In this document: piece after piece, positions 1 through 64,000 of the stretch
How the letters are laid out: every line of letters starts with the position of its first letter
Numbering within the stretch: the first letter of the stretch is position 1
Sequence record: MW233709
DNA from: Escherichia phage UPEC01
Length of the DNA: 64,000 bases
Direction: 5' to 3' (one strand)
The notes under the pieces: generated by a model
What the model was told of the DNA's origin: nothing
Seen by the model: the letters and a program-made list of their open reading frames with translations, nothing else
The model's database searches: none
Made by a program: the position numbers and the translations under genes

Positions 1-13
1 CCCTAAACTAGAC

Positions 14-439
14 GTGGGCAAGAAAACTTTCTTTAATGATACAATCTATACCCTTGACCATGACTCCATCCACGAGGCCGTGGCACTTGCTGATAAGCCT
101 GCATATAAGTTCTATATGAAGGATGATTCAGAAGTCATGACCTCACGTGAAAAATTTGAAGCACTCCCTGATGTTATTAAACTGGCAGGGGTTTATGAAG
201 AAGCATGTGTGCTTGCTCTGGAACGTTCACAGGTTCCTAATGAGTTCAATATCTCTCCATCCGTGAGCTTCCATATTGCTCTGGAAAAAGTCTGTACCTC
301 CATTACTTCTGGATGGTTCCGTGAGTATGCCTGGGAACATTACCAGGATGTGGTTAATATGTACAACACCCTGGGACACGAAGACTATGTTAAACGTTTC
401 AAAGCTAACCAACATTTAATTCGTCCTTTCGAAAAATAA
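14..439 (+). CDS. hypothetical protein (start uncertain; may be truncated by window edge)
   Basis: Open frame from window edge, 141 aa with GTG as first in-window start; same strand as gene array. Confidence 0.45.
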   Translation: MGKKTFFNDTIYTLDHDSIHEAVALADKPAYKFYMKDDSEVMTSREKFEALPDVIKLAGVYEEACVLALERSQVPNEFNISPSVSFHIALEKVCTSITSGWFREYAWEHYQDVVNMYNTLGHEDYVKRFKANQHLIRPFEK

Positions 440-441
440 GT

Positions 442-476
442 GTGTACAACCAAATGGGGCTATGACATAATGGTCC
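442..476 (+). promoter_or_regulatory. early promoter cassette (GTGTACAA -35-like, CATAATG -10-like)
   Basis: GTGTACAA 442-449, 16-nt spacer, CATAAT 466-471; member of repeated cassette family upstream of CDS 499. Confidence 0.5.
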
Positions 477-498
477 CACAATCAATGAGGAAAATATT

Positions 499-1185
499 AT
501 GAACGGTCCTAAAACTTTTAATAGTCAAGCTCGTGCAGTAGGTGGTTTTGCCGGCGGTATTTCTAATGATAAAATCAAGAACGAGCCTATGTTCTTCAAC
601 TGTAGTTTAGAATTTGCTTATAATAACGGCGGTCCTATTACTCGCAGCTTCATCATGAACTTGCCAGATGATTGGAACACCGACCAGGTTGTATTTGATT
701 CTCGGGTTCATATGCTGATGCCTGGTTGGTATCCTGCTATCCCAGGTTATCACCATGACGATGTACCACGCCCGGATATTCCGGTTGGTCAACACTTTAT
801 TACTGCAGGGCAACCTGATTATGATAATCCTCGTTACCATTCTGAACATATTCTTGGTCTTGTTAACGCTGATGTGTGTCCTACTTATTTTGCAACCGGA
901 ACTGCACAATTTAGTCAGATTCCTGAAGGCGAACTTATCTATCGCCAGTGGCATAAAGAAGTTCTGGAAAAAATTGAGTCCAATGAATTAACCAAGTGGG
1001 ATGCTCCTGACCGCACGTTGCTCCAGTTTGATTGGCAGACATGGCATACAGGTTCTCGCGCAGTAAGTAACGGTTGGCGCTGGTTTGGTCGCGTGTCTCG
1101 TAATACCGACCGTGTTAAAAAGATTACAAATGAAATCCGCGTTAATGCTCAAGTATATCTGGAATTCCCTATGGAGGGATGGTAA
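499..1185 (+). CDS. hypothetical protein (228 aa)
   Basis: Intact ORF with ATG after promoter cassette; no confident motif. Confidence 0.65.
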   Translation: MNGPKTFNSQARAVGGFAGGISNDKIKNEPMFFNCSLEFAYNNGGPITRSFIMNLPDDWNTDQVVFDSRVHMLMPGWYPAIPGYHHDDVPRPDIPVGQHFITAGQPDYDNPRYHSEHILGLVNADVCPTYFATGTAQFSQIPEGELIYRQWHKEVLEKIESNELTKWDAPDRTLLQFDWQTWHTGSRAVSNGWRWFGRVSRNTDRVKKITNEIRVNAQVYLEFPMEGW

Positions 1186-1760
1186 TGATGTATGAACCCG
1201 GTTGCATGGGTGATATGAAAGGTCCACAAGGATGTGCAGGTATTCCAGTTCCAAGAGATGAATTTATGATTACCAAAAGATATTGGGCAGACCTTGATGA
1301 TGGCGATGAAGGAATCAAGGTGGAAAACGTTGATTGGTCGCGATGCAATCGCCATATGAAAGAGCTTTTAATTGAGGAATATAAAATGAAGCACATCGTT
1401 AAAGGTTGGCAACCAGAACCACATAAAGAACAAACACCTGACCCATTGATTTGTTATAGTGAAAAATATGGTTTTCGTACATGGAGCGATGAATATGACA
1501 AGTTAGTGTGCTCCAGATTCTATGCCTGGATGGGAATACTATTTTTTCCAATCCTGTGGTTTTTCCTGACAACGAAAAATGACTTGCCAGTTTGCATATT
1601 CGGGGCAGCAGTGACTGCGGCCATTGCAGGTATTATCGCCTCATTTTTATGGACTGCGATTATTGAAGTACCTTTTCGTATTTCTAAAGTTAAAAAGGTA
1701 TATGACAATATCACAAAGAAAAATACATTGAACTCTTTTATTGAGGAATGTCGCAAATGA
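1185..1760 (+). CDS. hypothetical membrane protein
   Basis: GGAGGG SD 6 nt upstream of ATG 1185; C-terminal hydrophobic helices (ILFFPILWFFL, AAVTAAIAGIIASFLW). Confidence 0.55.
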   Translation: MMYEPGCMGDMKGPQGCAGIPVPRDEFMITKRYWADLDDGDEGIKVENVDWSRCNRHMKELLIEEYKMKHIVKGWQPEPHKEQTPDPLICYSEKYGFRTWSDEYDKLVCSRFYAWMGILFFPILWFFLTTKNDLPVCIFGAAVTAAIAGIIASFLWTAIIEVPFRISKVKKVYDNITKKNTLNSFIEECRK

Positions 1761-1993
1761 GTATTGCAATTTATATTAAATCCGAGTCATGTGATTCTTA
1801 CCTGTATTCCTATGATAAAGGTACGCCCGAAGTTGAAATCAAAGATGATTTAGAAATTGACCTGGACTTGTTCCGCCCAATTTCTGAATACAGAGTTCAA
1901 ACTTCTAGTAGTGAATCACCTTCAACAGAAACACGCATTGAAATTATTATGGCTGAAATCTTTAAAAAATCTTGGGAACGTGATGATGAGTAA
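1757..1993 (+). CDS. hypothetical small acidic protein
   Basis: ORF overlapping stop of upstream gene (ATGA coupling). Confidence 0.45.
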   Translation: MSIAIYIKSESCDSYLYSYDKGTPEVEIKDDLEIDLDLFRPISEYRVQTSSSESPSTETRIEIIMAEIFKKSWERDDE

Positions 1994-2444
1994 GAAAAAC
2001 GTGGTGAAAGAATTATCTGCTGGCATTATTTTCATGACTGAAGATAAAGAGTTATTCATGGGGCGCGTGACTGGTTCTCGCAAACCGGGTATGCCTGCGC
2101 ATAAATGGGATATCCCTAAGGGTCATGTTGAAGCCGGTGAATCCCCGATTGAAGCAGCTATGCGTGAATGTGAAGAAGAAACAGGCTTTACCCAGTATGA
2201 CCCGGCATTCTTAAAAGACCTAGGCGAGTTCCGTTATTCAGATAACAAAAACCTTCACCTGTTTTTGTACACGGCCCCGGTCGAGCATGAGCAGTTCAGA
2301 CATAGTAAATGCTCTGCCTATCATACCTTCCCGGATGGTAGTTCGGTCCCCGAGTTTGATGCATTTGCTCTGATTAAACCGAGCCAATGGCAATACGTAA
2401 TGGGTAAATCGATGTACAAGGTTTTGACTCAAATTTTCGGATAA
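1983..2444 (+). CDS. nudE: Nudix hydrolase (T4 NudE / e.1-like)
   Basis: Nudix box GHVEAGESPIEAAMRECEEETGF; position immediately upstream of lysozyme gene. Confidence 0.8.
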   Translation: MMSKKNVVKELSAGIIFMTEDKELFMGRVTGSRKPGMPAHKWDIPKGHVEAGESPIEAAMRECEEETGFTQYDPAFLKDLGEFRYSDNKNLHLFLYTAPVEHEQFRHSKCSAYHTFPDGSSVPEFDAFALIKPSQWQYVMGKSMYKVLTQIFG

Positions 2445-2470
2445 TAAATACCCCTATATAAGGGGGTATT
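2443..2470 (+). promoter_or_regulatory. late-promoter-like AATAAATA plus hairpin CCCC-tatataa-GGGGG covering the e ribosome-binding site
   Basis: AATAAATA 2443-2450; stem 2451-2454/2462-2466 includes Shine-Dalgarno; ATG at 2471. Confidence 0.5.
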
Positions 2471-2962
2471 ATGAATATATTCGAAATGTTACGCATAGAT
2501 GAAGGTTGTAAGTTGGATTTGTACCGTGACACCGAAGGCTTTTGGACCATCGGCATCGGTCAATTGATAACTAAGAACCCATCGAAAGACGTTGCTCGCG
2601 CTGAGCTGGACAAATTAATGGGTCGTGTTTGCAACGGTAGGATTACCCAGATTGAAGCTGAAACCTTGTTTAACCGTTCAGTGGAAAAAGCTAAAGCCGG
2701 AATCTTGAAACATCCTGTCTTAAAACCTGTTTATGATGTACTGGATGAAGTTCGTCGTTGCGCACTCATTAATATGGTATTCCAAATGGGTGTAGCTGGT
2801 GTAGCTGGTTTTCCTAAGGGGCTGCGATTGCTCAAGGCTAAATCATGGGAAGCTGCTGCTAAGGAACTGGCTGACTCAAGATGGTATAAAGTCCAGACTC
2901 CGAACCGGGCCAAACGAGTTATTGAAACTTTCCGTACTGGAACTTTTGACGCATACAAATGA
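2471..2962 (+). CDS. e: T4-type lysozyme (endolysin)
   Basis: Near-collinear match to recalled T4 lysozyme ([12 protein letters not shown]..., DAYK C-terminus). Confidence 0.95.
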
Positions 2963-3018
2963 GTTTACATCTCCAAACGATAGGGTTATAATGACCCTAT
3001 CAACTACGGAGAACAAAC
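2963..3018 (+). promoter_or_regulatory. early promoter cassette upstream of denV
   Basis: GTTTACA 2963-2969, TATAAT 2987-2992, leader CCCTATCAACTACGGAG. Confidence 0.5.
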
Positions 3019-3435
3019 ATGACTCGCATTAATTTAACCCTGGTATCTGAACTTGCTGACCAACACCTTATGGCTGAATACCGTGAGCTTCCTCGCGTGT
3101 TTGGTGCTGTTCGTAAGCATGTGCAAAATGGTAAAAAGGTGTCTGACTTTAAAATCCCATCATCTTTTCTTTTAGGAACTGGTCATGTCACCTTCTTTTA
3201 TGATAAGCTTTTGTTCCTTAAAAACCGTCATCAAGAACTTATTGCTGAATGTTTAAAGCGAGGGTTTAATATAAAAGATATTTCTACCCAAGATTTAAAT
3301 GATATTCCTGATGAATGGAAGAATGATTATCAACCATCAATCTGGTCAATTGAAATCAGTCAATCCAGACTGAATGAGAAAATTTCTCAAAAGCCTACCT
3401 GGTACAAATACTATGGGAAAGCTGTGTACGCTTAA
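3019..3435 (+). CDS. denV: endonuclease V (pyrimidine-dimer DNA glycosylase)
   Basis: Strong match to recalled T4 DenV ([34 protein letters not shown]...). Confidence 0.95.
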
Positions 3436-3483
3436 CTAAAAAGGTTGTATAATGATTTTATCAACCAAACAATGGAATATAAA

Positions 3484-3798
3484 ATGAAAACTTATCAAGA
3501 ATTTATTACTGAATCTACTCAACAACGTGTTGAAGGTGGTTATGTCTGGATTGAACAGTTAACCCCACCAAGTGAAACAAGCACTGGTTCGTGGAAAATT
3601 ACTGTTGATGGTCCTGGTGGAAAACGCAAGACTATTAAAGAAATTAAAGGTTATTATGACGAAGCTAAATCATGGGCTGGTAGTCATGTAATGCAGATTA
3701 AAATTGCAAACCCAGATAACGTTCATGCGGCAAAAGCGTTCCGTCGCATTGGTAATAAACTTTATGATGCGTTTTTGCGCGATTTCCCTAAAGCTTAA
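3484..3798 (+). CDS. internal head protein (IPII/IPIII-like) with capsid-targeting leader
   Basis: N-terminus MKTYQEFITE matches T4 internal-protein targeting sequence; ORF-track upstream extension rejected. Confidence 0.8.
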   Translation: MKTYQEFITESTQQRVEGGYVWIEQLTPPSETSTGSWKITVDGPGGKRKTIKEIKGYYDEAKSWAGSHVMQIKIANPDNVHAAKAFRRIGNKLYDAFLRDFPKA

Positions 3799-3811
3799 CT
3801 AAAGAGCCATT

Positions 3812-4075
3812 ATGAAAACTTATCAAGAATTTATTACTGAATCCGCTAAAGCTCCTGCTGGTTCCTTTAAAGTCCGCGCCTTCGCTGGTGATGCTGAAGA
3901 CTTTGGTACCATGAAGCGCAATGGTTATTCTTTCTTTGGCGGCGATGGCAAAGAAATTGTTACCTATGCAAAACGCCGCGAAATCGCATTTGTGGTTGCT
4001 GGTAAGAAAGTTGATGTTGACGATATTGAATGGGACTTTGAGACCTTTGGTATTGTTTCTGGCGGTAAAGCGTAA
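3812..4075 (+). CDS. internal head protein (IPII/IPIII-like) with capsid-targeting leader
   Basis: N-terminus MKTYQEFITE; tandem to previous internal-protein gene. Confidence 0.8.
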   Translation: MKTYQEFITESAKAPAGSFKVRAFAGDAEDFGTMKRNGYSFFGGDGKEIVTYAKRREIAFVVAGKKVDVDDIEWDFETFGIVSGGKA

Positions 4076-4217
4076 TAATTAAATGGGAATAACCTGGACC
4101 TCAATCCTGAGGGACTCCCGCCAACCTGTAATAAGGTCGAGCCCGCAGCGGTAATGGGTAATACAGGAAGGGATGAATTAATGTGCCAAGGAACGGCCCC
4201 ACAACTAAGAGACAACT

Positions 4218-4745
4218 ATGAAATTTTTAACTCCAATTTATCTAACCTTAATGCACGCCTTCGCTGAACGCGCCATTGAACGCTTAGATTCAGACCAATA
4301 CACCTGGTATGAACCTACTTCAAGAATGCAAGAGTTTGGTACTCTTAGACTTGATGGTGGAAGACAAACAGGTAAAACAAGTGCCATTGCACAGTTCGCC
4401 GCAGATTGGGTTTCTAAGGGTAATGATGTGATTGTTATGTCGAGTTCTTCGCATCGCTCACGAGAAATCTGTGATATAATAAAGCGGGTTTCTAAAGCAC
4501 AACCACATCTTAATGTTGAACGACCTGGTTTTGTTGTATATGATACCGTTCGTTCATTTTTAGACGAAGATAATTTCCATAAGTATCGTGGGTTATCTGT
4601 TACTCGATTATTGATTATTATCGAAGAGCCTATTCGCCTTCCAGCGATGGATAAGTTCTATGAAGCTTACCAGGTAATGCTGAATAAATTTATGTGTCAA
4701 GGTTCTAAACCTCTGCCGTTATTCTTTGTGATAGGAATGCAATAA
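4218..4745 (+). CDS. hypothetical small P-loop NTPase-like protein
   Basis: Walker A-like GGRQTGKTS and Walker B-like LLIIIEE. Confidence 0.55.
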   Translation: MKFLTPIYLTLMHAFAERAIERLDSDQYTWYEPTSRMQEFGTLRLDGGRQTGKTSAIAQFAADWVSKGNDVIVMSSSSHRSREICDIIKRVSKAQPHLNVERPGFVVYDTVRSFLDEDNFHKYRGLSVTRLLIIIEEPIRLPAMDKFYEAYQVMLNKFMCQGSKPLPLFFVIGMQ

Positions 4746-5041
4746 TGACTCATGAAGAGCTTTTTGACCAAATCTATTTTATTCCAAAGGTTAGGTCTGA
4801 AGATTTCGTAAAGAATTTTGAAATCTTTAATAAAGCAAATTTCTTTGAGTACGTGTTTTTGTCTGGACCTTTTATTGGGTCCAGATTTCGTTGCACTGCT
4901 CCGAGTATTCGCTTGATGAAGTTGGTTCCTTACTTTACTCTGGAATTTATTTCTGGACCATGTAGGGGTATTATAACTCGTAGCCTCCTGACGTATGACC
5001 AGGATGTGCGATTAATTAGTGACTGGAAAAAATATGTCTAA
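4745..5041 (+). CDS. hypothetical protein
   Basis: Intact ORF abutting upstream stop. Confidence 0.5.
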   Translation: MTHEELFDQIYFIPKVRSEDFVKNFEIFNKANFFEYVFLSGPFIGSRFRCTAPSIRLMKLVPYFTLEFISGPCRGIITRSLLTYDQDVRLISDWKKYV

Positions 5042-5248
5042 ACTGACGATTGAAGGCTCTGATGCAGCCTTGAAAAGATTCGTTGAATGGTTTAATGGCC
5101 CTGGTGAACAAGACTTTCTGGAAGTCTGGGACGGTGGTCAATGGAACGGTAAAGAACTGGTTTATCCTAGCACTTATATCTCCGTACAAGGTTGGACGGA
5201 TGGGCTTCGTTTGGTAGAATATGATATCGCAACCGGCGAGGAAGTGAA

Positions 5249-5252
<4 letters not shown>
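5019..5252 (+). CDS. hypothetical protein (start uncertain, 5019 or 5034)
   Basis: Intact ORF in array. Confidence 0.45.
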
Positions 5253-5831
<579 letters not shown>

Positions 5832-5832
<1 letters not shown>

Positions 5833-5888
5833 TGTACAAGCAGGTTGAAATGAGTTATGATTATCCCATCAAACAAAAGGAGATAATC
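5832..5888 (+). promoter_or_regulatory. early promoter cassette
   Basis: GTGTACAA 5832-5839, TATGAT -10-like, leader ATCCCATCAAACAAAAGGAG. Confidence 0.5.
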
Positions 5889-6347
5889 ATGACTACTATC
5901 GATTCAAGTGTTTACATTCGCCGCAATAAACTTCGTCGTATTTTTGAAACGGAGTTCCTCAAAATTAATAATGCTATCAACAAGGCTTGTAAAGAAGCAG
6001 GTCTTGAAGCATTCTTCATTAAGTACAGTCCACACCTGTTGGACCGTGCAATCCAACGTGAAATTGACGAACAATATGTTTTTGACTTGTTTGGAAAAAT
6101 CACACCACATGTAAAAGAAATCGTTGAATTCCTGGAGATGAAACCACTCCCGGAAGTTGAAGCACAAATTGACCCGAGTGTGAACTACCGTCCACTTCGT
6201 CTGGAAATCACAGACAAGAACCTATGGTTAGGAATGACAGTTAACCCAGCTCTTCCTGGGAAGTCTCCAACCATGTGTTGTCGTATGGCGTTTGTTAACT
6301 CTAATCGTCTTGAAGGAAAAATTAGCACAAAAGTGATTTATATCTAA
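5889..6347 (+). CDS. hypothetical protein
   Basis: ATG after AAGGAG SD at end of promoter leader. Confidence 0.55.
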   Translation: MTTIDSSVYIRRNKLRRIFETEFLKINNAINKACKEAGLEAFFIKYSPHLLDRAIQREIDEQYVFDLFGKITPHVKEIVEFLEMKPLPEVEAQIDPSVNYRPLRLEITDKNLWLGMTVNPALPGKSPTMCCRMAFVNSNRLEGKISTKVIYI

Positions 6348-6357
6348 TGGGGAATTC

Positions 6358-6900
6358 ATGAAAAAAGTAATCGCCACCTTACTATTGACAGTTAGTATGT
6401 CTGCCCATAGCGTAGAGCCTACTTTCAGTAATGAACAGATGGAAAATCTTCAATATGCTTATGCGTTTGGAGAACAGTTCCAGAAAAATGGTAAGTACAA
6501 AGAAAATCCGCACCAACATAATGGTTTGGGATATATCATGGCTGGTTTAACCTGGCAGGAATCATCTGCTGGTGTTAATACAGGATTAAATAAAGATAAG
6601 CATCATGCATATGGTATATTCCAAAATTATCTTCCAACCGTGCGCGCGCGCGTAAAACAGGTTGGGTGGACAATGACAGATAAAGAAATAATCAAGATGA
6701 TAAGCAAGAGAGAGAACAGTGCACGCTGGGCTTATATTGAGTTTTCATACTGGTTAAACATTCACAAGGGGGACATAAGAAAAACACTATCATCATATAA
6801 CGCAGGGTGGAATGTGAAAGCTGGAAATACGTATGCTTCGCAAGTCCTAGAAAAAGCTAACTACTTAAAATCACGAGGCCTATTAAAAACGGTGGATTAA
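6358..6900 (+). CDS. secreted lytic-transglycosylase-like protein (candidate)
   Basis: N-terminal signal peptide MKKVIATLLLTVSMSAHS; SLT-like motifs TWQESSAG, GIFQ, SYNAGWN. Confidence 0.55.
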   Translation: MKKVIATLLLTVSMSAHSVEPTFSNEQMENLQYAYAFGEQFQKNGKYKENPHQHNGLGYIMAGLTWQESSAGVNTGLNKDKHHAYGIFQNYLPTVRARVKQVGWTMTDKEIIKMISKRENSARWAYIEFSYWLNIHKGDIRKTLSSYNAGWNVKAGNTYASQVLEKANYLKSRGLLKTVD

Positions 6901-7260
6901 ATGGTAAGAGTCATAACTTTAGCCATAGGGTTAGTATTCAGCACGGGAGGAATAGCTTCAGTACAGAGCGATGACAATAATAGCATCATAGAATATGCAA
7001 CGAGGACGGCCAAAGATTATTGCGCATCAAGCAATGTGGATTGTGTAATCCGGTTCAGTGCCAAGCTCACCGCGGCATATAAAGACGGTCAAAATGATGT
7101 TGAACACACTCTTATGAAAAAGAGCACTTTATCCAACAAATATGAAAAGAAACTATTTGAAATGGATTGTATTCTGTCGAGTGCCAAATATAAAGCGGCC
7201 TGCACCAGTATGGTTGACAGGTTAGTCGATTCCTATAACAGAGGATTGAACTCTAAATGA
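6901..7260 (+). CDS. secreted Cys-containing hypothetical protein
   Basis: Signal-peptide-like N-terminus MVRVITLAIGLVFSTGGIASV; four Cys. Confidence 0.5.
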   Translation: MVRVITLAIGLVFSTGGIASVQSDDNNSIIEYATRTAKDYCASSNVDCVIRFSAKLTAAYKDGQNDVEHTLMKKSTLSNKYEKKLFEMDCILSSAKYKAACTSMVDRLVDSYNRGLNSK

Positions 7261-7721
7261 TTGTTAACTATATTAAGGGCGATATTGTCGCCCTTTTTCT
7301 CGAAGGAAACATCATAGCTCATGGCTGTAACTGCTTCCATACAATGGGTTCAGGCGTTGCTGGCCAACTGGCAAAGGCTTACCCAAAAATTTTAGAAATG
7401 GATAAGACAACAACTGAATACGGTTCCCGAGAAAAACTCGGTGATATGTCTATTGTTTTTAAACATAAGCCAACTGGATTTGGTATGTGCTATAACCTTT
7501 ATACCCAGTATGAACCGGGTCCAAATCTGGATTATGGCGCTTTAGTAAATTGTATGATAGAATTAAATCTACAAGCAGAAACCCTTTTGTTTAAACCGGT
7601 AATTTATATTCCCAGGATTGGCTGTGGTATTGCAGGTGGTGATTGGGATAAGGTTTCCCGGTTAATTGATATGTTTACTCCTGATATTGATTTGATAGTG
7701 GTGGATTATGAGTCAAACTAG
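7257..7721 (+). CDS. macro-domain-like protein (candidate ADP-ribose binding/hydrolase)
   Basis: Motifs GDIV, AHGCNCFHTMGSGVAGQL and IGCGIAGGDWDKV resemble macro-domain signatures. Confidence 0.45.
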   Translation: MIVNYIKGDIVALFLEGNIIAHGCNCFHTMGSGVAGQLAKAYPKILEMDKTTTEYGSREKLGDMSIVFKHKPTGFGMCYNLYTQYEPGPNLDYGALVNCMIELNLQAETLLFKPVIYIPRIGCGIAGGDWDKVSRLIDMFTPDIDLIVVDYESN

Positions 7722-7914
7722 TATTCTTAAAAATGCTCACTGTGAAAAGTGTAAATGGCCAGTTGTTTTTGCTTTATGCAACGATGAAATGATATGTGAT
7801 TTTGATTATTGGTGCTATTGTTCTAATAAAGGGTGTGTGAATCATGCAGGCGCCGGTTTCTATTCCGGGTTTCAACCGTATCCAGACTTTGTAAAACAAG
7901 GTGAACCGAAATGA
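7708..7914 (+). CDS. hypothetical Cys-rich small protein
   Basis: Ten Cys in 68 aa (CEKCKW, CYCSNKGC). Confidence 0.5.
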   Translation: MSQTSILKNAHCEKCKWPVVFALCNDEMICDFDYWCYCSNKGCVNHAGAGFYSGFQPYPDFVKQGEPK

Positions 7915-8096
7915 GTTTAAGTATTAGTCAGAAAAGTAGATTGTTTGAGCTTATCCATGAGCTTTTGGACGAGCATACGGAAGCGAACGCTTTTTATGAT
8001 GAATACGGCCCGATAGATGCCGAGCATCAGGAAGAATTTGCTAATCGGTTTGATGAGAAAGAAAACGAATTAATTGCTTATGTGAATACTCTTTAA
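7911..8096 (+). CDS. hypothetical small acidic protein
   Basis: ATGA-coupled ORF. Confidence 0.45.
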   Translation: MSLSISQKSRLFELIHELLDEHTEANAFYDEYGPIDAEHQEEFANRFDEKENELIAYVNTL

Positions 8097-8105
8097 GAAG
8101 GTGAT

Positions 8106-8678
8106 ATGGCGAGTTTAATTTATCATTACGCGGCAATGAATGCAGGCAAAACAGCTTCATTGCTGACTGCAGCTTATTCCTATAAAGAGCGTGGAATGAG
8201 TGTGCTTTTGCTAAAACCTGTTATTGATAATCGGGACTCGGAATCTGAAATTAAATCACGTATTGGTATTAGCCAGGAAGCAAACCTGGTAACGGCCGAC
8301 ATGAACCTGTTTGAATTCTATAAATGGGCCGAGTCTCAAAAGGATATCCATTGTGTCCTGGTCGATGAAGCTCAATTTTTGTTACCAGAGCAAATTGACC
8401 AGTTAGCACGAGTGGTTGATAATTATAATATCCCCGTTATGTGTTACGGGCTAAGAACAGATTTTCGGGGTCAGTTATTTCCCGGTTCGGCCAGACTTCT
8501 GGCTATTTCGGATAAACTGGTTGAATTAAAGGGCGTCTGCCATTGCGGCCGGAAAGCAACCATGACCGCTCGAGTAATCGACGGTGCTGCTGTAAAGGTC
8601 GGCGAGCAAGTATTGGTCGGTGGGAATGAATCGTACGTATCTTTATGCAGGAAACATTGGCTCGAATTGACAAGCTGA
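8106..8678 (+). CDS. tk: thymidine kinase
   Basis: P-loop NAGKTASLL, zinc motif CHCGRKAT..C; matches recalled T4 Tk. Confidence 0.92.
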   Translation: MASLIYHYAAMNAGKTASLLTAAYSYKERGMSVLLLKPVIDNRDSESEIKSRIGISQEANLVTADMNLFEFYKWAESQKDIHCVLVDEAQFLLPEQIDQLARVVDNYNIPVMCYGLRTDFRGQLFPGSARLLAISDKLVELKGVCHCGRKATMTARVIDGAAVKVGEQVLVGGNESYVSLCRKHWLELTS

Positions 8679-8685
8679 GGTCCTT

Positions 8686-8961
8686 ATGATATATAAGATT
8701 TGGACGTATATCTCTATTTTTGTTATTGCTGGAATTGCATTTATCCCCACACAAACAGATAGCGAGAGATATGAAAGGGAAATTGAAATAGTAGCAAGCA
8801 CGTACCATTCTGTTAATAAAGAATGCCCGAATAAAAATGGAATAAATTTACAAAAAGCACATTATATGCTGACTGTTACTAGCCCAGTGCAAAGAATATG
8901 GGTTGATAGACATTTTTCTGATTTATTTGCAATATATTGTTTCAAGTTTAAAAGATTATAA
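8686..8961 (+). CDS. hypothetical membrane-anchored protein
   Basis: N-terminal hydrophobic helix ISIFVIAGIAFIP. Confidence 0.5.
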   Translation: MIYKIWTYISIFVIAGIAFIPTQTDSERYEREIEIVASTYHSVNKECPNKNGINLQKAHYMLTVTSPVQRIWVDRHFSDLFAIYCFKFKRL

Positions 8962-8964
8962 ATA
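8957..8964 (+). promoter_or_regulatory. late-promoter-like TATAAATA
   Basis: Exact TATAAATA 8957-8964 upstream of CDS 9036. Confidence 0.35.
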
Positions 8965-9035
8965 CAGTTACTAACTAGTATTCCGCTATGTTAAGGCTGC
9001 AAAGCGTAATCATGACCAACAATAAGGAGTCCTTT

Positions 9036-9332
9036 ATGGACCTTATTCGAGGACTTTCTCTAAGTCTATTACTAATGGGCTGTTTAGGCCCAAATCTGTC
9101 CTCTGCTACAGATGGTAAATTTACCCAGTACGCAGATAGTGCGATGCAAATCTATTCGCAATTCAAAGAACCCAGCGTCGAGCAGTCCGAACAATTTTGG
9201 GCTTTTATTAAAACCGAATGGAACAATAAGAGTCAATGTGTAAATGAAATCACATGTCAAATTGATGGCCGGGCTGCTGCAGTCGAATATGCTAAATTAA
9301 TGAAGGTAAAATTGGAAGATGAAATTCGATGA
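9036..9332 (+). CDS. hypothetical secreted/lipoprotein-like protein
   Basis: AAGGAG SD 6 nt before ATG 9036; signal-like LSLSLLLMGC. Confidence 0.5.
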   Translation: MDLIRGLSLSLLLMGCLGPNLSSATDGKFTQYADSAMQIYSQFKEPSVEQSEQFWAFIKTEWNNKSQCVNEITCQIDGRAAAVEYAKLMKVKLEDEIR

Positions 9333-9702
9333 TTTCGTAACAGGTCGTGGGTCTGAGGTGGATTCATACATTGGGTGGCTATTAGTCTCTTTAGCATATT
9401 TTAAGTCCGCCCATCTTGAAACCAAAAGTTACGCCCGCCATAAAGCTTATGATTTCTACTTCACAGAAATCCAAGGTCCACTCGACCAGTTCAGTGAGCA
9501 ATGGTTAGGTTACAGCGGGAAACAATACAAAGCTGCATTACCGTCCGCCTCGGACTTGCCGAAAGATACAATTTTGTTTTTAGATGAAATGATTAAAAGC
9601 TCTGAAAGAGTCTATAAAGTTGTGCCCAAGGCTATTCAATCGACTCTGGACGATATCGTTGGCGTTTTCTTTCAAACCAAGTACCTGTTAACATTAGAGT
9701 AA
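9319..9702 (+). CDS. hypothetical protein
   Basis: Intact ORF followed by terminator. Confidence 0.5.
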   Translation: MKFDDFVTGRGSEVDSYIGWLLVSLAYFKSAHLETKSYARHKAYDFYFTEIQGPLDQFSEQWLGYSGKQYKAALPSASDLPKDTILFLDEMIKSSERVYKVVPKAIQSTLDDIVGVFFQTKYLLTLE

Positions 9703-9706
9703 TTCA

Positions 9707-9736
9707 AAAGGTCTGCCTTCGGGTGGACCTTTTTTC
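9707..9736 (+). terminator. rho-independent terminator
   Basis: GC stem with TTCG loop then TTTTT. Confidence 0.6.
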
Positions 9737-9744
9737 ATTTAGGG

Positions 9745-9802
9745 GTTTACATCCTCATCAAAAGGGTGTACTATTATCCCATCAACTACTGAGGAGAATA
9801 CA
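9745..9802 (+). promoter_or_regulatory. early promoter cassette with CAACTACTGA leader
   Basis: GTTTACA 9745-9751, GGGTGTACTATTAT, leader ATCCCATCAACTACTGAGGAG. Confidence 0.5.
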
Positions 9803-10006
9803 ATGAGAATTAAAAATATCAAGATTGATGCAGTTAATACTGGTGATGAGGTTGTTATCTATCTTAATGATTATGCAATCTTTATGGACAGTGCCACTGA
9901 TGAAGAAGTGGTTGAACTCTTACAGAAAGCTCCATTTGAACTGTGTGAAGAAGATGCTACTCATCTTTCATCAGCAATTTTCTCATTATCATATGTGGTG
10001 GAATAA
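9803..10006 (+). CDS. hypothetical protein
   Basis: ATG directly after cassette leader. Confidence 0.5.
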   Translation: MRIKNIKIDAVNTGDEVVIYLNDYAIFMDSATDEEVVELLQKAPFELCEEDATHLSSAIFSLSYVVE

Positions 10007-10242
10007 TGAAACTTACAAATACCATGGTTTCATTGGAATATGAAACCAATAATCATATTCTTGAAATTAAGATATTTGATGACAGAAGTATATTTGCTGA
10101 TTACAGGGGATACAGAATCCGCCTGGAAAAGGAACAGCTTAAAGATGTTGAGCTTTTTAAAGAAACATTAAAAAGTTGTGGGTGTAAACTGAAAAATACT
10201 CAAGTCCAAGAATTAATTTCTACCATCAACAAATACTGGTGA
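10006..10242 (+). CDS. hypothetical protein
   Basis: ATGA-coupled ORF. Confidence 0.5.
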   Translation: MKLTNTMVSLEYETNNHILEIKIFDDRSIFADYRGYRIRLEKEQLKDVELFKETLKSCGCKLKNTQVQELISTINKYW

Positions 10243-10246
10243 TATT

Positions 10247-10429
10247 ATGTTAACTACTGAACAAATTGAAAAAATTATTAAACTCGCCTGGCATATTGAA
10301 AATGCATCTAATGACCTGGCAGTGGAATTATGTGAAGGCTATTCATATTCTGGAATAGAACAGTGTAAGCGTGATTTGAATAGTTCTAAAGCTAATTTGG
10401 TTGAATATCTGAATGGGTTGAAAGCATAA
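10247..10429 (+). CDS. hypothetical protein
   Basis: Intact ORF. Confidence 0.45.
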   Translation: MLTTEQIEKIIKLAWHIENASNDLAVELCEGYSYSGIEQCKRDLNSSKANLVEYLNGLKA

Positions 10430-10686
10430 TGGCTGTTGGATTTGCAAAAGATGGCGCTGAACAGTTAGAGATGGAAGCGGTTGTACAAGCCGCTATCACC
10501 CATGCGAGAGCACAGGTTGCAGTTGAAAGGGAGTCTGCTGAATTCTGTTTTGACTGCGACGAAAAAATTCCTGAAGCGCGGAGACAAGCGATTAAGGGTG
10601 TGATATATTGTGTTGGTTGTCAATCAATGCATGATGAAATTTTTAAACGTGAGCCACGTAACTGTTGGCATAGGAGCATGAGATGA
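10429..10686 (+). CDS. TraR/DksA-type C4 zinc-finger protein (candidate)
   Basis: CFDCDEKIPEARRQAIKGVIYCVGC motif. Confidence 0.55.
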   Translation: MAVGFAKDGAEQLEMEAVVQAAITHARAQVAVERESAEFCFDCDEKIPEARRQAIKGVIYCVGCQSMHDEIFKREPRNCWHRSMR

Positions 10687-10777
10687 TTTACTATCTTGAA
10701 CCTTGGGCTTGGTTAATAATGGCTGTAGGGCCTGTTTTAATTGGTTTATTCTTTTCATGGTTAGCGAGGAAACTGTA

Positions 10778-10993
10778 ATGTTATACGACCCAAGTGGTAA
10801 TTCTGAAAATGGTGTGATTGTTCTGGAGCCTGAGCATCCGACTGGTGAGGTGTACCGTACCGTTGAAGTGTGTGAATGTAATTTCGTTGAAGGAAATACC
10901 GGTGGGATTTCCATTGAGCAAGATGATGATGTTATTTACCTGGATGCAAGCCAAGTAGAAGCTCTTTATAGTATTTTAAAACATAACCGTTAA
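10778..10993 (+). CDS. hypothetical protein
   Basis: GAGGA SD before ATG 10778. Confidence 0.5.
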   Translation: MLYDPSGNSENGVIVLEPEHPTGEVYRTVEVCECNFVEGNTGGISIEQDDDVIYLDASQVEALYSILKHNR

Positions 10994-11005
10994 GAGGAAA
11001 TTAAA

Positions 11006-11560
11006 ATGATTATTGAAAAATCTGGGTTGTTTGGTGACCTGACTGCCGATGTAATTGATAATGCAATCGTGCTTAAACAAGAAGATGATACAGTCGTTTT
11101 AACCATTCAAGATATTCAGAACCTGTACAAGTTGTCTGTTATTGATGCAGAGCAGTATATTCGAACTCATAATCGTGTCTTTAAAATTAACGATGAAGTT
11201 GTGGCTTGGTTGTATCGAGGTGAAAATGGCTTTAATCTGGAAACCGAATGGGCTTGTTTATCCATTAAAAACCGTTCAGAATTTTTAGAGAAAATTTTTA
11301 AACTGTTCCAAGAAGAGTGTGTACCTGAGCTCGAATGGAAAATCCCTGGTTGTGATGCTATTATGCATTCAAGCGAAACCTTTGAAGGTGATGAAGAAGG
11401 TGATTATAATACTGAATTCAGTGTCCACCAACATCAAGGTCGCGATATGTTATCTATCATCCAGACCCACGATGGTGAAGCTGAAGTAGTATTCACTAAA
11501 GACGAATTAAAAGTTCTGGTAAAATACCTGAACACTGTTATCCCAACTATGAACGCATAA
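11006..11560 (+). CDS. hypothetical protein
   Basis: Intact 184-aa ORF. Confidence 0.55.
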   Translation: MIIEKSGLFGDLTADVIDNAIVLKQEDDTVVLTIQDIQNLYKLSVIDAEQYIRTHNRVFKINDEVVAWLYRGENGFNLETEWACLSIKNRSEFLEKIFKLFQEECVPELEWKIPGCDAIMHSSETFEGDEEGDYNTEFSVHQHQGRDMLSIIQTHDGEAEVVFTKDELKVLVKYLNTVIPTMNA

Positions 11561-11569
11561 GGAATTACA

Positions 11570-12022
11570 ATGATTATTAATGAAAACGCCTGGCACGTTA
11601 AATTACACGACCGTTTTTATGGCCATTATTCTCGCCCACACTCTTTGTGTGCTTACTTCTGGAAAATTGTATGGGTCTGCTTTATTTGTTCTGTGCTTGC
11701 AGGTAGTACAATCTTCGCCTTAACTGTTGCAGGTGCTGGTGTATTGGAGCAGTTCTTTGTATTAAGTACTCCTGTTGGTTTAGGGTTAGGGTTTATTTTA
11801 GGATTAGCTACAATGGCTCTTATTTTGGCGGTAGCATTTGGTTTAATATATGGTCTAATGAATTTATGGGCCTGGTATGATTTACGTAAAGAAGAAAAAG
11901 AATGGGAACGAATTAAAGCCAAACGCGAAGGAAAGGAAATTAAAGAAAACGTTTTCATTCAATATATCAAAGCTCGTAAATCTAAGATGTGTCCGGTAAT
12001 CCATTTTGAGGCGAAGAAATGA
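11570..12022 (+). CDS. hypothetical multi-pass membrane protein
   Basis: Hydrophobic helices (VWVCFICSVLAGSTIFALTVAGAGVL; LGLGFILGLATMALILAVAFGLIYGL); stop overlaps next start. Confidence 0.55.
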   Translation: MIINENAWHVKLHDRFYGHYSRPHSLCAYFWKIVWVCFICSVLAGSTIFALTVAGAGVLEQFFVLSTPVGLGLGFILGLATMALILAVAFGLIYGLMNLWAWYDLRKEEKEWERIKAKREGKEIKENVFIQYIKARKSKMCPVIHFEAKK

Positions 12023-13029
12023 GAACAGTTATGAAAGGCTACTTCGGTAGCCATCTTTATGGAACAAGTACTCCTGAATCTGATGTCGATTTTAAGGAAA
12101 TCTTTGTTCCACACCCACGTGATATTCTGTTAGGTACGGCTATGAACCATACCAACTTGAACACGAATAATACGGCATCCAAAAACACTAAAGACGATGT
12201 TGACCACGAGCTTTATAGTCTGAAATATTTCTTTAAACTGGCGGCTGAAGGCGAAACTGTTGCTCTGGACATGATTCACACTCCGGCTAACCTGGTAGTC
12301 AAATCCGATTTACCAGATGTATGGAAATTTATCCAAGACAACCGTTCACGGTTCTATACGACCAACATGAAAGCATATTTGGGGTACGTCCGTAAGCAAG
12401 CTTCAAAATATGGTGTTAAAGGTTCTAGACTGGCTGCTTTACGTGGTGTACTGGCAATTGTTAACCAGATTCCTGAACAGTGGGTTGACTACCAAGAAGA
12501 TGGTTCGACTAAACAACGTCGCACTAAAGTTGAAGATATTAAGCATCGTCTTCCAGAGAACGAATTCTGCGAATGGGTATTCCATAACCATGAGAAAACT
12601 GGCCCTCAAACGTTTTATACTGTTCTCGGTCGCAAATACCAAACTACTTTGTCATTAATCGAGCTTAAGCAATCTCTGAATAAACTTGATGCCGAATATG
12701 GTGAACGCGCTCGTAAGGCAGAAGCCAATGAAGGTATTGACTGGAAAGCTCTGAGCCATGCTTATCGTGCTGGATACCAGTTGAAGGAAATCTATCAAAC
12801 TGGTGACCTGGTTTATCCGCTCAAAAACGCTTCTATTATTAAAGCAATCAAAGCTGGCGATATGCCTTTCAAAGTAGTCCAAGGCCTGTTGGAAAATACT
12901 GTCGATGAAGTCGAAGTCCTGGCTATCCAGGCCCATAAGAACGGTATGCCTGAGAAGGTAGACATGAAGTTCTGGGACAAGTTCGTTGAAGAGGTATACC
13001 TTGACAACCACAATTCCTATTATCGTTAA
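12019..13029 (+). CDS. Pol-beta superfamily nucleotidyltransferase (family unresolved)
   Basis: GS..YG..(11)..SDVDF motif near N-terminus; 336 aa; translationally coupled to upstream membrane protein. Confidence 0.6.
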   Translation: MRTVMKGYFGSHLYGTSTPESDVDFKEIFVPHPRDILLGTAMNHTNLNTNNTASKNTKDDVDHELYSLKYFFKLAAEGETVALDMIHTPANLVVKSDLPDVWKFIQDNRSRFYTTNMKAYLGYVRKQASKYGVKGSRLAALRGVLAIVNQIPEQWVDYQEDGSTKQRRTKVEDIKHRLPENEFCEWVFHNHEKTGPQTFYTVLGRKYQTTLSLIELKQSLNKLDAEYGERARKAEANEGIDWKALSHAYRAGYQLKEIYQTGDLVYPLKNASIIKAIKAGDMPFKVVQGLLENTVDEVEVLAIQAHKNGMPEKVDMKFWDKFVEEVYLDNHNSYYR

Positions 13030-13034
13030 ATTCT

Positions 13035-13060
13035 AAGGACCCTTCGGGGTCCTTTTTTAT
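13035..13060 (+). terminator. rho-independent terminator
   Basis: AAGGACCC-TTCG-GGGTCCTT then T-run. Confidence 0.65.
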
Positions 13061-13071
13061 TTTAAAAAGTA

Positions 13072-13142
13072 GTGTACAACCAGATGGTCATGAGGCATAA
13101 TGATTCCATACTGAGTTAACAAATAAACAAACGGAGAATAAA
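13072..13142 (+). promoter_or_regulatory. early promoter cassette (CCATACTGAGTTA leader variant)
   Basis: GTGTACAA 13072-13079, CATAATG 13096-13102, leader TTCCATACTGAGTTA. Confidence 0.5.
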
Positions 13143-13349
13143 ATGTTAGAATTAATCAAAGCTGCTGGTGAAAAAGGTCTGATGGTTAACACTCGTGACC
13201 CAGAACAACGTCAAGCATTTGGTGAGTTAAAAGCCAAAGGTCTGGTTAAAGCATCCCTTGGTATTGGTAATGCTTTGCGTGTGACTTTGACCCCTGCAGG
13301 TAAAGCAATGTTCTTCCCTAAACCATTACCAAAACGTCGTCGCAAGTGA
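13143..13349 (+). CDS. hypothetical basic protein
   Basis: ATG after GGAGAATAAA leader. Confidence 0.5.
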   Translation: MLELIKAAGEKGLMVNTRDPEQRQAFGELKAKGLVKASLGIGNALRVTLTPAGKAMFFPKPLPKRRRK

Positions 13350-13355
13350 GGAATT

Positions 13356-13658
13356 ATGAAAAAGTATGAACTTGACATGATTGAGGCATGTCTGAAATCT
13401 GCTGACCATTTTAAGTTGAAAATGCACAAGTTAAGAGGAATGGTCAAAACTTCAGAAGAGAAGAAGCGATATGCTCTGAAGGAGAAATGTAAAGCTCTTA
13501 TCATGATGGATAAGCTGCAAATGGTCGCCGCAGAAGCTCACAGGACACGTAAGGCTGAGGCCCTTGGTGTTTATATGGCAGAGCAGCTTCATCGTGCCCA
13601 GCAAGCCGTTAAGAGCGTCTGGTTCAGCGGTGAAAATACTGAAAGAACTTTTAATTAA
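13356..13658 (+). CDS. hypothetical protein
   Basis: GAGG SD; intact ORF. Confidence 0.5.
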   Translation: MKKYELDMIEACLKSADHFKLKMHKLRGMVKTSEEKKRYALKEKCKALIMMDKLQMVAAEAHRTRKAEALGVYMAEQLHRAQQAVKSVWFSGENTERTFN

Positions 13659-13660
13659 AT

Positions 13661-13726
13661 GTGTACATAGTATGGGGATAGACGTATAATGTTCCCATAC
13701 TGAGTTACCAAATACTGGAGAATAAA
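13661..13726 (+). promoter_or_regulatory. early promoter cassette (CCATACTGAGTTA leader variant)
   Basis: GTGTACAT, TATAATG, TTCCCATACTGAGTTA. Confidence 0.5.
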
Positions 13727-14251
13727 ATGGAAGCCAAATCAATCTTTAATCTGATTAATTACAATAATGGTAATTTTAAATCAGAAGCACAAAGTAAGTT
13801 CTTTAATGATGTTGCTTGTGCAGGCGAGATTACAGTATCAGGTGGTCAGACTTATAAAAACGCCTGGAACTGGATTGTGACTGTTGATTCAGTTGGTATT
13901 GTTGATGTGTATAAAAACACCAACAAAAACCGCTCTTTGTTCTGGTCAAGAGAGACTAATGCAGAATATCAAGCGGCAAGAGCAAAGAAAAATATGCCTA
14001 CTGAATCTGATGTACAAAACATCAAATCAGATATCCAATATTATGATGGTCTGATTGCTGAACAACAAGCAGTGCTTGATAAGTTCAATGAAATCAAAGC
14101 ATGTAAAGAGATTCCTGAATTCATGCGGGAATCAGTTAATGAACAATACAATCTCACTTCAGAGCGTATTGAAACCTATACCAAACAAAGAGCAGAGCGC
14201 CAGGTACTCCTTCAGAAGTTTGAAGAGCGTTTAAAGACGGTTCTCGCATAA
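13727..14251 (+). CDS. hypothetical protein
   Basis: Intact ORF after cassette. Confidence 0.55.
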   Translation: MEAKSIFNLINYNNGNFKSEAQSKFFNDVACAGEITVSGGQTYKNAWNWIVTVDSVGIVDVYKNTNKNRSLFWSRETNAEYQAARAKKNMPTESDVQNIKSDIQYYDGLIAEQQAVLDKFNEIKACKEIPEFMRESVNEQYNLTSERIETYTKQRAERQVLLQKFEERLKTVLA

Positions 14252-14277
14252 ACGCTTTATACCAAGGATGGTATAAT
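14251..14277 (+). promoter_or_regulatory. middle-promoter-like element (MotA-box-like CGCTTTA, CAAGGATG spacer, TATAAT)
   Basis: CGCTTTA 14253-14259, 12-nt spacer, TATAAT 14272-14277. Confidence 0.4.
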
Positions 14278-14314
14278 GGTTCTGACCTTTGATTAATCTA
14301 TTGAGGAAATTATT

Positions 14315-15166
14315 ATGTCACAAGCAATTAATGAAATTCGTTCTGAAGTTAAAAACGCTGTTAAATTCACAGGACGTATTCCAAGCACTAAAGATGTGGT
14401 TTTAAATGTTCTGTATATGATGTGGAATAAGTTCAATGTTTGTACTAATTCTGCTGAATTCACTAAAATCTTTGAAAAGACCAAAGGCCTTCTTACATTA
14501 GAAGACCGAGTCATGAAATCTCTTCATCGTTCGGGTATGTTGTCTCGCGCTAATGCCAAAATTATTCTTAAAAAATATAACAAAGGTTACGACCTTTATG
14601 GTCGTGCGATTAGCACCATGACGTTTGATGAAGTGGTTAAAGACCTTTGGAAGAACCAACGCCGTTTGCTGGCGCTTGGTGCGCGTCTTGCGAGTGGTCA
14701 AGATAAACAAATGACCTTTAAAACCAATAATTCTTTAGATTATAAACTATTTAATGTTATTAAAGGTCAAAATGAAGGTGAATACAGTATTTCTTCTTTT
14801 AGTGGATGTCAATACGAAAACTGGAAATTCCATCTTCGTTTGGCGTTGTCTGTACTGGAATGTCATGGTGTTCTTACCTTTTATGATGTTCAAACTGGAG
14901 GCGTCCAGCGTATTAAATTATGTCAAATTAAAGACCAAGTTGAAGTCGAGAGTCCTTCAGAACAAGCTCCTAAAATGGAACCTGTTCCAGTGCGAAGCAA
15001 TGAAAAATATTCAGAGCAAATTGAGCTTTTCACTAAACAGATTGAAGAACTTAACATCACCATCCAGCAACAAGATGATGAAATTTTCCGCCTGACAGGA
15101 TTGAACAGTGCAGCGAAAGCTGAACGTCAGAAACTGATGAACGTTATTGAATTACTTAAGGATTAA
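14315..15166 (+). CDS. hypothetical protein with C-terminal coiled-coil-like segment
   Basis: Intact 283-aa ORF; heptad-like C-terminus. Confidence 0.55.
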   Translation: MSQAINEIRSEVKNAVKFTGRIPSTKDVVLNVLYMMWNKFNVCTNSAEFTKIFEKTKGLLTLEDRVMKSLHRSGMLSRANAKIILKKYNKGYDLYGRAISTMTFDEVVKDLWKNQRRLLALGARLASGQDKQMTFKTNNSLDYKLFNVIKGQNEGEYSISSFSGCQYENWKFHLRLALSVLECHGVLTFYDVQTGGVQRIKLCQIKDQVEVESPSEQAPKMEPVPVRSNEKYSEQIELFTKQIEELNITIQQQDDEIFRLTGLNSAAKAERQKLMNVIELLKD

Positions 15167-15250
15167 TAATGGAATGGCTTGCTGTTCTTGGTTATGTAAT
15201 TGCCGCCACAGGTATTCTGTGGCTTATATTCTCAAATATTGTAGGTTAAT

Positions 15251-15466
15251 ATGGAAATCGTAGGTTTTATTCTCCTTTACTTTGTGCTAGGATTCATGAC
15301 GACCATTATCATTCATAAATCGGGTGATTGGAATCCAATCGAAATTGAATCAAGCTATGACGCAGTATTCATTACACTAGTATGGCCTCTGCTTTGGTTT
15401 GTTTGGGCAATTATGATGGTGTTTTGGCCTATTGCTAAATTCTATGAAAAATTATTTGGACTATGA
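15251..15466 (+). CDS. hypothetical membrane protein
   Basis: Two hydrophobic helices. Confidence 0.5.
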   Translation: MEIVGFILLYFVLGFMTTIIIHKSGDWNPIEIESSYDAVFITLVWPLLWFVWAIMMVFWPIAKFYEKLFGL

Positions 15467-15467
15467 T

Positions 15468-16349
15468 ATGAAAATTAAAACACGTAAAGAATATTCTCGA
15501 TTTGAACAGCGTGAAGGACGTGCAACCCGTCTTATCGCGATGAATTCTCTGGTTAACTTTGGCAAAATTAAATCAGGTTCTGCCACCCAGGGTTATGGCC
15601 AACGTATTGTAAGAATTAACTCTCTGAATGATTACTGCCGCCGCCCGGCGTTTTTGTTTGGTGCTACGGTTCGTAAGAGCATCAAGGAACTCCTGGCAGC
15701 TGGACTTCGTATTCGTAAAGCTCCGGTTAACATCAAGAACTATAATTTCAATTCCAGTAACTTGATTATCAATATCAAGAATGATGGCGTGCAGATTAAG
15801 TTCAAGCCAACCACCAAGGGCGATGTTGCTCTTTGTGATACCTTTAAAGAGGTTATGGGTATTGCACTGTTTTATATGCGTTATGCCGTTGAAGCATACA
15901 CGTTTGAAGAAGATACAAATTATATCCATCAAACAGAAAAATTCCTTAAAACTATAGTCATTGATATTAAATTAACTAAAGAATATCTTTTGTCTTATGC
16001 TCCTTATCAAGAGAAAAAGGAACCAGAAATGGCGGAACGTATCCCTACTGCATCATATGGTCCAGCATTTGCGGGTCAGTTTAAATCTTATGACCAGGCT
16101 AAAATTTCGCCACTGGACGTTAAAAACATGTACAAATGGAAAGTCCAACCATCCAGCTCTCTTGAAATCTTTAACCCACCAATGAAGCCTATTGAGAGCT
16201 ATCATGCTGATGCTATCCAGGAATCAGTTAACCGCTTAAATGGTCTGATTGAAGATGAGAAAAAGGGTATCCAGGATGTCCTGAATCGCATCAAGAACAT
16301 GGAAACGCAACGCAATAAATTGCAAGCTGCAATCAAAGCATTAAAATAA
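15468..16349 (+). CDS. hypothetical protein with C-terminal coiled-coil-like segment
   Basis: In-frame ATG 15468 just after upstream stop; earlier ATGs overlap previous gene. Confidence 0.55.
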   Translation: MKIKTRKEYSRFEQREGRATRLIAMNSLVNFGKIKSGSATQGYGQRIVRINSLNDYCRRPAFLFGATVRKSIKELLAAGLRIRKAPVNIKNYNFNSSNLIINIKNDGVQIKFKPTTKGDVALCDTFKEVMGIALFYMRYAVEAYTFEEDTNYIHQTEKFLKTIVIDIKLTKEYLLSYAPYQEKKEPEMAERIPTASYGPAFAGQFKSYDQAKISPLDVKNMYKWKVQPSSSLEIFNPPMKPIESYHADAIQESVNRLNGLIEDEKKGIQDVLNRIKNMETQRNKLQAAIKALK

Positions 16350-16407
16350 TGTTTACTTCCAAGGATGGAGGGAGTATAATGAATTCCTACTTTATGAGGA
16401 GAACACT

Positions 16408-17397
16408 ATGACACGTAACGAATATATCCAGGCCTTTAACGCAACTATCGACACAAAAGTAAAACCATTAATAGGCGAATTGGCTATCCTTTTAATTATC
16501 AATTATTGGTTAAATCAGATTGACTCGACGATTGTTGCATCTGGGCGCTTCAAGAAAGACATTGCAACTATTGCGAGTCGTGCTGGTAACGATGATATCA
16601 AGAAAACTTTTAAAAGTTCCCGAGTCCTGGCATACCTGGTTAATAAAGACCTTCTTAATAAGTTTGGTGTTGAATCCAGGCGTGGTAAAGGTACAATTGG
16701 ATATCATTGGTTTGGCGATGTTGAAAAATACTATCTTGATAAACAAGGCTATACTGCTTCTGAATTCGCAAATTGTTGGGCTCGTGAATTCAGAGATAAC
16801 AAAATGTCTATCATCAAATCAGCGACAAAAATGATGGATGGTGATTACCGCACTATCTGCCATTTGGCAGAGCACATGATAAATGTTAAAGAGTCTGGCG
16901 AAAACCAGGTAATTATTACAGTTAAGTATGAATTCTTTACGCCAGTGGCTACTCCAGAAAATGTCAAAAAGTATCTTGATGCTGCGAGCGCGCTTACTTC
17001 ACAGCTGCAGTGCGCCCTTAACTATATGCGCACTGTTGAAAAAATTAAAGTAGACCCTATCACCAGTACTCATGGTTGGAAAGGTTGGAAAATTGTGGCG
17101 ACATTGCGTGAAGTTAAATGTGCAAAACAACCAACTGTTGCAGAAATTTATAAAAAGAAAAGTGAGGAAATTATGAATGCACCACAAGAAACCACCCTTG
17201 AAGACCTGATTGATAATCTGAATAATGAGCCAGTGGAACAAAAAGCGCCTGAAATTGTTGCTCTGGAAATGGCGTATAATAAAGCTCTTGCTGTTAATAA
17301 AAAGGCAACTGAAGACTATACCAAAGCCAAGCGACTTTGGGAAGAATCAACTAATCGTCTGGATAAACTGGAACAGGCTCTGGAGCTGCTGAAATGA
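16408..17397 (+). CDS. hypothetical protein with C-terminal coiled-coil-like segment
   Basis: GAGG SD; intact 329-aa ORF. Confidence 0.55.
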   Translation: MTRNEYIQAFNATIDTKVKPLIGELAILLIINYWLNQIDSTIVASGRFKKDIATIASRAGNDDIKKTFKSSRVLAYLVNKDLLNKFGVESRRGKGTIGYHWFGDVEKYYLDKQGYTASEFANCWAREFRDNKMSIIKSATKMMDGDYRTICHLAEHMINVKESGENQVIITVKYEFFTPVATPENVKKYLDAASALTSQLQCALNYMRTVEKIKVDPITSTHGWKGWKIVATLREVKCAKQPTVAEIYKKKSEEIMNAPQETTLEDLIDNLNNEPVEQKAPEIVALEMAYNKALAVNKKATEDYTKAKRLWEESTNRLDKLEQALELLK

Positions 17398-17711
17398 AAC
17401 AACGTTTAGCTGAAGATATTGCTTCAGCATCTAATACAGGTTTATTGGAATTTATTAAAGAAGCCGACCTTGCTGAAGTTGAACTGAATGGTAAGATTCA
17501 TGGCTGTGATGATTATAGCCAAGATATTCCTGATTGGAATGCTATTATTAAAATTGTCGAACGTCGTGAAAAAGCTTCTAAGAACGTTCCGAACTGTCCT
17601 ATGTGTGGAACCGAACAGGTCCAGTTGGTTCAATGGCGGCATAATCCGCTTCAATATAAATGCAGACATTGTAAACACCGATTTGAGCGAGAAGAAAATG
17701 GCAAAGCGTAA
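17394..17711 (+). CDS. hypothetical zinc-ribbon protein
   Basis: CPMCG...CRHCKH. Confidence 0.5.
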
Positions 17712-17940
17712 AGAATATGTTGAGACCGCTGAAAGAGTGGTCCGTGAATTAACTCTGGCTTATTATAAAGAACACGGTAAACTTCCGGATAGTTATTCAG
17801 TATTGAAATCTGCTTTAACTCGTTCATATAATAATATGCGTTCAGAAGTTTATGGTATTATGGTCAAACATAAAGAACAAACCGGTCAATACCCCGATTA
17901 TACTGAGACCTTCAAACAAGTATTAGGAATTAAGGAATAA
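17695..17940 (+). CDS. hypothetical protein
   Basis: ORF overlapping upstream stop. Confidence 0.45.
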
Positions 17941-17941
17941 T

Positions 17942-18205
17942 ATGTTTAAAGTATATGGTTACGATTCATCTATCCATCGCTGTGTTTTCTGTGATAATGC
18001 AAAACGTTTACTTGACGTTAAAAAACAACCTTACGAATTCATTAACGTTATGCCTGAAAAAGGTGTGTTTGATGATGAGAAGATTGCTCAACTCCTGGTT
18101 GCGCTTGGTCGCGAATCCCAAATTGGTTTGACCATGCCGCAAGTATTTGCCCCTGATGGAAGTCATATTGGTGGCTTCGACCAACTGCGAGCTTATTTTA
18201 AATGA
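17942..18205 (+). CDS. nrdC: glutaredoxin/thioredoxin (T4 NrdC-like)
   Basis: Near-identical to recalled T4 NrdC (MFKVYGYDS..CVFCDNAKRLL...). Confidence 0.9.
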   Translation: MFKVYGYDSSIHRCVFCDNAKRLLDVKKQPYEFINVMPEKGVFDDEKIAQLLVALGRESQIGLTMPQVFAPDGSHIGGFDQLRAYFK

Positions 18206-18369
18206 TTGAATTATTGTTGGGTGTTTTGTATCTTATCATCGGTATTGGTTATGCTAAGACCCTAGCTAAATTAGATGATTTCGGTGCAGGTGACTTTTGT
18301 TGGTGGCTGACGTCTATGATTTGTTGGCCTTTATTTCTGGTTGGTGCTTCATTCTGGAACTTTAAATGA
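18202..18369 (+). CDS. hypothetical small membrane protein (55 aa; not in ORF track)
   Basis: ATGA overlap with nrdC stop; hydrophobic. Confidence 0.4.
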   Translation: MIELLLGVLYLIIGIGYAKTLAKLDDFGAGDFCWWLTSMICWPLFLVGASFWNFK

Positions 18370-18554
18370 CCGAATTTGATATGGCTTATGAAACCTGCGC
18401 AAGAGAGTTCACAAGAGAGTTTGATACTCCTGCGCTTAGTAAAGAAACCGTATTGGCAAATCTCCCGGATTGGTTAAAAGAAGAAGCCAACAAATGGGGT
18501 TGGACTGATACTTGTGTACGCGACCAGCTATTTGAATTTATGGTGGAATTATGA
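18366..18554 (+). CDS. hypothetical protein
   Basis: ATGA-coupled ORF. Confidence 0.45.
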   Translation: MTEFDMAYETCAREFTREFDTPALSKETVLANLPDWLKEEANKWGWTDTCVRDQLFEFMVEL

Positions 18555-18859
18555 GTGAATTAGACGGACAAACAATTTATCTGGGTGACGGTAAAGAAGA
18601 CGACCTGGAATATAAACTCTATGAATATATGGTAGCCTTGGCGAAAGAAGAAGGTATTGACTTTGCTGTGGCTAACCCGTATGGCGAGAACACTGTTGTA
18701 ATCGGCGGCACTGCTTATGAAGTCCAATGGCAATATGTTGGACTTGAATCTGAAATATACGAAGAAGATAAGCATGGCGATTGGCATCCGGTTGGTCCTT
18801 GGTACTGGGACGACGGCGAGCCTGATTTTGAAGTATCAAGCTATTGGAGTGACCAATGA
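18551..18859 (+). CDS. hypothetical acidic protein
   Basis: ATGA-coupled ORF. Confidence 0.5.
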   Translation: MSELDGQTIYLGDGKEDDLEYKLYEYMVALAKEEGIDFAVANPYGENTVVIGGTAYEVQWQYVGLESEIYEEDKHGDWHPVGPWYWDDGEPDFEVSSYWSDQ

Positions 18860-19176
18860 CTATTGAAAATGAATTAGATGTTGATGCTGTTTTAAGCGAA
18901 ATCATTGAAGACCATGACGCGTTTACTGAATCATACGAGTTTGAATTTTCGGACTACCTGGTTCCGGTTGAATTAGGCGAATGGACACAAACCGGCAAAT
19001 ACCAATATCGCCAGGCAATTTATTTCAGCAAAAAACATAATGTGCATGTGGCTGTAAACGAAACTCGTACCGGCTCTTATCATACTGACTGGGACCATAC
19101 GGTCCCGACTGTTGAACTGGTTAAGCTCCAAGAACGTGTCGTAACCCAAACTATCAGAGAATGGATTACGCTATAA
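18856..19176 (+). CDS. hypothetical protein
   Basis: ATGA-coupled ORF. Confidence 0.5.
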   Translation: MTIENELDVDAVLSEIIEDHDAFTESYEFEFSDYLVPVELGEWTQTGKYQYRQAIYFSKKHNVHVAVNETRTGSYHTDWDHTVPTVELVKLQERVVTQTIREWITL

Positions 19177-19293
19177 AACCATGGTATACCGCTCGATGGG
19201 AAACTGTCGAGCCAGAGGAACCTGTTTACAACGATTCCGAAATAGATTATAATGAACCTTCAAACAATGATTTAATTGATATGGAGTTTGGAT

Positions 19294-19467
19294 ATGAGTA
19301 CCAAAATTGAAGTTGGCCGTCATAAAGGCCGTCTGATTGAGCATTCGCTTTACGAATTGTCGGATTCTCGTAAGTTACCCGATGAAGAATCTGCTTTAAT
19401 TTTTGCTGCAGCTGACTACATTCATTGGCTTGAAGCCCAACTCCGCTTTTCTGATGAGGCCTTTTAA
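19294..19467 (+). CDS. hypothetical protein
   Basis: GGAG SD 7 nt before ATG 19294. Confidence 0.45.
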   Translation: MSTKIEVGRHKGRLIEHSLYELSDSRKLPDEESALIFAAADYIHWLEAQLRFSDEAF

Positions 19468-19739
19468 TGTTTTTAGAAATTGTTAATATTCATGCTGCGG
19501 CTCAATCAGGTTTTATGAAAGAGCTTCAAGACGCAGGATTTAAAAATGGCGATGTTATCCAGGCGTTAAGACAACGTTTTGACCCTGATGTTGAATGTAA
19601 TGTTTGGGACGTTGTTGAAACAGATGAATACCTTTTTGATACCATAGAAATTGAAGGGTCATGGACCTGTATCACTGAGTATATGATAATTGATAATGGT
19701 AACGTTGACTGCCATTATCCTTGTTTTAGGATTGTTTAA
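19467..19739 (+). CDS. hypothetical protein
   Basis: Intact ORF. Confidence 0.5.
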   Translation: MFLEIVNIHAAAQSGFMKELQDAGFKNGDVIQALRQRFDPDVECNVWDVVETDEYLFDTIEIEGSWTCITEYMIIDNGNVDCHYPCFRIV

Positions 19740-19915
19740 TGAAAACTGCATTAGTCTATACCGAAAAGTTAAACGGTGACAAGGTCTGGAAACTTCTTAT
19801 CAAAGGAAGTCCTACTGACCAGTTTATGGCCACCTGTGTGGGATTGTATACTCGTCCTACCAAAAAGATGATTCGTCAATTTAAACGGTTGCATCGTTCG
19901 TTCTATGGGGTCTGA
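19739..19915 (+). CDS. hypothetical small protein (58 aa; not in ORF track)
   Basis: Read manually from ATG 19739. Confidence 0.4.
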   Translation: MKTALVYTEKLNGDKVWKLLIKGSPTDQFMATCVGLYTRPTKKMIRQFKRLHRSFYGV

Positions 19916-20007
19916 TATGGATGCTCTTATTACGGTATTTTGGGCCGGAGTTGCTTTATTCGGATTGTTGTTAGTGCTAAGTTGCACTGCTAAACTATTA
20001 GGATATT

Positions 20008-20044
20008 AATAAATACCCTTATCTAATAATGGTAAGGGTTTATT
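20008..20044 (+). promoter_or_regulatory. late-promoter-like AATAAATA plus hairpin covering the gene 49 ribosome-binding site
   Basis: AATAAATACCC then stem CCCTTA/TAAGGG; same architecture as upstream of e. Confidence 0.5.
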
Positions 20045-20518
20045 ATGTTGTTGACTGGCAAATTATACAAAGAAGAAAAACAAAAACTTTATGATGCACA
20101 AGCTGGTAAGTGTCCAATTTGCCACCGTGATTTGGACTCCGATGTTCAGGCCAACCATCTTGACCATGACCACGAATTGAACGGGCCAAAAGCTGGTAAG
20201 GTTCGCGGGTTACTATGCAATCTGTGCAATGGAACAGAAGGACAAATGAAGCATAAGTTCAGCCGTTCGGGTCTAAAAGGTCGCAATGTTGACTACCTGG
20301 AATGGTTAGAGAGTTTGCTTGTCTATCTGAAATCTGATTATACCGAAAACAATATTCACCCTAATTTTGTGGCAGACAAAGCCAAAGAGTTCGGTCGTCT
20401 GGGGAAAGAAGAAATGATTCGGGAAATGCTTTTGAACGGTATGACTTATAATGAATCTGACACAAAAACACAATTAATGGCTTCATTTAAGAAGCAGCTT
20501 AGAAAGAGTTTAAAATGA
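20045..20518 (+). CDS. 49: endonuclease VII (Holliday-junction resolvase)
   Basis: Near-identical to recalled T4 gp49 (MLLTGKLYKEEKQK..CPICHR...). Confidence 0.93.
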   Translation: MLLTGKLYKEEKQKLYDAQAGKCPICHRDLDSDVQANHLDHDHELNGPKAGKVRGLLCNLCNGTEGQMKHKFSRSGLKGRNVDYLEWLESLLVYLKSDYTENNIHPNFVADKAKEFGRLGKEEMIREMLLNGMTYNESDTKTQLMASFKKQLRKSLK

Positions 20519-22332
20519 CAATTGAAAACGAAATTGAAGGATTGATTCATAAAACTAATAAAGACCTTTTAAACGAGAATGCTAATAAAGATTCTCGTGT
20601 TTTTCCAACTCAACGGGACCTTATGGCTGGTATTGTATCTAAACACATTGCCAAAAATATGGTCGCGTCTTTTATTATGAAAGCACATGAAAGCGGAATT
20701 ATTCATTTCCATGATATTGATTATTCCCCTGCTCTTCCATTTACTAATTGCTGTTTAGTAGATTTAAAAGGAATGCTTGAGAACGGGTTTAAGCTCGGTA
20801 ATGCACAGATTGAAACTCCTAAATCAATCAGTGTTGCTACTGCAATTATGGCACAAATTACTGCGCAGGTTGCTTCCCATCAATATGGCGGAACGACTTT
20901 TGCGAATGTAGATAAAGTACTTTCTCCTTATGTTAAACGTACCTATGCGAAACATATTGAGGACGCGGAAAAATGGCAAATCACTGATGCGTTGAATTAT
21001 GCTCAATCTAAAACAGAAAAAGACGTATATGATGCATTCCAAGCTTATGAATATGAAGTAAATACTCTCTTTAGTTCAAATGGTCAGACTCCTTTTGTGA
21101 CAATTACATTTGGTACTGGAACTGACTGGACTGAACGAATGATTCAGAAAGCAATTCTGAAAAATCGTATTAAAGGTCTTGGTCGTGATGGGATAACTCC
21201 TATTTTCCCTAAACTTGTTATGTTTGTTGAAGAAGGTGTTAATCTTTATAAAGACGACCCGAACTATGATATTAAGCAGCTTGCTTTAGAGTGTGCAAGC
21301 AAAAGAATGTATCCTGATATCATTTCAGCTAAGAATAACAAAGCTATCACTGGTTCATTTATTCCTGTTTCTCCAATGGGTTGCCGTAGTTTCTTGGGCG
21401 TATGGAAAGATTCGACTGGTAATGAAATTCTTGATGGACGTAATAATCTTGGTGTTGTAACACTGAATCTTCCTCGCATTGCATTAGATTCTTATATTGG
21501 AACACAGTTCAATGAACAGAAATTTACTGAATTGTTCAATGAGCGAATGGATTTATGTTTTGAAGCTTTGATGTGTAGAATTAGTTCCTTAAAAGGAGTT
21601 AAAGCGACTGTTGCTCCTATTCTTTATCAAGAAGGTGCATTCGGGGTTCGTCTTAAACCTGATGACGATATAATTGAGTTATTTAAAAACGGTAGAAGTT
21701 CAGTATCCCTGGGATACATCGGTATTCACGAATTGAATATTCTTGTCGGTCGTGATATTGGGCAAGAAATTTTGACTAAAATGAATGCTCGTCTTAAGCA
21801 GTGGACTGAAAGAACCGGATTTGCTTTTAGCTTGTATTCTACACCTGCTGAAAACCTGTGTTATCGCTTCTGTAAACTCGATACCGAAAAATATGGAAGT
21901 GTAAAAGATGTTACTGATAAAGGCTGGTACACTAACAGTTTCCATGTTTCAGTAGAAGAAAATATTACTCCGTTTGAAAAGATTTCTCGTGAAGCCCCAT
22001 ATCATTTCATTGCGACAGGCGGTCACATTTCTTATGTTGAACTTCCTGATATGAAAAATAACTTAAAAGGTCTTGAGGCTGTATGGGATTATGCTGCACA
22101 GCATTTAGATTATTTTGGTGTTAATATGCCAGTGGATAAATGTTTTACATGTGGAAGTACCCATGAAATGACTCCTACTGAAAACGGATTTGTTTGTTCT
22201 ATTTGTGGAGAAACTGACCCTAAAAAGATGAACACAATAAGAAGAACATGCGGCTATTTGGGAAATCCGAACGAACGCGGATTTAATCTCGGCAAAAATA
22301 AAGAAATCATGCATAGGGTTAAACACCAATGA
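20515..22332 (+). CDS. nrdD: anaerobic ribonucleoside-triphosphate reductase
   Basis: 605 aa; glycyl-radical motif RRTCGYLG near C-terminus; uninterrupted (no intron). Confidence 0.95.
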   Translation: MTIENEIEGLIHKTNKDLLNENANKDSRVFPTQRDLMAGIVSKHIAKNMVASFIMKAHESGIIHFHDIDYSPALPFTNCCLVDLKGMLENGFKLGNAQIETPKSISVATAIMAQITAQVASHQYGGTTFANVDKVLSPYVKRTYAKHIEDAEKWQITDALNYAQSKTEKDVYDAFQAYEYEVNTLFSSNGQTPFVTITFGTGTDWTERMIQKAILKNRIKGLGRDGITPIFPKLVMFVEEGVNLYKDDPNYDIKQLALECASKRMYPDIISAKNNKAITGSFIPVSPMGCRSFLGVWKDSTGNEILDGRNNLGVVTLNLPRIALDSYIGTQFNEQKFTELFNERMDLCFEALMCRISSLKGVKATVAPILYQEGAFGVRLKPDDDIIELFKNGRSSVSLGYIGIHELNILVGRDIGQEILTKMNARLKQWTERTGFAFSLYSTPAENLCYRFCKLDTEKYGSVKDVTDKGWYTNSFHVSVEENITPFEKISREAPYHFIATGGHISYVELPDMKNNLKGLEAVWDYAAQHLDYFGVNMPVDKCFTCGSTHEMTPTENGFVCSICGETDPKKMNTIRRTCGYLGNPNERGFNLGKNKEIMHRVKHQ

Positions 22333-22799
22333 ATTATGATAGAATTTATCCTTGCGATTTTGTGAATGGCCCTGGTTGTAGGGTCGTTCTTTTCGTTACA
22401 GGTTGTTTGCATAAATGCGAAGGGTGTTATAATAAATCAACATGGAATGCTAGAAATGGTGTTCCATTCACTGGTGAAACACTAGAACAATTAATTGAAT
22501 GTTTGAATAATGATTATATAGAAGGATTAACTATAACCGGAGGAGACCCTCTCTATCCTGATAACCGAGATGTTATTCACTCTGTGGTTCAAACTATTAA
22601 AAATCTTTATCCCAATAAAAGCATTTGGATGTGGACAGGATATAAGTTTGAAGATATTAAACAACTAGAAATGCTTAAATATGTTGATGTTATTATTGAT
22701 GGGAAGTATGAGAAAAATCTTCCGACCAAAAAACTGTGGCGAGGGTCAGATAATCAGCGACTTTGGTCAAATACCGATGGGGTGTGGAAACATGATTAA
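22329..22799 (+). CDS. nrdG: anaerobic RNR activating protein (radical SAM)
   Basis: CLHKCEGC motif; ATGA overlap with nrdD. Confidence 0.92.
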   Translation: MNYDRIYPCDFVNGPGCRVVLFVTGCLHKCEGCYNKSTWNARNGVPFTGETLEQLIECLNNDYIEGLTITGGDPLYPDNRDVIHSVVQTIKNLYPNKSIWMWTGYKFEDIKQLEMLKYVDVIIDGKYEKNLPTKKLWRGSDNQRLWSNTDGVWKHD

Positions 22800-22913
22800 A
22801 TTGAATTACATTATGGGTACTATAAATGATATGATTTTTCATTTTGGTCCAGAATTTTATTCGCAGTATAGTTTAGTGCTTATCAATGCTTGGTTAATCA
22901 ATTAAGGGTAAAT

Positions 22914-23129
22914 ATGGATAAATTTCGTAATGCTGCAGCAGATATTCTGGCAAACATAACGCTTGTGTTGTTCATCGTTTGCCTGCTTATTCTGGCTATT
23001 CCGTTTGGTTTGCTGTTTGTTATCATCGGTTGGTTAAGTACCAATCCTGGCCTCGAAAGCTCTGAATTCAACAAACGAATCCAGGCTATCCATAATACCA
23101 TCGCAAAAATGATGAAGGTGAAAGAATGA
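22914..23129 (+). CDS. hypothetical membrane protein
   Basis: AAGGG SD before ATG 22914; hydrophobic helix. Confidence 0.45.
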   Translation: MDKFRNAAADILANITLVLFIVCLLILAIPFGLLFVIIGWLSTNPGLESSEFNKRIQAIHNTIAKMMKVKE

Positions 23130-23425
23130 AACGTTTTGAAGAATATGTAACTACTAATTGGACCGCGTGGGACAAGTTCGGTGATGAATGGTACTTCCAC
23201 GACTGTGACCTGAACCCGGAATTCTTTGTCGATAAGGAAGAAGACCTTAAAGACATCTATGCTCTATCAGAGATTCACGGAATCAAACCGACGGTTTATT
23301 TCAGCTTCGACGATACCAGATTTCTTATTCGGATTTATGTTCCATACGAAACCGTTGATGATGAAGAAGATATTACAACCTGGGACTACCAAGGAGTGAT
23401 TTCCTGTGGACCAAAAGTTAACTAA
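23126..23425 (+). CDS. hypothetical acidic protein
   Basis: ATGA-coupled ORF. Confidence 0.5.
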   Translation: MKRFEEYVTTNWTAWDKFGDEWYFHDCDLNPEFFVDKEEDLKDIYALSEIHGIKPTVYFSFDDTRFLIRIYVPYETVDDEEDITTWDYQGVISCGPKVN

Positions 23426-23723
23426 GATTGAAATCTATGGTATCCCCGAAGAAGTCGGTCGATGCCCCGGTTGTATGCACGTCAGGAGCCTTCTGGGCTC
23501 CTTAAACCTTCCTTATACATTCTATTCAGTCCTTAACAAACAAGGCTCTGAAATCGCTTATGACAGGCCTTTAATCGTGTCTTTGGCTAAGCGTGCTGGA
23601 TATCCTACCCTTAACATTCGTTACCCAGTGATTTTTGTCAATGATGAAAAAATGACCAATATTCCTGCCTTTAAAACAAAACTGATATCCCTGGGGTATG
23701 ACCAGGACTTAATTGAAGATTAA
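23406..23723 (+). CDS. glutaredoxin/thioredoxin-fold protein (NrdH-like candidate; GTG start)
   Basis: CPGC active-site-like motif; AAGGAG SD 9 nt before GTG. Confidence 0.55.
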   Translation: MDQKLTKIEIYGIPEEVGRCPGCMHVRSLLGSLNLPYTFYSVLNKQGSEIAYDRPLIVSLAKRAGYPTLNIRYPVIFVNDEKMTNIPAFKTKLISLGYDQDLIED

Positions 23724-23725
23724 AA

Positions 23726-23790
23726 AGGGGTGTACAAGCCCCTTTGAATGATGTATCATTATCCCATCAACTACTGATGAGGAGAACATT
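23726..23790 (+). promoter_or_regulatory. early promoter cassette with CAACTACTGATGAGGAG leader
   Basis: GGGG-TGTACAAG-CCCC hairpin carries the -35-like GTGTACAA; TATCATTAT; leader ATCCCATCAACTACTGATGAGGAG. Confidence 0.5.
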
Positions 23791-23967
23791 ATGACTATCC
23801 AAGATAAAGAAATTAAAGTCAACCAGTATTATTCAATCAACGGCAAAGCTGTTCTAGTAACTGAAATATCTAGCCTGGATGTGTGGTATACCATAATTGA
23901 CCTTAATATTAAAATGATTTGTGACCGTGGTGTATTTTGCTCGATAGCTAAGGAAATTAAATTATGA
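23791..23967 (+). CDS. hypothetical small protein (58 aa; not in ORF track)
   Basis: ATG immediately after cassette leader. Confidence 0.4.
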   Translation: MTIQDKEIKVNQYYSINGKAVLVTEISSLDVWYTIIDLNIKMICDRGVFCSIAKEIKL

Positions 23968-24218
23968 GCCTGAAATTACATTCAATGAAAAATGTCGCCA
24001 CCCTTAATCTGGATGATGAGCGCCTAATTTTTATCACCGTCACTGATAAGAATATTGAAATTGCAAATGGTCCTAAGACTTATTGTTGTCCAGTGAAGAA
24101 TTGGAAACATGTAACCTTTTTGACCCTGGGTGACCGTCTGAAAGACCTTAAGTTGGATTTGGATGTCAAAGATATCCAGTACATTAAAAATCTTATTGGA
24201 TACAAACTGCTGAGGTAA
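23964..24218 (+). CDS. hypothetical protein
   Basis: ATGA-coupled ORF. Confidence 0.5.
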   Translation: MSLKLHSMKNVATLNLDDERLIFITVTDKNIEIANGPKTYCCPVKNWKHVTFLTLGDRLKDLKLDLDVKDIQYIKNLIGYKLLR

Positions 24219-24220
24219 CT

Positions 24221-24514
24221 ATGGGTAAAACTATTCGTCGCAAAGAATTGTCTGTAAAAGATTTTTATTATTCAGGGCGTCGTCAGGCGCCTGATGGTGT
24301 AAGTCAAGAACAAGTTGAAGAAAATATCTTCCGTTCAGACAAATGGAAGCGTATGCGTGGCGTTGATTCAGAAGTCAAGAATGAGATGAATCGTCAACTG
24401 CGTAAAGAAGTTCGTCAGTTGAAAAAAGATGTATACGTTGAGGATGATTTGGATTATAATACTTCTCATCGTGTTGCAAAACGTAAATCAAACGAGTGTT
24501 ATCGTTACAGCTGA
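24221..24514 (+). CDS. hypothetical basic protein
   Basis: Intact ORF. Confidence 0.5.
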   Translation: MGKTIRRKELSVKDFYYSGRRQAPDGVSQEQVEENIFRSDKWKRMRGVDSEVKNEMNRQLRKEVRQLKKDVYVEDDLDYNTSHRVAKRKSNECYRYS

Positions 24515-24521
24515 GGAAAAT

Positions 24522-24719
24522 ATGAATCCACAATCTAAATTATCACAGCGAATTGCTGAATCTCGTCGTCAGTTCTTTGAAAATATGATAGCTCAAGGTA
24601 TTGATGACGAAGTTTTTCTAAACTGGTTTTGGAATCTCTATTATTCAAAATGTGCAGGAGCAATATTAATTTCTGCCGCGATGATGTATGAAGGTTGGAA
24701 AGGCGCAAAAGCGCAGTAA
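24522..24719 (+). CDS. hypothetical protein
   Basis: GAGGAAAATATG; longer ORF-track start overlaps upstream gene. Confidence 0.45.
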   Translation: MNPQSKLSQRIAESRRQFFENMIAQGIDDEVFLNWFWNLYYSKCAGAILISAAMMYEGWKGAKAQ

Positions 24720-24791
24720 AAACCAGCGGGGTCATGGTATAATGACCCCAGGATAATAAAATTTTAATTTAATGAGACTGAGGAATATATC

Positions 24792-25118
24792 ATGACTGCA
24801 TCTATCACTAACACCATCGCTAATTTCGCATTTGCTAAAGTTAACACTCTGATGAAATCTGGTTTCGTTACCCCTGAGATTCTGGACCAGTGGGAAGGCG
24901 ATGTACAGAAGCTGATTATTGCAGAAGGTCAGACAATGGGTAAAGCGCGTATTCGTGAAAGCCTTGTTCAGTATATCCTGAATGAATTTGATGTAGTAGC
25001 GTTTGGTCTGCCGCTTCCACGCGAAAACAAAGAAGTTTCTGACAAAGCCATCAAGCGCATGAACTCCCAACGTAAGAAAGGTTTTGTTGACCTGAAAATT
25101 ATTAAGGGTGCGAAATGA
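24792..25118 (+). CDS. hypothetical protein
   Basis: GAGGAATATATCATG. Confidence 0.5.
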   Translation: MTASITNTIANFAFAKVNTLMKSGFVTPEILDQWEGDVQKLIIAEGQTMGKARIRESLVQYILNEFDVVAFGLPLPRENKEVSDKAIKRMNSQRKKGFVDLKIIKGAK

Positions 25119-25378
25119 TGTGTCCTGCTATTGAATTACCTGAAGGTGTTGCGGTAATAGTATCATACAAACATACGTATGCTAATGGAATTCGCCGAGC
25201 TCATAAAATTAGTCAAGGTTACTATTTACAAAGGACTTTAAATTATTTCATTTCAATGGGATATGAATTCAGAATCTATCCTATGTGTACTAAAACCAAG
25301 TACACTAAAATCGATGCTTGGGAAGCTTGGGCGGAAGGCATGACATTAGACGAATTCCTGGACTACTTAAATGATTAA
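25115..25378 (+). CDS. hypothetical protein
   Basis: ATGA-coupled ORF. Confidence 0.5.
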   Translation: MMCPAIELPEGVAVIVSYKHTYANGIRRAHKISQGYYLQRTLNYFISMGYEFRIYPMCTKTKYTKIDAWEAWAEGMTLDEFLDYLND

Positions 25379-25637
25379 AATAAAACTCTCTAATTACGAT
25401 AAAAACTTGGAAATGATTACTATGAAAGAAGAACTCCTGAATGATGTTCGCTTTACGGGTTATGCAGTTCAATTTAATGGTGATGGGGTTCTCCAGATTG
25501 AAGGTGACCACTTTATTATTGAATATGAATTCCACCAATATTGGTTGTATGCTAAAGATGAAGTTGGTGGGATTGATTATATTGACCAGTTTGATAAGCT
25601 TGATGATGTTTTAGAAGCTGCTCAATTGGTGTACTGA
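25371..25637 (+). CDS. hypothetical protein (start uncertain)
   Basis: Intact ORF. Confidence 0.45.
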   Translation: MIKIKLSNYDKNLEMITMKEELLNDVRFTGYAVQFNGDGVLQIEGDHFIIEYEFHQYWLYAKDEVGGIDYIDQFDKLDDVLEAAQLVY

Positions 25638-25903
25638 TGCACATCAATCATACAATGATATCTATCCAGGACCTGGGAACGTTTTGGGTGGATGAATTCA
25701 TGAAAATAACATTCTTCCCACACGCAGAAGGGTATGGCTCTTGGGAGTCTCATATCGGCATGTTGAATGAAGGACAATACCGCAACGAGCATGACCGTCT
25801 GATGGAATTCATTAGTGATGCCGAGGTTATCCCTTATATTGACATCCATGAATTTAAGGCAATTATGGAGAAGGTCTTCCAGGCTTACTGTTTACTTCGC
25901 TAA
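25637..25903 (+). CDS. hypothetical protein
   Basis: Intact ORF. Confidence 0.5.
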   Translation: MHINHTMISIQDLGTFWVDEFMKITFFPHAEGYGSWESHIGMLNEGQYRNEHDRLMEFISDAEVIPYIDIHEFKAIMEKVFQAYCLLR

Positions 25904-25928
25904 TGCTTTGTATCAAGGATGATATAAT
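25902..25928 (+). promoter_or_regulatory. middle-promoter-like element upstream of gene 55
   Basis: TGCTTTG 25904-25910, 12-nt CAAGGATG-containing spacer, TATAAT. Confidence 0.4.
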
Positions 25929-25951
25929 ATTCATATACTAAGTGAGGCGAT

Positions 25952-26509
25952 ATGAACGAAATTAAATTAACCAAGAATAACTATGTAAATAATAAAGAGC
26001 TTTTGAAAGCTATTTCGGAGTGGAAACAGAAGCTGAATGCGAACACCGACCCGAACAAAATTATTCGCCAGAACGATGTTATTGGTCTGGCGATTATGCT
26101 TATAGCCGAAGGTCTTAGCAAACGTTTCAACTTCTCCGGATATACCCAATCCTGGAAGCAAGAAATGATTGCTGACGGTATTGAGGCCGCAATAAAAGGT
26201 CTTCACAACTTCGACGAAACAAAATACGATAATCCACATGCTTACATAACAATGGCTTGCTTCAATGCTTTCGTTCAGCGTATCAAAAAAGAACGTAAAG
26301 AAATGGCAAAGAAATATAGCTACTTCGTCCATAACGTATATGATTCACGTGACGACGATATGGTGGCTCTGGCTGATGAAACATTTATCCAGGACATCTA
26401 TGACAAAATGACACAGTACGAATCCTCTTTAGTTAAAGCGCCAGGGTCTGATAAGAGCGCCAAAGATAAAGAAGGTGATTTGGATTTTTTATATGGAACA
26501 TCAATTTGA
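25952..26509 (+). CDS. 55: late-transcription sigma factor gp55
   Basis: Long identical stretches to recalled T4 gp55 (NYVNNKELL..., [41 protein letters not shown]). Confidence 0.93.
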
Positions 26510-26726
26510 TATTACCGATTTTTTAGATAAAATCGAGGAAGACTTTACGGCTCTCCCATATTTCATTAAACTTTATCTGCGAGACATAAAAGGTCTTCCA
26601 ATTGATATCGACCCTTTAAACGTCCGGAATCTGGAATTTACTTCTCCGGACAATAACGTTGATTACCGTTATCATGTGGATAATGCTAATCTATATTTTA
26701 CAATTGAGTTAACTCCCAAGGATTAA
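26493..26726 (+). CDS. hypothetical protein (start uncertain)
   Basis: ORF overlapping gp55 3' end. Confidence 0.4.
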
Positions 26727-26727
26727 T

Positions 26728-27039
26728 ATGCAAGCTCCAGATATTTCTCAACTGACCGATAAGCAGATTGAAGAAGCACAGGAACGTCTCGAAGAAGCGA
26801 ACGCACTCGAAGCAACCAGTCAAGCAGCGAAGATTCTGAAAAAGAATGCTCGTGAAATTGCACGACTGAATAAGCATGCTCAAGGCGCAGTGCTGGAAAA
26901 CAATTTTGAAGCATACAAATACGCTTTAGTTAAACTGCGTGGGATTTACCGCCAACCCGTTACGGAAGACCTGATTAAGTTGATGTGGGATTCTACTCGC
27001 AAACAAATTTGGGAAATCGTAAATGGCATTAGTAAATAA
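26728..27039 (+). CDS. hypothetical protein
   Basis: Intact ORF. Confidence 0.5.
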   Translation: MQAPDISQLTDKQIEEAQERLEEANALEATSQAAKILKKNAREIARLNKHAQGAVLENNFEAYKYALVKLRGIYRQPVTEDLIKLMWDSTRKQIWEIVNGISK

Positions 27040-27223
27040 ACCCTTTAAACGGCTTCTTATTGGAGCCGCTTTCAGACTTCGCTCATATGGTAATATCTGT
27101 ATCAAGCAGACCGAAACCGAATACAAAATGATGGGCCAATATTCTGATGGTATTTTTAAGATTGAGCCTGTAGCCAAGGTTTGGGTAGATTCTCATCAAC
27201 TTAAGAAATGGTGGCAACGATGA
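27023..27223 (+). CDS. hypothetical protein
   Basis: Intact ORF. Confidence 0.45.
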   Translation: MALVNKPFKRLLIGAAFRLRSYGNICIKQTETEYKMMGQYSDGIFKIEPVAKVWVDSHQLKKWWQR

Positions 27224-27288
27224 TAACATGGACAGGTGGCTAATGAACGACGAACATCCAGATTTTTAAGAGGTCATATGAATGACGA

Positions 27289-27453
27289 ATTCGACGGATT
27301 TTGATAAGATTAAATCTGACAAAAACGAGATGATTCTTCAATTTGAAGCTGCTCGTATTAAAGCAGAAAATGAAGGTACTATTACCTATAAGCCTATCAA
27401 GTTCAGGTCTTCTCACGAACCTCTGTACGGTGTATTAATTGGAAAGGAAGCCT
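27289..27453 (+). CDS. hypothetical small protein (54 aa; not in ORF track)
   Basis: Read manually; followed by terminator. Confidence 0.4.
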
Positions 27454-27460
27454 AGTGCTT
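27436..27460 (+). terminator. rho-independent terminator
   Basis: GGAAGC-CTAGT-GCTTCC then TTTTTT. Confidence 0.6.
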
Positions 27461-27482
27461 CCTTTTTTGCTTTATATTCGGG
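27456..27482 (+). promoter_or_regulatory. middle-promoter-like element upstream of gene 47
   Basis: TGCTTTA 27458-27464 fused to terminator T-run; 12-nt spacer; TAAAAT. Confidence 0.4.
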
Positions 27483-27652
27483 ATGATAAAATGAACCAAC
27501 TGAGGAGAGTATATGGAATTATTTTTAGGATATGTCGTGTTATTCATGGCATTCTACACATTCACAAGAGCTTGTTGGATAGGATTCTTTTCTACTCCTG
27601 ACGGGTTCATTTCAGTAATTTTATTTTGCATTGCAATAACGGTGCTTGGCTT

Positions 27653-28672
27653 ATGAAAATTTTAAATTTAGGTGATTGGCACTTAGGTGTCAAAGCTGAC
27701 GACCCATGGGCTCAAAACATTCAACGCGATGGTATTTTACAGGCGATTGCATATTCCAAAGCGAATGGGATTAAAGTCTGGATTCAATATGGTGATATTT
27801 TTGACGTCCGTAAGGCCGTAACGCATAAGACGATGGAATTCAGCCGTGAGATTATGGAACTCCTTCGTGAAGCAGGAATTACTATGCACACGATAGTCGG
27901 GAACCATGACATGAATCTGAAGAATAAGATTCATCCTAATGCTATCACTGAGCTCCTGAATAAGTATGACCATGTTAAAATCTATGATAAGCCAACGACT
28001 GTTGATTTTGACGGTTGTCAGATTGATATGATTCCATGGATGTGCGACGAGAACGCAACTGACATTCATCAACACATCAAAACTTCTGGGGCTGAATATT
28101 GCATCGGTCACTGGGAATTAACCGGGTTTTATTTCTATAAAGGATTGAAATCCCACGGACTTGAGCCTGATTTCCTTAAGAAGTACAAGCAAGTTTGGTC
28201 TGGTCACTTTCACACAATTTCAGAAGCTGCAAACGTTAAGTACATCGGGACCCCATGGACATTAACAGCAGGTGATGAGAACGACCCACGCGGGTTCTGG
28301 GAATTTGATACCGAAACCGAAGAGATGAAATTTATTCCGAATGAAACCACCTGGCATCGGAAGATTTTTTATCCAAACGAAACTATTAACTACGACGACT
28401 TCAAAGACTTATCAGTCCGTGTTATTGTAGAAAAAGTCGATAAAGACCTGACCAAGTTCGAATCTGAATTAGAAAAGCGTGTACATGAATTGCGTGTTGT
28501 CAATAAGGTTGATAACAGTGTTGATACGACTGACTCCGAAGAAGAGTTAGACATAAAACGCTTAACTGATATGATGGCAGAATATATTGATGCATTACCT
28601 GACACCAATGAGAAAGAATCAAAAGCTCTTAAAGCATTGGCCAACAAATTATATCTTGAGGTGCAACCGTGA
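27653..28672 (+). CDS. 47: recombination endonuclease subunit gp47 (Mre11-like)
   Basis: MKILNLGDWHLG, GNHD phosphoesterase motifs; ORF-track N-terminal extension rejected. Confidence 0.92.
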   Translation: MKILNLGDWHLGVKADDPWAQNIQRDGILQAIAYSKANGIKVWIQYGDIFDVRKAVTHKTMEFSREIMELLREAGITMHTIVGNHDMNLKNKIHPNAITELLNKYDHVKIYDKPTTVDFDGCQIDMIPWMCDENATDIHQHIKTSGAEYCIGHWELTGFYFYKGLKSHGLEPDFLKKYKQVWSGHFHTISEAANVKYIGTPWTLTAGDENDPRGFWEFDTETEEMKFIPNETTWHRKIFYPNETINYDDFKDLSVRVIVEKVDKDLTKFESELEKRVHELRVVNKVDNSVDTTDSEEELDIKRLTDMMAEYIDALPDTNEKESKALKALANKLYLEVQP

Positions 28673-28932
28673 GACTTTATGATTTTAATGAAGCGGGGCT
28701 TGAACATATCCGCGAATGTGATGTGGTTGACGACGATAATCAACCGAATACTATTAAGTATTGGTTTGAAGCTATCACTGACCGGGAAACTGGTCAACTT
28801 ATCAAAGTCTATGTAGTCACCGATTGGGCCGTAGAATTTAGCTTTAATGTAATGGAAGATGATACTCCAGAGACATTAATCCATATGGCTGAATCATGTA
28901 TCAAGGATGCTTATTATGATGAAAATGTATAA
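28669..28932 (+). CDS. hypothetical protein (GTG start)
   Basis: GAGGTG SD; GTGA overlap with gp47 stop. Confidence 0.45.
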   Translation: MRLYDFNEAGLEHIRECDVVDDDNQPNTIKYWFEAITDRETGQLIKVYVVTDWAVEFSFNVMEDDTPETLIHMAESCIKDAYYDENV

Positions 28933-29131
28933 ACATGATTTTCATATTGGCGATGGCTGGTTCGGTAATGTAGAATGGGACGTGGATGGTTCTTGGTATA
29001 CCGGAACTATGTATGTCACTTCTGAATATTCTGAAGGTGTTTCATGGGCCATGGAACTTGACGACGTGTTTGCTTCTTCCGAAGAAATGCTAGAATATGC
29101 TGAACAAACAATTCGTGAGAACAATACATGA
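28907..29131 (+). CDS. hypothetical protein (start uncertain)
   Basis: Intact ORF between 47 and 46. Confidence 0.45.
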   Translation: MLIMMKMYKHDFHIGDGWFGNVEWDVDGSWYTGTMYVTSEYSEGVSWAMELDDVFASSEEMLEYAEQTIRENNT

Positions 29132-30810
29132 AAACGTTTAAGTTAAAGAAAGTAACGTATAAAAATATTATGTCGGTAGGCCAGCAACCTATTACAATCC
29201 AACTTGATAAGGTCCAAAAGACCTTAGTCACCGGTAAAAATGGCGCTGGGAAATCTACGTTCCTTGAAGCTGTTACATTTGCTCTGTTTGGTAAGCCTTT
29301 TCGTGATGTTAAGAAAGGGCAATTAATTAACTCAAGTAACAAGAAAGACCTTTTGGTCGAACTGTGGATGGAATATGATGGAAAAGAATACTATATCAAA
29401 CGCGGGCAAAAACCCAATGTTTTTGAAATCTCTTGTGGCGGTAAACGTCTTGATGAATCTGCCAGCAGTAAAGACTTCCAAGCGGAATTTGAACAGCTCA
29501 TCGGAATGTCCTATGCAAGCTTCAAACAAATTGTCGTACTCGGCACAGCTGGATATACCCCTTTTATGGGCCTATCCACTCCTGCAAGAAGAAAACTCGT
29601 CGAAGACCTTTTAGAGGTTTCTGTACTGGCCGATATGGATAAGCTGAACAAATCTCTTATCCGCGAAGTCAATAGTCAAATCCAGGTGCTGGATGTGCAG
29701 CATGATGGTATTGTTCAACAGATTAAAATCTATCAGGACAACGAAGACCGTCAAAGAAAATTATCAGGTGATAATCTGTTGCGGCTGCAAACGATGTATG
29801 ATGAACTTGCCACAGAAGCACGTGGAATCAAAACGACTATCGAAGAAGCAACGACAAGACTGACCGAGATAATCTTGGGAGAAGACCCTGAGCATGAACT
29901 CACGAAGTTAAAGCAAGAATCATTCCTGATTAAGTCGAAGATAGACGATTACCGAAAGGTTGTTGGTCTGTACGAGAAAGGTGGTTGTTGTCAGACTTGT
30001 GCCAGCCAGTTGCATCCAGGAGACCCTATTGTCGCCAGGATTGAGTCAAAGATTGAAGAATGTAATGTATCAGCTGATAACCATAAAGCTCGCCAGAACG
30101 CTGTTCAGGAGCAATTTGATGCGTATTCTGCTGCAAGACAAAAACAACGTACAATAGCTCAAGACATTCAAACTAAGAAACAAACCTTAGTTCAGACTGT
30201 CGAAAAAGCTAAAAAGGTTAAAGCATTAATCGAGCAAGCTAAGTCAGAATTCATTGACCATGCGGCAGACATTAAAATGCTTCAAGACCAGCTTGATAAA
30301 ATAGTCAAACAGAAATCCGACCTTGTGATGGAAAAATATCAACGTGGTATCCTAACGGATATGTTGAAAGATTCCGGTATCAAAGGTGCGATTATTAAGA
30401 AATATATTCCTATCTTTAATAAGCAAATTAATGCTTACCTTAAAGTTATGGAAGCTGATTATAGTTTTACGTTAGATGAAGAGTTCAACGAAACGATTAA
30501 ATCTCGTGGACGTGAAGACTTCAGCTATGCATCATTTAGCCAGGGTGAAAAAGCTCGTATCGATATTGCATTGCTGTTTACATGGCGTGATATTGCTGCG
30601 AAAGTATCTGGTGTTAATATTAACACCTTGATTCTGGACGAAGTTTTCGATTCAGCTACTGATGTAGAGGGGGTTAAAGCAATTGCTACCATCCTGAACA
30701 AATTGGAAGACACCAACATCTTTATTATCAGTCACCGAGACCACGACCCGGAAGCATACGGTCAACATCTCCAGATGAAAAAAGTTGGTCGATTCACTGT
30801 TATGGAATAA
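29128..30810 (+). CDS. 46: recombination endonuclease subunit gp46 (Rad50/SbcC-like ATPase)
   Basis: Walker A GKNGAGKST, Walker B LILDEVFD, long coiled coil. Confidence 0.95.
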   Translation: MKTFKLKKVTYKNIMSVGQQPITIQLDKVQKTLVTGKNGAGKSTFLEAVTFALFGKPFRDVKKGQLINSSNKKDLLVELWMEYDGKEYYIKRGQKPNVFEISCGGKRLDESASSKDFQAEFEQLIGMSYASFKQIVVLGTAGYTPFMGLSTPARRKLVEDLLEVSVLADMDKLNKSLIREVNSQIQVLDVQHDGIVQQIKIYQDNEDRQRKLSGDNLLRLQTMYDELATEARGIKTTIEEATTRLTEIILGEDPEHELTKLKQESFLIKSKIDDYRKVVGLYEKGGCCQTCASQLHPGDPIVARIESKIEECNVSADNHKARQNAVQEQFDAYSAARQKQRTIAQDIQTKKQTLVQTVEKAKKVKALIEQAKSEFIDHAADIKMLQDQLDKIVKQKSDLVMEKYQRGILTDMLKDSGIKGAIIKKYIPIFNKQINAYLKVMEADYSFTLDEEFNETIKSRGREDFSYASFSQGEKARIDIALLFTWRDIAAKVSGVNINTLILDEVFDSATDVEGVKAIATILNKLEDTNIFIISHRDHDPEAYGQHLQMKKVGRFTVME

Positions 30811-30834
30811 TGCTTTAAACAAGGATGTTATAAT
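30809..30834 (+). promoter_or_regulatory. middle-promoter-like element
   Basis: TGCTTTA 30811-30817, 11-nt CAAGGATG-containing spacer, TATAAT 30829-30834. Confidence 0.45.
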
Positions 30835-30844
30835 AGAGGCTGTT

Positions 30845-31036
30845 ATGGCTGACTTCTTAACCGGGCAGCATTTACTGGCTGTCCCCGAAATTAAACGATA
30901 TGTGTTAGTTAATACCTTTTCGAAAGATGAACACCTAGTTACTGAACGTGACTTGCAAAACGCTTTCGGTGAAGAATATGTTAAAATAATCGCGAACAGA
31001 CATCCTGCCTGGTTCGCATATGAATACTTTGATTAA
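30845..31036 (+). CDS. hypothetical small protein (45.2 position)
   Basis: GAGG SD; upstream ORF-track extension overlaps gp46. Confidence 0.5.
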   Translation: MADFLTGQHLLAVPEIKRYVLVNTFSKDEHLVTERDLQNAFGEEYVKIIANRHPAWFAYEYFD

Positions 31037-31060
31037 TTGATAATGAATAGAGAGAATATT

Positions 31061-31468
31061 ATGAACAACGTAACTGCTAAAGATATCCAAGTTAAAACCA
31101 TCCGCACCGACGCGAACCCACATAACCAAAACCGTGTTCGTAAATCCTGGGTCCTGGCATGTGATGAAGCATCTGCTACCCGTCTGCAGTCTCTGCCGCA
31201 AGAAATTAAATTCATGCTGTACGGTGTGATTGATACTGATGTATCTGATAAGTGGATTGAACTGATGCGTAATCACTACAACGATTCACTGGCTGCTGGT
31301 GCTAAACTGGTTATCGACCGTGACGGTTCCGAACGTCTTGAAGATGATTATTGTGTTAACTCTGACGACCATCTGGTGCAAGCTGGTTCTATTATTGCTG
31401 CGCAACTTCCAGAGTATATTGAATCTCTTCCGGAAGCTATCCGCAAACAAATGGCAGTTGTTGCTTAA
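31061..31468 (+). CDS. rpbA: RNA polymerase-binding protein RpbA-like (by position)
   Basis: Lies between 46 and 45 as in T4; AGAGAG SD before ATG 31061. Confidence 0.6.
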   Translation: MNNVTAKDIQVKTIRTDANPHNQNRVRKSWVLACDEASATRLQSLPQEIKFMLYGVIDTDVSDKWIELMRNHYNDSLAAGAKLVIDRDGSERLEDDYCVNSDDHLVQAGSIIAAQLPEYIESLPEAIRKQMAVVA

Positions 31469-31495
31469 TTTTTGATTTGAATAAAAGGTAATTAA

Positions 31496-32191
31496 ATGAA
31501 ATTCTCTAAAGACACTATCGCAGTTCTGAAAAACTTCACCTCCATTTACTCTGGCATTATGCTTAAGCCGGGTAATACCATCCTGACTCGTTCTGTAACC
31601 GGAGCGTCATATGGTGAATCTGAAATCAATGATACAATCGACTTTGAAGCTGCAATTTATGACCTGAACGGCTTCTTAAGTATCCTGGGTCTGGTAACTG
31701 ACCAAGCTGAAGTATCTCTGGCTGAAGATGCATCGAATATCATTATCAAAGACCAACGTTCAACGATTCACTGGCCTGCAGCTGACCCGAGCACTATCGT
31801 GTTCCCTGCTAAGAAGATTCCTTTCCCGGTAGCTAAGGTTATCTTCGACCTGAAAGGTAGTGACCTGCAGCAGCTTCTGCGTGTGGCTGGTGGGTTGTCT
31901 CTGGATACTTTTGCAATCACCAACAAAGACGGTAAGATTGTTATCCATGGTTATAACCAGCTCGAAGATAAAGAATTAGCACGCCCATTGTATTCCCTGG
32001 TGTGTGGCGATTACGAAGGCGATGCAGCGTTTAAATTTATCATTAACAAACTGAACATGAAAATGATTCCGGCTGATTACCGTGTTATGCTTTGGGCGAA
32101 AGATGATAAATTTGCTACGAAGTTTGAAGGCACACAAGCAAGCTATGTGATTGCAATGGAACAAGGCTCTAGCCACGAATTCCAAGATTAA
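31496..32191 (+). CDS. 45: sliding clamp gp45
   Basis: Clear match to recalled T4 gp45 (AIYDLNGFL, WPAADPST, LQQLLRV). Confidence 0.95.
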   Translation: MKFSKDTIAVLKNFTSIYSGIMLKPGNTILTRSVTGASYGESEINDTIDFEAAIYDLNGFLSILGLVTDQAEVSLAEDASNIIIKDQRSTIHWPAADPSTIVFPAKKIPFPVAKVIFDLKGSDLQQLLRVAGGLSLDTFAITNKDGKIVIHGYNQLEDKELARPLYSLVCGDYEGDAAFKFIINKLNMKMIPADYRVMLWAKDDKFATKFEGTQASYVIAMEQGSSHEFQD

Positions 32192-32196
32192 TAAAT

Positions 32197-32210
32197 GGGG
32201 CTTCGGCCCC
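32197..32210 (+). other. intercistronic hairpin GGGGCTTCGGCCCC without U-tract
   Basis: Perfect 5-bp GC stem with CTTCGG loop between 45 and 44; identical copy at 62948-62961. Confidence 0.5.
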
Positions 32211-32249
32211 ATGGAGTACAAAGTAGAAACTAATATGAGGAAAATAATA

Positions 32250-33227
32250 ATGGCAACAGTAATTAACGGTTTGACAGTCAACGAATCCGACTTCATGTGG
32301 GAACAAAAATACCGCCCAGGTACATTATCAGAGTGTATTCTCCCGGCCCATGATAAAGAAACATTAGAGGCGATTGTTAAAAAAGGTTTGATTCCTAACT
32401 TGATTCTGGTCAGTAGTTCCCCTGGTACTGGTAAGACAACAGTTGCAAAAGCTATGTGTGCAGATACGAATTCTGATATGCTGTTTGTTAACGGCTCCGA
32501 TTGCCGAATTGACTTTGTGCGTAATGAATTGACTCGCTTTGCATCATCCAAATCAATCGAAGGTCGCCGCAAGGTAATCGTTATCGATGAGTTTGACCGT
32601 GCAGGTCTGGCTGAATCACAACGGCACCTCCGTAGCTTTATGGAAGCTTATTCGAGTAACTGTTCAATCATTATGACCGCGAACAATATTGATGGCATCA
32701 TCACTCCGTTGCAGTCTCGTTGTCGCGTCATTAAGTTCGGTGAAGCAACTCCGGCTGACCAGACTACCATGATGAAAGAGATGATTCATCGTGCAGTTGC
32801 GGTATGTAAAAATGAAGGCGTTGAAATCGAAGACCTGAAAGTTGTTGCTGCTCTGGTTAAGCATAACTTCCCGGACCTGCGTAAGACAATTAACGAGCTT
32901 GACCGTTACTCTGCAAAGGGTGTTATCGATTCTGGTATTCTGAGTATCGTGACAAACAATCGCACGCCAATTGATGATGTGATTGATGCCCTTAAGGACC
33001 GTAATTTTAAAGTTCTCCGTGGTCTGGCTCCTAAGCATGCAAATGATTATTCAAGCTTCATTGCAAAGCTGGCTGATGAAATGTATGGCAAACTGACTGG
33101 TGCAAGTATCATCCGCATGTATGAGATTGTAGGTGAGAATAATCAGTATCATGGCATTGCGGCCAATACCGAAGTTCACTTGACTTATCTGTTTGCTCAA
33201 CTGGCTGGGGAAATGAAATGGCTGTAA
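32250..33227 (+). CDS. 44: clamp loader large subunit gp44 (AAA+)
   Basis: Matches recalled T4 gp44 (EQKYRP, SPGTGKTT, VIVIDEFDR, SRC). Confidence 0.95.
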   Translation: MATVINGLTVNESDFMWEQKYRPGTLSECILPAHDKETLEAIVKKGLIPNLILVSSSPGTGKTTVAKAMCADTNSDMLFVNGSDCRIDFVRNELTRFASSKSIEGRRKVIVIDEFDRAGLAESQRHLRSFMEAYSSNCSIIMTANNIDGIITPLQSRCRVIKFGEATPADQTTMMKEMIHRAVAVCKNEGVEIEDLKVVAALVKHNFPDLRKTINELDRYSAKGVIDSGILSIVTNNRTPIDDVIDALKDRNFKVLRGLAPKHANDYSSFIAKLADEMYGKLTGASIIRMYEIVGENNQYHGIAANTEVHLTYLFAQLAGEMKWL

Positions 33228-33796
33228 GTCTCTTTGATGATGACGTTCAATTAAACGAACATGAGGTTGCGTGGAAATCACGCGACTTTAACAAAATTCA
33301 GGAATTGTCCGATTCATACAAAGAGAAAGCAGAAAATGAATTGTTCGCGATTCTTAACGACATAACCGTTAGCAAAAAACCACGGAACCTGATTCAATCG
33401 GAAAACTACAATAAATTCTGGCTGGATAACGCATTGAGTCAACATGTTGATTGCATCATGCAGGTGAACGTGATGAACTTAATCGGTTCCGGGTTAACAG
33501 ACCAGCAGCATTATAATTATTTGCTGCATGCAGTTCCGCAAGGTAAGCGTTACGGCAAATGGGCGAAGGCTGAACCGGATGTAGTCAACGTCCAGCTTGT
33601 GCTCAAGCTTTTAATGAAATATTATACAATTAATGCAGATGATGCTTTGATGTATATGGAAACATTGAAAGTCAAAGGTAGTCTTAAAGATGTTTTGAAA
33701 AAGACAAAAGGTCTGGTAACGGATGAATTCTTAAAGACCGTTACCAGTAATGTGAAAGAACAAAAAGAAATTAAAAAACAAATATTGGAATGGTAA
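33218..33796 (+). CDS. 62: clamp loader small subunit gp62
   Basis: Matches recalled T4 gp62 (VQLNEHEVAW, KRYGKWAK, GLVTDEFLK). Confidence 0.9.
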   Translation: MAVSLFDDDVQLNEHEVAWKSRDFNKIQELSDSYKEKAENELFAILNDITVSKKPRNLIQSENYNKFWLDNALSQHVDCIMQVNVMNLIGSGLTDQQHYNYLLHAVPQGKRYGKWAKAEPDVVNVQLVLKLLMKYYTINADDALMYMETLKVKGSLKDVLKKTKGLVTDEFLKTVTSNVKEQKEIKKQILEW

Positions 33797-33797
33797 A

Positions 33798-34166
33798 ATG
33801 ATTGAAATTACATTAAAGCAACCTGAAGACTTCCTGAAAGTTAAAGAAACTCTGACCCGTATGGGCATCGCAAATAATAAAGACCGTGTGCTGTACCAGA
33901 GCTGCCACATCCTCCAAAAGCAAGGTCGTTATTATATTGTTCACTTCAAAGAAATGCTGCGCATGGATGGTCGTCAGGTTGATATTGACGGTGAAGACTA
34001 TCAGCGCCGTGATTCCATCGCCCAACTGCTTGAAGACTGGGGCTTAATCGCTATCAAAGAAGAAGAGCATAATGAATTGTTCGCAGTAACAAATAACTTC
34101 CGTGTTATTTCATTCAAACAAAAAGACGACTGGAAGCTCGTAGCCAAATATACAATTGGTAATTGA
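33798..34166 (+). CDS. regA: translational repressor RegA
   Basis: Near-identical to recalled T4 RegA (MIEITLKQPEDFLKVKETLTRMGIANNKD...). Confidence 0.95.
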   Translation: MIEITLKQPEDFLKVKETLTRMGIANNKDRVLYQSCHILQKQGRYYIVHFKEMLRMDGRQVDIDGEDYQRRDSIAQLLEDWGLIAIKEEEHNELFAVTNNFRVISFKQKDDWKLVAKYTIGN

Positions 34167-34383
34167 TATGAAGCATGAAATTGAAACATGTGAACGCCTT
34201 AAAGAAGTATATGGACTTTCCCCAACTCAAACTATTTTTGACCTTTCCGAAGAACTTCAAATAGAATTTCAAAAGGAACTCAATAAATTATTGCATCCTG
34301 GACAGAGAGTCTTCCAGGCTATGGTTAGAACTAAAGATGAAAATGGTAATCCGACCATCGAACGTCGTACAATAGAAATTTAA
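34156..34383 (+). CDS. hypothetical small protein
   Basis: Intact ORF followed by terminator. Confidence 0.5.
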   Translation: MVIDMKHEIETCERLKEVYGLSPTQTIFDLSEELQIEFQKELNKLLHPGQRVFQAMVRTKDENGNPTIERRTIEI

Positions 34384-34387
34384 AGCA

Positions 34388-34410
34388 AAGGGACTTCGGT
34401 CCCTTTTGTA
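34388..34410 (+). terminator. rho-independent terminator-like hairpin
   Basis: AGGGAC-TTCG-GTCCCT then TTTT. Confidence 0.55.
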
Positions 34411-34468
34411 GTATAATAGCGTCAAGTCATAAAACAAAAGTCAATCACTCGACTATAAAGGAAATCAA

Positions 34469-37183
34469 ATGCAAGAATTTTATTTAACTATCGAACAAAT
34501 CGGTGACAACCTACTCGAACGATATATTGACAAGAATGGTCATGAACGTGTTCGTGAAATCCCTTATGCTCCATGCTTGTTTATGCACGCCCGCGAAGAC
34601 CAAGCTGCAAAGTATACAGACATCTATAATAAAGGTTGTGTGAAAAAAGAATTCGATTCCATGCGTGATGCATCCCAGTGGATGAAGCGAATGAATGACA
34701 TGGGTCTCGAAGCTATGGGTATGGACGACTTTAAACTCGCATACTTGTCCGACCGTTACCCACACGAAATCAAATATGATTCAAGTAAAATCCGTGTTGC
34801 TAACTTCGATATCGAGGTGACATCTCCTGATGGGTTCCCTGAACCGTCTGAAGCACGTCACCCTATTGACGCCCTGACGCACTATGATTCGGTAGACGAT
34901 AAATTCTATGTCTTTGACCTTTTGGGCTCACCATACGCCACTGTGGAGCAATGGTCTATTGATATTGCTGCTAAGCTGCAGGAAGACGGTGGTGATGAAG
35001 TCCCGGAAGAAATCCTGGAAAAAATTGTTTATATGGCTTTCGATTCAGAAGAAGAAATGCTCCAGCAGTATTTGGTATTCTGGAACGAGAAAACTCCGGT
35101 TATGTTAACTGGTTGGAACATCGAGAAGTTTGATATTCCATATATCTACAACCGCCTTAAAAATGTATTTGGTGAAGCTACAGCAAAACGTCTGAGCCCA
35201 CATCGTCGTACAAAAGTTAAGGTCATTAACAACGGCTTTGGCGAAGAACAAGAAATCATTCAGATTCTGGGTATCTCTGTTCTGGATTATCTGGACCTGT
35301 ATAAAAAGTTCAGCTTCACAAACCAACCGTCTTATTCGTTGGATTATGTTGCGGAATCTGAACTGGGTGTTGGTAAACTCCCGTATGATGGCCCGATTTC
35401 TAAACTGCGCGAATCAAATCACCAGCGGTATATTTCTTATAACATCATCGACGTTTATCGTGTTGTGCAGATTGACCGTAAGCGACAGTTTATTAACCTG
35501 AGTCAGTCAATGGGTTATTACGCAAAAATGCAGATTCAGTCTGTATTCAGCCCAATCAAAACTTGGGATGCGATTATCTTTAACAGCTTGAAGACTCAAA
35601 ACAAAGTTATTCCGGAAACCAAATCGCATGTTCGCCAATCGTTCCCTGGTGCATTTGTTAAGGAACCTATTCCGAACGCATACAAATATGTAATGAGCTG
35701 TGACTTAACATCTCTGTATCCGAGCATCATCCGACAGATTAACATCAGTCCAGAAACGATTGCCGGGTCATTTGCGCCAGCCCAGATGTATGAATACATC
35801 GCAGGAACTGCTGACCGTCCATCTGATACATTTAGTTGTGCTCCAAATGGTATGATGTATTTTAAAGATGTTGCGGGTATTATTCCGACAGAAGTCACCA
35901 AGGTGTTTAATCAGCGTAAAGAGCACAAAGGCTATATGCTTGCGGCTCAACGTAATGGTGAACTGATTAAGGAAGCTCTGCGTAATCCAGGAACTGGCAC
36001 AACCGAACCAGAAGTTGATTATCGTCATGACTTTGATGACAATATGAAAACGACCCTGCATGGTCTGAATCAAACAGTCCTAAATGGTATGCTGTACAAA
36101 GCGCAGATGGAAGAAGTTGCAGGCATGACCGCACAGATTAACCGTAAACTGCTTATCAACAGTTGTTATGGCGCTCTGGGTAATATCTGGTTCCGTTACT
36201 TTGACCTGCGAAATGCAACCGCGATTACATCTTTCGGACAACTTGCACTGCAGTGGATTGAGCGTAAAGTTAACGAATACTTCGATAGTGTTTGTGGTAC
36301 AAGCGGTGAAACTTATGTGTTCTATGGCGATACTGACTCCATTTATATCCAGTGCGATAACCTGATTAAAAAGGTTGGTGGCGAATCTAAATTCCGCGAT
36401 ACAAACCACCTGGTTGACTTCATGGACAAGTTTGCGAAAGACCGTCTGGAACCGGCAATCGATAAAGCTTTCCGTGAGCTGGCTGAATACATGAACAACA
36501 AACAGCACCTTATGTTTATGGACCGTGAGGCGATTGCATGTCCTCCGCTGGGTTCGAAGGGTGTGGGTGGATTCTGGACGGCGAAGAAGCGTTATGCGTT
36601 GAACGTGTACGATATGGAAGGCACACGTTATGCTGTTCCAAAATTGAAAATCATGGGTCTGGAAACTCAAAAGTCGAGTACTCCAAAGGCATGTCAGAAA
36701 GCTCTGAAAGAATGCATCCGCCGTATGCTGCAAGAAGGTGAAGAATCTCTGCAGACATACTTCAAGGAATTCAATAAGGAATTTAATGAGCTTAACTACA
36801 TGACCATCGCAGGGGTATCATCGGTTAACAACATCCAGAAATATAATGAAGGTGGTTTCCCTGGATTTAAGTGCCCGGCTCATATCAAAGGTGTGCTTGC
36901 ATATATGCGTGCAACTAAAGGTCTGAAGACTGTTCCGCAAATCATGGAAGGGGAAAAGGTGTATGTACTTCCTCTTAAAGTCGGCAACCCATTTGGTGAA
37001 ACCGTGATTGCATGGCCATCAGGGATTGAACTCCCGATTGAAATTCGTGACCAAGTCTTGCAGTGGATGGACTACAACACACTGTTCCAGAAGACTTTTG
37101 TCAAACCGTTAACAGGTTTCTCTGAAGCTGCAAAGGTTGATTACGAAAAGAAAGCAACTCTTTTTGATATGTTTGACTTTTAA
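34469..37183 (+). CDS. 43: DNA polymerase gp43 (family B)
   Basis: 904 aa; exo and pol motifs (FDIEV, YGDTDS, KKRYA); uninterrupted. Confidence 0.97.
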   Translation: MQEFYLTIEQIGDNLLERYIDKNGHERVREIPYAPCLFMHAREDQAAKYTDIYNKGCVKKEFDSMRDASQWMKRMNDMGLEAMGMDDFKLAYLSDRYPHEIKYDSSKIRVANFDIEVTSPDGFPEPSEARHPIDALTHYDSVDDKFYVFDLLGSPYATVEQWSIDIAAKLQEDGGDEVPEEILEKIVYMAFDSEEEMLQQYLVFWNEKTPVMLTGWNIEKFDIPYIYNRLKNVFGEATAKRLSPHRRTKVKVINNGFGEEQEIIQILGISVLDYLDLYKKFSFTNQPSYSLDYVAESELGVGKLPYDGPISKLRESNHQRYISYNIIDVYRVVQIDRKRQFINLSQSMGYYAKMQIQSVFSPIKTWDAIIFNSLKTQNKVIPETKSHVRQSFPGAFVKEPIPNAYKYVMSCDLTSLYPSIIRQINISPETIAGSFAPAQMYEYIAGTADRPSDTFSCAPNGMMYFKDVAGIIPTEVTKVFNQRKEHKGYMLAAQRNGELIKEALRNPGTGTTEPEVDYRHDFDDNMKTTLHGLNQTVLNGMLYKAQMEEVAGMTAQINRKLLINSCYGALGNIWFRYFDLRNATAITSFGQLALQWIERKVNEYFDSVCGTSGETYVFYGDTDSIYIQCDNLIKKVGGESKFRDTNHLVDFMDKFAKDRLEPAIDKAFRELAEYMNNKQHLMFMDREAIACPPLGSKGVGGFWTAKKRYALNVYDMEGTRYAVPKLKIMGLETQKSSTPKACQKALKECIRRMLQEGEESLQTYFKEFNKEFNELNYMTIAGVSSVNNIQKYNEGGFPGFKCPAHIKGVLAYMRATKGLKTVPQIMEGEKVYVLPLKVGNPFGETVIAWPSGIELPIEIRDQVLQWMDYNTLFQKTFVKPLTGFSEAAKVDYEKKATLFDMFDF

Positions 37184-37184
37184 G

Positions 37185-37252
37185 TGTTTACAACGGCAAT
37201 GGATTGCCGTATGATTACCCCATCAACTGATGAATAACTTGAGGATATTAAA
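37185..37252 (+). promoter_or_regulatory. early promoter cassette
   Basis: GTGTTTACAA, TATGATTA, leader CCCCATCAACTGATGAATAACTTGAGGA. Confidence 0.45.
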
Positions 37253-37495
37253 ATGGAAACATTAATTGCGGGTACTGTTGTTCTTGGTGCAGGTTCTTTC
37301 TTCCTGGCTGCACTGGCATATTTTCTGCCGTGGATTATCGCGCTACTGCGTGGAACCAAAAGTAATTGCGGAATCTTCTTTGTTAACCTCCTGTTAGGTT
37401 GGACAATGGTCGGATGGTTTATTGCATTTATCTGGGCACTCGTTGCTGAACGTAAATCAAACGCACAAGTAATTATCATCAAGGAATCAAAATGA
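37253..37495 (+). CDS. small two-helix membrane protein (Imm position; identity not verified)
   Basis: Two hydrophobic helices; sits where T4 imm lies downstream of 43. Confidence 0.5.
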   Translation: METLIAGTVVLGAGSFFLAALAYFLPWIIALLRGTKSNCGIFFVNLLLGWTMVGWFIAFIWALVAERKSNAQVIIIKESK

Positions 37496-37642
37496 AGATA
37501 ATTACAATTATTGTATTGATTGCATTTTTAGTATGTCAATCTATTGGGCAATAATGACTCCACATATGATTCCAACTTTAATTTTGGGTTGGGTATTTTT
37601 GGGGCTCCAAGCCCGCTATGAATGTTTTAATTAGGAAGCAAA

Positions 37643-38146
37643 ATGAAAAAGTTAGCTATCGCAGCTGTTATGCTGCTATCTGGTTGTGCTTACCAGGGTG
37701 ATGTTGTTAATGCCAACGAGATTGGTAAAGCGCGAATTGCTGCAGACCGTCAGGTGCATAATGGTTCCTTTGATTTCAAAGGTGGTACTGGACTTATCTA
37801 CAAACGCGACAACAATCAATGTGGAAACAACTGCGCGAAATATGCTCAACAAGAAATTGAGTACAAACGCGAGCAAGCTGCGAAGCATGACGAAATCATT
37901 GCCAAGCTGGAAGCAGAAACCAAGCGACAAAATGACCTGGACACTGTTAACCAGATTTCACAGGTCTGCATGTCATACATCAATATGCAGATAAACATCA
38001 TGCGCGCAGAAGCTTATCAGGCAGCGGAGATGGGTTCTCCAAAAGCTAATGAGTACCGCGATATGTATCAGCGTTCTGCTCAAAACCGTCTGAGCTATAT
38101 TAATAAATGTGTAGCTAAAGAGAAAGCACGCCAAGGTATTAACTGA
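37643..38146 (+). CDS. hypothetical lipoprotein
   Basis: Lipobox LLSGC after basic N-terminus. Confidence 0.55.
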   Translation: MKKLAIAAVMLLSGCAYQGDVVNANEIGKARIAADRQVHNGSFDFKGGTGLIYKRDNNQCGNNCAKYAQQEIEYKREQAAKHDEIIAKLEAETKRQNDLDTVNQISQVCMSYINMQINIMRAEAYQAAEMGSPKANEYRDMYQRSAQNRLSYINKCVAKEKARQGIN

Positions 38147-38257
38147 TGTTATTATTACTTCTGATTGTTGTAACAGTAATTGGTTTGCTGCTATTAGAAA
38201 AGCGTAATAAGCATTTGGCTGAAGAAAACTGGAAATGTGGTAACGTTTACTGAGTTA

Positions 38258-38284
38258 ATTGCTCTAAAAATACAGTGATATAAT
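38258..38284 (+). promoter_or_regulatory. middle-promoter-like element upstream of uvsX
   Basis: TGCTCTA 38260-38266, 12-nt spacer, TATAAT 38279-38284. Confidence 0.4.
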
Positions 38285-38337
38285 TATCCTATCTTAAACC
38301 TGTGAGAAAAATATAATGGTGCCTATGGAAAAAATGA

Positions 38338-39516
38338 ATGTCTATTGCAGATTTGAAATCCCGTTTGATTAAAGCTTCTACATCCAAAATGACTGCGACT
38401 CTTACCAAGTCCAAGTTCTTTAATGATAAAGATGTAGTTCGTACAAAAATCCCGATGCTGAACATTGCAATCAGCGGTGCACTAGATGGTGGTATGCAGT
38501 CAGGTTTGACTATTTTTGCTGGTCCGTCAAAACACTTTAAATCCAATATGGGTTTAACGATGGTCTCTGCATATATGAACAAATACCCCGATGCAATCTG
38601 TTTGTTCTATGATTCAGAATTTGGTATCACAGAAGCATATCTTCGTGCAATGAAAGTTGACCCGGAACGTGTTATCCATACACCAATCCAGTCGGTTGAA
38701 CAATTGAAAGTTGATATGGTTAACCAGCTTGAAGCAATTGAGCGTGGTGAAAAAGTCATTATCTTTATTGACTCAATCGGTAACATGGCGTCGAAAAAAG
38801 AAACAGAAGATGCGATGAACGAAAAAGTTGTTGGTGATATGACTCGCGCTAAATCCCTGAAATCTCTGTTCCGTATTGTTACCCCATATTTTAGTATCAA
38901 GGATATTCCTTGTGTCGCGGTTAACCATACAATTGAGACGATTGAGATGTACAGCAAAACCGTTATGACCGGTGGCACAGGTGTTATGTATTCCGCAGAC
39001 ACCGTATTCATTATCGGCAAACGCCAGATTAAAGAAACTGGTAAAGAACTTGAAGGCTTCCAATTTGTTCTGAACGCCGAAAAATCTCGTATGGTCAAAG
39101 AGAAAAGTAAATTCTTCATTGATGTAAAATTCGATGGGGGTATTGACCCGTATTCTGGCCTGCTTGATATGGCAATGGAAATCGGATTTGTGGTGAAACC
39201 AAAAGTTGGTTGGTATAACCGTGAATATCTTGATGTTGAGACCGGCGAAATGGTCCGCGAAGAAAAATCATGGCGCGCAAAAGATACTAACTGCACCGAA
39301 TTCTGGGGTCCGCTGTTCAAGCACGAACCTTTCCGTGATGCAATTAAACGCCATTACCAACTGGGTGCAATCGATAGCAATGCTGTTGTTGATGCTGAAG
39401 TTGATGCGCTTATTGCCTCCAAGGTTGAAAAATACTCTGCTCCTGAAGGTAAGACAAAACCGTCCGCTGCAGATATCGAAAACGATTTAGATATGATGGA
39501 AGACCTTGATGAATGA
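38338..39516 (+). CDS. uvsX: recombinase UvsX (RecA-like)
   Basis: Long identical stretches to recalled T4 UvsX; Walker A GPSKHFKS. Confidence 0.96.
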   Translation: MSIADLKSRLIKASTSKMTATLTKSKFFNDKDVVRTKIPMLNIAISGALDGGMQSGLTIFAGPSKHFKSNMGLTMVSAYMNKYPDAICLFYDSEFGITEAYLRAMKVDPERVIHTPIQSVEQLKVDMVNQLEAIERGEKVIIFIDSIGNMASKKETEDAMNEKVVGDMTRAKSLKSLFRIVTPYFSIKDIPCVAVNHTIETIEMYSKTVMTGGTGVMYSADTVFIIGKRQIKETGKELEGFQFVLNAEKSRMVKEKSKFFIDVKFDGGIDPYSGLLDMAMEIGFVVKPKVGWYNREYLDVETGEMVREEKSWRAKDTNCTEFWGPLFKHEPFRDAIKRHYQLGAIDSNAVVDAEVDALIASKVEKYSAPEGKTKPSAADIENDLDMMEDLDE

Positions 39517-39850
39517 TATCGATTTATCTGATTTAGATAATTTCGAGAAAGATGCGGAGGGAGCTAAGGCTCCTTCTGTACCTTACTACGAAAAAAGTTT
39601 GGAGATTATCCGGCAATCCATGGGAACCGTACGACAGGAAATTCTGTTATCACTCCCTGATGGGTCCAGTCACATTGTGTACGTAACCGGAATTAAAATT
39701 GAACCATCTGGAAAAGTTTCAGTTGATTTCGGCACCCCTTCTGAAGACCGCAAAGCGGAGCTTGCAGTGCATGTAGAAAAGTGTGTTACAATGCAAATAC
39801 AAGATGAAATTGATAAGATTAAAATGAAAAAGAGGTGGTGGAAGTGGTAG
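39509..39850 (+). CDS. 40: gp40-like protein (by position between uvsX and 41)
   Basis: ATG 39509 overlapping uvsX stop; synteny only. Confidence 0.55.
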   Translation: MNDIDLSDLDNFEKDAEGAKAPSVPYYEKSLEIIRQSMGTVRQEILLSLPDGSSHIVYVTGIKIEPSGKVSVDFGTPSEDRKAELAVHVEKCVTMQIQDEIDKIKMKKRWWKW

Positions 39851-41274
39851 AAACTATTTTATCCCAGCTACTCTTTAACAAGGAATATTTTGTTAAAGTC
39901 TGGCCATATCTGAATAACACATATTTTGAAAAGGGTCCAGCAAAGACCCTTTTTAATACGATTAACGAACACGTAAAAGAATATCAAGCGGTACCAACTA
40001 AGACTGCACTTGATATCGCGCTCGACAGTTCTGACCTTTCTGAAGTCGAATATGAAGGCACAAAGAAACTCTTAGGAGTCCTGGCCGATACTCCAGAAGA
40101 CCAGGAATGGTTGGTTAAAGAAACCGAGAAGTATGTACAGAAGTCTGCGATGTTCAATGCCACATCCAGGATTATCGAAATCCAGAGCAATGCCGAACTT
40201 CCGAAAGATAAACGTGATAAACGAATCCCGGATATTGGTGCTATCCCTGACATCATGCGCGATGCATTGTCTATCTGTTTTGACTCTGCTCTGGGCCATG
40301 ACTGGTTAAACGATTACGAAGCTCGATTCCAGACTTATCTGAACAAATCGAAGAAGGTTCCGTTCCGTATTAACATCCTGAATAAAATCACGAAGGGCGG
40401 GGTTGAGTACGGTACAGAGAACGTTTTACTGGCCGGGACGAACGTCGGCAAATCCCTTGGACTTTGTTCGCTGGCGGCTGACTATCTTCAGACTGGTCAT
40501 AATGTGCTTTATATAAGCATGGAAATGGCTGAAGAAGTATGTGCCAAACGTATTGATGCCAACTTGCTGGATGTGTCTCTGGATGATATTGATGAAGGTC
40601 ATGTGTCATGGGCGGAATACAAAAGTAAGATGGAAAAATGGCGTGCAGCCGGGACCCTTGGGACTCTGAAGATAAAACAATATCCAACTGGCGGTGCTCA
40701 TGCGGATACCTTCCGTGCATTGCTGAATGAATACAAACTGAAGCAAGGGTTTGTGCCGGATGTGATTATTGTTGACTACCTGGCAATCTGTGCAAGCTCA
40801 AGACTGAAAACGTTTACCGAAAACAGTTACGGCCTGATTAAGATGGTTGCAGAAGAACTTCGTGGTCTGGCGGTCGAGAAAAATGTGGTCCTGTGGACTG
40901 CAGCGCAGACAACCAGGGGTGCGAACGTTGCAGCTGAGATTGATATGGCTGACATCGCTGAATCTTTTGGTATTGCTCACACGGCCGACTTTATGTTGGG
41001 TGTTGTTGAGACCGAAGAATTCGCTCAAATGGGACTACAGTTAATCAAACAGCTTAAGTCTCGTTACGGCGATAAGAACTACTATAATAAATTCAAGATG
41101 GGTGTTAAGAAAGGTAATCAGCGCTGGTACGAGGTTGATGATGATTCAGCTCCTAAACAAGGCCCTACGGTTAAAGAAGCCACTGGTGAGATGAATCGCC
41201 AGGCTGAAATGAATAGACAAACCAGGGTCAACAGGAGCGACCTGGACGACCTTGCTGCTCAAATGAAATTCTAA
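39844..41274 (+). CDS. 41: replicative DNA helicase gp41 (DnaB-like; GTG start)
   Basis: GTG 39844 gives MVETILSQLLF matching recalled T4 gp41 N-terminus; Walker A GTNVGKS. Confidence 0.94.
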   Translation: MVETILSQLLFNKEYFVKVWPYLNNTYFEKGPAKTLFNTINEHVKEYQAVPTKTALDIALDSSDLSEVEYEGTKKLLGVLADTPEDQEWLVKETEKYVQKSAMFNATSRIIEIQSNAELPKDKRDKRIPDIGAIPDIMRDALSICFDSALGHDWLNDYEARFQTYLNKSKKVPFRINILNKITKGGVEYGTENVLLAGTNVGKSLGLCSLAADYLQTGHNVLYISMEMAEEVCAKRIDANLLDVSLDDIDEGHVSWAEYKSKMEKWRAAGTLGTLKIKQYPTGGAHADTFRALLNEYKLKQGFVPDVIIVDYLAICASSRLKTFTENSYGLIKMVAEELRGLAVEKNVVLWTAAQTTRGANVAAEIDMADIAESFGIAHTADFMLGVVETEEFAQMGLQLIKQLKSRYGDKNYYNKFKMGVKKGNQRWYEVDDDSAPKQGPTVKEATGEMNRQAEMNRQTRVNRSDLDDLAAQMKF

Positions 41275-41296
41275 AGACCTTCGGGTCTTTTTCATT
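41274..41296 (+). terminator. rho-independent terminator
   Basis: AAGACC-TTCG-GGTCTT then T-run. Confidence 0.6.
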
Positions 41297-41301
41297 TAGA
41301 G

Positions 41302-41362
41302 GTTTACAACACCATAAAAAGGGTGTACTATTATCCCATCAACTACTGATGAGGATAATAAA
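41302..41362 (+). promoter_or_regulatory. early promoter cassette with CAACTACTGATGAGGA leader
   Basis: GTTTACAAC, GGGTGTACTATTAT, ATCCCATCAACTACTGATGAGGATAATAAA. Confidence 0.5.
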
Positions 41363-41611
41363 ATGTTATTAGTTAATGTGCAGTACCAGTTCAAATCTGA
41401 AGAAGCTCTCCAAAAGTATGCTGATATTTGTGAGCATAATAAAAGAACAGCTGCCATTGTTGGTCTGAAGCCTTTTAAAATTTTGGATTGCTCCTTGAAC
41501 AGAGCAAGACGCTGGTGTAGTGTTGCCTGTCATGCTTCAGTTGAAGGGAATGATTATTTTTTCATTACTTTCAATGCACAAGATTTTCATTTAATTAATG
41601 AATTAAAATAG
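41363..41611 (+). CDS. hypothetical protein
   Basis: ATG after cassette leader. Confidence 0.5.
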   Translation: MLLVNVQYQFKSEEALQKYADICEHNKRTAAIVGLKPFKILDCSLNRARRWCSVACHASVEGNDYFFITFNAQDFHLINELK

Positions 41612-41689
41612 TGTACAAGCCCCTTGTCTTAGGACATAATGATTCCATACTGAGTTACACAATAAACCAACTGTTAAAAGGAAAACCAT
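41611..41689 (+). promoter_or_regulatory. early promoter cassette (CCATACTGAGTTA leader variant)
   Basis: GTGTACAA 41611-41618, CATAATG, TTCCATACTGAGTTA. Confidence 0.5.
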
Positions 41690-41992
41690 ATGTTTAATCA
41701 AACCGATATGAACCGTTACTATTTTGGTCAGTTCGCTCGCCGTGATGAAAACTGTGCTGCTCTTATCGCATCAGGCATTCAAACTGGTAAATTAATAAAG
41801 CTCAAAAGCGATGTTCAACCTTCATCTGTTCGCAGCTCTCTTCGTGAGTATCTGCTTGCAGGCGGGGCAGTATATGTTATCGCTGAACCTTTTGTTAACG
41901 TGTGCGACGATTACACAATTAGTGTGACTGTTATGCACCCAACTACTGGGAAAATTCGTTGTCTGACTATGCACAACTATGAGTTGGCGTAA
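41690..41992 (+). CDS. hypothetical protein
   Basis: Intact ORF. Confidence 0.5.
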   Translation: MFNQTDMNRYYFGQFARRDENCAALIASGIQTGKLIKLKSDVQPSSVRSSLREYLLAGGAVYVIAEPFVNVCDDYTISVTVMHPTTGKIRCLTMHNYELA

Positions 41993-42000
41993 GTGAATAA

Positions 42001-42060
42001 AGGGGCTTACAGCCCCTTTTTCTTATGTTATAATGACTCTATCAACTACTGGAGAATAAA
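42001..42060 (+). promoter_or_regulatory. terminator-like hairpin fused to early promoter cassette
   Basis: AGGGGC-TTAC-AGCCCCT + T-run; GTTATAATG; leader CTATCAACTACTGGAG. Confidence 0.45.
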
Positions 42061-42378
42061 ATGAAAACCATTGATTGCAAGGCAGAATACAAAGTTTATT
42101 ATCATGGGTCAAGTTCTAATGCTGGAATCCAAAATATGCTTTGTCCTCCTGATGCAACTGGTGTTCTGTCAGAAGTTGGGCGTAAGAAAAATTTAGGGCG
42201 TGTGTTTTTTACTGAAGATATTGGTTTGGCGCGTATCTATGCAGGAAGAGCAGCTCGCTCATATGGAGGAGAACCCCGTCTTTATCGTGTGATTGCACCT
42301 GTTGACGTGGTTTGTTTAAATGATACTAAAGGCGCAACAGTTTATCACGCTGACTGGGCCTTCTGTGAGGAAATCTAA
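42061..42378 (+). CDS. hypothetical protein with PARP-like H-G-S motif (possible minimal ADP-ribosyltransferase fold)
   Basis: YYHGSSSNAGI resembles PARP HGSRTTNFAGI; RVFFTED resembles GIYFAD; only 105 aa. Confidence 0.5.
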   Translation: MKTIDCKAEYKVYYHGSSSNAGIQNMLCPPDATGVLSEVGRKKNLGRVFFTEDIGLARIYAGRAARSYGGEPRLYRVIAPVDVVCLNDTKGATVYHADWAFCEEI

Positions 42379-42582
42379 ATGTATAAATTAGAGAACGTAG
42401 TATTTATTGGTTGGTTTGAAAATGGTAATATGTTTACCAAAGAAACCGCGCTGGATGTCAGTGACAAAAATATGATTGAATGGGTTACAGTGCAGTATGC
42501 GGAAGTGAATAATGCGCTGGTTAAAGCCTTTGTTAATGACAATAAAGTTTTTGAATATGATGCCCGCATTGAGGAAATCTAA
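42379..42582 (+). CDS. hypothetical protein (paralogue of 42583 gene)
   Basis: Shares NALVKAFVNDNKV with next ORF; repeated junction GAGGAAATCTAAATG. Confidence 0.5.
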   Translation: MYKLENVVFIGWFENGNMFTKETALDVSDKNMIEWVTVQYAEVNNALVKAFVNDNKVFEYDARIEEI

Positions 42583-42924
42583 ATGACTTTTAATCCAGAA
42601 GACCGCGTAAAAGTAACAATCAAAGTGAGTGCCGTTGGCGTTCCATCTTTTGAGCGCTCAAGTATGTTCCATCCCGCAGGTATTCACTGGTATGTTCAGA
42701 AGACTGCTGATAACTATAATGCGCTGGTTGAAGCTTTTGTTGATGACAAGCTAATTCATAAAGTAGACATGCGTAAGGGTACTGCATTGCGTAATCTGAT
42801 TTTGACCGTTGAAGCGCAACTGGTAAATGAAGAAATCTGCCTTACTGATATTGAAGCAGCTCTTCATATTGCACGTGCTGAATATTACAAATTGACTGGT
42901 TTTTCAGTTGAAGGTGAAAAATAA
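42583..42924 (+). CDS. hypothetical protein (paralogue of 42379 gene)
   Basis: YNALVEAFVDDKLIHKV; repeated junction. Confidence 0.5.
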   Translation: MTFNPEDRVKVTIKVSAVGVPSFERSSMFHPAGIHWYVQKTADNYNALVEAFVDDKLIHKVDMRKGTALRNLILTVEAQLVNEEICLTDIEAALHIARAEYYKLTGFSVEGEK

Positions 42925-42982
42925 GTGTACATCAAAGGGGTAATGCAGTATATTATCCCTATCAACTACTGAGGAGATTGAA
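42925..42982 (+). promoter_or_regulatory. early promoter cassette
   Basis: GTGTACAT, TATATTAT, CCCTATCAACTACTGAGGAG. Confidence 0.5.
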
Positions 42983-43276
42983 ATGAAAAAGTTATTAATC
43001 GCAGCAATTCTTACCGTAGCATCATGTGGTACAGCCCCAGTTACTGCTGGGCTTGATAAAGACCTTTGTGAGTGGTCCATGACTGCGGACCAGACTGATG
43101 TTGAACACCAGATTTATGCTGACATCATGAACATTACTAAACGTGACCACCCAGATATGGTTAAAGAAGTATCTGACCAACTGGCTTCTGGTGACGTTAT
43201 GCAGTATAACTATGTTCTGTATTGCGATGCTTCATTTGACAACAGCAAGATTGTTCAATGGGTTACAGGTGAATAA
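42983..43276 (+). CDS. hypothetical lipoprotein
   Basis: Lipobox VASCG. Confidence 0.55.
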   Translation: MKKLLIAAILTVASCGTAPVTAGLDKDLCEWSMTADQTDVEHQIYADIMNITKRDHPDMVKEVSDQLASGDVMQYNYVLYCDASFDNSKIVQWVTGE

Positions 43277-43277
43277 A

Positions 43278-43718
43278 ATGATTAACAGAAATTTAGTTAT
43301 CAAAAAACTTCGTTGTAAAAATCAAAATGCACAAGCATACAGGATGTTTTGGAGCGACGAACCCATTCAATACCTGGGTTATTTTCTTGTTGATAGTGAT
43401 AATAGAATTACGTTTGCTCATAAACTTCTTAACAAAGAATTAAACCATTGGCAAGAACTTATTGCGGTCAAGTCTAAATTATTTTCGCGCAATACAATGC
43501 ACCAATTGGTTTATTTTTTCGCTGACGGTATTCCTGACAAGGTTGAGTTTGATGGGTTTGAATTTAAAGACATCACCCCTGATAATGAATTGAATGACAG
43601 TATTGTTAATATGGGTATCCCGGGTAAGTACATCAAAAACAGTCTTTTGAAACTTCTGGAAACCCCTGTATATTCAGTTGACGACCAGATTTTTAATGCC
43701 TTCATGAAGCGAGATTAG
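43278..43718 (+). CDS. hypothetical protein
   Basis: ATG 43278 after upstream stop; C-terminus SVDDQIFNAFMKRD. Confidence 0.5.
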   Translation: MINRNLVIKKLRCKNQNAQAYRMFWSDEPIQYLGYFLVDSDNRITFAHKLLNKELNHWQELIAVKSKLFSRNTMHQLVYFFADGIPDKVEFDGFEFKDITPDNELNDSIVNMGIPGKYIKNSLLKLLETPVYSVDDQIFNAFMKRD

Positions 43719-43722
43719 TATG
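43677..43722. repeat. direct repeat copy A (about 37-46 bp) at 3' end of CDS 43278-43718
   Basis: GTTGACGACCAGATTTTTAATGCCTTCATGAAGCGAG identical to 44033-44069. Confidence 0.8.
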
Positions 43723-44073
43723 AGTTATTATAATTTTCTGAATTTTGAACTGGCGAGCAATAATGATGGTAATGCTCATTATGAATTTCGTGAGCCACGG
43801 TTTAATCAAGCGATTGGTTATATTATCGTCAAAGATGATGTTATCATAAAGGCTCGCTCATTTATGGTAATGAATGGACCTTATGAAGATACTCGCGGCT
43901 ATCCATTTGATAAAAAGAATGTGCGCGATTGTGCAGCATGGATAACCGGAAACCCCGAAATTGGGGTCATGATATCTACTGAAGCGAATGACATTCTGGA
44001 AGGGGCTTGGGTCAAAGCTCAAGAACAGTCTGTTGACGACCAGATTTTTAATGCCTTCATGAAGCGAGGTTAA
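43720..44073 (+). CDS. hypothetical protein flanked by direct repeats
   Basis: C-terminus SVDDQIFNAFMKRG duplicates that of upstream gene. Confidence 0.5.
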   Translation: MSYYNFLNFELASNNDGNAHYEFREPRFNQAIGYIIVKDDVIIKARSFMVMNGPYEDTRGYPFDKKNVRDCAAWITGNPEIGVMISTEANDILEGAWVKAQEQSVDDQIFNAFMKRG

Positions 44074-44078
44074 TATGT
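44033..44078. repeat. direct repeat copy B
   Basis: Identical 37-mer; flanks differ. Confidence 0.8.
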
Positions 44079-44296
44079 TTGTTTTGACCCAATTCTCTAA
44101 AGCAATATATAGTTACTCTTGCCAGTGGGAAGTCTTTATTGATACGCCGTCTCCCAAGTATGGAGTTTTTGGACGAGTAACTACTCAAGCTTATGTTGCG
44201 CGACCGACTAAACGTCAGATTCGTAAACTTAAAAAGGCACATCGTCAACTGATTAAAAGAAGGGAACAATATGAGTGCAATGTGTACGGGCTCTAA
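44075..44296 (+). CDS. hypothetical basic protein
   Basis: Intact ORF. Confidence 0.45.
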   Translation: MFVLTQFSKAIYSYSCQWEVFIDTPSPKYGVFGRVTTQAYVARPTKRQIRKLKKAHRQLIKRREQYECNVYGL

Positions 44297-44462
44297 GATT
44301 TCCGTCTTCCAGATTTTTGAAGAATATGAAATCGTGTCGCAAGACCAAGAAGCAATCCATGCTATCGCTGATGATGGGGTTACCTGGATTATTCCGTTGT
44401 ATCATGAAGACACTTATGAAGTGACTGATGCAAATGGTGATAAAGCTATCTTCGTTGTATAA
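44271..44462 (+). CDS. hypothetical protein
   Basis: Intact ORF. Confidence 0.45.
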   Translation: MSAMCTGSKISVFQIFEEYEIVSQDQEAIHAIADDGVTWIIPLYHEDTYEVTDANGDKAIFVV

Positions 44463-44482
44463 ATAGCGGAAAGGGGGGTGTT

Positions 44483-44650
44483 ATGAAAACATTCAAAGAT
44501 TTTATCAACGAAGATATGGTTGCTGGTGATGCAGGTGGAAACCCAACTAATATCGCAACAGGTACCACTTCCGGGGCAGTTGTCAATAAAGGCCCTGAAC
44601 AAATCCCATCAAAAAAGCGTAAGAACAAAGACGATAAACCTACAGTATAA
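44483..44650 (+). CDS. small protein with internal-protein-like capsid-targeting leader (55 aa; not in ORF track)
   Basis: N-terminus MKTFKDFINE parallels MKTYQEFITE of the IP genes at 3484/3812; SD AAGGGGGG. Confidence 0.45.
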   Translation: MKTFKDFINEDMVAGDAGGNPTNIATGTTSGAVVNKGPEQIPSKKRKNKDDKPTV

Positions 44651-44669
44651 TGGTCCTCCGGGACCATTG
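44651..44669 (+). other. hairpin TGGTCC-TCCG-GGACCA upstream of gene 61
   Basis: 6-bp stem, no U-tract. Confidence 0.4.
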
Positions 44670-44682
44670 AAATGAGGAAACT

Positions 44683-45711
44683 ATGTCATATATTGATAGA
44701 GAATTTGCAGTCAGAGCTTTATCGTATCAACCACGTTATAGAGAAGTCACCGGGAGCACATTTAAAGCAAACTGTCGTTGCAAGGTTTGTGGGGACTCCC
44801 AGAAAGATTCACACAAGGCTCGATTCTGGGCGTATACTAATCCGGCCGATGGCGCGGTTTACGTGAAATGTTTTAACTGTGACTACTCCACGCATATAAG
44901 CAAATACATAAAAGAGTTTGAGCCGGATTTACACCGGGAATATATGGTTGAGAAGTATAAGGAGAATGCCTTTGGGCGACAACGCAATGAAGTCATTGAA
45001 ACTCCGAAAGAACCAGAAAAAACTCCGGTTATCGAACAGCTTGCTTTTTGTGAAAGACTCGATACTTTACCAGAAGCACATCCGATAATTAAGTATGTAA
45101 AAAGTCGATGTATTCCAAGCAATGTTTGGAATCGACTATGGTTTACAAACCAATGGCCCACATTAGTTAACTCCGTTAATCCTGGGACGTATAAGAATGA
45201 AACGAATGAACCACGCTTGGTTATTCCTATCTTCAACGGCAAAAAAGAAATCGAATCTTTCCAAGGACGAGCTCTTCGCAAAGATGCACCACAAAAATAT
45301 ATCACAATCAAAGCTCACCCAGAAGCTTCCAAAGTCTATGGCGTAGACAAGATTGATGAGCGTAAACGCGTATGGGTAATGGAAGGTCCGATTGATAGTT
45401 TGTTTATCCCTAACAGCATTGCGATAACTGGTGGAACATTGTCATTGGAAGCCGTTCCTTATCCAGAAACCAGAGTATGGGTAATGGACAACGAACCAAG
45501 ACATCCGGATACGATTAAACGTATGAAGAAGCTCGTTGAAGCTGGCGAAGCTGTTATGTTCTGGGACAATGCACCATGGCATACGAAAGACATAAATGAG
45601 ATGGTTAAATCAGAAGGAGCAACCCCTGAACAAATCGAATCATATATGGCTGATAACGTTGCCCAAGGATTGATGGCGAGAATGCGACTTTCGAAGTACG
45701 CAAAAGTTTAG
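44683..45711 (+). CDS. 61: DNA primase gp61
   Basis: Zinc ribbon CRCKVCGDS..CFNCDY; long matches to recalled T4 gp61. Confidence 0.95.
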   Translation: MSYIDREFAVRALSYQPRYREVTGSTFKANCRCKVCGDSQKDSHKARFWAYTNPADGAVYVKCFNCDYSTHISKYIKEFEPDLHREYMVEKYKENAFGRQRNEVIETPKEPEKTPVIEQLAFCERLDTLPEAHPIIKYVKSRCIPSNVWNRLWFTNQWPTLVNSVNPGTYKNETNEPRLVIPIFNGKKEIESFQGRALRKDAPQKYITIKAHPEASKVYGVDKIDERKRVWVMEGPIDSLFIPNSIAITGGTLSLEAVPYPETRVWVMDNEPRHPDTIKRMKKLVEAGEAVMFWDNAPWHTKDINEMVKSEGATPEQIESYMADNVAQGLMARMRLSKYAKV

Positions 45712-45908
45712 GAAGGGATTCCGGTAAAGTAACCAATAATAGAATGGATATGTTCCATTGTGACCTGAGGTAAGTGCACCCCTTGTGTTGCGGCGATGGG
45801 TACAACCAGTAAGTTCCACAGGAAAACATCAAGAGCTAAAAAGCCCATGATGAGCTTCTTGTCTTTCTTACTGGTTAATTTCCAAATCTGATAGAATAAT
45901 GTTCCCAT
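45708..45908 (-). CDS. small membrane protein, paralogue B (minus strand)
   Basis: Lies in a 490-bp gap with no + ORF; paralogous to 45917-46114. Confidence 0.5.
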   Translation of the reverse strand: MGTLFYQIWKLTSKKDKKLIMGFLALDVFLWNLLVVPIAATQGVHLPQVTMEHIHSIIGYFTGIPS

Positions 45909-45916
45909 AGTTCCAC

Positions 45917-46114
45917 CTATATAAGGCCGATTAATGCCAGTGAAACATCTACAACTGATTCGAGCGCGACGACTGGTAATATAACACCATGTGCCAATGC
46001 AATAGGGGCAACAATGAAATTCCAGAGTAGAACTAAACAGAGTACCGAAAGGACCAGAATCGTTCGCTTACGACTGCCTTTGATGGCTTGAATTAGACTA
46101 GATAGTTTTAGCAT
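45917..46114 (-). CDS. small membrane protein, paralogue A (minus strand)
   Basis: AGGAGG SD before ATG on minus strand; late-promoter-like CATAAATA upstream. Confidence 0.5.
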   Translation of the reverse strand: MLKLSSLIQAIKGSRKRTILVLSVLCLVLLWNFIVAPIALAHGVILPVVALESVVDVSLALIGLI

Positions 46115-46130
46115 ACATCCTCCTTTCTTG

Positions 46131-46138
46131 TATTTATG
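46131..46138 (-). promoter_or_regulatory. late-promoter-like CATAAATA on minus strand
   Basis: Reverse complement of TATTTATG 46131-46138. Confidence 0.35.
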
Positions 46139-46160
46139 CTTTAAACCAATACGATATAAT
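46137..46160 (+). promoter_or_regulatory. middle-promoter-like element upstream of gene 56
   Basis: TGCTTTA 46137-46143, 11-nt spacer, TATAAT 46155-46160. Confidence 0.4.
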
Positions 46161-46198
46161 TAACATACAAACAACATGAATTGATAAGGAAAAATATA

Positions 46199-46717
46199 AT
46201 GGCACATTTTAACGAATGTTCTCAACTGATTGCTGGTGTTGATAAAGCTCAAGGCGCTTATGATAATGCAATTTTTGAAGGCACTGACCCACTGCAAATT
46301 ATGCTTGATATGCAGAAATCGTTGCAGGTTCGTCTGGCTAAAGAAAAACCAGAATATAACGAACATCCTGATAACCTGGCGACTGCTGGTGAAGTTGTTA
46401 CCTGGCTCCGCAACCAGAAAGATTATATTGATGATGAATTCCGTGAACTGATTACTGCATTAGGTGGCATGTCCAATGGCGAGAAAGCTGCCTCGGCCGT
46501 ATGGAAGCCTTGGAAAGCACAACATGGCGAAATGCAGCAAACCCTAATTAATGATTTATCTCCTGAAGACCAGCTCGAAATTAAATTTGAGATGATTGAT
46601 ATCCTGCACTTTGTTCTGAATATGTTCCATGGCCTTGGACTGACTGCAGAAGAAATCTTTAAATTGTATTACCTGAAAAATGCTGAGAACTTTGCTCGTC
46701 AAGACCGAGGTTATTAA
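46199..46717 (+). CDS. 56: dCTP pyrophosphatase gp56-like
   Basis: Strong match to recalled T4 gp56 (MAHFNEC, DPLQIMLDMQ, EIFKLYYLKN..FARQDRGY). Confidence 0.9.
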   Translation: MAHFNECSQLIAGVDKAQGAYDNAIFEGTDPLQIMLDMQKSLQVRLAKEKPEYNEHPDNLATAGEVVTWLRNQKDYIDDEFRELITALGGMSNGEKAASAVWKPWKAQHGEMQQTLINDLSPEDQLEIKFEMIDILHFVLNMFHGLGLTAEEIFKLYYLKNAENFARQDRGY

Positions 46718-46998
46718 TGGCTCGTTTAAATAAACGTCAGCTTAAGAAAGCTCGCAAGAAATATATTAACGATATAATTGAAAATGTTAATACCGAAATC
46801 TTCGTAGAACTCTTATCTAATCAACTAAAACATTTATCTAAACATGAAATTGATATGAATACTGAAAATGCTAAAAATGTAATTGAAACTCATAATGCTT
46901 TTGCTAATGCAACAGCAGAATGGATGGCGAATCCTACTGCTGAAAATCTAGCTAAAATGACTGAAGCCAATAAAGCAGTTCAAGCCATCAAATTGTAA
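46717..46998 (+). CDS. hypothetical protein
   Basis: ATGA-coupled ORF. Confidence 0.5.
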   Translation: MARLNKRQLKKARKKYINDIIENVNTEIFVELLSNQLKHLSKHEIDMNTENAKNVIETHNAFANATAEWMANPTAENLAKMTEANKAVQAIKL

Positions 46999-47000
46999 GT

Positions 47001-47008
47001 TATAAATA
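47001..47008 (+). promoter_or_regulatory. late promoter TATAAATA upstream of soc
   Basis: Exact TATAAATA 32 nt before soc ATG. Confidence 0.55.
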
Positions 47009-47039
47009 CACCTGTAATTAAACAACAAAGGAGTTAATT

Positions 47040-47273
47040 ATGGGTGGTTTCGTTAATATCAAAACCTTTACGCATCCAGCTGGTGAAGGTAAAGAAGTTA
47101 AAGGTGTTGAAGTATCTGTTCCGTTTGAAATCTATTCAAATGAGCACCGTATTGCCAATGCTCATTATCAGACTTTTCCTTCCGAAAAGGCCGCTTATGT
47201 CACCGTAGCGTCTAGTGCAGCTGATTGGCGAACTAAGAACGCGGCGATGTTTACGCCTACCCCAGTAGTTTAA
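47040..47273 (+). CDS. soc: small outer capsid protein Soc
   Basis: AHYQTFPSEKAAY identical to recalled T4 Soc. Confidence 0.85.
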   Translation: MGGFVNIKTFTHPAGEGKEVKGVEVSVPFEIYSNEHRIANAHYQTFPSEKAAYVTVASSAADWRTKNAAMFTPTPVV

Positions 47274-47278
47274 TTATA

Positions 47279-47303
47279 GGGAACCTTCGGGTTCCCTTTT
47301 TGC
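47279..47303 (+). terminator. rho-independent terminator
   Basis: GGGAACC-TTCG-GGTTCCC then TTTTT. Confidence 0.65.
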
Positions 47304-47324
47304 TTTTAATAGAAGCGGTATAAT
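47299..47324 (+). promoter_or_regulatory. middle-promoter-like element fused to terminator
   Basis: TGCTTTT 47301-47307, 11-nt spacer, TATAAT 47319-47324. Confidence 0.4.
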
Positions 47325-47349
47325 TATTTCAATTACAGAGGAGAATACT

Positions 47350-47547
47350 ATGTTAAACCGTTGGATTAAACCAAATAAAACTTTAGATGAAGTTATTGCC
47401 CATGATGTCCATTTTAAGTATGGTCTGGGTGTGTTTGATGAGGTTGTCGTACATTCATTCATGATGCACGATGATGATTCTTTAGAATTCAATATTGAAA
47501 TCCGTTGTGATGATGGTAAAGTTGAATTTAAACGAGGTTTTCTATGA
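47350..47547 (+). CDS. hypothetical protein
   Basis: GAGGAGAATACTATG. Confidence 0.5.
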   Translation: MLNRWIKPNKTLDEVIAHDVHFKYGLGVFDEVVVHSFMMHDDDSLEFNIEIRCDDGKVEFKRGFL

Positions 47548-47885
47548 TTAGTTGGCTCAAGAATTTATTCAAGACCAAACCGAATGAAGGTGTGGTTCCC
47601 GTTAGCCTACCGGATGTTAAGCTAAGAGAATATGTTTACATGGGCGATGGCATGATGGAAGAAGTGGTCAAATCAAAATCAAAAGACCTATATTCTACAA
47701 TGTCAGAAGAAGACTTACAAAAACGTTTAACTCGACTGCAAGAACAAAGAGCTCAAGCCCAAAGCAGTATCGATACTACTTCGATTGTGGTTACCGCTGC
47801 TGCAGTTAGTTCGTGGACTGGTGATTCGTCTTATTCCTCCTATGATTCAGGAAGCTGCGATTCGTCTTCCAGCTCGTGTGATTAA
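47544..47885 (+). CDS. hypothetical protein with Ser/Cys-rich C-terminal tail
   Basis: Tail SSWTGDSSYSSYDSGSCDSSSSSCD. Confidence 0.5.
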   Translation: MISWLKNLFKTKPNEGVVPVSLPDVKLREYVYMGDGMMEEVVKSKSKDLYSTMSEEDLQKRLTRLQEQRAQAQSSIDTTSIVVTAAAVSSWTGDSSYSSYDSGSCDSSSSSCD

Positions 47886-48080
47886 ATGAGAATTACAAGT
47901 TGGCTTAAAGATTGGTTGGTTACTCCAGGGATTGATGATTCCTGGGTGGCCAGAGCCGAGGAAGAAATGCAGCGCGAAGCTGAAGAATGGGCTGCTACAG
48001 GGCTTAAAGCTATGCAGGAAAAGAAGACCGAACGAGCTGCGCTTAAACTGATGCGTGATATCTACGGAGATAAATCATGA
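47886..48080 (+). CDS. hypothetical protein
   Basis: Intact ORF. Confidence 0.45.
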
Positions 48081-48222
48081 CACAAGAAGAAGCTGAACGC
48101 CGGGCAAAAGAAGCACTGGATTTGCTTTTGAAAATTGGCAGTAAAATGATGGAAGAAAATGAAAAGTACATCAAGGAAAATAAAGTTCCTGATGGTCCAT
48201 TAGTTGGTAAGAGGAAAACATT

Positions 48223-48711
48223 ATGAAAGTATATGAATTAGAATTCTATGTCCGTGATTCTGCTGGGCAAACACGACCTTACGATGCAACAGCCTGTCTT
48301 ATCTTTGCATATAATGGCATGGATTCGGTTACTGAGTTGGAAACAAAATTAATGAACCTGACGATGCCAGAAAACGTTATGCTGAAGGTATTTCATAGAA
48401 AAAACGTTAATGTGGCTGAAGGGTGTCCGTTTACTGTTTCCGAAGCTCTGCATATCAAAGGCTATCGTCACCCGGACCCATATGCAGAAGGTACTGCGGA
48501 TATTTTCTATAAAGATAGAGATAAAATGGCCACTGAACGTCTCCAAGGTCGCACATATCTGATTTCCACTACCGACGACCTTGCTGAAGTTGAACGTCAG
48601 ATTTGGAAGCACTTTGATATCGGCTTGCGCTTTACTTTAACAGAAGAAGCTATTCAAGATACTAAAATGCGTGCTCGTATGTATGGTTACGGTCCTATCG
48701 GTGGCTACTAA
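48223..48711 (+). CDS. hypothetical protein (Mrh position)
   Basis: Position between soc and Mod-like genes; sequence identity not verified. Confidence 0.5.
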
Positions 48712-48886
48712 TGGATTTATTTGAACTTTTTGAAGAGCCTAAAGCTCCTACGGAAGCCCGTGTGGACCTAGTTGACGAACTTGATGCGATTATACAGAAG
48801 CACGGTTTTAGTCTCCCAATGGAAGTTCTGCGCGACCTGGCCTCATATTACGACGACCCACCTCCATGGGCACCGTGGGTGAAACA

Positions 48887-49120
48887 ATGAACTGGTTAAC
48901 AAATATCCCTACATCGGCGCTGGATATCGACCGGAAATACGCTCATAAGGAAGTCGAGCAACAAAAAATTAATCGCTTGCAAAGGCTTAAGACTGAATCC
49001 GAGACAATTAAAGTCGAAACCCCGATAAAATCGAAAAGTTCTTACTCATCATATCAATCTCCTATTGGCATGGCCACAGACATCGCTATCTTCGGCGTCC
49101 CACTTGGAGTATTTAAGTAG
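48887..49120 (+). CDS. hypothetical protein
   Basis: In-frame ATG 48887. Confidence 0.4.
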   Translation: MNWLTNIPTSALDIDRKYAHKEVEQQKINRLQRLKTESETIKVETPIKSKSSYSSYQSPIGMATDIAIFGVPLGVFK

Positions 49121-49176
49121 TTTACTTACTTCCCTCCTAATGACATAATGGTCTTTCTTACAACAGAGAGGCCATT

Positions 49177-49737
49177 ATGAACATCATCAAATCTGATACC
49201 GAACCCAACCAGTTAAAATTTAGTGAAATGGAGATAGCTTCATTATTTGAATGCCGTACATCAAAGGTTGATAAAACCTTGCATTCAAACATCAACTCAA
49301 TTATCAAGCCAAGGTTGTCTATACCCGATACAGTCTTGTGGCGCGGGGTAACCCAGCAAGAGATTGATTTGTTAGATGAAGCAAAAGAATCAATGCAACC
49401 TTTTGAATTTGGACGGATAACCTCCTTTACAGAAGACTATGGTATTGCCAGGGATTTTGCTGCAATGGAATATGCATCAAGGACTATCGTCAGATTGAAT
49501 CAGACAAAAGCTTTTTGTTACCATGATGCGATGCGCAAAATCGCGCTTGATGTTCCGCTGGAATTCTTCAATACAGTTTCTGGTTCCGAACAGGCAGCAA
49601 CGTTAAGACGTGAAGAATACATGGACATGATTGATTCTGAGCTTGAATGGTTTGTTCCAGTTGACCAGAAATTCGTGGTGGTTGATGCTGGATTTGTTGG
49701 TGATTATTATGTTCTTGACTGTGTACAAGAGCAATAA
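49177..49737 (+). CDS. ADP-ribosyltransferase (ModB-like by order)
   Basis: R-S-E-type ART motifs: LWRGV, SFT, ELEW. Confidence 0.65.
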   Translation: MNIIKSDTEPNQLKFSEMEIASLFECRTSKVDKTLHSNINSIIKPRLSIPDTVLWRGVTQQEIDLLDEAKESMQPFEFGRITSFTEDYGIARDFAAMEYASRTIVRLNQTKAFCYHDAMRKIALDVPLEFFNTVSGSEQAATLRREEYMDMIDSELEWFVPVDQKFVVVDAGFVGDYYVLDCVQEQ

Positions 49738-49781
49738 GACACGTTAAGATGCTCCTATCAACTACTGATGAGGATAATAAA
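49721..49781 (+). promoter_or_regulatory. early promoter cassette overlapping 3' end of upstream ART gene
   Basis: GTGTACAA 49721-49728, GTTAAGATG, CTCCTATCAACTACTGATGAGGA. Confidence 0.45.
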
Positions 49782-50396
49782 ATGCTGTACACTGATGACG
49801 TTTTGAATGGAATTATTGACACTGCCGCTTCTAGTGAGTCTTTTCGTGACCAATGTCAAGCAGAGATTGATGCTCTTTATACAGATAATGAGCAATCAGT
49901 ACTCTGGCAGTGTATGGAAAATAAACCTGACCTGATTCAAGAAGACTTAACCAGGATTATCCGCAACAATCTGAATACTACACCGCCGGCAGCGTTGTTC
50001 CGCGGTATATCAAAGAAAACCATGGAATACCTGGAAGATTTAAGATATGTTGGTGCGACAATTGAGTTCAACCGTGTGATGAGTTTTTCCAGAGACTGGC
50101 AGGTTGCAAGAAATTTCGCATCATATAGTTTCTATGGCACAAGGAATATTTTCTGCATAAACAATGCACCTTATGCGTATAACTATCAGGAAGCAATCTT
50201 TAAAATGATTTGCGGTGCTCCTCCTGAAGAGTTCAATGGTGCATATCCAGAAGCAACCAGGAAGTCAAACTTACACCTAGTTAATGATGAGGATGAGTTT
50301 ATGTTTCCCGCTGGGACTACGCTTCGCGTAGATTTGATTGAGAAACACCCATTGAATAACCTTTATACTGTTTGGCATTTGACTGTTTTGAACTAA
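49782..50396 (+). CDS. ADP-ribosyltransferase (ModA-like by order)
   Basis: LFRGI, SFSRD, DEDEF; ORF-track start lies inside promoter leader. Confidence 0.65.
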   Translation: MLYTDDVLNGIIDTAASSESFRDQCQAEIDALYTDNEQSVLWQCMENKPDLIQEDLTRIIRNNLNTTPPAALFRGISKKTMEYLEDLRYVGATIEFNRVMSFSRDWQVARNFASYSFYGTRNIFCINNAPYAYNYQEAIFKMICGAPPEEFNGAYPEATRKSNLHLVNDEDEFMFPAGTTLRVDLIEKHPLNNLYTVWHLTVLN

Positions 50397-50455
50397 CCAA
50401 AGACCTTAGAACCATTATACACGGTAAAAATAAAAGCGTTAAAGGCGAAAAAGTA

Positions 50456-50531
50456 GTGTACATGAAAGATGAATAGTGTATAATAATTCCATACTGAGTT
50501 ATTTAATCGTCCGTAAGATGAGAAAAATATC
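50456..50531 (+). promoter_or_regulatory. early promoter cassette (CCATACTGAGTTA leader variant)
   Basis: GTGTACAT, TATAATAA, TTCCATACTGAGTTA. Confidence 0.5.
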
Positions 50532-51278
50532 ATGACTTTATCAAAAACCAAAACGCTGAAAGTTAAACGTCGCCTGGAACACACTCAAGCTTCTGCTAAA
50601 CGTCGTGGTAAGGACTTTAACCTGGATTTCAATTACCTGGTTAACATTCTTGACCAAAAAGTTTGTGCTTATTCTGGTGAAGCATTTAATAACTCTATTG
50701 AAGACGAGAAGTTATCATTAGAACGTTTTAACAATGATATTGGTTATATCAAGGGTAATGTTATTCCTGTTAAAAAGAAATACAATACCATGCGTTCTGA
50801 TTGGTCCTTGGATGAGCTTAAACAACGTCGCGATGATGTTGCTGTAAAAATTGCTCGCCCCTCTGCCAAGAAGATTGAAAAGTTAAATCTGACTTCAGAG
50901 AAATGGGAACAGATTAAAAAGTCATATACTCATATCAAGAACATCCAGCACAAACGTGATAATCGCGTTAAGCATTATGCTCAAATGAGTAAATCAGAGC
51001 AGTCCAAAGAAAACCAATTAAAAATGGTTGCTCTGAAGGCTCGCATTGATGGTTCCCGTGTTGCGGAAGGACATGAGCTTACTAAATTGAATGTCCTGCT
51101 CAAAGGTAATGACTGGAAAGTTACCAAGAAATTAACTGATGCTGAAACGCTTTTTGATTGCTATGATAAAATCATTCAAGGTCTTGAGCGTTTTGAGAAG
51201 ATTGGTTTTATTGGTAAATTAAAACTGAAACGTGGTCTGCCTTTGAACGCGTCAATTTTTAAACTGATTAGAGGTTAA
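50532..51278 (+). CDS. hypothetical basic protein (Srd position)
   Basis: 248 aa between Mod-like genes and dda; LSLERFNNDIGYIKGNV resembles a degenerate HNH-like segment. Confidence 0.5.
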   Translation: MTLSKTKTLKVKRRLEHTQASAKRRGKDFNLDFNYLVNILDQKVCAYSGEAFNNSIEDEKLSLERFNNDIGYIKGNVIPVKKKYNTMRSDWSLDELKQRRDDVAVKIARPSAKKIEKLNLTSEKWEQIKKSYTHIKNIQHKRDNRVKHYAQMSKSEQSKENQLKMVALKARIDGSRVAEGHELTKLNVLLKGNDWKVTKKLTDAETLFDCYDKIIQGLERFEKIGFIGKLKLKRGLPLNASIFKLIRG

Positions 51279-51279
51279 T

Positions 51280-51579
51280 GTGATGTACTACGCATATGTG
51301 CTGGTTCACAAAGATAAAGATGGTTTTGAACGCCCATTGGAGTATGATGGAAAGGTTACCTTATACACCACAAAACCGGGCGCAGAGTATGAACTTGCCA
51401 ACTATTTATATACTACAAACCGCTATTTACGCATGGGACGTATTGAAACACGGTATACTCCCAGAAAATGGTGGTTTGATAAGCGGGAAACAAAAACTGT
51501 TTTTCCTACTGAAGAACACGCACGAGAATTGAAATTAGTTTTAGATACTTTATATGTTAAGCGAGTAAAATTGGCATGA
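51280..51579 (+). CDS. hypothetical protein
   Basis: Stop overlaps dda start. Confidence 0.5.
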   Translation: MMYYAYVLVHKDKDGFERPLEYDGKVTLYTTKPGAEYELANYLYTTNRYLRMGRIETRYTPRKWWFDKRETKTVFPTEEHARELKLVLDTLYVKRVKLA

Positions 51580-52904
51580 TTAAATTTGAAGACTTGAACA
51601 CAGGACAAAAAGAAGCTTTTGATTATATCACTGAAGCTATTCAGCGACGTTCAGGGGAATGTATCACTCTGAATGGTCCAGCTGGTACAGGTAAGACCAC
51701 TCTGACAAAATTTGTCATTGACCATCTAGTGCGTAATGGAGTTATGGGAATTGTGCTTGCTGCGCCAACTCACCAGGCGAAAAAAGTTTTATCTAAATTG
51801 TCTGGTCAAACCGCGAATACAATCCATAGTATCCTGAAGATTAACCCGACCACATATGAAGACCAAAACGTTTTTGAACAACGCGAAATGCCTGACATGT
51901 CAAAATGCAATGTTCTGGTTTGTGATGAAGCAAGTATGTATGACGGGTCTCTGTTTAAGATTATTCTTAACTCTGTTCCTGAATGGTGTACTATTCTTGG
52001 GATTGGTGATATGCACCAGCTGCAGCCAGTTGACCCAGGAAGCACACAACAAAAGATAAGCCCATTCTTTACGCATCCTAAGTTCAAACAGATTCATCTG
52101 ACTGAGGTCATGCGAAGCAATGCTCCTATCATTGAAGTGGCGACAGAAATTCGTAATGGTGGTTGGTTCCGTGACTGTATGTATGATGGTCATGGTGTAC
52201 AGGGTTTCACCTCACAAACCGCTTTAAAGGATTTCATGATAAACTATTTCAGTATTGTAAAAGATGCTGATATGTTGATGGAAAACAGGATGTATGCGTA
52301 CACGAATAAATCAGTTGAAAAACTGAACAATATTATTCGTCGCAAGCTCTATGAAACGGATAAAGCATTTTTACCGTATGAAGTCCTGGTTATGCAAGAG
52401 CCACACATGAAAGAGCTGGAATTTGAAGGCAAGAAATTCAGCGAAACCATTTTTAATAATGGTCAGTTGGTTCGCATCAAGGATTGCAAATACACTTCCA
52501 CAATTCTCCGTTGTAAAGGTGAATCGCACCAGTTAGTGATTAATTACTGGGACCTGGAAGTTGAGTCAATTGATGAAGATGAAGAATATCAGGTTGACCG
52601 CATCAAAGTTTTACCAGAAGACCAGCAACCGAAATTCCAGGCATATCTGGCTAAAGTTGCTGACACATACAAACAGATGAAAGCCGCTGGTAAACGTCCA
52701 GAGTGGAAAGACTTCTGGAAAGCTCGCCGGACCTTCTTGAAAGTTCGGGCTCTTCCGGTCAGTACAATCCACAAGGCCCAGGGCGTTTCAGTAGACAAAG
52801 CATTCATCTATACCCCATGCATCCATATGGCCGAAGCTTCATTAGCGAGCCAGTTGGCTTATGTTGGAATCACACGAGCGAGGTACGACGCATATTATGT
52901 ATAA
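51576..52904 (+). CDS. dda: DNA helicase Dda (SF1)
   Basis: Walker A GPAGTGKTT; long matches to recalled T4 Dda. Confidence 0.95.
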   Translation: MIKFEDLNTGQKEAFDYITEAIQRRSGECITLNGPAGTGKTTLTKFVIDHLVRNGVMGIVLAAPTHQAKKVLSKLSGQTANTIHSILKINPTTYEDQNVFEQREMPDMSKCNVLVCDEASMYDGSLFKIILNSVPEWCTILGIGDMHQLQPVDPGSTQQKISPFFTHPKFKQIHLTEVMRSNAPIIEVATEIRNGGWFRDCMYDGHGVQGFTSQTALKDFMINYFSIVKDADMLMENRMYAYTNKSVEKLNNIIRRKLYETDKAFLPYEVLVMQEPHMKELEFEGKKFSETIFNNGQLVRIKDCKYTSTILRCKGESHQLVINYWDLEVESIDEDEEYQVDRIKVLPEDQQPKFQAYLAKVADTYKQMKAAGKRPEWKDFWKARRTFLKVRALPVSTIHKAQGVSVDKAFIYTPCIHMAEASLASQLAYVGITRARYDAYYV

Positions 52905-53142
52905 AGTACATAAAGAAGATTTAGATAATCTTATCTACGGTATTCAGGACGCGGTTGAATTTTTCGAAGATAATTCGACTATCGTCGTGCAGGGTAATTA
53001 CGTTTTACTGGAACTGAATCTTATTCGGAAACGTATGGCCGCGATTGAATATTTTAACAATGAAGAGCCAGGGATTTTTATCTCTGATTATGTTGCTGGT
53101 GAAATTCAGAAATTAAAAGAGATGTGCGATGGTTGCTGGTGA
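52897..53142 (+). CDS. hypothetical protein (dda.1 position)
   Basis: ATG overlapping dda stop; C-terminus lies inside 40-bp tandem repeat. Confidence 0.5.
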   Translation: MYKVHKEDLDNLIYGIQDAVEFFEDNSTIVVQGNYVLLELNLIRKRMAAIEYFNNEEPGIFISDYVAGEIQKLKEMCDGCW

Positions 53143-53171
53143 AATTCAGAAATTAAAAGAGATGTGTGATG
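53092..53171. repeat. 2 x 40-bp tandem direct repeat at dda.1/dexA junction
   Basis: 53092-53131 and 53132-53171 differ at one position (C/T). Confidence 0.85.
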
Positions 53172-53852
53172 ATTGATGCTATTATTGACTTTGAAACTCT
53201 GGGAAACGGCTCGAAGGGAGCCGTTATTGACCTGGCGCTGATTACATTCGAATCTGACCCTGCTATTGTGGAATCGTTCGAAACCCTGGTTAATCGCGGC
53301 AAACGCATTAAGTTTAGTCTCGAATACCAAAAAGGAAAACGTCTGTTTGATACAACAACCATGGGTTGGTGGAAAAAGCAATCAGCAGAAGCTCGTGTTA
53401 ACCTGACTCCTTCTGCACATGATGTTGATACTCTGACCGGTATCCAACAGGCGATTGACTATCTGAATGGTAATGGAATTAACAAATACGAAAGCCTTAT
53501 GTGGTGCCGTGGGATGTCTTTTGACTTCCCGTTGTTTGTTGACCTTATCCGCGACCTACAGCGCAATGAGGGGATTCCTGAGCGTGAATTGAATACCTAT
53601 AACCTGGAGCCGGTTGTATTCTGGAACCAGCGAGATATCAGGACAGCCATCGAAGCCTTGTCACTCGTCCGTAAGATGTGTGAAACCCCATTACCGAAAG
53701 GGACTTTAGATGGATTTGTGGCGCACGATTCGGTACATGACTGCGCGAAAGATATTTTGATGTTGAAGTATGCCCAGCGCTATGCTCTTGGTTTAGATGA
53801 AGTTCCTTCCGAAGAAGATGCAGACCCATTATCTTTGCCGAAAAAACGATAA
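53169..53852 (+). CDS. dexA: exonuclease A (DexA)
   Basis: IIDFET, WCRGMSFDFP, AHDSxHDCAKD match recalled T4 DexA; start 53169 (ATG) or 53166 (GTG). Confidence 0.93.
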   Translation: MIDAIIDFETLGNGSKGAVIDLALITFESDPAIVESFETLVNRGKRIKFSLEYQKGKRLFDTTTMGWWKKQSAEARVNLTPSAHDVDTLTGIQQAIDYLNGNGINKYESLMWCRGMSFDFPLFVDLIRDLQRNEGIPERELNTYNLEPVVFWNQRDIRTAIEALSLVRKMCETPLPKGTLDGFVAHDSVHDCAKDILMLKYAQRYALGLDEVPSEEDADPLSLPKKR

Positions 53853-53858
53853 AAAGTA

Positions 53859-53919
53859 GTGTACAAGGCCAATGGAAAGAGACATAATCATCTCATCAAC
53901 TACTGATGAGGATAACAAA
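53859..53919 (+). promoter_or_regulatory. early promoter cassette
   Basis: GTGTACAA, CATAATCA, CTCATCAACTACTGATGAGGATAAC. Confidence 0.5.
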
Positions 53920-54177
53920 ATGATTACTTCTTTTGAAATTGGCCAACAATATGAAATGTCCGCTCTTCAAGCTGCTGAAGCAGGTCTGACTAAAGCGTTT
54001 GAATGTGCATTTGCAAATATTCGTGGTAAAATCTTTACTGTCAATAAAATTGCGGTATATGATAAAGAAACTGATATGAACAAAGGCATCTACCTGAACG
54101 TGTCAAATGCAAAAGGTCGTCGTGAAATTATGGTTGTACAACCTAATCAACTGGCGATGTTCAATAAGGTTGCATAA
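53920..54177 (+). CDS. hypothetical protein
   Basis: ATG after cassette leader. Confidence 0.5.
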   Translation: MITSFEIGQQYEMSALQAAEAGLTKAFECAFANIRGKIFTVNKIAVYDKETDMNKGIYLNVSNAKGRREIMVVQPNQLAMFNKVA

Positions 54178-54932
54178 TGAAACCAGAATTTATTGACTTT
54201 GATGTTGTAAGTATGTATGTTCGCCCAATTAAACCATTAAAACTTGAGAAACAAAATATGACTATTGAAATTAACAAAACTTATCAACTGATTGAACCTA
54301 TTATTCAAAACGCAGCTATGGTTTCTGGGTATAATACTCTGACTGATGCTTTAGGTGAAGGTGAATTTATTGTTGAAACTTTTGTAAAAAGTAACTGGTT
54401 TGATAAAGCATATATTCTACATGCACGTCGCCTTGATACAAATGAAGTAGAAAAAATTATGGTTTATGAAGCTGAGATTGAACTCTTCAAAGAAGTTGAA
54501 GAAACTCCTATCAAAGTTGGTAAAACCTATCAGCTTATTGAAGATGATAGTCAGTTTGGAAAGACTGTCGCAATGCATGCTGGTTGGCGGGTACTGAAAG
54601 GTATTTTTGGATTTGCTCCATTTACCGTTAAAACAGTTAAGTACCACAATCACCAAAGCATCTTTGAATTTACTGCAGTCAATGAATCAGGTGACAATCT
54701 TGAAGCTATCCTTTATCCGCGTGAATCTGTGCTGCTGGAAGAAGTTAGCGAGCTTGGCGACCCTATTGACTTGCTATGTAAACCAGTTCAAATCAAACGC
54801 CCATTTAACAGTTCCATTTGTGGTTGGGTAACAGACCAGTGGATTGAAGATGGTGTTGAACTCCTGAACGTTGTTCATTGTGGTAGTTTTACTGTTGTAC
54901 CACGTTCCATGGTTGTTGAAATTTTTAATTAA
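54177..54932 (+). CDS. hypothetical protein with internal repeat (paralogue of 55009 gene)
   Basis: KTYQLIE repeated; C-terminal WVTDQWIEDGVELLNVVHCGSFTVVP shared with next gene. Confidence 0.55.
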   Translation: MKPEFIDFDVVSMYVRPIKPLKLEKQNMTIEINKTYQLIEPIIQNAAMVSGYNTLTDALGEGEFIVETFVKSNWFDKAYILHARRLDTNEVEKIMVYEAEIELFKEVEETPIKVGKTYQLIEDDSQFGKTVAMHAGWRVLKGIFGFAPFTVKTVKYHNHQSIFEFTAVNESGDNLEAILYPRESVLLEEVSELGDPIDLLCKPVQIKRPFNSSICGWVTDQWIEDGVELLNVVHCGSFTVVPRSMVVEIFN

Positions 54933-54936
54933 ATTT

Positions 54937-55008
54937 GTGTACAAACTCGTGGGGCCAGAGTATAATGGTCCCACTGGAGAATAAACTTATTAATCAAGAG
55001 AGAAAATT
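54937..55008 (+). promoter_or_regulatory. early promoter cassette
   Basis: GTGTACAA 54937-54944, TATAATGG, CCCACTGGAG. Confidence 0.5.
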
Positions 55009-55500
55009 ATGAAAGTTGAAGCTGGTGATATTGTACGCGTTTCTAAAGAATCTCGTTCTAAAGCTGCTGGTCGTTTTGTTGAGGTTGTGGGTCTTCGCAC
55101 TAATTTAGTAGGTGGAATTAAAGAAGTTAAAGTGCGTATTATTCCTAAAAATGGCCAGACTGAAACTCAATTGGCTTATGTACATCCTAAATTCCTGGAA
55201 TCAACTGAATTTACTGGATATATCGCTCCTGTGGTTGAAGAAGTTGAAACCATTGACCAGTCTCATGTTGGGGTTGATTTTAAATGGAAATTAGGTAAAG
55301 GTGTCTTTTTCGTTTCACCTAAACCGTTTGAATACAATTGCAAGTATGGTCCGACTTATGAAACCACTAGCATGTCTGGTTATATCACAGACCAGTGGGT
55401 TGAAGAAGGGGTTAAACTGTATAATATTGTGTTCCTTGGAACCTTTAAGGTTGTTCCTGAAAGTTTTATCGTTGAGTATGCTGATATTCATTTTGCCTAA
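55009..55500 (+). CDS. hypothetical protein (paralogue of 54177 gene)
   Basis: YITDQWVEEGVKLYNIVFLGTFKVVP. Confidence 0.55.
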   Translation: MKVEAGDIVRVSKESRSKAAGRFVEVVGLRTNLVGGIKEVKVRIIPKNGQTETQLAYVHPKFLESTEFTGYIAPVVEEVETIDQSHVGVDFKWKLGKGVFFVSPKPFEYNCKYGPTYETTSMSGYITDQWVEEGVKLYNIVFLGTFKVVPESFIVEYADIHFA

Positions 55501-55550
55501 ATTATAAAATAATGATAGGGTAATTTTGCCCTATCAATGAGGAGAATATT

Positions 55551-55781
55551 ATGTTTAATGAAGATTGCGTGACCACTTCCCTGACCGCTGAAGAGTTCTG
55601 GGAAACCGCTGAAAGTGATAAAGTGATTGTTAAGAAAAACATCAATGAATTTCTTTGCACCACTGATATCATTTATGTGTATGCGTATGAAGGCGCGGAA
55701 TTACCTAGCTATGCACTGTTCCGTGAAGAATCAGAAGATGGCACAGATTTTTGGAAGGAGACTTATCATGTTGAAATTTGA
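55551..55781 (+). CDS. hypothetical acidic protein
   Basis: GAGGAGAATATTATG. Confidence 0.5.
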   Translation: MFNEDCVTTSLTAEEFWETAESDKVIVKKNINEFLCTTDIIYVYAYEGAELPSYALFREESEDGTDFWKETYHVEI

Positions 55782-56142
55782 AACTGATAAATGGTATTAT
55801 TTTAAAGATAATGTTGCTGAAAGCAGATTTCGTTTGTTATGCTCTGATAATGATAATATAGCTGATGCTATAATCAATGGTGAAGGATTTAGACCAGTCG
55901 GAATTGAAGGTGGTGATGTATATCGGATAGAATTTTCGACCGGTGGAATAGAGAGAATATTCATAAAGGAAGATGAGCGTCGTTTCTTTGAAGAAGAAAA
56001 AGATGACGATACTGAAGACGAATGCGAAGACGCTGATGAAGCATTTGAACCAAGCGAATTCCCTTTGACTAAAATCACCATTTCTAATAACTCTGAAGCC
56101 TGGACCGTTTACCAGATGTTGAAAGCACACTTTAAGGAATAA
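55768..56142 (+). CDS. hypothetical acidic protein
   Basis: ATG 55768 overlapping upstream stop; longer ORF-track form rejected. Confidence 0.5.
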   Translation: MLKFETDKWYYFKDNVAESRFRLLCSDNDNIADAIINGEGFRPVGIEGGDVYRIEFSTGGIERIFIKEDERRFFEEEKDDDTEDECEDADEAFEPSEFPLTKITISNNSEAWTVYQMLKAHFKE

Positions 56143-56143
56143 C

Positions 56144-56320
56144 ATGCCACTTTATGATTACAAATGCCAATCCAATGACTGCGCGAAAGAATACGAAAAA
56201 ATCAAGAAAATCTCTGAAAGAGATAATGATGTTTGCCCTGATTGCCATCGGCTGGCTGTTCGGTTAGTCTCGGCTCCTAAACATGTTAATGGCGGTTTTT
56301 ACGACCTGCTGACTAAGTGA
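56144..56320 (+). CDS. zinc-ribbon small protein (58 aa; not in ORF track)
   Basis: YDYKCQSNDC...CPDCHRL. Confidence 0.45.
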   Translation: MPLYDYKCQSNDCAKEYEKIKKISERDNDVCPDCHRLAVRLVSAPKHVNGGFYDLLTK

Positions 56321-56326
56321 GGAATT

Positions 56327-56587
56327 ATGAAATACATTAATCGTTCTATTGCAGCACTGGTACTGGCGGTTTCATTGGCTGGTTGTACTGATGCAGATAA
56401 TGCCATTCGTGTATTAGATGCAAACGGCTATGAGCAAATCCAAATCACCGGATATAATTGGTTCTCTTGCGGTAAAGATGATTTTCAACACACAGGTTTT
56501 ACAGCCGTGGGCCCAACTGGTAAGAAAGTTGAAGGAACCGTTTGTTCTGGATTGCTGTTTAAGAATTCAACCATCCGATTCGAATGA
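56327..56587 (+). CDS. hypothetical lipoprotein
   Basis: Lipobox SLAGC. Confidence 0.55.
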   Translation: MKYINRSIAALVLAVSLAGCTDADNAIRVLDANGYEQIQITGYNWFSCGKDDFQHTGFTAVGPTGKKVEGTVCSGLLFKNSTIRFE

Positions 56588-56594
56588 GGATATT

Positions 56595-56993
56595 ATGTTT
56601 AAAATTGGAAAGAGTTATTGCATTAAAGATTTAGATGGCTTCCTTAAACATGTCGGTATGCCTGGTAGCATTTTGAACCAACAAGGAACCTCTATCATTG
56701 ATTTGGTTACTACCAAAGAGTTTTCAGTCACTAAGATGGAAGCAAATGTTGTTACGGAATTTAGTACTATAGATGGAACTGGATTTTCTTTCCATAGTCG
56801 TAATGGAACCGGTCTTATTTTTGGTGATGAATTTAAATATTTTGAAGAAGTCCCGGAATGTGATTCTGAAATAACCGAACAGGAATCAAAAGAGGATATC
56901 GTTGTTACCGGCGGCGATGTTATTATTACGGTTAAAACTGAAGCCGGCCGTCTACAAGCTATTAAAATGTTAGAGCAGCTTCGATTCAAATAA
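56595..56993 (+). CDS. hypothetical protein
   Basis: GAGGA SD then ATG 56595; ORF-track extension overlaps lipoprotein gene. Confidence 0.5.
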   Translation: MFKIGKSYCIKDLDGFLKHVGMPGSILNQQGTSIIDLVTTKEFSVTKMEANVVTEFSTIDGTGFSFHSRNGTGLIFGDEFKYFEEVPECDSEITEQESKEDIVVTGGDVIITVKTEAGRLQAIKMLEQLRFK

Positions 56994-57013
56994 AAGGCCT
57001 TCGGGCCTTTTTG
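56994..57013 (+). terminator. rho-independent terminator
   Basis: AAGGCC-TTCG-GGCCTT then TTTTT. Confidence 0.65.
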
Positions 57014-57036
57014 CTTTAAAATATGTGACTTATAAT
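57010..57036 (+). promoter_or_regulatory. middle-promoter-like element upstream of gene 39
   Basis: TGCTTTA 57012-57018 fused to terminator T-run; 12-nt spacer; TATAAT 57031-57036. Confidence 0.45.
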
Positions 57037-57058
57037 ACCTCCATACACAAGAGGAAAG

Positions 57059-58891
57059 ATGATGATTAATAATGAAATTAAAGTACTCTCGGACGTCGAG
57101 CATATCAAAAAACGTTCCGGGATGTATATTGGTTCCAGTTCAAATGAAGCGCATGAGCGATTCTTGTTTGGTGAATATAAGTCTGTAAGCTATGTTCCTG
57201 GTATTGTAAAACTGATTGATGAAATTATCGATAACTCTGTTGATGAAGCAATTCGCACCAGTTTTAAATTTGCCAATAAAATTGATGTTCAAATTAAAGA
57301 TAATCAGATTTCGGTTTCTGATAATGGTCGTGGTATTCCTCAAGCAATGGTTACAGACCAAAACGGTGAACAAATCCCTGGCCCTGTTGCAGCATGGACT
57401 ATTCCAAAAGCCGGTGGCAACTTCGGTGATGATGCTGAACGTAAAACTGGCGGGATGAATGGTGTCGGGTCTTCTCTGACCAATATTTTCTCTGTATTGT
57501 TCACCGGGATTACCTCTGATGGAGCAAACGAAATTACTGTTAACTGCTCCAACGGTATGGAAAACAAAGGTTGGTCCACCAAGAAATCTAAGGGCAAAGG
57601 TACAACTGTTATATTTGTTCCAGATTTTAGTCACTTTGAAGAAAATAGTCTGTCCCAGATTTATCTGGATATTACATTGGACCGTTTACAGACTCTCGCG
57701 GTTGTTTATCCGGATATTCAGTTCACCTTTAATGGTAAAAAGGTTGATGGTAATTTCAAGAAGTTCTCCAAGCAATTCGGAACCGAAGTTGTTATCCAGG
57801 AAACTGATACAGTATCAATGGCTTTTACGACCAGCCCGGATGGTTTCCGTCAGTTGACTTATGTCAACAACATTCATACAAAGAATGGCGGACACCACGT
57901 TGAATGTGTTATGGATGATATCTGTGAACACCTTCAGCCTGCGATTAAGCGCAAATATAAAGGCATCGAGGTGACCAAGGCACGAGTTAAAGAATGCCTC
58001 ACCATGCTTATGTTCATCCGCGATATGAGCAACATGCGATTTGATTCCCAGACCAAGGAGCGATTGACTTCTCCGGCTGGTGAAATTCGAAATCACATTA
58101 AGATTGATGCTAAGAAAATCGCACAAGCTATTCTGAAAAATGAACCGCTGATTATGCCGATTGTTGAAGCTGCATTGGCTCGTAAATTGGCTGCAGAGAA
58201 AGCAGCAGAGACCAAGGCGAATAAGAAAGCTTCGAAGGCCAAGGTGCAGAAACACATCAAGGCAAACGAATGGGGCAATGATAAGCTGGAAACGACTCTA
58301 TTCCTGACCGAAGGGGATTCTGCAACTGGTCCATTTATCAAGGTTCGCGACCGTGAATTGCAAGGTGCTTATCCATTACGTGGTAAGTTTAAAAACACAT
58401 GGGGTCTGAAAGCTGTTGAAGTTATGAAGAACGCTGAAGCCTTTGATGTGTGTGCAATTACTGGGTTAACGATTGGACAACCGGCCGAGAATATGAATTA
58501 CCGAAACATTGCTATCATGACAGATGCGGATGTGGATGGTGTCGGTAGTATCTATCCATCGTTATTGGCGTTTTTCAGTAACTGGCCAGAGTTGTTCCAT
58601 GAAGGACGAATTCGCTTTGTGAAAACACCTGTTATTATTGCACAGCTCAAAGATAAACAAGAATGGTTCTATTCTCTTCCTGACTATGAAGAAGCTAAGG
58701 ATAAACTTCCGAAGCACACCATCCGATATATCAAGGGGCTTGGTTCTCTGGAAGATTCCGAGTACAAACGCGTATTGCTCGAACCGGTATTCGAAGTTGT
58801 TCAATTGCCCGACAACTGGAAAGAACTGTTCGAAATGCTATTCGGTAAAGATTCCCAGCAGCGTAAAGACTGGATGAATGCGACGCTATAA
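57059..58891 (+). CDS. 39: DNA topoisomerase II large subunit (fused 39+60 form)
   Basis: 610 aa continuous; GHKL ATPase motifs (EIIDNSVDE, GRGIP); no gene-60-type interruption. Confidence 0.95.
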   Translation: MMINNEIKVLSDVEHIKKRSGMYIGSSSNEAHERFLFGEYKSVSYVPGIVKLIDEIIDNSVDEAIRTSFKFANKIDVQIKDNQISVSDNGRGIPQAMVTDQNGEQIPGPVAAWTIPKAGGNFGDDAERKTGGMNGVGSSLTNIFSVLFTGITSDGANEITVNCSNGMENKGWSTKKSKGKGTTVIFVPDFSHFEENSLSQIYLDITLDRLQTLAVVYPDIQFTFNGKKVDGNFKKFSKQFGTEVVIQETDTVSMAFTTSPDGFRQLTYVNNIHTKNGGHHVECVMDDICEHLQPAIKRKYKGIEVTKARVKECLTMLMFIRDMSNMRFDSQTKERLTSPAGEIRNHIKIDAKKIAQAILKNEPLIMPIVEAALARKLAAEKAAETKANKKASKAKVQKHIKANEWGNDKLETTLFLTEGDSATGPFIKVRDRELQGAYPLRGKFKNTWGLKAVEVMKNAEAFDVCAITGLTIGQPAENMNYRNIAIMTDADVDGVGSIYPSLLAFFSNWPELFHEGRIRFVKTPVIIAQLKDKQEWFYSLPDYEEAKDKLPKHTIRYIKGLGSLEDSEYKRVLLEPVFEVVQLPDNWKELFEMLFGKDSQQRKDWMNATL

Positions 58892-58933
58892 ATAGATACG
58901 GGAGAATATTCTCCCGTCTTATAGGAGAAGTCC

Positions 58934-59086
58934 ATGAAAAAGTGGTGGGTTACGTTGTCAAATGGCGAATACGGTTATCTGTGGGCCGATACTAAACCCC
59001 TGTTTGCATCCTTTGTCACCATTATGTGCGAGACCTGGGATGGTGAATACTATACCGCGTATGGGCAAGTCTATAAAGTTGAGTAG
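58934..59086 (+). CDS. hypothetical small protein (50 aa; not in ORF track)
   Basis: Read manually; followed by terminator. Confidence 0.4.
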   Translation: MKKWWVTLSNGEYGYLWADTKPLFASFVTIMCETWDGEYYTAYGQVYKVE

Positions 59087-59089
59087 CCA

Positions 59090-59114
59090 AAAGGACCTTC
59101 GGGTCCTTTTTTAT
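59090..59114 (+). terminator. rho-independent terminator
   Basis: AAGGACC-TTCG-GGTCCTT then TTTTTT. Confidence 0.65.
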
Positions 59115-59288
59115 TATGTACAAGCCATAAAAATTGCGTTAAGATGTCCTTGAGGTGAAAATATGATTATGTCTGACGGAAGTTTAGTTAATCTACATTT
59201 TTTATTATGTACAAGCCATAAAAATTGCGTTAAGATGTCCTTGAGGTGAAAATATGATTATGTCTGACGGAAGTTTAGTTAATCTACA
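59107..59288. repeat. 2 x 91-bp perfect tandem duplication (promoter-like element, RBS and first 12 codons)
   Basis: 59107-59197 identical to 59198-59288. Confidence 0.9.
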
Positions 59289-59538
59289 GAATGTTGCTCG
59301 TTGTATTATGGAAGCAGGCCTGAGGAAGGTGCAGGAGCTCCCAGATAGCGACAGGAAGCGAAGTTACTTGTTGGCTGTAAGAGCATCAGCCATGAGCATT
59401 AAGGCTGGCCAGAAGGTTCCTGAGGAGCGAATTGAAGCACTCCTTGCATTGATATACCATGGCCAAGAACATAAAGCTACCATGCGTAGTATGAGAAAAA
59501 TATTACAGGAGATTGGAAATGACGAACTTCAAAGTTAA
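59254..59538 (+). CDS. hypothetical protein (complete copy downstream of duplication)
   Basis: ATG in second repeat copy; first copy gives a 26-codon truncated frame. Confidence 0.5.
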   Translation: MIMSDGSLVNLQNVARCIMEAGLRKVQELPDSDRKRSYLLAVRASAMSIKAGQKVPEERIEALLALIYHGQEHKATMRSMRKILQEIGNDELQS

Positions 59539-59722
59539 TATGGAACTGTTTGATAAGGCTATCCATAAAGAGTACCGTGTTATCCAACGATTTTTTGATA
59601 TAAGAGAAGCTGAAGAGTTTAAAGAACGCTTCAAAGAAATCCGTATTAAAATAGCTTCAGACACCGCAACAAAGGATGAACTTCTTGAAGTTGCAGAATT
59701 AATCAAACGTAACATAAAGTGA
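59519..59722 (+). CDS. hypothetical protein (start uncertain)
   Basis: GGAG SD 7 nt before ATG 59519. Confidence 0.45.
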   Translation: MTNFKVNMELFDKAIHKEYRVIQRFFDIREAEEFKERFKEIRIKIASDTATKDELLEVAELIKRNIK

Positions 59723-59729
59723 GAAAAAC

Positions 59730-61964
59730 ATGATTTTAGAAACTGAAAAGGAAACAATCCTTGGTAATGGTGCCAAGGCATCAGCATTCACAATCCAGGC
59801 ATCTCCAAAGGTGTTTAAGATTCTGACCAGCGACCTTTATACAAACAAGGTGCGTGCGGTTGTTCGTGAGCTGATTACCAATATGATTGATGCTCATATG
59901 CTCAATGGTTGTCAGGATAAATTCATTGTGCAAGCTCCTGGTGAACTGGACCCACGTTTTGTATGCCGTGACTTTGGTCCGGGTATGAGTGATTTCCAGA
60001 TTCGTGGTGATGAAAATACCCCAGGTCTGTATAACAGTTTCTTTGCATCATCCAAGGCTGAATCCAACGATTTTATTGGCGGCTTTGGTCTGGGCTCTAA
60101 ATCTCCGTTCAGTTATACAGAGACGTTTAGCCTGATTTCATATCACGATGGTCAAGTTAATGGTTATGTCGCTTATATGGACGGCGATGGCCCACAGATT
60201 AAACCAACCTTTAGCGAACCAATGAAACCTGGTGACCGCACGGGGATTGAAGTTGTTGTCCCGGTTGATAGTAATGATTTTGGTAAGTTCCGCTACGAGA
60301 TTGCATATATCATGCGTCCATTTGCTGGACTGGCTGAAGTGCAAGGCGTAAGCGAAATTGAATACTTCCCGGAATTTGATGATTATTATGCTCCAGAGCG
60401 TATTAATTATAGCAGCCCAGAACGTTATGGTCTTTATGCAATTTACGGTGGAATTGTTTATCCAATTGCCGACGGTTATACAAAGAAAACCTGGATGACT
60501 GCCAAAAACGATGTTGTCTTTATTAAGTTCCCGATGGGTTCGTTGGATATTGCACCTTCTCGCGAAGCATTATCACTGGATAAACGTACGGTCGCAAATA
60601 TCGTTGAACGTATTGAATCCCTTGATAAGAAAGTCATGGAAGATGATTGTAAGAAATGGCAGGAATCAGAATGTATCCGCCACACGTATCGCGAATTACA
60701 GAGTCTGAGTTATGAAGCTCGTAATTTTCTGAAAGCTCGTAATGCTGAAACGAAATTTACGAAATCGCAATTGACCTTTAACCAGATGTATGAAATGTTC
60801 GAGCTGGACAAAGACCTTATTAATGCCGGGGTTGTCTATGATATCTATAGCACTACCCGTCTGAAACGTCTGCGTAACTCAAGCTCGAACACGAATACTG
60901 CAAGTCTGACGAGCATGTTTGGTATTCAGAATAATACCTTGAACATTGTTATTGACGATGCTAAAGGGCGAATTGCGATGATTCGTGGTATCAGTTCAAT
61001 GCTATATGACACCAGCGCGAAAGCCAAAAAGCTCAAAGCATCTGGTAAAGTCCCGACTGTACAAGGTAGTAGTCTATTGTTCGTTGACCCAACCAGCGAA
61101 ATTCAAACACGTCTGATGGTTCAACTTCAAGAACGATTTAAAGGCGATACAGTTAATATCTATCGTACGTCTGAACTGACCGCCCTTGTAAAAGACTGGA
61201 TTCCGGTTGCTGACCCGAAAGCGCGCGTTAAGTCAAAGACTCCATCATTGATTCGTTGGACTAAAACTAATGGCAAATGGCAGTCTGTTGAAGAATTTAC
61301 ATGTGCAGCTGATGCAGAGGAAATCGATGGTTATGCTGTATTCATTAACCGCAGTAGCATTTCCCCGTTGAATCAAGAATATGGCACCACGACCTTCGGG
61401 ACCCAGACATTGTGTAAACTGGCAAACCTGTTGGAAATCAATGAATTCTGTGTTATTCGTCCACAGCTTCAGAAAAAGATTACCAAGCTGGCGCAGTGTG
61501 ATTGTCTGATTGAAGCTGCAGTCAATCGTTATGTGGAATTGATTGATGCGGTTGATGCGGACCAGTACATTGCCGCTTCAAGCCGTTCGCGTTATTATAT
61601 TCCTATCCTGTCTGAATATGCAGAACTGAATTTTATGTTCAAGTATTTTTATGCAAAAGATGTTCAGAAAGATGTGAATACTGACTATGCCGAATTAATG
61701 CAGTTCAATAAGTTCTTTGCTTATAACGCATATAACAGTGGAACAGTTGATAAGACCATGCAGGAAACTCTGGTCCTTTGTAATAAGATTTATGACGACC
61801 TGACCAAAAACGCTTCGGTAACAAGCGATAAAATGGTTTTTGAATTTGAAAAGAATCACCCGATTGTTTCACACTTTTTATATAACCGTAACGCCATGTC
61901 AACTGAACAAGTACAGAACGTTGCTCAAATCATGAAGGCCGTGGAAGCGGCCAATAAGGAATAA
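59730..61964 (+). CDS. rIIA: membrane-associated protein RIIA
   Basis: 744 aa; N-terminal GHKL-like motifs (ELITNMIDA, DFGPGM, GGFGLGSKS); long matches to recalled T4 RIIA. Confidence 0.95.
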   Translation: MILETEKETILGNGAKASAFTIQASPKVFKILTSDLYTNKVRAVVRELITNMIDAHMLNGCQDKFIVQAPGELDPRFVCRDFGPGMSDFQIRGDENTPGLYNSFFASSKAESNDFIGGFGLGSKSPFSYTETFSLISYHDGQVNGYVAYMDGDGPQIKPTFSEPMKPGDRTGIEVVVPVDSNDFGKFRYEIAYIMRPFAGLAEVQGVSEIEYFPEFDDYYAPERINYSSPERYGLYAIYGGIVYPIADGYTKKTWMTAKNDVVFIKFPMGSLDIAPSREALSLDKRTVANIVERIESLDKKVMEDDCKKWQESECIRHTYRELQSLSYEARNFLKARNAETKFTKSQLTFNQMYEMFELDKDLINAGVVYDIYSTTRLKRLRNSSSNTNTASLTSMFGIQNNTLNIVIDDAKGRIAMIRGISSMLYDTSAKAKKLKASGKVPTVQGSSLLFVDPTSEIQTRLMVQLQERFKGDTVNIYRTSELTALVKDWIPVADPKARVKSKTPSLIRWTKTNGKWQSVEEFTCAADAEEIDGYAVFINRSSISPLNQEYGTTTFGTQTLCKLANLLEINEFCVIRPQLQKKITKLAQCDCLIEAAVNRYVELIDAVDADQYIAASSRSRYYIPILSEYAELNFMFKYFYAKDVQKDVNTDYAELMQFNKFFAYNAYNSGTVDKTMQETLVLCNKIYDDLTKNASVTSDKMVFEFEKNHPIVSHFLYNRNAMSTEQVQNVAQIMKAVEAANKE

Positions 61965-61965
61965 T

Positions 61966-62940
61966 ATGTTTAATATCAAATGTATGTCTAAAGCCGAACA
62001 AGCTGATGTGGTCCAGATGTATTCAACGGGCAATTATACCCAGCCTGAATTGGCAGAATATTTTGCTGTGTCCGTTGACACCATTCGCCGCGTTTTGAAA
62101 AATGATAAAGAATCAAAATTAGCTAAAACCATTTCTGCATCACTGAAAGCAGCTGTTGGTGTGGCGATTAATGCTCCGGTGACAGTAACGGTTGAAGTCC
62201 CGGTTGTTGAAGATACAATCGGTGGAAGCCGCCCGGAAATCGTATGGAACGCATCGAGTAAATTCGTTTCCATCACTGAAGGCCGTACAGTCTGGAACGC
62301 AACAAAAGACCATAAACACTTTGATGATATTATTCAGGCATTGATTGAATTCCGTTATGAAGATGCTATTGAGTATATCTCAATCAAAGCCGCGGTGCAA
62401 AAATATGTGAAAGGTGATGTGCGTATTGAAGGTGGTAGTCTGTTCTATCAGGGAATTGAACTGCGCTCTGGTTTGGTTACTCGTATCATCGATTCAATGC
62501 AAAATGGCGAAGACTTTGAATTCTATCTGCCATTCCTTGAAAATCTCCTTGAGAACCCAAGCGAAAAAGCAGTACAACGTTTGTTTGACTTCCTGGTTGC
62601 GAATGATATCGAAATCACCGAAGACGGTCATTTCATCGCATGGAAAATGGTTCGTTCAACCTACAAAGATTGTCACTCAAACACATTCGACAACAGTCCT
62701 GGTCAATATGTTAAAATGCCACGCTCTCGTGTGAATGACAATGACGAACAGACCTGTTCAACTGGGCTGCACGTTTGTTCTAAAGGTTATATCGGAAGTG
62801 GTTTTGGTCATGGTGATGGGCGCATCGTATCCTGTAAAGTTCACCCGCGTGATGTTGTAAGTATCCCGGTAGATTATAACGATTCCAAAATGAGGGTCTG
62901 TGGTTACCTGGTTCTTGATGATGTAACTGAACAATTTTAA
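61966..62940 (+). CDS. rIIB: protein RIIB
   Basis: Strong match to recalled T4 RIIB (YSxGNYTQ, VSVDTIRRVLKN, GGSLFYQ, RVNDxDxQTCSxGLHVCSK). Confidence 0.95.
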   Translation: MFNIKCMSKAEQADVVQMYSTGNYTQPELAEYFAVSVDTIRRVLKNDKESKLAKTISASLKAAVGVAINAPVTVTVEVPVVEDTIGGSRPEIVWNASSKFVSITEGRTVWNATKDHKHFDDIIQALIEFRYEDAIEYISIKAAVQKYVKGDVRIEGGSLFYQGIELRSGLVTRIIDSMQNGEDFEFYLPFLENLLENPSEKAVQRLFDFLVANDIEITEDGHFIAWKMVRSTYKDCHSNTFDNSPGQYVKMPRSRVNDNDEQTCSTGLHVCSKGYIGSGFGHGDGRIVSCKVHPRDVVSIPVDYNDSKMRVCGYLVLDDVTEQF

Positions 62941-62947
62941 ATTAATC

Positions 62948-62961
62948 GGGGCTTCGGCCCC
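62948..62961 (+). other. intercistronic hairpin GGGGCTTCGGCCCC without U-tract
   Basis: Identical to hairpin at 32197-32210. Confidence 0.5.
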
Positions 62962-62973
62962 TAATGAGGCTTT

Positions 62974-63171
62974 ATGTTAGGTTTCCAAGCACGTGTAGTT
63001 GAAGAGTATGACCAGCTGGTTTTGAAAATTAACGCTCTTGAAGAGTTTATTAAGGGTGGAGTTTTTGAAACTCTCGATGCTCGTCAACAAGGTCTTTTGA
63101 ATGCCCAGTTAGATGCAATGAGTGCTTATGCTCATGTACTGGCAATTCGTATCTCTTATTTTGGTGAATAA
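62974..63171 (+). CDS. hypothetical protein
   Basis: GAGG SD before ATG. Confidence 0.5.
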   Translation: MLGFQARVVEEYDQLVLKINALEEFIKGGVFETLDARQQGLLNAQLDAMSAYAHVLAIRISYFGE

Positions 63172-63174
63172 ATT

Positions 63175-63444
63175 ATGATTAAGCATTTCAATGTGTCAGA
63201 CCGTGACATCAAAGTTTCAAATCTCCGGGGTCACCATTACGCAGGAATAGTTTACTGTGGTAAGCTCATTAAGCATGAAGGTGATGTTCACTATGGCTGG
63301 TTGGAATGTGATGAAGTAGTTGTTGGGGAATTCCCTGACCCGGATTCTGATACATTTGATGCTAATGACCGTTTGTACTATGGCGAGCTTCATATCCGAG
63401 GAATCGTCGGTATCGATGAGGTTCAAGATGATTCAGAAGAGTAA
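63175..63444 (+). CDS. hypothetical protein
   Basis: Intact ORF. Confidence 0.5.
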   Translation: MIKHFNVSDRDIKVSNLRGHHYAGIVYCGKLIKHEGDVHYGWLECDEVVVGEFPDPDSDTFDANDRLYYGELHIRGIVGIDEVQDDSEE

Positions 63445-63466
63445 AACATGGGAGCATCTGAAAAAG

Positions 63467-64000
63467 ATGCCCTCCTTTCTTTATACAAAGGAAGACTTAA
63501 CCCCCGAATCCCTGCAAAAGATTGTAGATACAGCCAGGTATTCATTGCGTAAAGACCCGGGTCAGGACCGTGAGCAAGTCATGCAAAGATGTATGGTGGC
63601 TACAATGGCTGAACAAGCTATTGCTAAATGGACTTCAGGTTTTTTATGCGGCGGCGACGAAGATTACGATAATCCTTATTCCTTTGCATTTGATGTAGTT
63701 TCGAAAGAAGGGGTGAGAATCGAAGTCAAGACACATCAATCTGGCTCCAAATGGATATCCGTGCATACTGGTCACCAGGGTGATTATCCACATGGTTACG
63801 GGGTCAATCTTGGTCCTTTTATGCAACACAAGCTTGCCGACCTTATGATTATGTTCAATGTAAAAGAGACTATCAAAGGGTATAGATTTAAACCAAAATT
63901 CCTTGCTGGACCTGGTGCTTTCGTTCCTGAGTCTGGTCTTGTGCAGAAGTCACAAGGGGATGGCTGGTACCTCCGTTCTTGTTCAGAAGAAAAATTTCCC
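63467..64000 (+). CDS. hypothetical protein, 3'-truncated by window end
   Basis: Open frame from ATG 63467 to window edge; absent from ORF track. Confidence 0.45.
   Translation, partial: MPSFLYTKEDLTPESLQKIVDTARYSLRKDPGQDREQVMQRCMVATMAEQAIAKWTSGFLCGGDEDYDNPYSFAFDVVSKEGVRIEVKTHQSGSKWISVHTGHQGDYPHGYGVNLGPFMQHKLADLMIMFNVKETIKGYRFKPKFLAGPGAFVPESGLVQKSQGDGWYLRSCSEEKFP

Follow-up and report, generated by a model that had tools for sequence, protein, structure and literature searches.

We identified two small genes, A and B, arranged in tandem on the minus strand between genes 61 and 56 of a T4-like phage of the genus Gaprivervirus, the source of the DNA analyzed here (a stretch of 64 kb, hereafter the window). 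Both are conserved protein-coding genes under purifying selection. Sequence comparison places them in two old clades of one family, stacked by lateral exchange and not by local duplication, and both are predicted to encode tiny inner-membrane proteins with a single span, the N-terminus inside and the C-terminus outside. Our account as a whole, to which we give a probability of roughly 0.6, is that they form a late two-gene operon encoding two divergent inner-membrane proteins of the Dam.1 family. It is built on the following features of the window:

44683-45711, plus strand: gene 61 (DNA primase), the convergent neighbor; PHROG 47, E 6.7e-95; annotated as gene 61 in VR20 and SP18.
45708-45908, minus strand: gene B, 66 aa, type-B member of the Dam.1 / PHROG 2024 family.
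45913-45918, minus strand: Shine-Dalgarno-like AGGTGG for gene B, overlapping the TAG stop codon of A (45917-45919).
45917-46114, minus strand: gene A, 65 aa, type-A member of the Dam.1 / PHROG 2024 family.
46119-46124, minus strand: AGGAGG, the Shine-Dalgarno sequence of gene A, 4 nt upstream of its start codon (ATG).
46131-46138, minus strand: late-promoter-like element CATAAATA, matching the T4 consensus TATAAATA at 7 of 8 positions.
46137-46160, plus strand: middle-promoter-like element for gene 56, with a MotA box TGCTTTA (46137-46143), an 11-nt spacer and TATAAT (46155-46160).
46199-46717, plus strand: gene 56 (dCTPase/dUTPase), the divergent neighbor; PHROG 173, Pfam dUTPase_2; annotated as gene 56 in relatives.

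The gap between genes 61 and 56 spans 487 bp (45712-46198). A preliminary description of this DNA had claimed that the gap has no plus-strand ORF and carries two minus-strand ORFs of 65 and 66 aa. The longest plus-strand ORF does not exceed 31 aa, and both minus-strand ORFs are present exactly as claimed. The further claim that they are the only credible minus-strand genes held at the level tested: 0 of 10 other minus-strand ORFs in plus-strand gaps matched any family in a PHROG search. The stop codons of B (TAA, 45708-45710, minus strand) and gene 61 (45709-45711) overlap, which makes the arrangement truly convergent, as had been proposed. A simple terminator scan found nothing convincing between them. 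Neighboring genes include sp, dmd and 61.4, and in RB69 additionally imm and imm.1; gene e lies ~43 kb away within the window.

That A and B are real genes, conserved in relatives, is indicated by the family match, by purifying selection and by conservation across genera. Both proteins match PHROG 2024 over their full length, A with E 1.8e-26 (residues 1-65 of the 65-position profile) and B with E 6e-28 (residues 1-64). They also align with each other, with a BLASTP E value of 2e-7 over the stretch quoted when their likeness was first pointed out. Between B and its counterparts in JS98 and Marfa, 41 of 66 third codon positions differ and the proteins are still 75-80% identical. The dN/dS ratio of type B was 0.05-0.19 where measurable, synonymous sites being saturated between orthologues, and was 0.047 for B and VR25; comparison of the T4 copy with vB_SsoM_113 gave 0.16. 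Type A inside Gaprivervirus is under weak constraint, with a dN/dS of 0.34-0.64 that derives from few substitutions. The family-wide motif is WN-x4-P-x-A-x3-G-x2-LP-x-V-x2-(E/D), and both A and B carry its conserved core (W31, N32, P37, A39, G43, L46, P47, V49 and an acidic residue at about position 52), the columns of which were invariant or nearly so across three alignments of the family.

These patterns bear on the alternative that the ORFs are incidental and that the product is a late antisense RNA silencing read-through transcripts of genes 61 and 56. With no terminator found between the convergent genes, late transcription of the minus strand must proceed into gene 61 in antisense; early plus-strand transcripts must likewise cover the pair. 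However, the substitutions are protein-like, a strong GGAGG-type Shine-Dalgarno sequence was present in every lineage examined, and the residue motif is kept across homologues that are 25-30% identical, including those in non-T4 contexts without gene 61. In addition, an Rfam search of 45500-46400 returned no match. An RNA-only product is thus extremely improbable, and an antisense side-effect may accompany the coded protein. A T4 dRNA-seq preprint reports 22 antisense transcription starts in that phage (bioRxiv 10.1101/2024.04.04.588121).

The family has been catalogued before, as "dam.1" of T4T, RB69ORF029w, RB32ORF030w and PHROG 2024, with its function unassigned. An intact copy is present in T4 itself and is absent from the T4 RefSeq annotation. 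T4, RB69 and JS98 have a single copy each. The gene was conserved in all enterobacterial T4-like (Tevenvirinae) genera examined, and its position was constant, on the strand opposite to the early genes and converging on primase gene 61, with a slight overlap at the 3′ end of the latter. This was checked in T4, RB32-type, RB69, JS98-type, Kanagawavirus, Mosugukvirus, Gelderlandvirus and metagenomic T4-like contigs. Genes on the side away from 61 vary and include 56, dam, homing endonuclease genes and small ORFs. The Dam.1 family gene is almost the only one to run counter to some 60 kb of early genes, and roughly 700 genomes carry the family.

An HMM search of 1.84 billion representative proteins yielded only 16 clusters at E<1e-3, all of 33-70 aa; one was a 33-aa fragment, and the 13 that were retrieved were 50-70 aa long and shared the same architecture. 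Since all of these homologues are small, there is no larger or annotated relative from which a function could be borrowed. Outside T4-like phages, homologues were located at the extreme end of prophages integrated at two distinct places in the E. coli chromosome, following the tail-tip genes, and one non-T4-like homologue adjoins a gene with a RelA_SpoT domain. In three unrelated phage contigs, the homologue lies directly behind an endonuclease VII gene, overlapping it by 4 nt, inside a late operon.

Scans of A, B and distant homologues against Pfam and NCBIfam gave no match (for A and B, at E<=1 or <=10), and neither did PADLOC-DB models searched against A, B and three distant homologues at E<=1. 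Foldseek comparison of the AF2 model detected no match in PDB and, in BFVD, only members of the Dam.1 / PHROG 2024 family. No mention of dam.1, ORF029w, ORF030w or phrog_2024 was found in the literature searched, and a T4 omics paper did not address unannotated ORFs. GenBank labels of family members are erratic ('holin', 'dCTP pyrophosphatase', 'DNA packaging ATPase' and 'thymidylate synthase') and should not be propagated.

Comparison within the family showed that A and B are not sister copies: in both the identity matrix and the tree, A is closer to the T4 and RB69 proteins and B to those of JS98 and Marfa. A shares 51% identity with the copy in T4 and 49% with RB69ORF029w, B is 74-80% identical to the single copies of JS98 and Marfa, and A and B share 28% identity. 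Two adjacent homologous ORFs in equal orientation, 8 nt apart, would fit a recent tandem duplication within this phage lineage, but these identities leave it a negligible probability. It is also opposed by VR5, which is placed among the close relatives and has B only, and by Mosigvirus ESCO47, which has both types in reversed order, with B upstream and A adjoining gene 61. The pair is paralogous, as the preliminary description had it, but is not a tandem duplication. B has been lost in several close relatives: VR20 has a frameshift, SP18 and EAWsc9 retain remnants only, and RZ carries an inserted homing endonuclease gene and lacks the 5′ portion of B.

Such exchange also bears on a possible role as a membrane helper of a late DNA or assembly process, for example by anchoring a DNA-handling enzyme or the head-assembly process at the inner membrane, or by regulating either. 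The tie to primase gene 61, whose end overlaps that of the family gene in all T4-like genera checked, and the recurrent position behind endonuclease VII are in line with such a role, and late timing would fit as well. However, the gene converges on gene 61 and is thus not co-transcribed with it; the genes on the other side vary freely; and in the E. coli prophages the gene immediately upstream of the homologue encodes no such enzyme. Type swapping, stacking and loss would, moreover, be unusual for a core assembly factor. We consider a helper role distinctly improbable.

The upstream region suggests that A and B are probably switched on late in infection. The late-promoter-like motif and the AGGAGG that had been reported to precede A were both found on the minus strand, at 46138 to 46131 and 46124 to 46119, respectively. 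When any base was allowed at -13, ATAAATA preceded the start codon by 13-22 nt in 22 of 23 upstream regions (which include close relatives and represent about 12 distinct sequences), compared with a chance expectation of about 0.5% per region; on the minus strand of the window it occurs only 3 times. Essentially every lineage retains a NATAAATA motif and, after it, a strong ribosome-binding site, while the flanks diverge. This conservation across genera implies that the late-promoter-like element is likely functional. The T4 copy carries GATAAATA at 17,709-17,716 (plus strand), and in the window the late genes e and soc have AATAAATA and TATAAATA at a comparable spacing from the start codon. 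The base at -13 is C here and G or A elsewhere; T at -13 of late promoters is poorly conserved among T4-like phages (PMC1524935).

Given the 8-nt spacing from A to B, and B having no promoter motif of its own, the pair would form one two-gene late operon. In phages with type B only, this gene has its own NATAAATA motif and AGGAGG. The plus-strand element upstream of gene 56 resembles a middle promoter when compared with the T4 middle-promoter consensus. It lies back-to-back with the late-type motif and overlaps it by 2 nt, which agrees with the earlier observation that the two elements share one stretch. In T4 record X01416, a mot-box promoter is annotated upstream of "69", now read as 56 plus segF.

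The AF2 model of A (pLDDT 72) contains helices at residues 4-10, 14-41 and 51-62, and that of B (pLDDT 81) has the same architecture. One strongly hydrophobic segment, at about residues 18-41, was predicted in each protein. In A, five Lys/Arg and no acidic residues precede the transmembrane helix, and no basic and two acidic residues follow it. The C-terminal 25 residues contain 0-1 basic and 1-2 acidic residues and end hydrophobic (A) or polar uncharged (B); the C-terminal helix is amphipathic, and polar in type B. On the basis of the positive-inside rule, the C-terminal tail is placed in the periplasm. A basic N-terminus followed by hydrophobic helices had been proposed previously; the basic N-terminus was recovered, whereas only one clear membrane-spanning segment was seen. 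A lipoprotein or cleavable signal peptide was rejected, as there is no lipobox and Cys is absent from type B. The presence of at least five basic residues before the transmembrane helix likewise led us to reject a releasable signal-anchor (SAR) domain.

Small size, predicted membrane location and a late-type promoter are also what a true holin or pinholin, forming membrane lesions alone, would display, and family members in EAWsc9 and OE5505 are labeled 'holin' or 'holin family protein'. However, A and B lack a charged cytoplasmic C-terminal tail (their ends are hydrophobic or polar and are predicted to lie outside the membrane), have only one clear transmembrane segment and show no match to a holin family in Pfam or NCBIfam, even at E<=1. 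The gene never adjoins an endolysin gene in the T4-like phages examined. In addition, gene t is the required holin of T4, and the failure of t-null mutants to lyse means that no second holin is sufficient. The chance that A or B is a holin in its own right is slim, and of the three roles first put forward (lysis timing, superinfection exclusion and holin-like activity) the holin-like one is the weakest.

The main rival to a role in conflict is a lysis-timing accessory, which would be produced late together with holin T and would tune its triggering, or lysis inhibition, by binding either T itself or antiholin RI within the membrane or the periplasm. The peptides would then be antiholin-like or pro-holin-like. 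A late-type promoter like that of gene t, the small size, the single membrane span and the periplasm-facing tail are consistent with this function, as are the two database records that use the name 'holin', although these labels come without any supporting family match. T4 rapid-lysis (r) mutants define rI, rII, rIII, rIV (sp) and rV (t), and none is known to have been mapped between dam and 61 in decades of such hunts, which argues against a lysis role at this locus. Nor do the sequences resemble RI, T or any of the lysis families in Pfam, and lysis timing leaves unexplained the stacking of two types, their occurrence in either order and the repeated loss of one. We regard this explanation as unlikely.

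We tentatively favor, at slightly below even odds, the reading that A and B are dispensable conflict peptides that block a partner in the inner membrane. Transcription would start near 46125 (minus strand) from a late promoter that needs the phage sigma factor gp55, and the transcript would run through A and B and on, antisense, into gene 61 with no terminator met. The products would insert with the basic N-terminus (5-8 Lys/Arg) in the cytoplasm and one helix (about residues 18-41) in the membrane, and an acidic, amphipathic tail of ~25 residues would extend into the periplasm. The conserved motif would span the periplasmic end of the helix and the residues that immediately follow, and in our own reading it would be the partner-binding surface. 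Types A and B may be alternative specificities, which would explain their exchange, stacking and loss.

For the partner itself, a target that rival phages use for entry or exclusion is a doubtful possibility, and a membrane-acting host defense effector triggered late is a somewhat more doubtful one. The tail of type A (LDTVVDLA in RB69, LDTFVDLA in T4 and LESVVDVS here) resembles a TonB box (D/E-T-x-V-V), a tentative lead that could point to a periplasmic partner. A broader proposal is that Dam.1 peptides are unrecognized late, type-specific membrane 'immunity' determinants, including an overlooked T4 gene, with A and B as interchangeable specificities on which the outcome of late conflicts at the inner membrane, between phages or between phage and defense, would depend. 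They might, for example, neutralize an abortive-infection effector that acts at the membrane, or the route by which a competitor enters. We think this proposal quite unlikely.

The conflict reading agrees with the genomic neighborhood (sp, dmd and 61.4, with imm and imm.1 in RB69) and with the location of homologues at prophage ends. Several observations stand against it. A late-only promoter fits poorly, as the known exclusion and counter-defense genes of T4 are early genes, and the C at -13 may affect promoter strength. There is no likeness to any characterized family in Pfam, NCBIfam, PADLOC or PDB, the constraint on type A within Gaprivervirus is weak, and the three homologues that follow an endonuclease VII gene in a late operon are not explained.

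Few viruses have been studied as thoroughly as T4 and its relatives, and still the T4 reference annotation omits this gene. If its products are late-expressed and membrane-acting, they would add a component to T-even late envelope biology, be it lysis control, exclusion or counter-defense. The stacking and loss of the two types also form a natural experiment, on a small scale, in the movement of accessory specificity genes among co-infecting phages.

Compared with known systems, A and B resemble holins and antiholins (T, RI and RIII of T4, class II holins and pinholins) in their small size, their late-promoter-like element and their predicted inner-membrane location; RI, too, has a segment that faces the periplasm, as predicted for A and B. 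They differ from holins in having one clear span and no charged C-terminal tail, endolysin linkage or family match, and their basic N-terminus argues against an RI-type SAR domain. Imm, Sp and the products of moron genes such as HK97 gp15 and phi80/N15 Cor are, as predicted for A and B, small envelope proteins that are accessory and exchanged among phages; gp15 and Cor are small membrane morons located after the tail genes of temperate phages. The Dam.1 family gene shares its genomic neighborhood with sp (and with imm in RB69), and its temperate homologues follow tail-tip genes or lie at prophage ends. However, A and B have no sequence or fold similarity to Imm or Sp, which are encoded by early genes on the other strand, whereas the Dam.1 family has a late-type promoter only. 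The closest known relatives are Dam.1 of T4T (HM137666), RB69ORF029w and RB32ORF030w, which have in common with the pair the family (E 1e-26 to 1e-28), a length of 60-70 aa, the motif, the position and orientation, and the upstream NATAAATA with its ribosome-binding site. The family is thus already known, though uncharacterized; the phage of the window differs from T4, RB69 and JS98 by carrying one member of each clade as a two-gene unit.

Between gene 61 (DNA primase) and gene 56 (dCTPase/dUTPase) of the window lie two tandem minus-strand ORFs, A and B. Over positions 44600-46800, the window shares 98.7% identity with Escherichia phage TH41 and 96.9% with vB_EcoM_VR20, a Gaprivervirus of the Tevenvirinae.

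Features of the gene 61-56 region in the window
44683-45711, plus strand: gene 61, primase (PHROG 47, E 6.7e-95)
45708-45908, minus strand: B, 66 aa (PHROG 2024, E 6e-28)
45917-46114, minus strand: A, 65 aa (PHROG 2024, E 1.8e-26)
46124→46119, minus strand: AGGAGG upstream of A
46138→46131, minus strand: late-type element CATAAATA upstream of A
46137-46143, plus strand: MotA-box TGCTTTA of the gene 56 middle promoter, followed by an 11-nt spacer and TATAAT at 46155-46160
46199-46717, plus strand: gene 56, dCTPase

Both ORFs match PHROG 2024 ("unknown function") end to end and align with each other (BLASTP E=2e-7) across the motif quoted in the preliminary description. A stops 8 nt before the start of B, with an AGGTGG ribosome-binding site between them, and the stop codons of B and gene 61 overlap, in line with the convergent arrangement originally proposed. 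No plus-strand ORF longer than 31 aa was found in the 487-bp gap. In addition, 0/10 other minus-strand ORFs in plus-strand gaps of the window matched any PHROG family; thus, the claim that A and B are the only credible minus-strand genes holds at that level. The late-promoter-like and middle-promoter-like elements noticed earlier were also located. They stand back-to-back (46131-46160) with 2 nt in common, and the plus-strand element has the composition of a textbook, if predicted, middle promoter for gene 56. In T4, the gene 56 promoter region carries the annotation of replication origin oriA.

Together, A and B add a new member with both types to a family that is known but uncharacterised, and whose gene is annotated elsewhere as RB32ORF030w, RB69ORF029w and, in T4T (HM137666), dam.1. 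By tblastn, relatives of type A were detected in 692 phage records, mainly of Tequatrovirus, and relatives of type B in 126. The T4 records NC_000866.4 and AF158101.6 contain an intact, unannotated 66-aa family ORF between dam and 61 at 17738-17938(+) (4239-4439 in L004; L-numbers denote loci from other genomes, in their own coordinates), which several newer T4 records label as a hypothetical protein. All T4-like genera checked (Tequatrovirus, Mosigvirus, Gaprivervirus, Dhakavirus, Kanagawavirus, Mosugukvirus and Gelderlandvirus), along with Klebsiella phages and metagenomic T4-like contigs, have the gene opposite to the early genes and convergent on the end of gene 61, which it abuts or overlaps by up to 24 nt. 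Depending on the phage, its neighbour on the far side is 56, dam, a homing endonuclease gene or a small ORF. A literature search found no paper mentioning the gene. GenBank product names of relatives include "holin family protein", "Holin", "dCTP pyrophosphatase", "DNA packaging ATPase", "thymidylate synthase" and "putative head morphogenesis protein"; none is backed by a family match, and these names look like an annotation error passing from record to record.

The preliminary description regarded A and B as paralogues, leaving open whether the pair was conserved or duplicated. Conserved homologues exist, but tandem duplication was rejected because A is closer to the T4 and RB69 copies, and B to those of JS98 and Marfa, than they are to each other. 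A groups with T4 Dam.1 and RB69ORF029w (49-51% identity) and B with copies from JS98, Marfa, Kanagawavirus and the like (57-80%), whereas A and B share just 28%. Among close relatives of the window phage, VR5 has B only. Mosigvirus ESCO47 contains both types in reverse order, with B upstream and the resident type A adjoining gene 61. This second stacking in vB_EcoM_ESCO47 is independent, and its ORFs overlap by 8 nt (L036 1801-2194). In both double-copy phages, the copy on the gene 61 side belongs to the type that related phages carry as residents, with the incoming type placed nearer the promoter. B is frameshifted in VR20, a remnant in SP18 and EAWsc9, and truncated in phage RZ, where its 5′ part is lost beside an inserted homing endonuclease gene. 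Such stacking in either order, swapping and loss of B is, as judged from sequence, how an accessory gene behaves when it is exchangeable and comes in alternative specificities.

The RZ homing endonuclease gene directly follows gene 61 with a 4-nt overlap (L042 1309-2058), and the 61-56 interval is a hot spot for such genes (also DK-13, Kosakonia phage 305, PEi20 and T4 segF). Frameshifts in T4_ev240 (L043 2411-2608; a six-A run is now five) and in VR20 type B (L001 ~4254-4307) fall within or close to the A-rich, Lys-rich stretch for the basic N-terminus, and could reflect either true inactivation or sequencing errors in homopolymers.

Comparative evidence shows that A and B are real genes. Between B and its type-B orthologues (Dhakavirus JS98, Klebsiella phage Marfa and others), 41/66 third codon positions differ and just 5-10 second positions, with protein identity of 74-80%. 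The dN/dS ratio was 0.05-0.19 for type B where synonymous change was unsaturated, 0.16 between the T4 and vB_SsoM_113 copies, and 0.34-0.64, from very few substitutions, for type A within Gaprivervirus.

ATAAATA occurs 13-22 nt before the family start codon, and 6-12 nt ahead of a GGAGG-type ribosome-binding site, in 22 of the 23 upstream regions, which include close relatives and amount to ~12 distinct sequences; chance would give this placement in ~0.5% per region. All four bases occur in the position before it, and its surroundings are unalignable between lineages. According to Nolan et al. 2006 (PMC1524935), late promoters of T4-like phages conserve the T at -13 poorly. Given the retention of ATAAATA and this known variability, the predicted late, gp55-type transcription of A and B (gp55 being the phage sigma factor for late promoters) is well supported by comparison. 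B has no promoter motif of its own in the window and phages with B alone have one, so A and B would share one two-gene late transcript. A scan found no terminator between the convergent B and gene 61; late RNA should therefore run antisense into gene 61.

The 64-kb window contains three minus-strand and six plus-strand copies of ATAAATA. Five of the latter are just upstream of ORF starts, namely those of late genes e (AATAAATA, followed by a hairpin) and soc (TATAAATA), a 61.1-like ORF at 44483 and two others, and make up a short list of likely late promoters inside the early region.

Plus-strand ATAAATA sites ahead of ORF starts
2444-2475
20009-20048
44459-44485
47002-47042
58888-58937

SP18 has two adjacent annotated soc genes, soca and socb (L003 3563-4028), and VR20 and the window have one.

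AF2 models of A and B (mean pLDDT 72 and 81) have the same architecture: a short N-terminal helix and a long one at 14-41, then a loop at 42-50 and a last helix at 51-62. Five to eight Lys/Arg residues occur at the N-terminus, a strongly hydrophobic segment spans residues ~18-41, and the last ~25 residues contain 0-1 basic and 1-2 acidic residues. Under the positive-inside rule, such a charge distribution predicts an N-in, C-out, single-pass topology. The basic N-terminus of the preliminary description was recovered. Of its hydrophobic helices, a second membrane span is unlikely as a family feature, since type A has a hydrophobic C-terminal helix and type B a polar one. Invariant residues (W31, N32, P37, A39, G43, L46/P47, V49 and, near 52, an acidic one) gather at the outer end of the predicted transmembrane helix and just beyond. 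Two records label family members "holin", a label supported by no family match. A true holin is unlikely because the family lacks a charged C-terminal tail, because its genes are not linked to an endolysin gene, and because gene t is required for T4 lysis.

When 1.84 billion representative proteins were searched exhaustively with the family profile, just 16 clusters emerged at E<1e-3 (33-70 aa), and the 13 sequences retrieved (50-70 aa) have the same architecture. Outside T4-like phages, in E. coli prophages at two different chromosomal sites, the family copy is the last gene, behind tail-tip genes, a lysozyme gene and a GIY-YIG gene. Three unrelated non-T4-like phage contigs share the order tail fibre, 94-aa protein, endonuclease VII and family homologue, the last two overlapping by 4 nt in 2/3 contigs.

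Endonuclease VII-homologue modules
L022, 3553-4210
L039, 4543-5159
L040, 4534-5153

Another copy is just upstream of a RelA_SpoT-domain gene. In one E. coli prophage with a family member (L034 1-906), SMODS nucleotidyltransferase and SLATT-domain genes adjoin the terminase genes and look like a CBASS-like defence pair.

No characterised relative of the family was found in Pfam, NCBIfam, PADLOC, PDB or BFVD. The preliminary finding was real and well described, and its interpretation as late membrane peptides for lysis timing, superinfection exclusion or a holin-like function is partly supported. We favour, at a probability of roughly 45% for the class as a whole, a dispensable conflict-type membrane peptide acting in exclusion or counter-defence, based on exchange, stacking and loss, on the neighbourhood (sp, dmd and 61.4, and imm too in RB69), and on the prophage-end positions of temperate-phage homologues. 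The main argument against it is the predicted late-only promoter. A role in lysis timing is less probable. To our knowledge, classical T4 r-mutant mapping placed nothing at this position, which is hard to square with a strong role in lysis inhibition. That the protein helps late DNA handling or assembly is less probable still. The pair is of modest interest, chiefly because all the enterobacterial T-even genera covered have the gene, the T4 reference leaves it unannotated, and it lends itself to direct tests in T4.

Follow-up and report, generated by a model that had tools for sequence, protein, structure and literature searches.

A perfect 91-bp tandem repeat upstream of the rII genes in a Gaprivervirus genome record as a probable assembly or finishing artefact

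The stretch of DNA considered here (the window, 64 kb of the record of Escherichia phage UPEC01, MW233709) comes from a T4-like coliphage of the genus Gaprivervirus (VR7 and SP18 group). The nearest genome in GenBank is that of phage TH41, which shares 96.9-98.9% identity with most of the window, and the best matches in the phage collection are 95-98.7% identical. At the locus in question, gene 39 is followed by a conserved 50-aa open reading frame (ORF), an intrinsic terminator, a tandem repeat of 91 bp, a gene for a 94-aa protein of the DUF7367 family, rIIA.1 and the lysis inhibitor gene rIIA, all on the plus strand (Table 1). In the relative EAWsc9 the DUF7367 protein (59254-59538 in the window; 577-861 of locus L005) bears the name "cell division protein ZapA". 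A Pfam search at E <= 0.1 returned DUF7367 alone and no ZapA match, and the designation has the look of an automatic annotation without support, or at best of a remote similarity. In the close relative vB_EcoM_RZ (MW598459.1) rIIA is annotated as three consecutive CDSs (locus L002, 3750-6760), where the window has one intact ORF of 744 aa; the three-way split is probably the result of frameshift errors in MW598459.1.

Table 1. Features of the locus, the internal control repeat and the read-derived contigs aligned to the window
Feature	Position in window	Strand	Evidence or remark
Gene 39, DNA topoisomerase II large subunit, 610 aa (609 aa from second ATG)	57059-58891	+	ORF; annotation in relatives; Pfam HATPase_c, DNA_gyraseB and TOPRIM_C on identical product
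Conserved 50-aa ORF, function unassigned, VR7 gp004 homologue	58934-59086	+	phrog_4369, E = 3.9e-29; annotated in relatives
Intrinsic terminator, stem AAAAGGACC / GGTCCTTTT, loop TTCG, T-rich tail	59089-59115	+	Terminator scan; fold
91-bp unit, copy 1, judged spurious	59107-59197	+	Found neither in any relative nor in the SRR16018663 assembly
Promoter-like core, copy 1: TGTACA (59117-59122), 17-nt spacer, TAAGAT (59140-59145)	59117-59145	+	Matches core of the early-promoter family of the window
Ribosome-binding site GAGGTGA, copy 1	59152-59158	+	Sequence; invariant in relatives
28-aa ORF made by the duplication (MIMSDGSLVNLHFLLCTSHKNCVKMSLR)	59163-59249	+	11 native codons, then frame shift
91-bp unit, copy 2, continuous with DUF7367 gene	59198-59288	+	Tandem Repeats Finder and string comparison
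Promoter-like core, copy 2: TGTACA-17-TAAGAT	59208-59236	+	Identical to core of copy 1
Ribosome-binding site GAGGTGA, copy 2	59243-59249	+	Contains TGA stop of the 28-aa ORF
DUF7367 gene, 94 aa, VR7 gp003 homologue	59254-59538	+	PF24075, E = 8e-37; phrog_5382
rIIA.1	59513-59722	+	PF24210 T4_RIIA1, E = 3.2e-31
rIIA, RIIA lysis inhibitor, 744 aa	59730-61964	+	phrog_612, E = 3e-230
Genuine 40-bp x 2.1 tandem repeat, 95% identity, internal control	53092-53175	+	Tandem Repeats Finder; Logan break as the graph predicts
Logan contig _291	9763-13065		0 mismatches
Logan contig _163	24469-41346 (part retrieved)		0 mismatches
Logan contig _290	44039-53121		0 mismatches
Logan contig _171	53137-64000		0 mismatches, single 91-bp unit

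The repeat was originally placed directly after the terminator of the gene 39 region. The terminator follows the 50-aa ORF, which lies between gene 39 and the repeat. It has the organisation of a Rho-independent terminator, with a G+C-rich hairpin succeeded by a run of T and with pairing that is conserved. The fold reaches -12.4 kcal/mol (z = -3.5), and none of 200 shuffled sequences was as good. A second stem variant, GGTCTCC/GGAGACC, is present in VR7, SP18, TH54 and VR25 with the pairing kept around the same TTCG loop, and two stems with compensatory changes among relatives support a real hairpin. The first 91-bp unit has its left edge within the T-run, at 59107, just past the G+C-rich core of the stem (GGTCC), so the hairpin is not duplicated. 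The only Rfam result at the locus was a chance match of the other strand to STnc130, whose 23.8 bits lie below the gathering score of 55.

Tandem Repeats Finder describes 59107-59288 as a repeat with a period of 91, 2.0 copies, 100% matches and a score of 364, and direct string comparison gave 91 identical letters out of 91 between two copies which abut without a spacer. The perfect tandem duplication announced in the original prediction is in this way confirmed, and within 64 kb chance cannot account for an exact match of 91 nt. It is the sole large perfect repeat of the window, the next largest being the 40-bp element in 2.1 copies with 95% identity at 53092-53175. The novel junction between 59197 and 59198 reads ...TTAGTTAATCTACA on its left side and TTTTTTATTATGTAC... 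on its right side (flanking letters ...AATCTACA and TTTTTTATT..., respectively). Copy 1 is preceded by C whereas the unit ends with A, and copy 2 is followed by G whereas the unit begins with T. The repeat can therefore be extended on neither side, which makes its phase exact and the junction microhomology 0 bp; direct homology at the end points, the mark of slipped-strand or illegitimate recombination, is missing from both sides. Which of the two copies is counted as the extra one is an arbitrary choice.

Each unit spans the T-tail of the terminator, a weak early-type promoter-like core, a ribosome-binding site and 11.7 codons from the start of the DUF7367 gene. As had been stated before, TGTACAAG, GTTAAGATG, a Shine-Dalgarno sequence (GAGGTGA) and the ATG are found in both copies. 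Instead of the first 12 codons, however, the unit holds 11 full codons and two nucleotides of the twelfth (CA of CAG), which is completed to His in copy 1 and to Gln in copy 2. Since 91 is not divisible by three, the ORF that opens in copy 1 shifts frame in copy 2. The expectation that the first copy yields only a short peptide and the second begins the 94-aa protein was correct (28-aa ORF at 59163-59249, 94-aa ORF at 59254-59538). No family matches of the 28-aa ORF were found in Pfam or PHROG.

A stereotyped family of early promoters occurs throughout the window. Its members consist of an A-rich tract with a G, the hexamer TGTACA or TTTACA, a 17-nt spacer, (T/C)ATAAT and a leader of one of two subtypes, CCCATCAACTACT or TTCCATACTGAGTT; their -35 hexamers start, for example, at 443, 5833, 13073, 13662, 23731, 41612, 42926, 53860 and 54938, and TGTACA is commoner among them than the T4-like GTTTAC. 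With these T4-type (sigma-70 dependent) promoters the core of the 91-bp unit shares its hexamers and its spacer, since TGTACA-17-TAAGAT fits the family pattern of (T/G)TTACA or TGTACA at -35, 17 nt and a (T/C)ATAAT-like -10 element, and it shares the location just 3' of a terminator and 5' of a gene. The hexamers are kept in 11 relatives (TAGGAT in one). In contrast to the family, the core has neither the upstream A-rich stretch with its final G ahead of the -35 hexamer nor the conserved CCCATCAACTACT-like leader, the sequences at these places being TTTTTTATTA upstream and GTCCTTGAGGTG downstream, and a transcript from the predicted start would possess only about 11 nt of leader. On a weight matrix of 59 positions, built from 14 intergenic family members of the window, the cores of copies 1 and 2 score -7.6 and -6.0 bits, at least 30 bits below the 24-58 bits of the training members themselves (-3 to 50 bits in leave-one-out scoring). 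The same TGTACAAG...GTTAAGATG is used at 49722, there with the family leader, upstream of a 215-aa ORF (49749-50396). Of the promoter-like element as originally described, the conserved hexamers matching the early-family core can be retained, while the upstream tract and the leader are missing and the score is low; judged from its sequence, it is plausibly a weak promoter.

Other promoter types were also considered for the unit. TGCGTTA resembles a MotA box, but no TAnnnT is found at the right distance for a middle promoter, and the late-promoter motif TATAAATA does not occur in the sequence, so that by the T4 consensus sequences both types were rejected. A generic sigma-70 scan offered TTAAGA-17-TATGAT as the promoter of the gene, and this candidate was rejected, its -10 hexamer overlapping the ATG.

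A comparison with relatives, recommended in the original prediction, revealed a single copy of the unit in every related record of the phage collection: a query of 851 nt aligned to about 760 nt, i.e. to one 91-bp copy, in 33 of 33 cases. The TH41 genome, 98.7% identical over 20 kb of the window, has one copy with 100% identity over the matched sequence. When 11 relatives were aligned, all 11 displayed a gap of exactly one 91-bp unit. The Logan contigs of SRR16018663 and ERR13731188, the two assemblies read across the site, have one copy each. A 29-mer spanning the junction gave no exact match in viral_contigs, genome_contigs or metagenome_contigs.

The deciding evidence comes from the run SRR16018663. 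Its Logan contigs (k=31), reached through exact-protein look-ups, include four that equal the window at 100.000% identity with no mismatch over about 40 kb in total (Table 1), and the sole difference between them and the window in these 40 kb is the extra 91-bp unit. As the nearest GenBank genome differs by 1-2%, the absence of mismatches over such a length indicates that SRR16018663 holds the genotype of the window. The record may have been built from the reads of this run, or the run may represent a sister stock, which could lack this one event. No paper was found in a literature search for SRR16018663.

The behaviour of the contigs at repeats was compared with a k=31 de Bruijn graph simulated from the window alone. 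The simulated unitig ends at 9763, 41346, 44039, 53121 and 53137 coincide to the base with five observed ends of the Logan contigs. For a genome with two copies of the 91-bp unit the simulation gives forced breaks at 59136, 59197, 59227 and 59258, none of which is seen in the Logan contigs. The 40-bp tandem repeat, which has the same graph topology, served as a control: there the Logan contigs end at 53121 and restart at 53137 as predicted, which means that repeats of this kind do not vanish unnoticed in the assembly. It follows from the lack of breaks at the 91-bp site that the junction k-mers are absent from SRR16018663 or too rare to survive filtering. The earlier proposal was to be given up if reads supported only one copy, and such support now exists by proxy, in the one-copy Logan contig, though not through direct inspection of reads. 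A further break, between contigs _291 and _163 at 13039-13065 (a terminator-plus-promoter junction), is not predicted by the window-only k=31 graph; presumably another copy of the terminator/promoter module, located beyond the window, shares a 31-mer with this site.

The control repeat is itself a natural duplication. It is situated at the boundary of a small Y00H_G-like ORF and the start of a gene for a 227-aa Rv2179c-like exonuclease (53169-53852), where it duplicates the gene-start region and affects how long the upstream ORF is (79-91 aa across assemblies) and how far it overlaps. Two copies are present in the window, TH41, SRR29999943 and SRR28497685, and one copy in ERR13731188, SRR27732218, SRR17982425, SRR27732229 and ERZ28613647. 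The 91-bp repeat resembles it as a two-copy tandem of the same genome which includes a gene start and a ribosome-binding region. Unlike the 91-bp repeat, the 40-bp repeat is diverged (95%), is common to several independent genomes and assemblies, is naturally polymorphic and branches the read-derived graph.

The original prediction had left two readings side by side, a recent event doubling the promoter and an assembly artefact, and the relatives, the junction search and the one-copy assembly favour the latter. No relative has the duplication, nor does the independent assembly derived from reads of the same genotype, and the second 91-bp copy is with high probability an artefact of assembly or finishing and not a part of the phage genome. 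The best route to it would be an untrimmed end overlap. A T4-like genome is circularly permuted and would assemble as a "circle", which a graph assembler may output as a linear contig with its first k bases repeated at the end; if such a contig were closed or re-oriented without trimming of the overlap, a perfect, directly abutting duplicate of k bases would be left at an arbitrary place and with no homology at the junction. The 100% identity, the 0 bp of microhomology and the odd length of the unit (91 is odd, as k must be) all fit a k-mer overlap, and the absence of the second copy from the relatives and from the one-copy assembly speaks for the same origin, a junction without read support being indicated by contig _171, with one copy and without the forced breaks. 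The creating step is accordingly taken to be an end overlap with k = 91, and the original contig would have ended at the site of the duplication. From a typical end-overlap artefact the present repeat differs in being internal instead of standing at the contig ends, so that a later step of closing or re-orientation is needed. It differs, too, in its length: 91 is not the default k of common assemblers, and the SPAdes defaults end at 55, 77 or 127. A statement on k-mer overlaps is contained in PMC5923482, and none was found in the Phage Annotation Guide (PMC8785237).

A real and very recent tandem duplication, fixed in the phage stock of the record and absent from the stock or sample of SRR16018663, is unlikely. 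Tandem duplications of the T4 rII region are classical, and the 40-bp repeat demonstrates that short duplications arise naturally at gene boundaries of these phages. The left edge of the unit at the foot of the terminator hairpin is a plausible point of stalling or template switch, and perfect identity fits a very young event. However, the microhomology normally used in slipped-strand duplication is missing at the junction, and the junction itself is absent from three contig collections, just as all 33 relatives have a single copy. In the read-derived assembly of the identical genotype one copy is found with no branching of the graph, so that by this proxy the junction does not appear among the phage reads of SRR16018663. 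A perfect repeat of 91 bp would moreover be a substrate for T4-type homologous recombination and hence unstable without selection, and with so weak a promoter-like core a selective benefit is not obvious. A duplication confined to a minority of molecules or to chimeric library fragments, promoted to the consensus by the assembler or a polisher and removed from the Logan contigs by abundance filters, is very improbable. Phage stocks are populations, and the one-copy Logan contig would be compatible with rare junction k-mers, provided that they were rare enough for filtering; nevertheless, consensus callers normally follow the majority, and the clean and exact 2.0-copy structure is explained by it no better than by an end overlap.

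The 91-bp duplication is thus most likely not a real feature, and the true locus most likely consists of gene 39, the 50-aa ORF, the terminator, a short conserved leader with the weak promoter-like core and the ribosome-binding site, DUF7367, rIIA.1 and rIIA, with one unit as in all relatives. The matter is then chiefly one of data quality: without correction, the 28-aa ORF in the record is spurious, its "tandem promoter" is false and its genome length is overstated by 91 bp. Perfect duplicates of k-mer size can mislead scans for repeats, promoters and genes. They can be vetted in a read-free manner, if a k-mer-graph assembly of the same genotype has been made independently: the sequence is compared with it, and its contig ends are matched to the breakpoints that the sequence predicts. 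Were the duplication real, two weak promoter-like cores would stand 91 bp apart and a 28-aa upstream ORF would terminate with TGA inside the ribosome-binding site of DUF7367, and the expression of DUF7367, rIIA.1 and rIIA could be changed through the tandem promoter or through translational coupling. That the weak early promoter has really been duplicated anew, together with the ribosome-binding site and the 11 initial codons, and that the duplication raises or re-times the expression of this cluster, is quite unlikely. If true, it would be a modest example of a regulatory micro-duplication upstream of the rII genes and a snapshot of regulatory evolution in a T4-like phage.

The start of the DUF7367 gene shows a further peculiarity, seen in an alignment of 12 genomes. 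From the ribosome-binding site to about codon 11 (59152-59285 in the window) the nucleotide sequence is nearly invariant in genomes which otherwise differ by up to about 10%. Variation there is confined to the third base of codon 11 and to a single base in the stretch that separates the ribosome-binding site from the ATG, and synonymous variation is frequent directly after codon 12. This pattern suggests that the translation-initiation region of DUF7367 may be under nucleotide-level constraint, for example as an RNA structure or a regulator-binding site.
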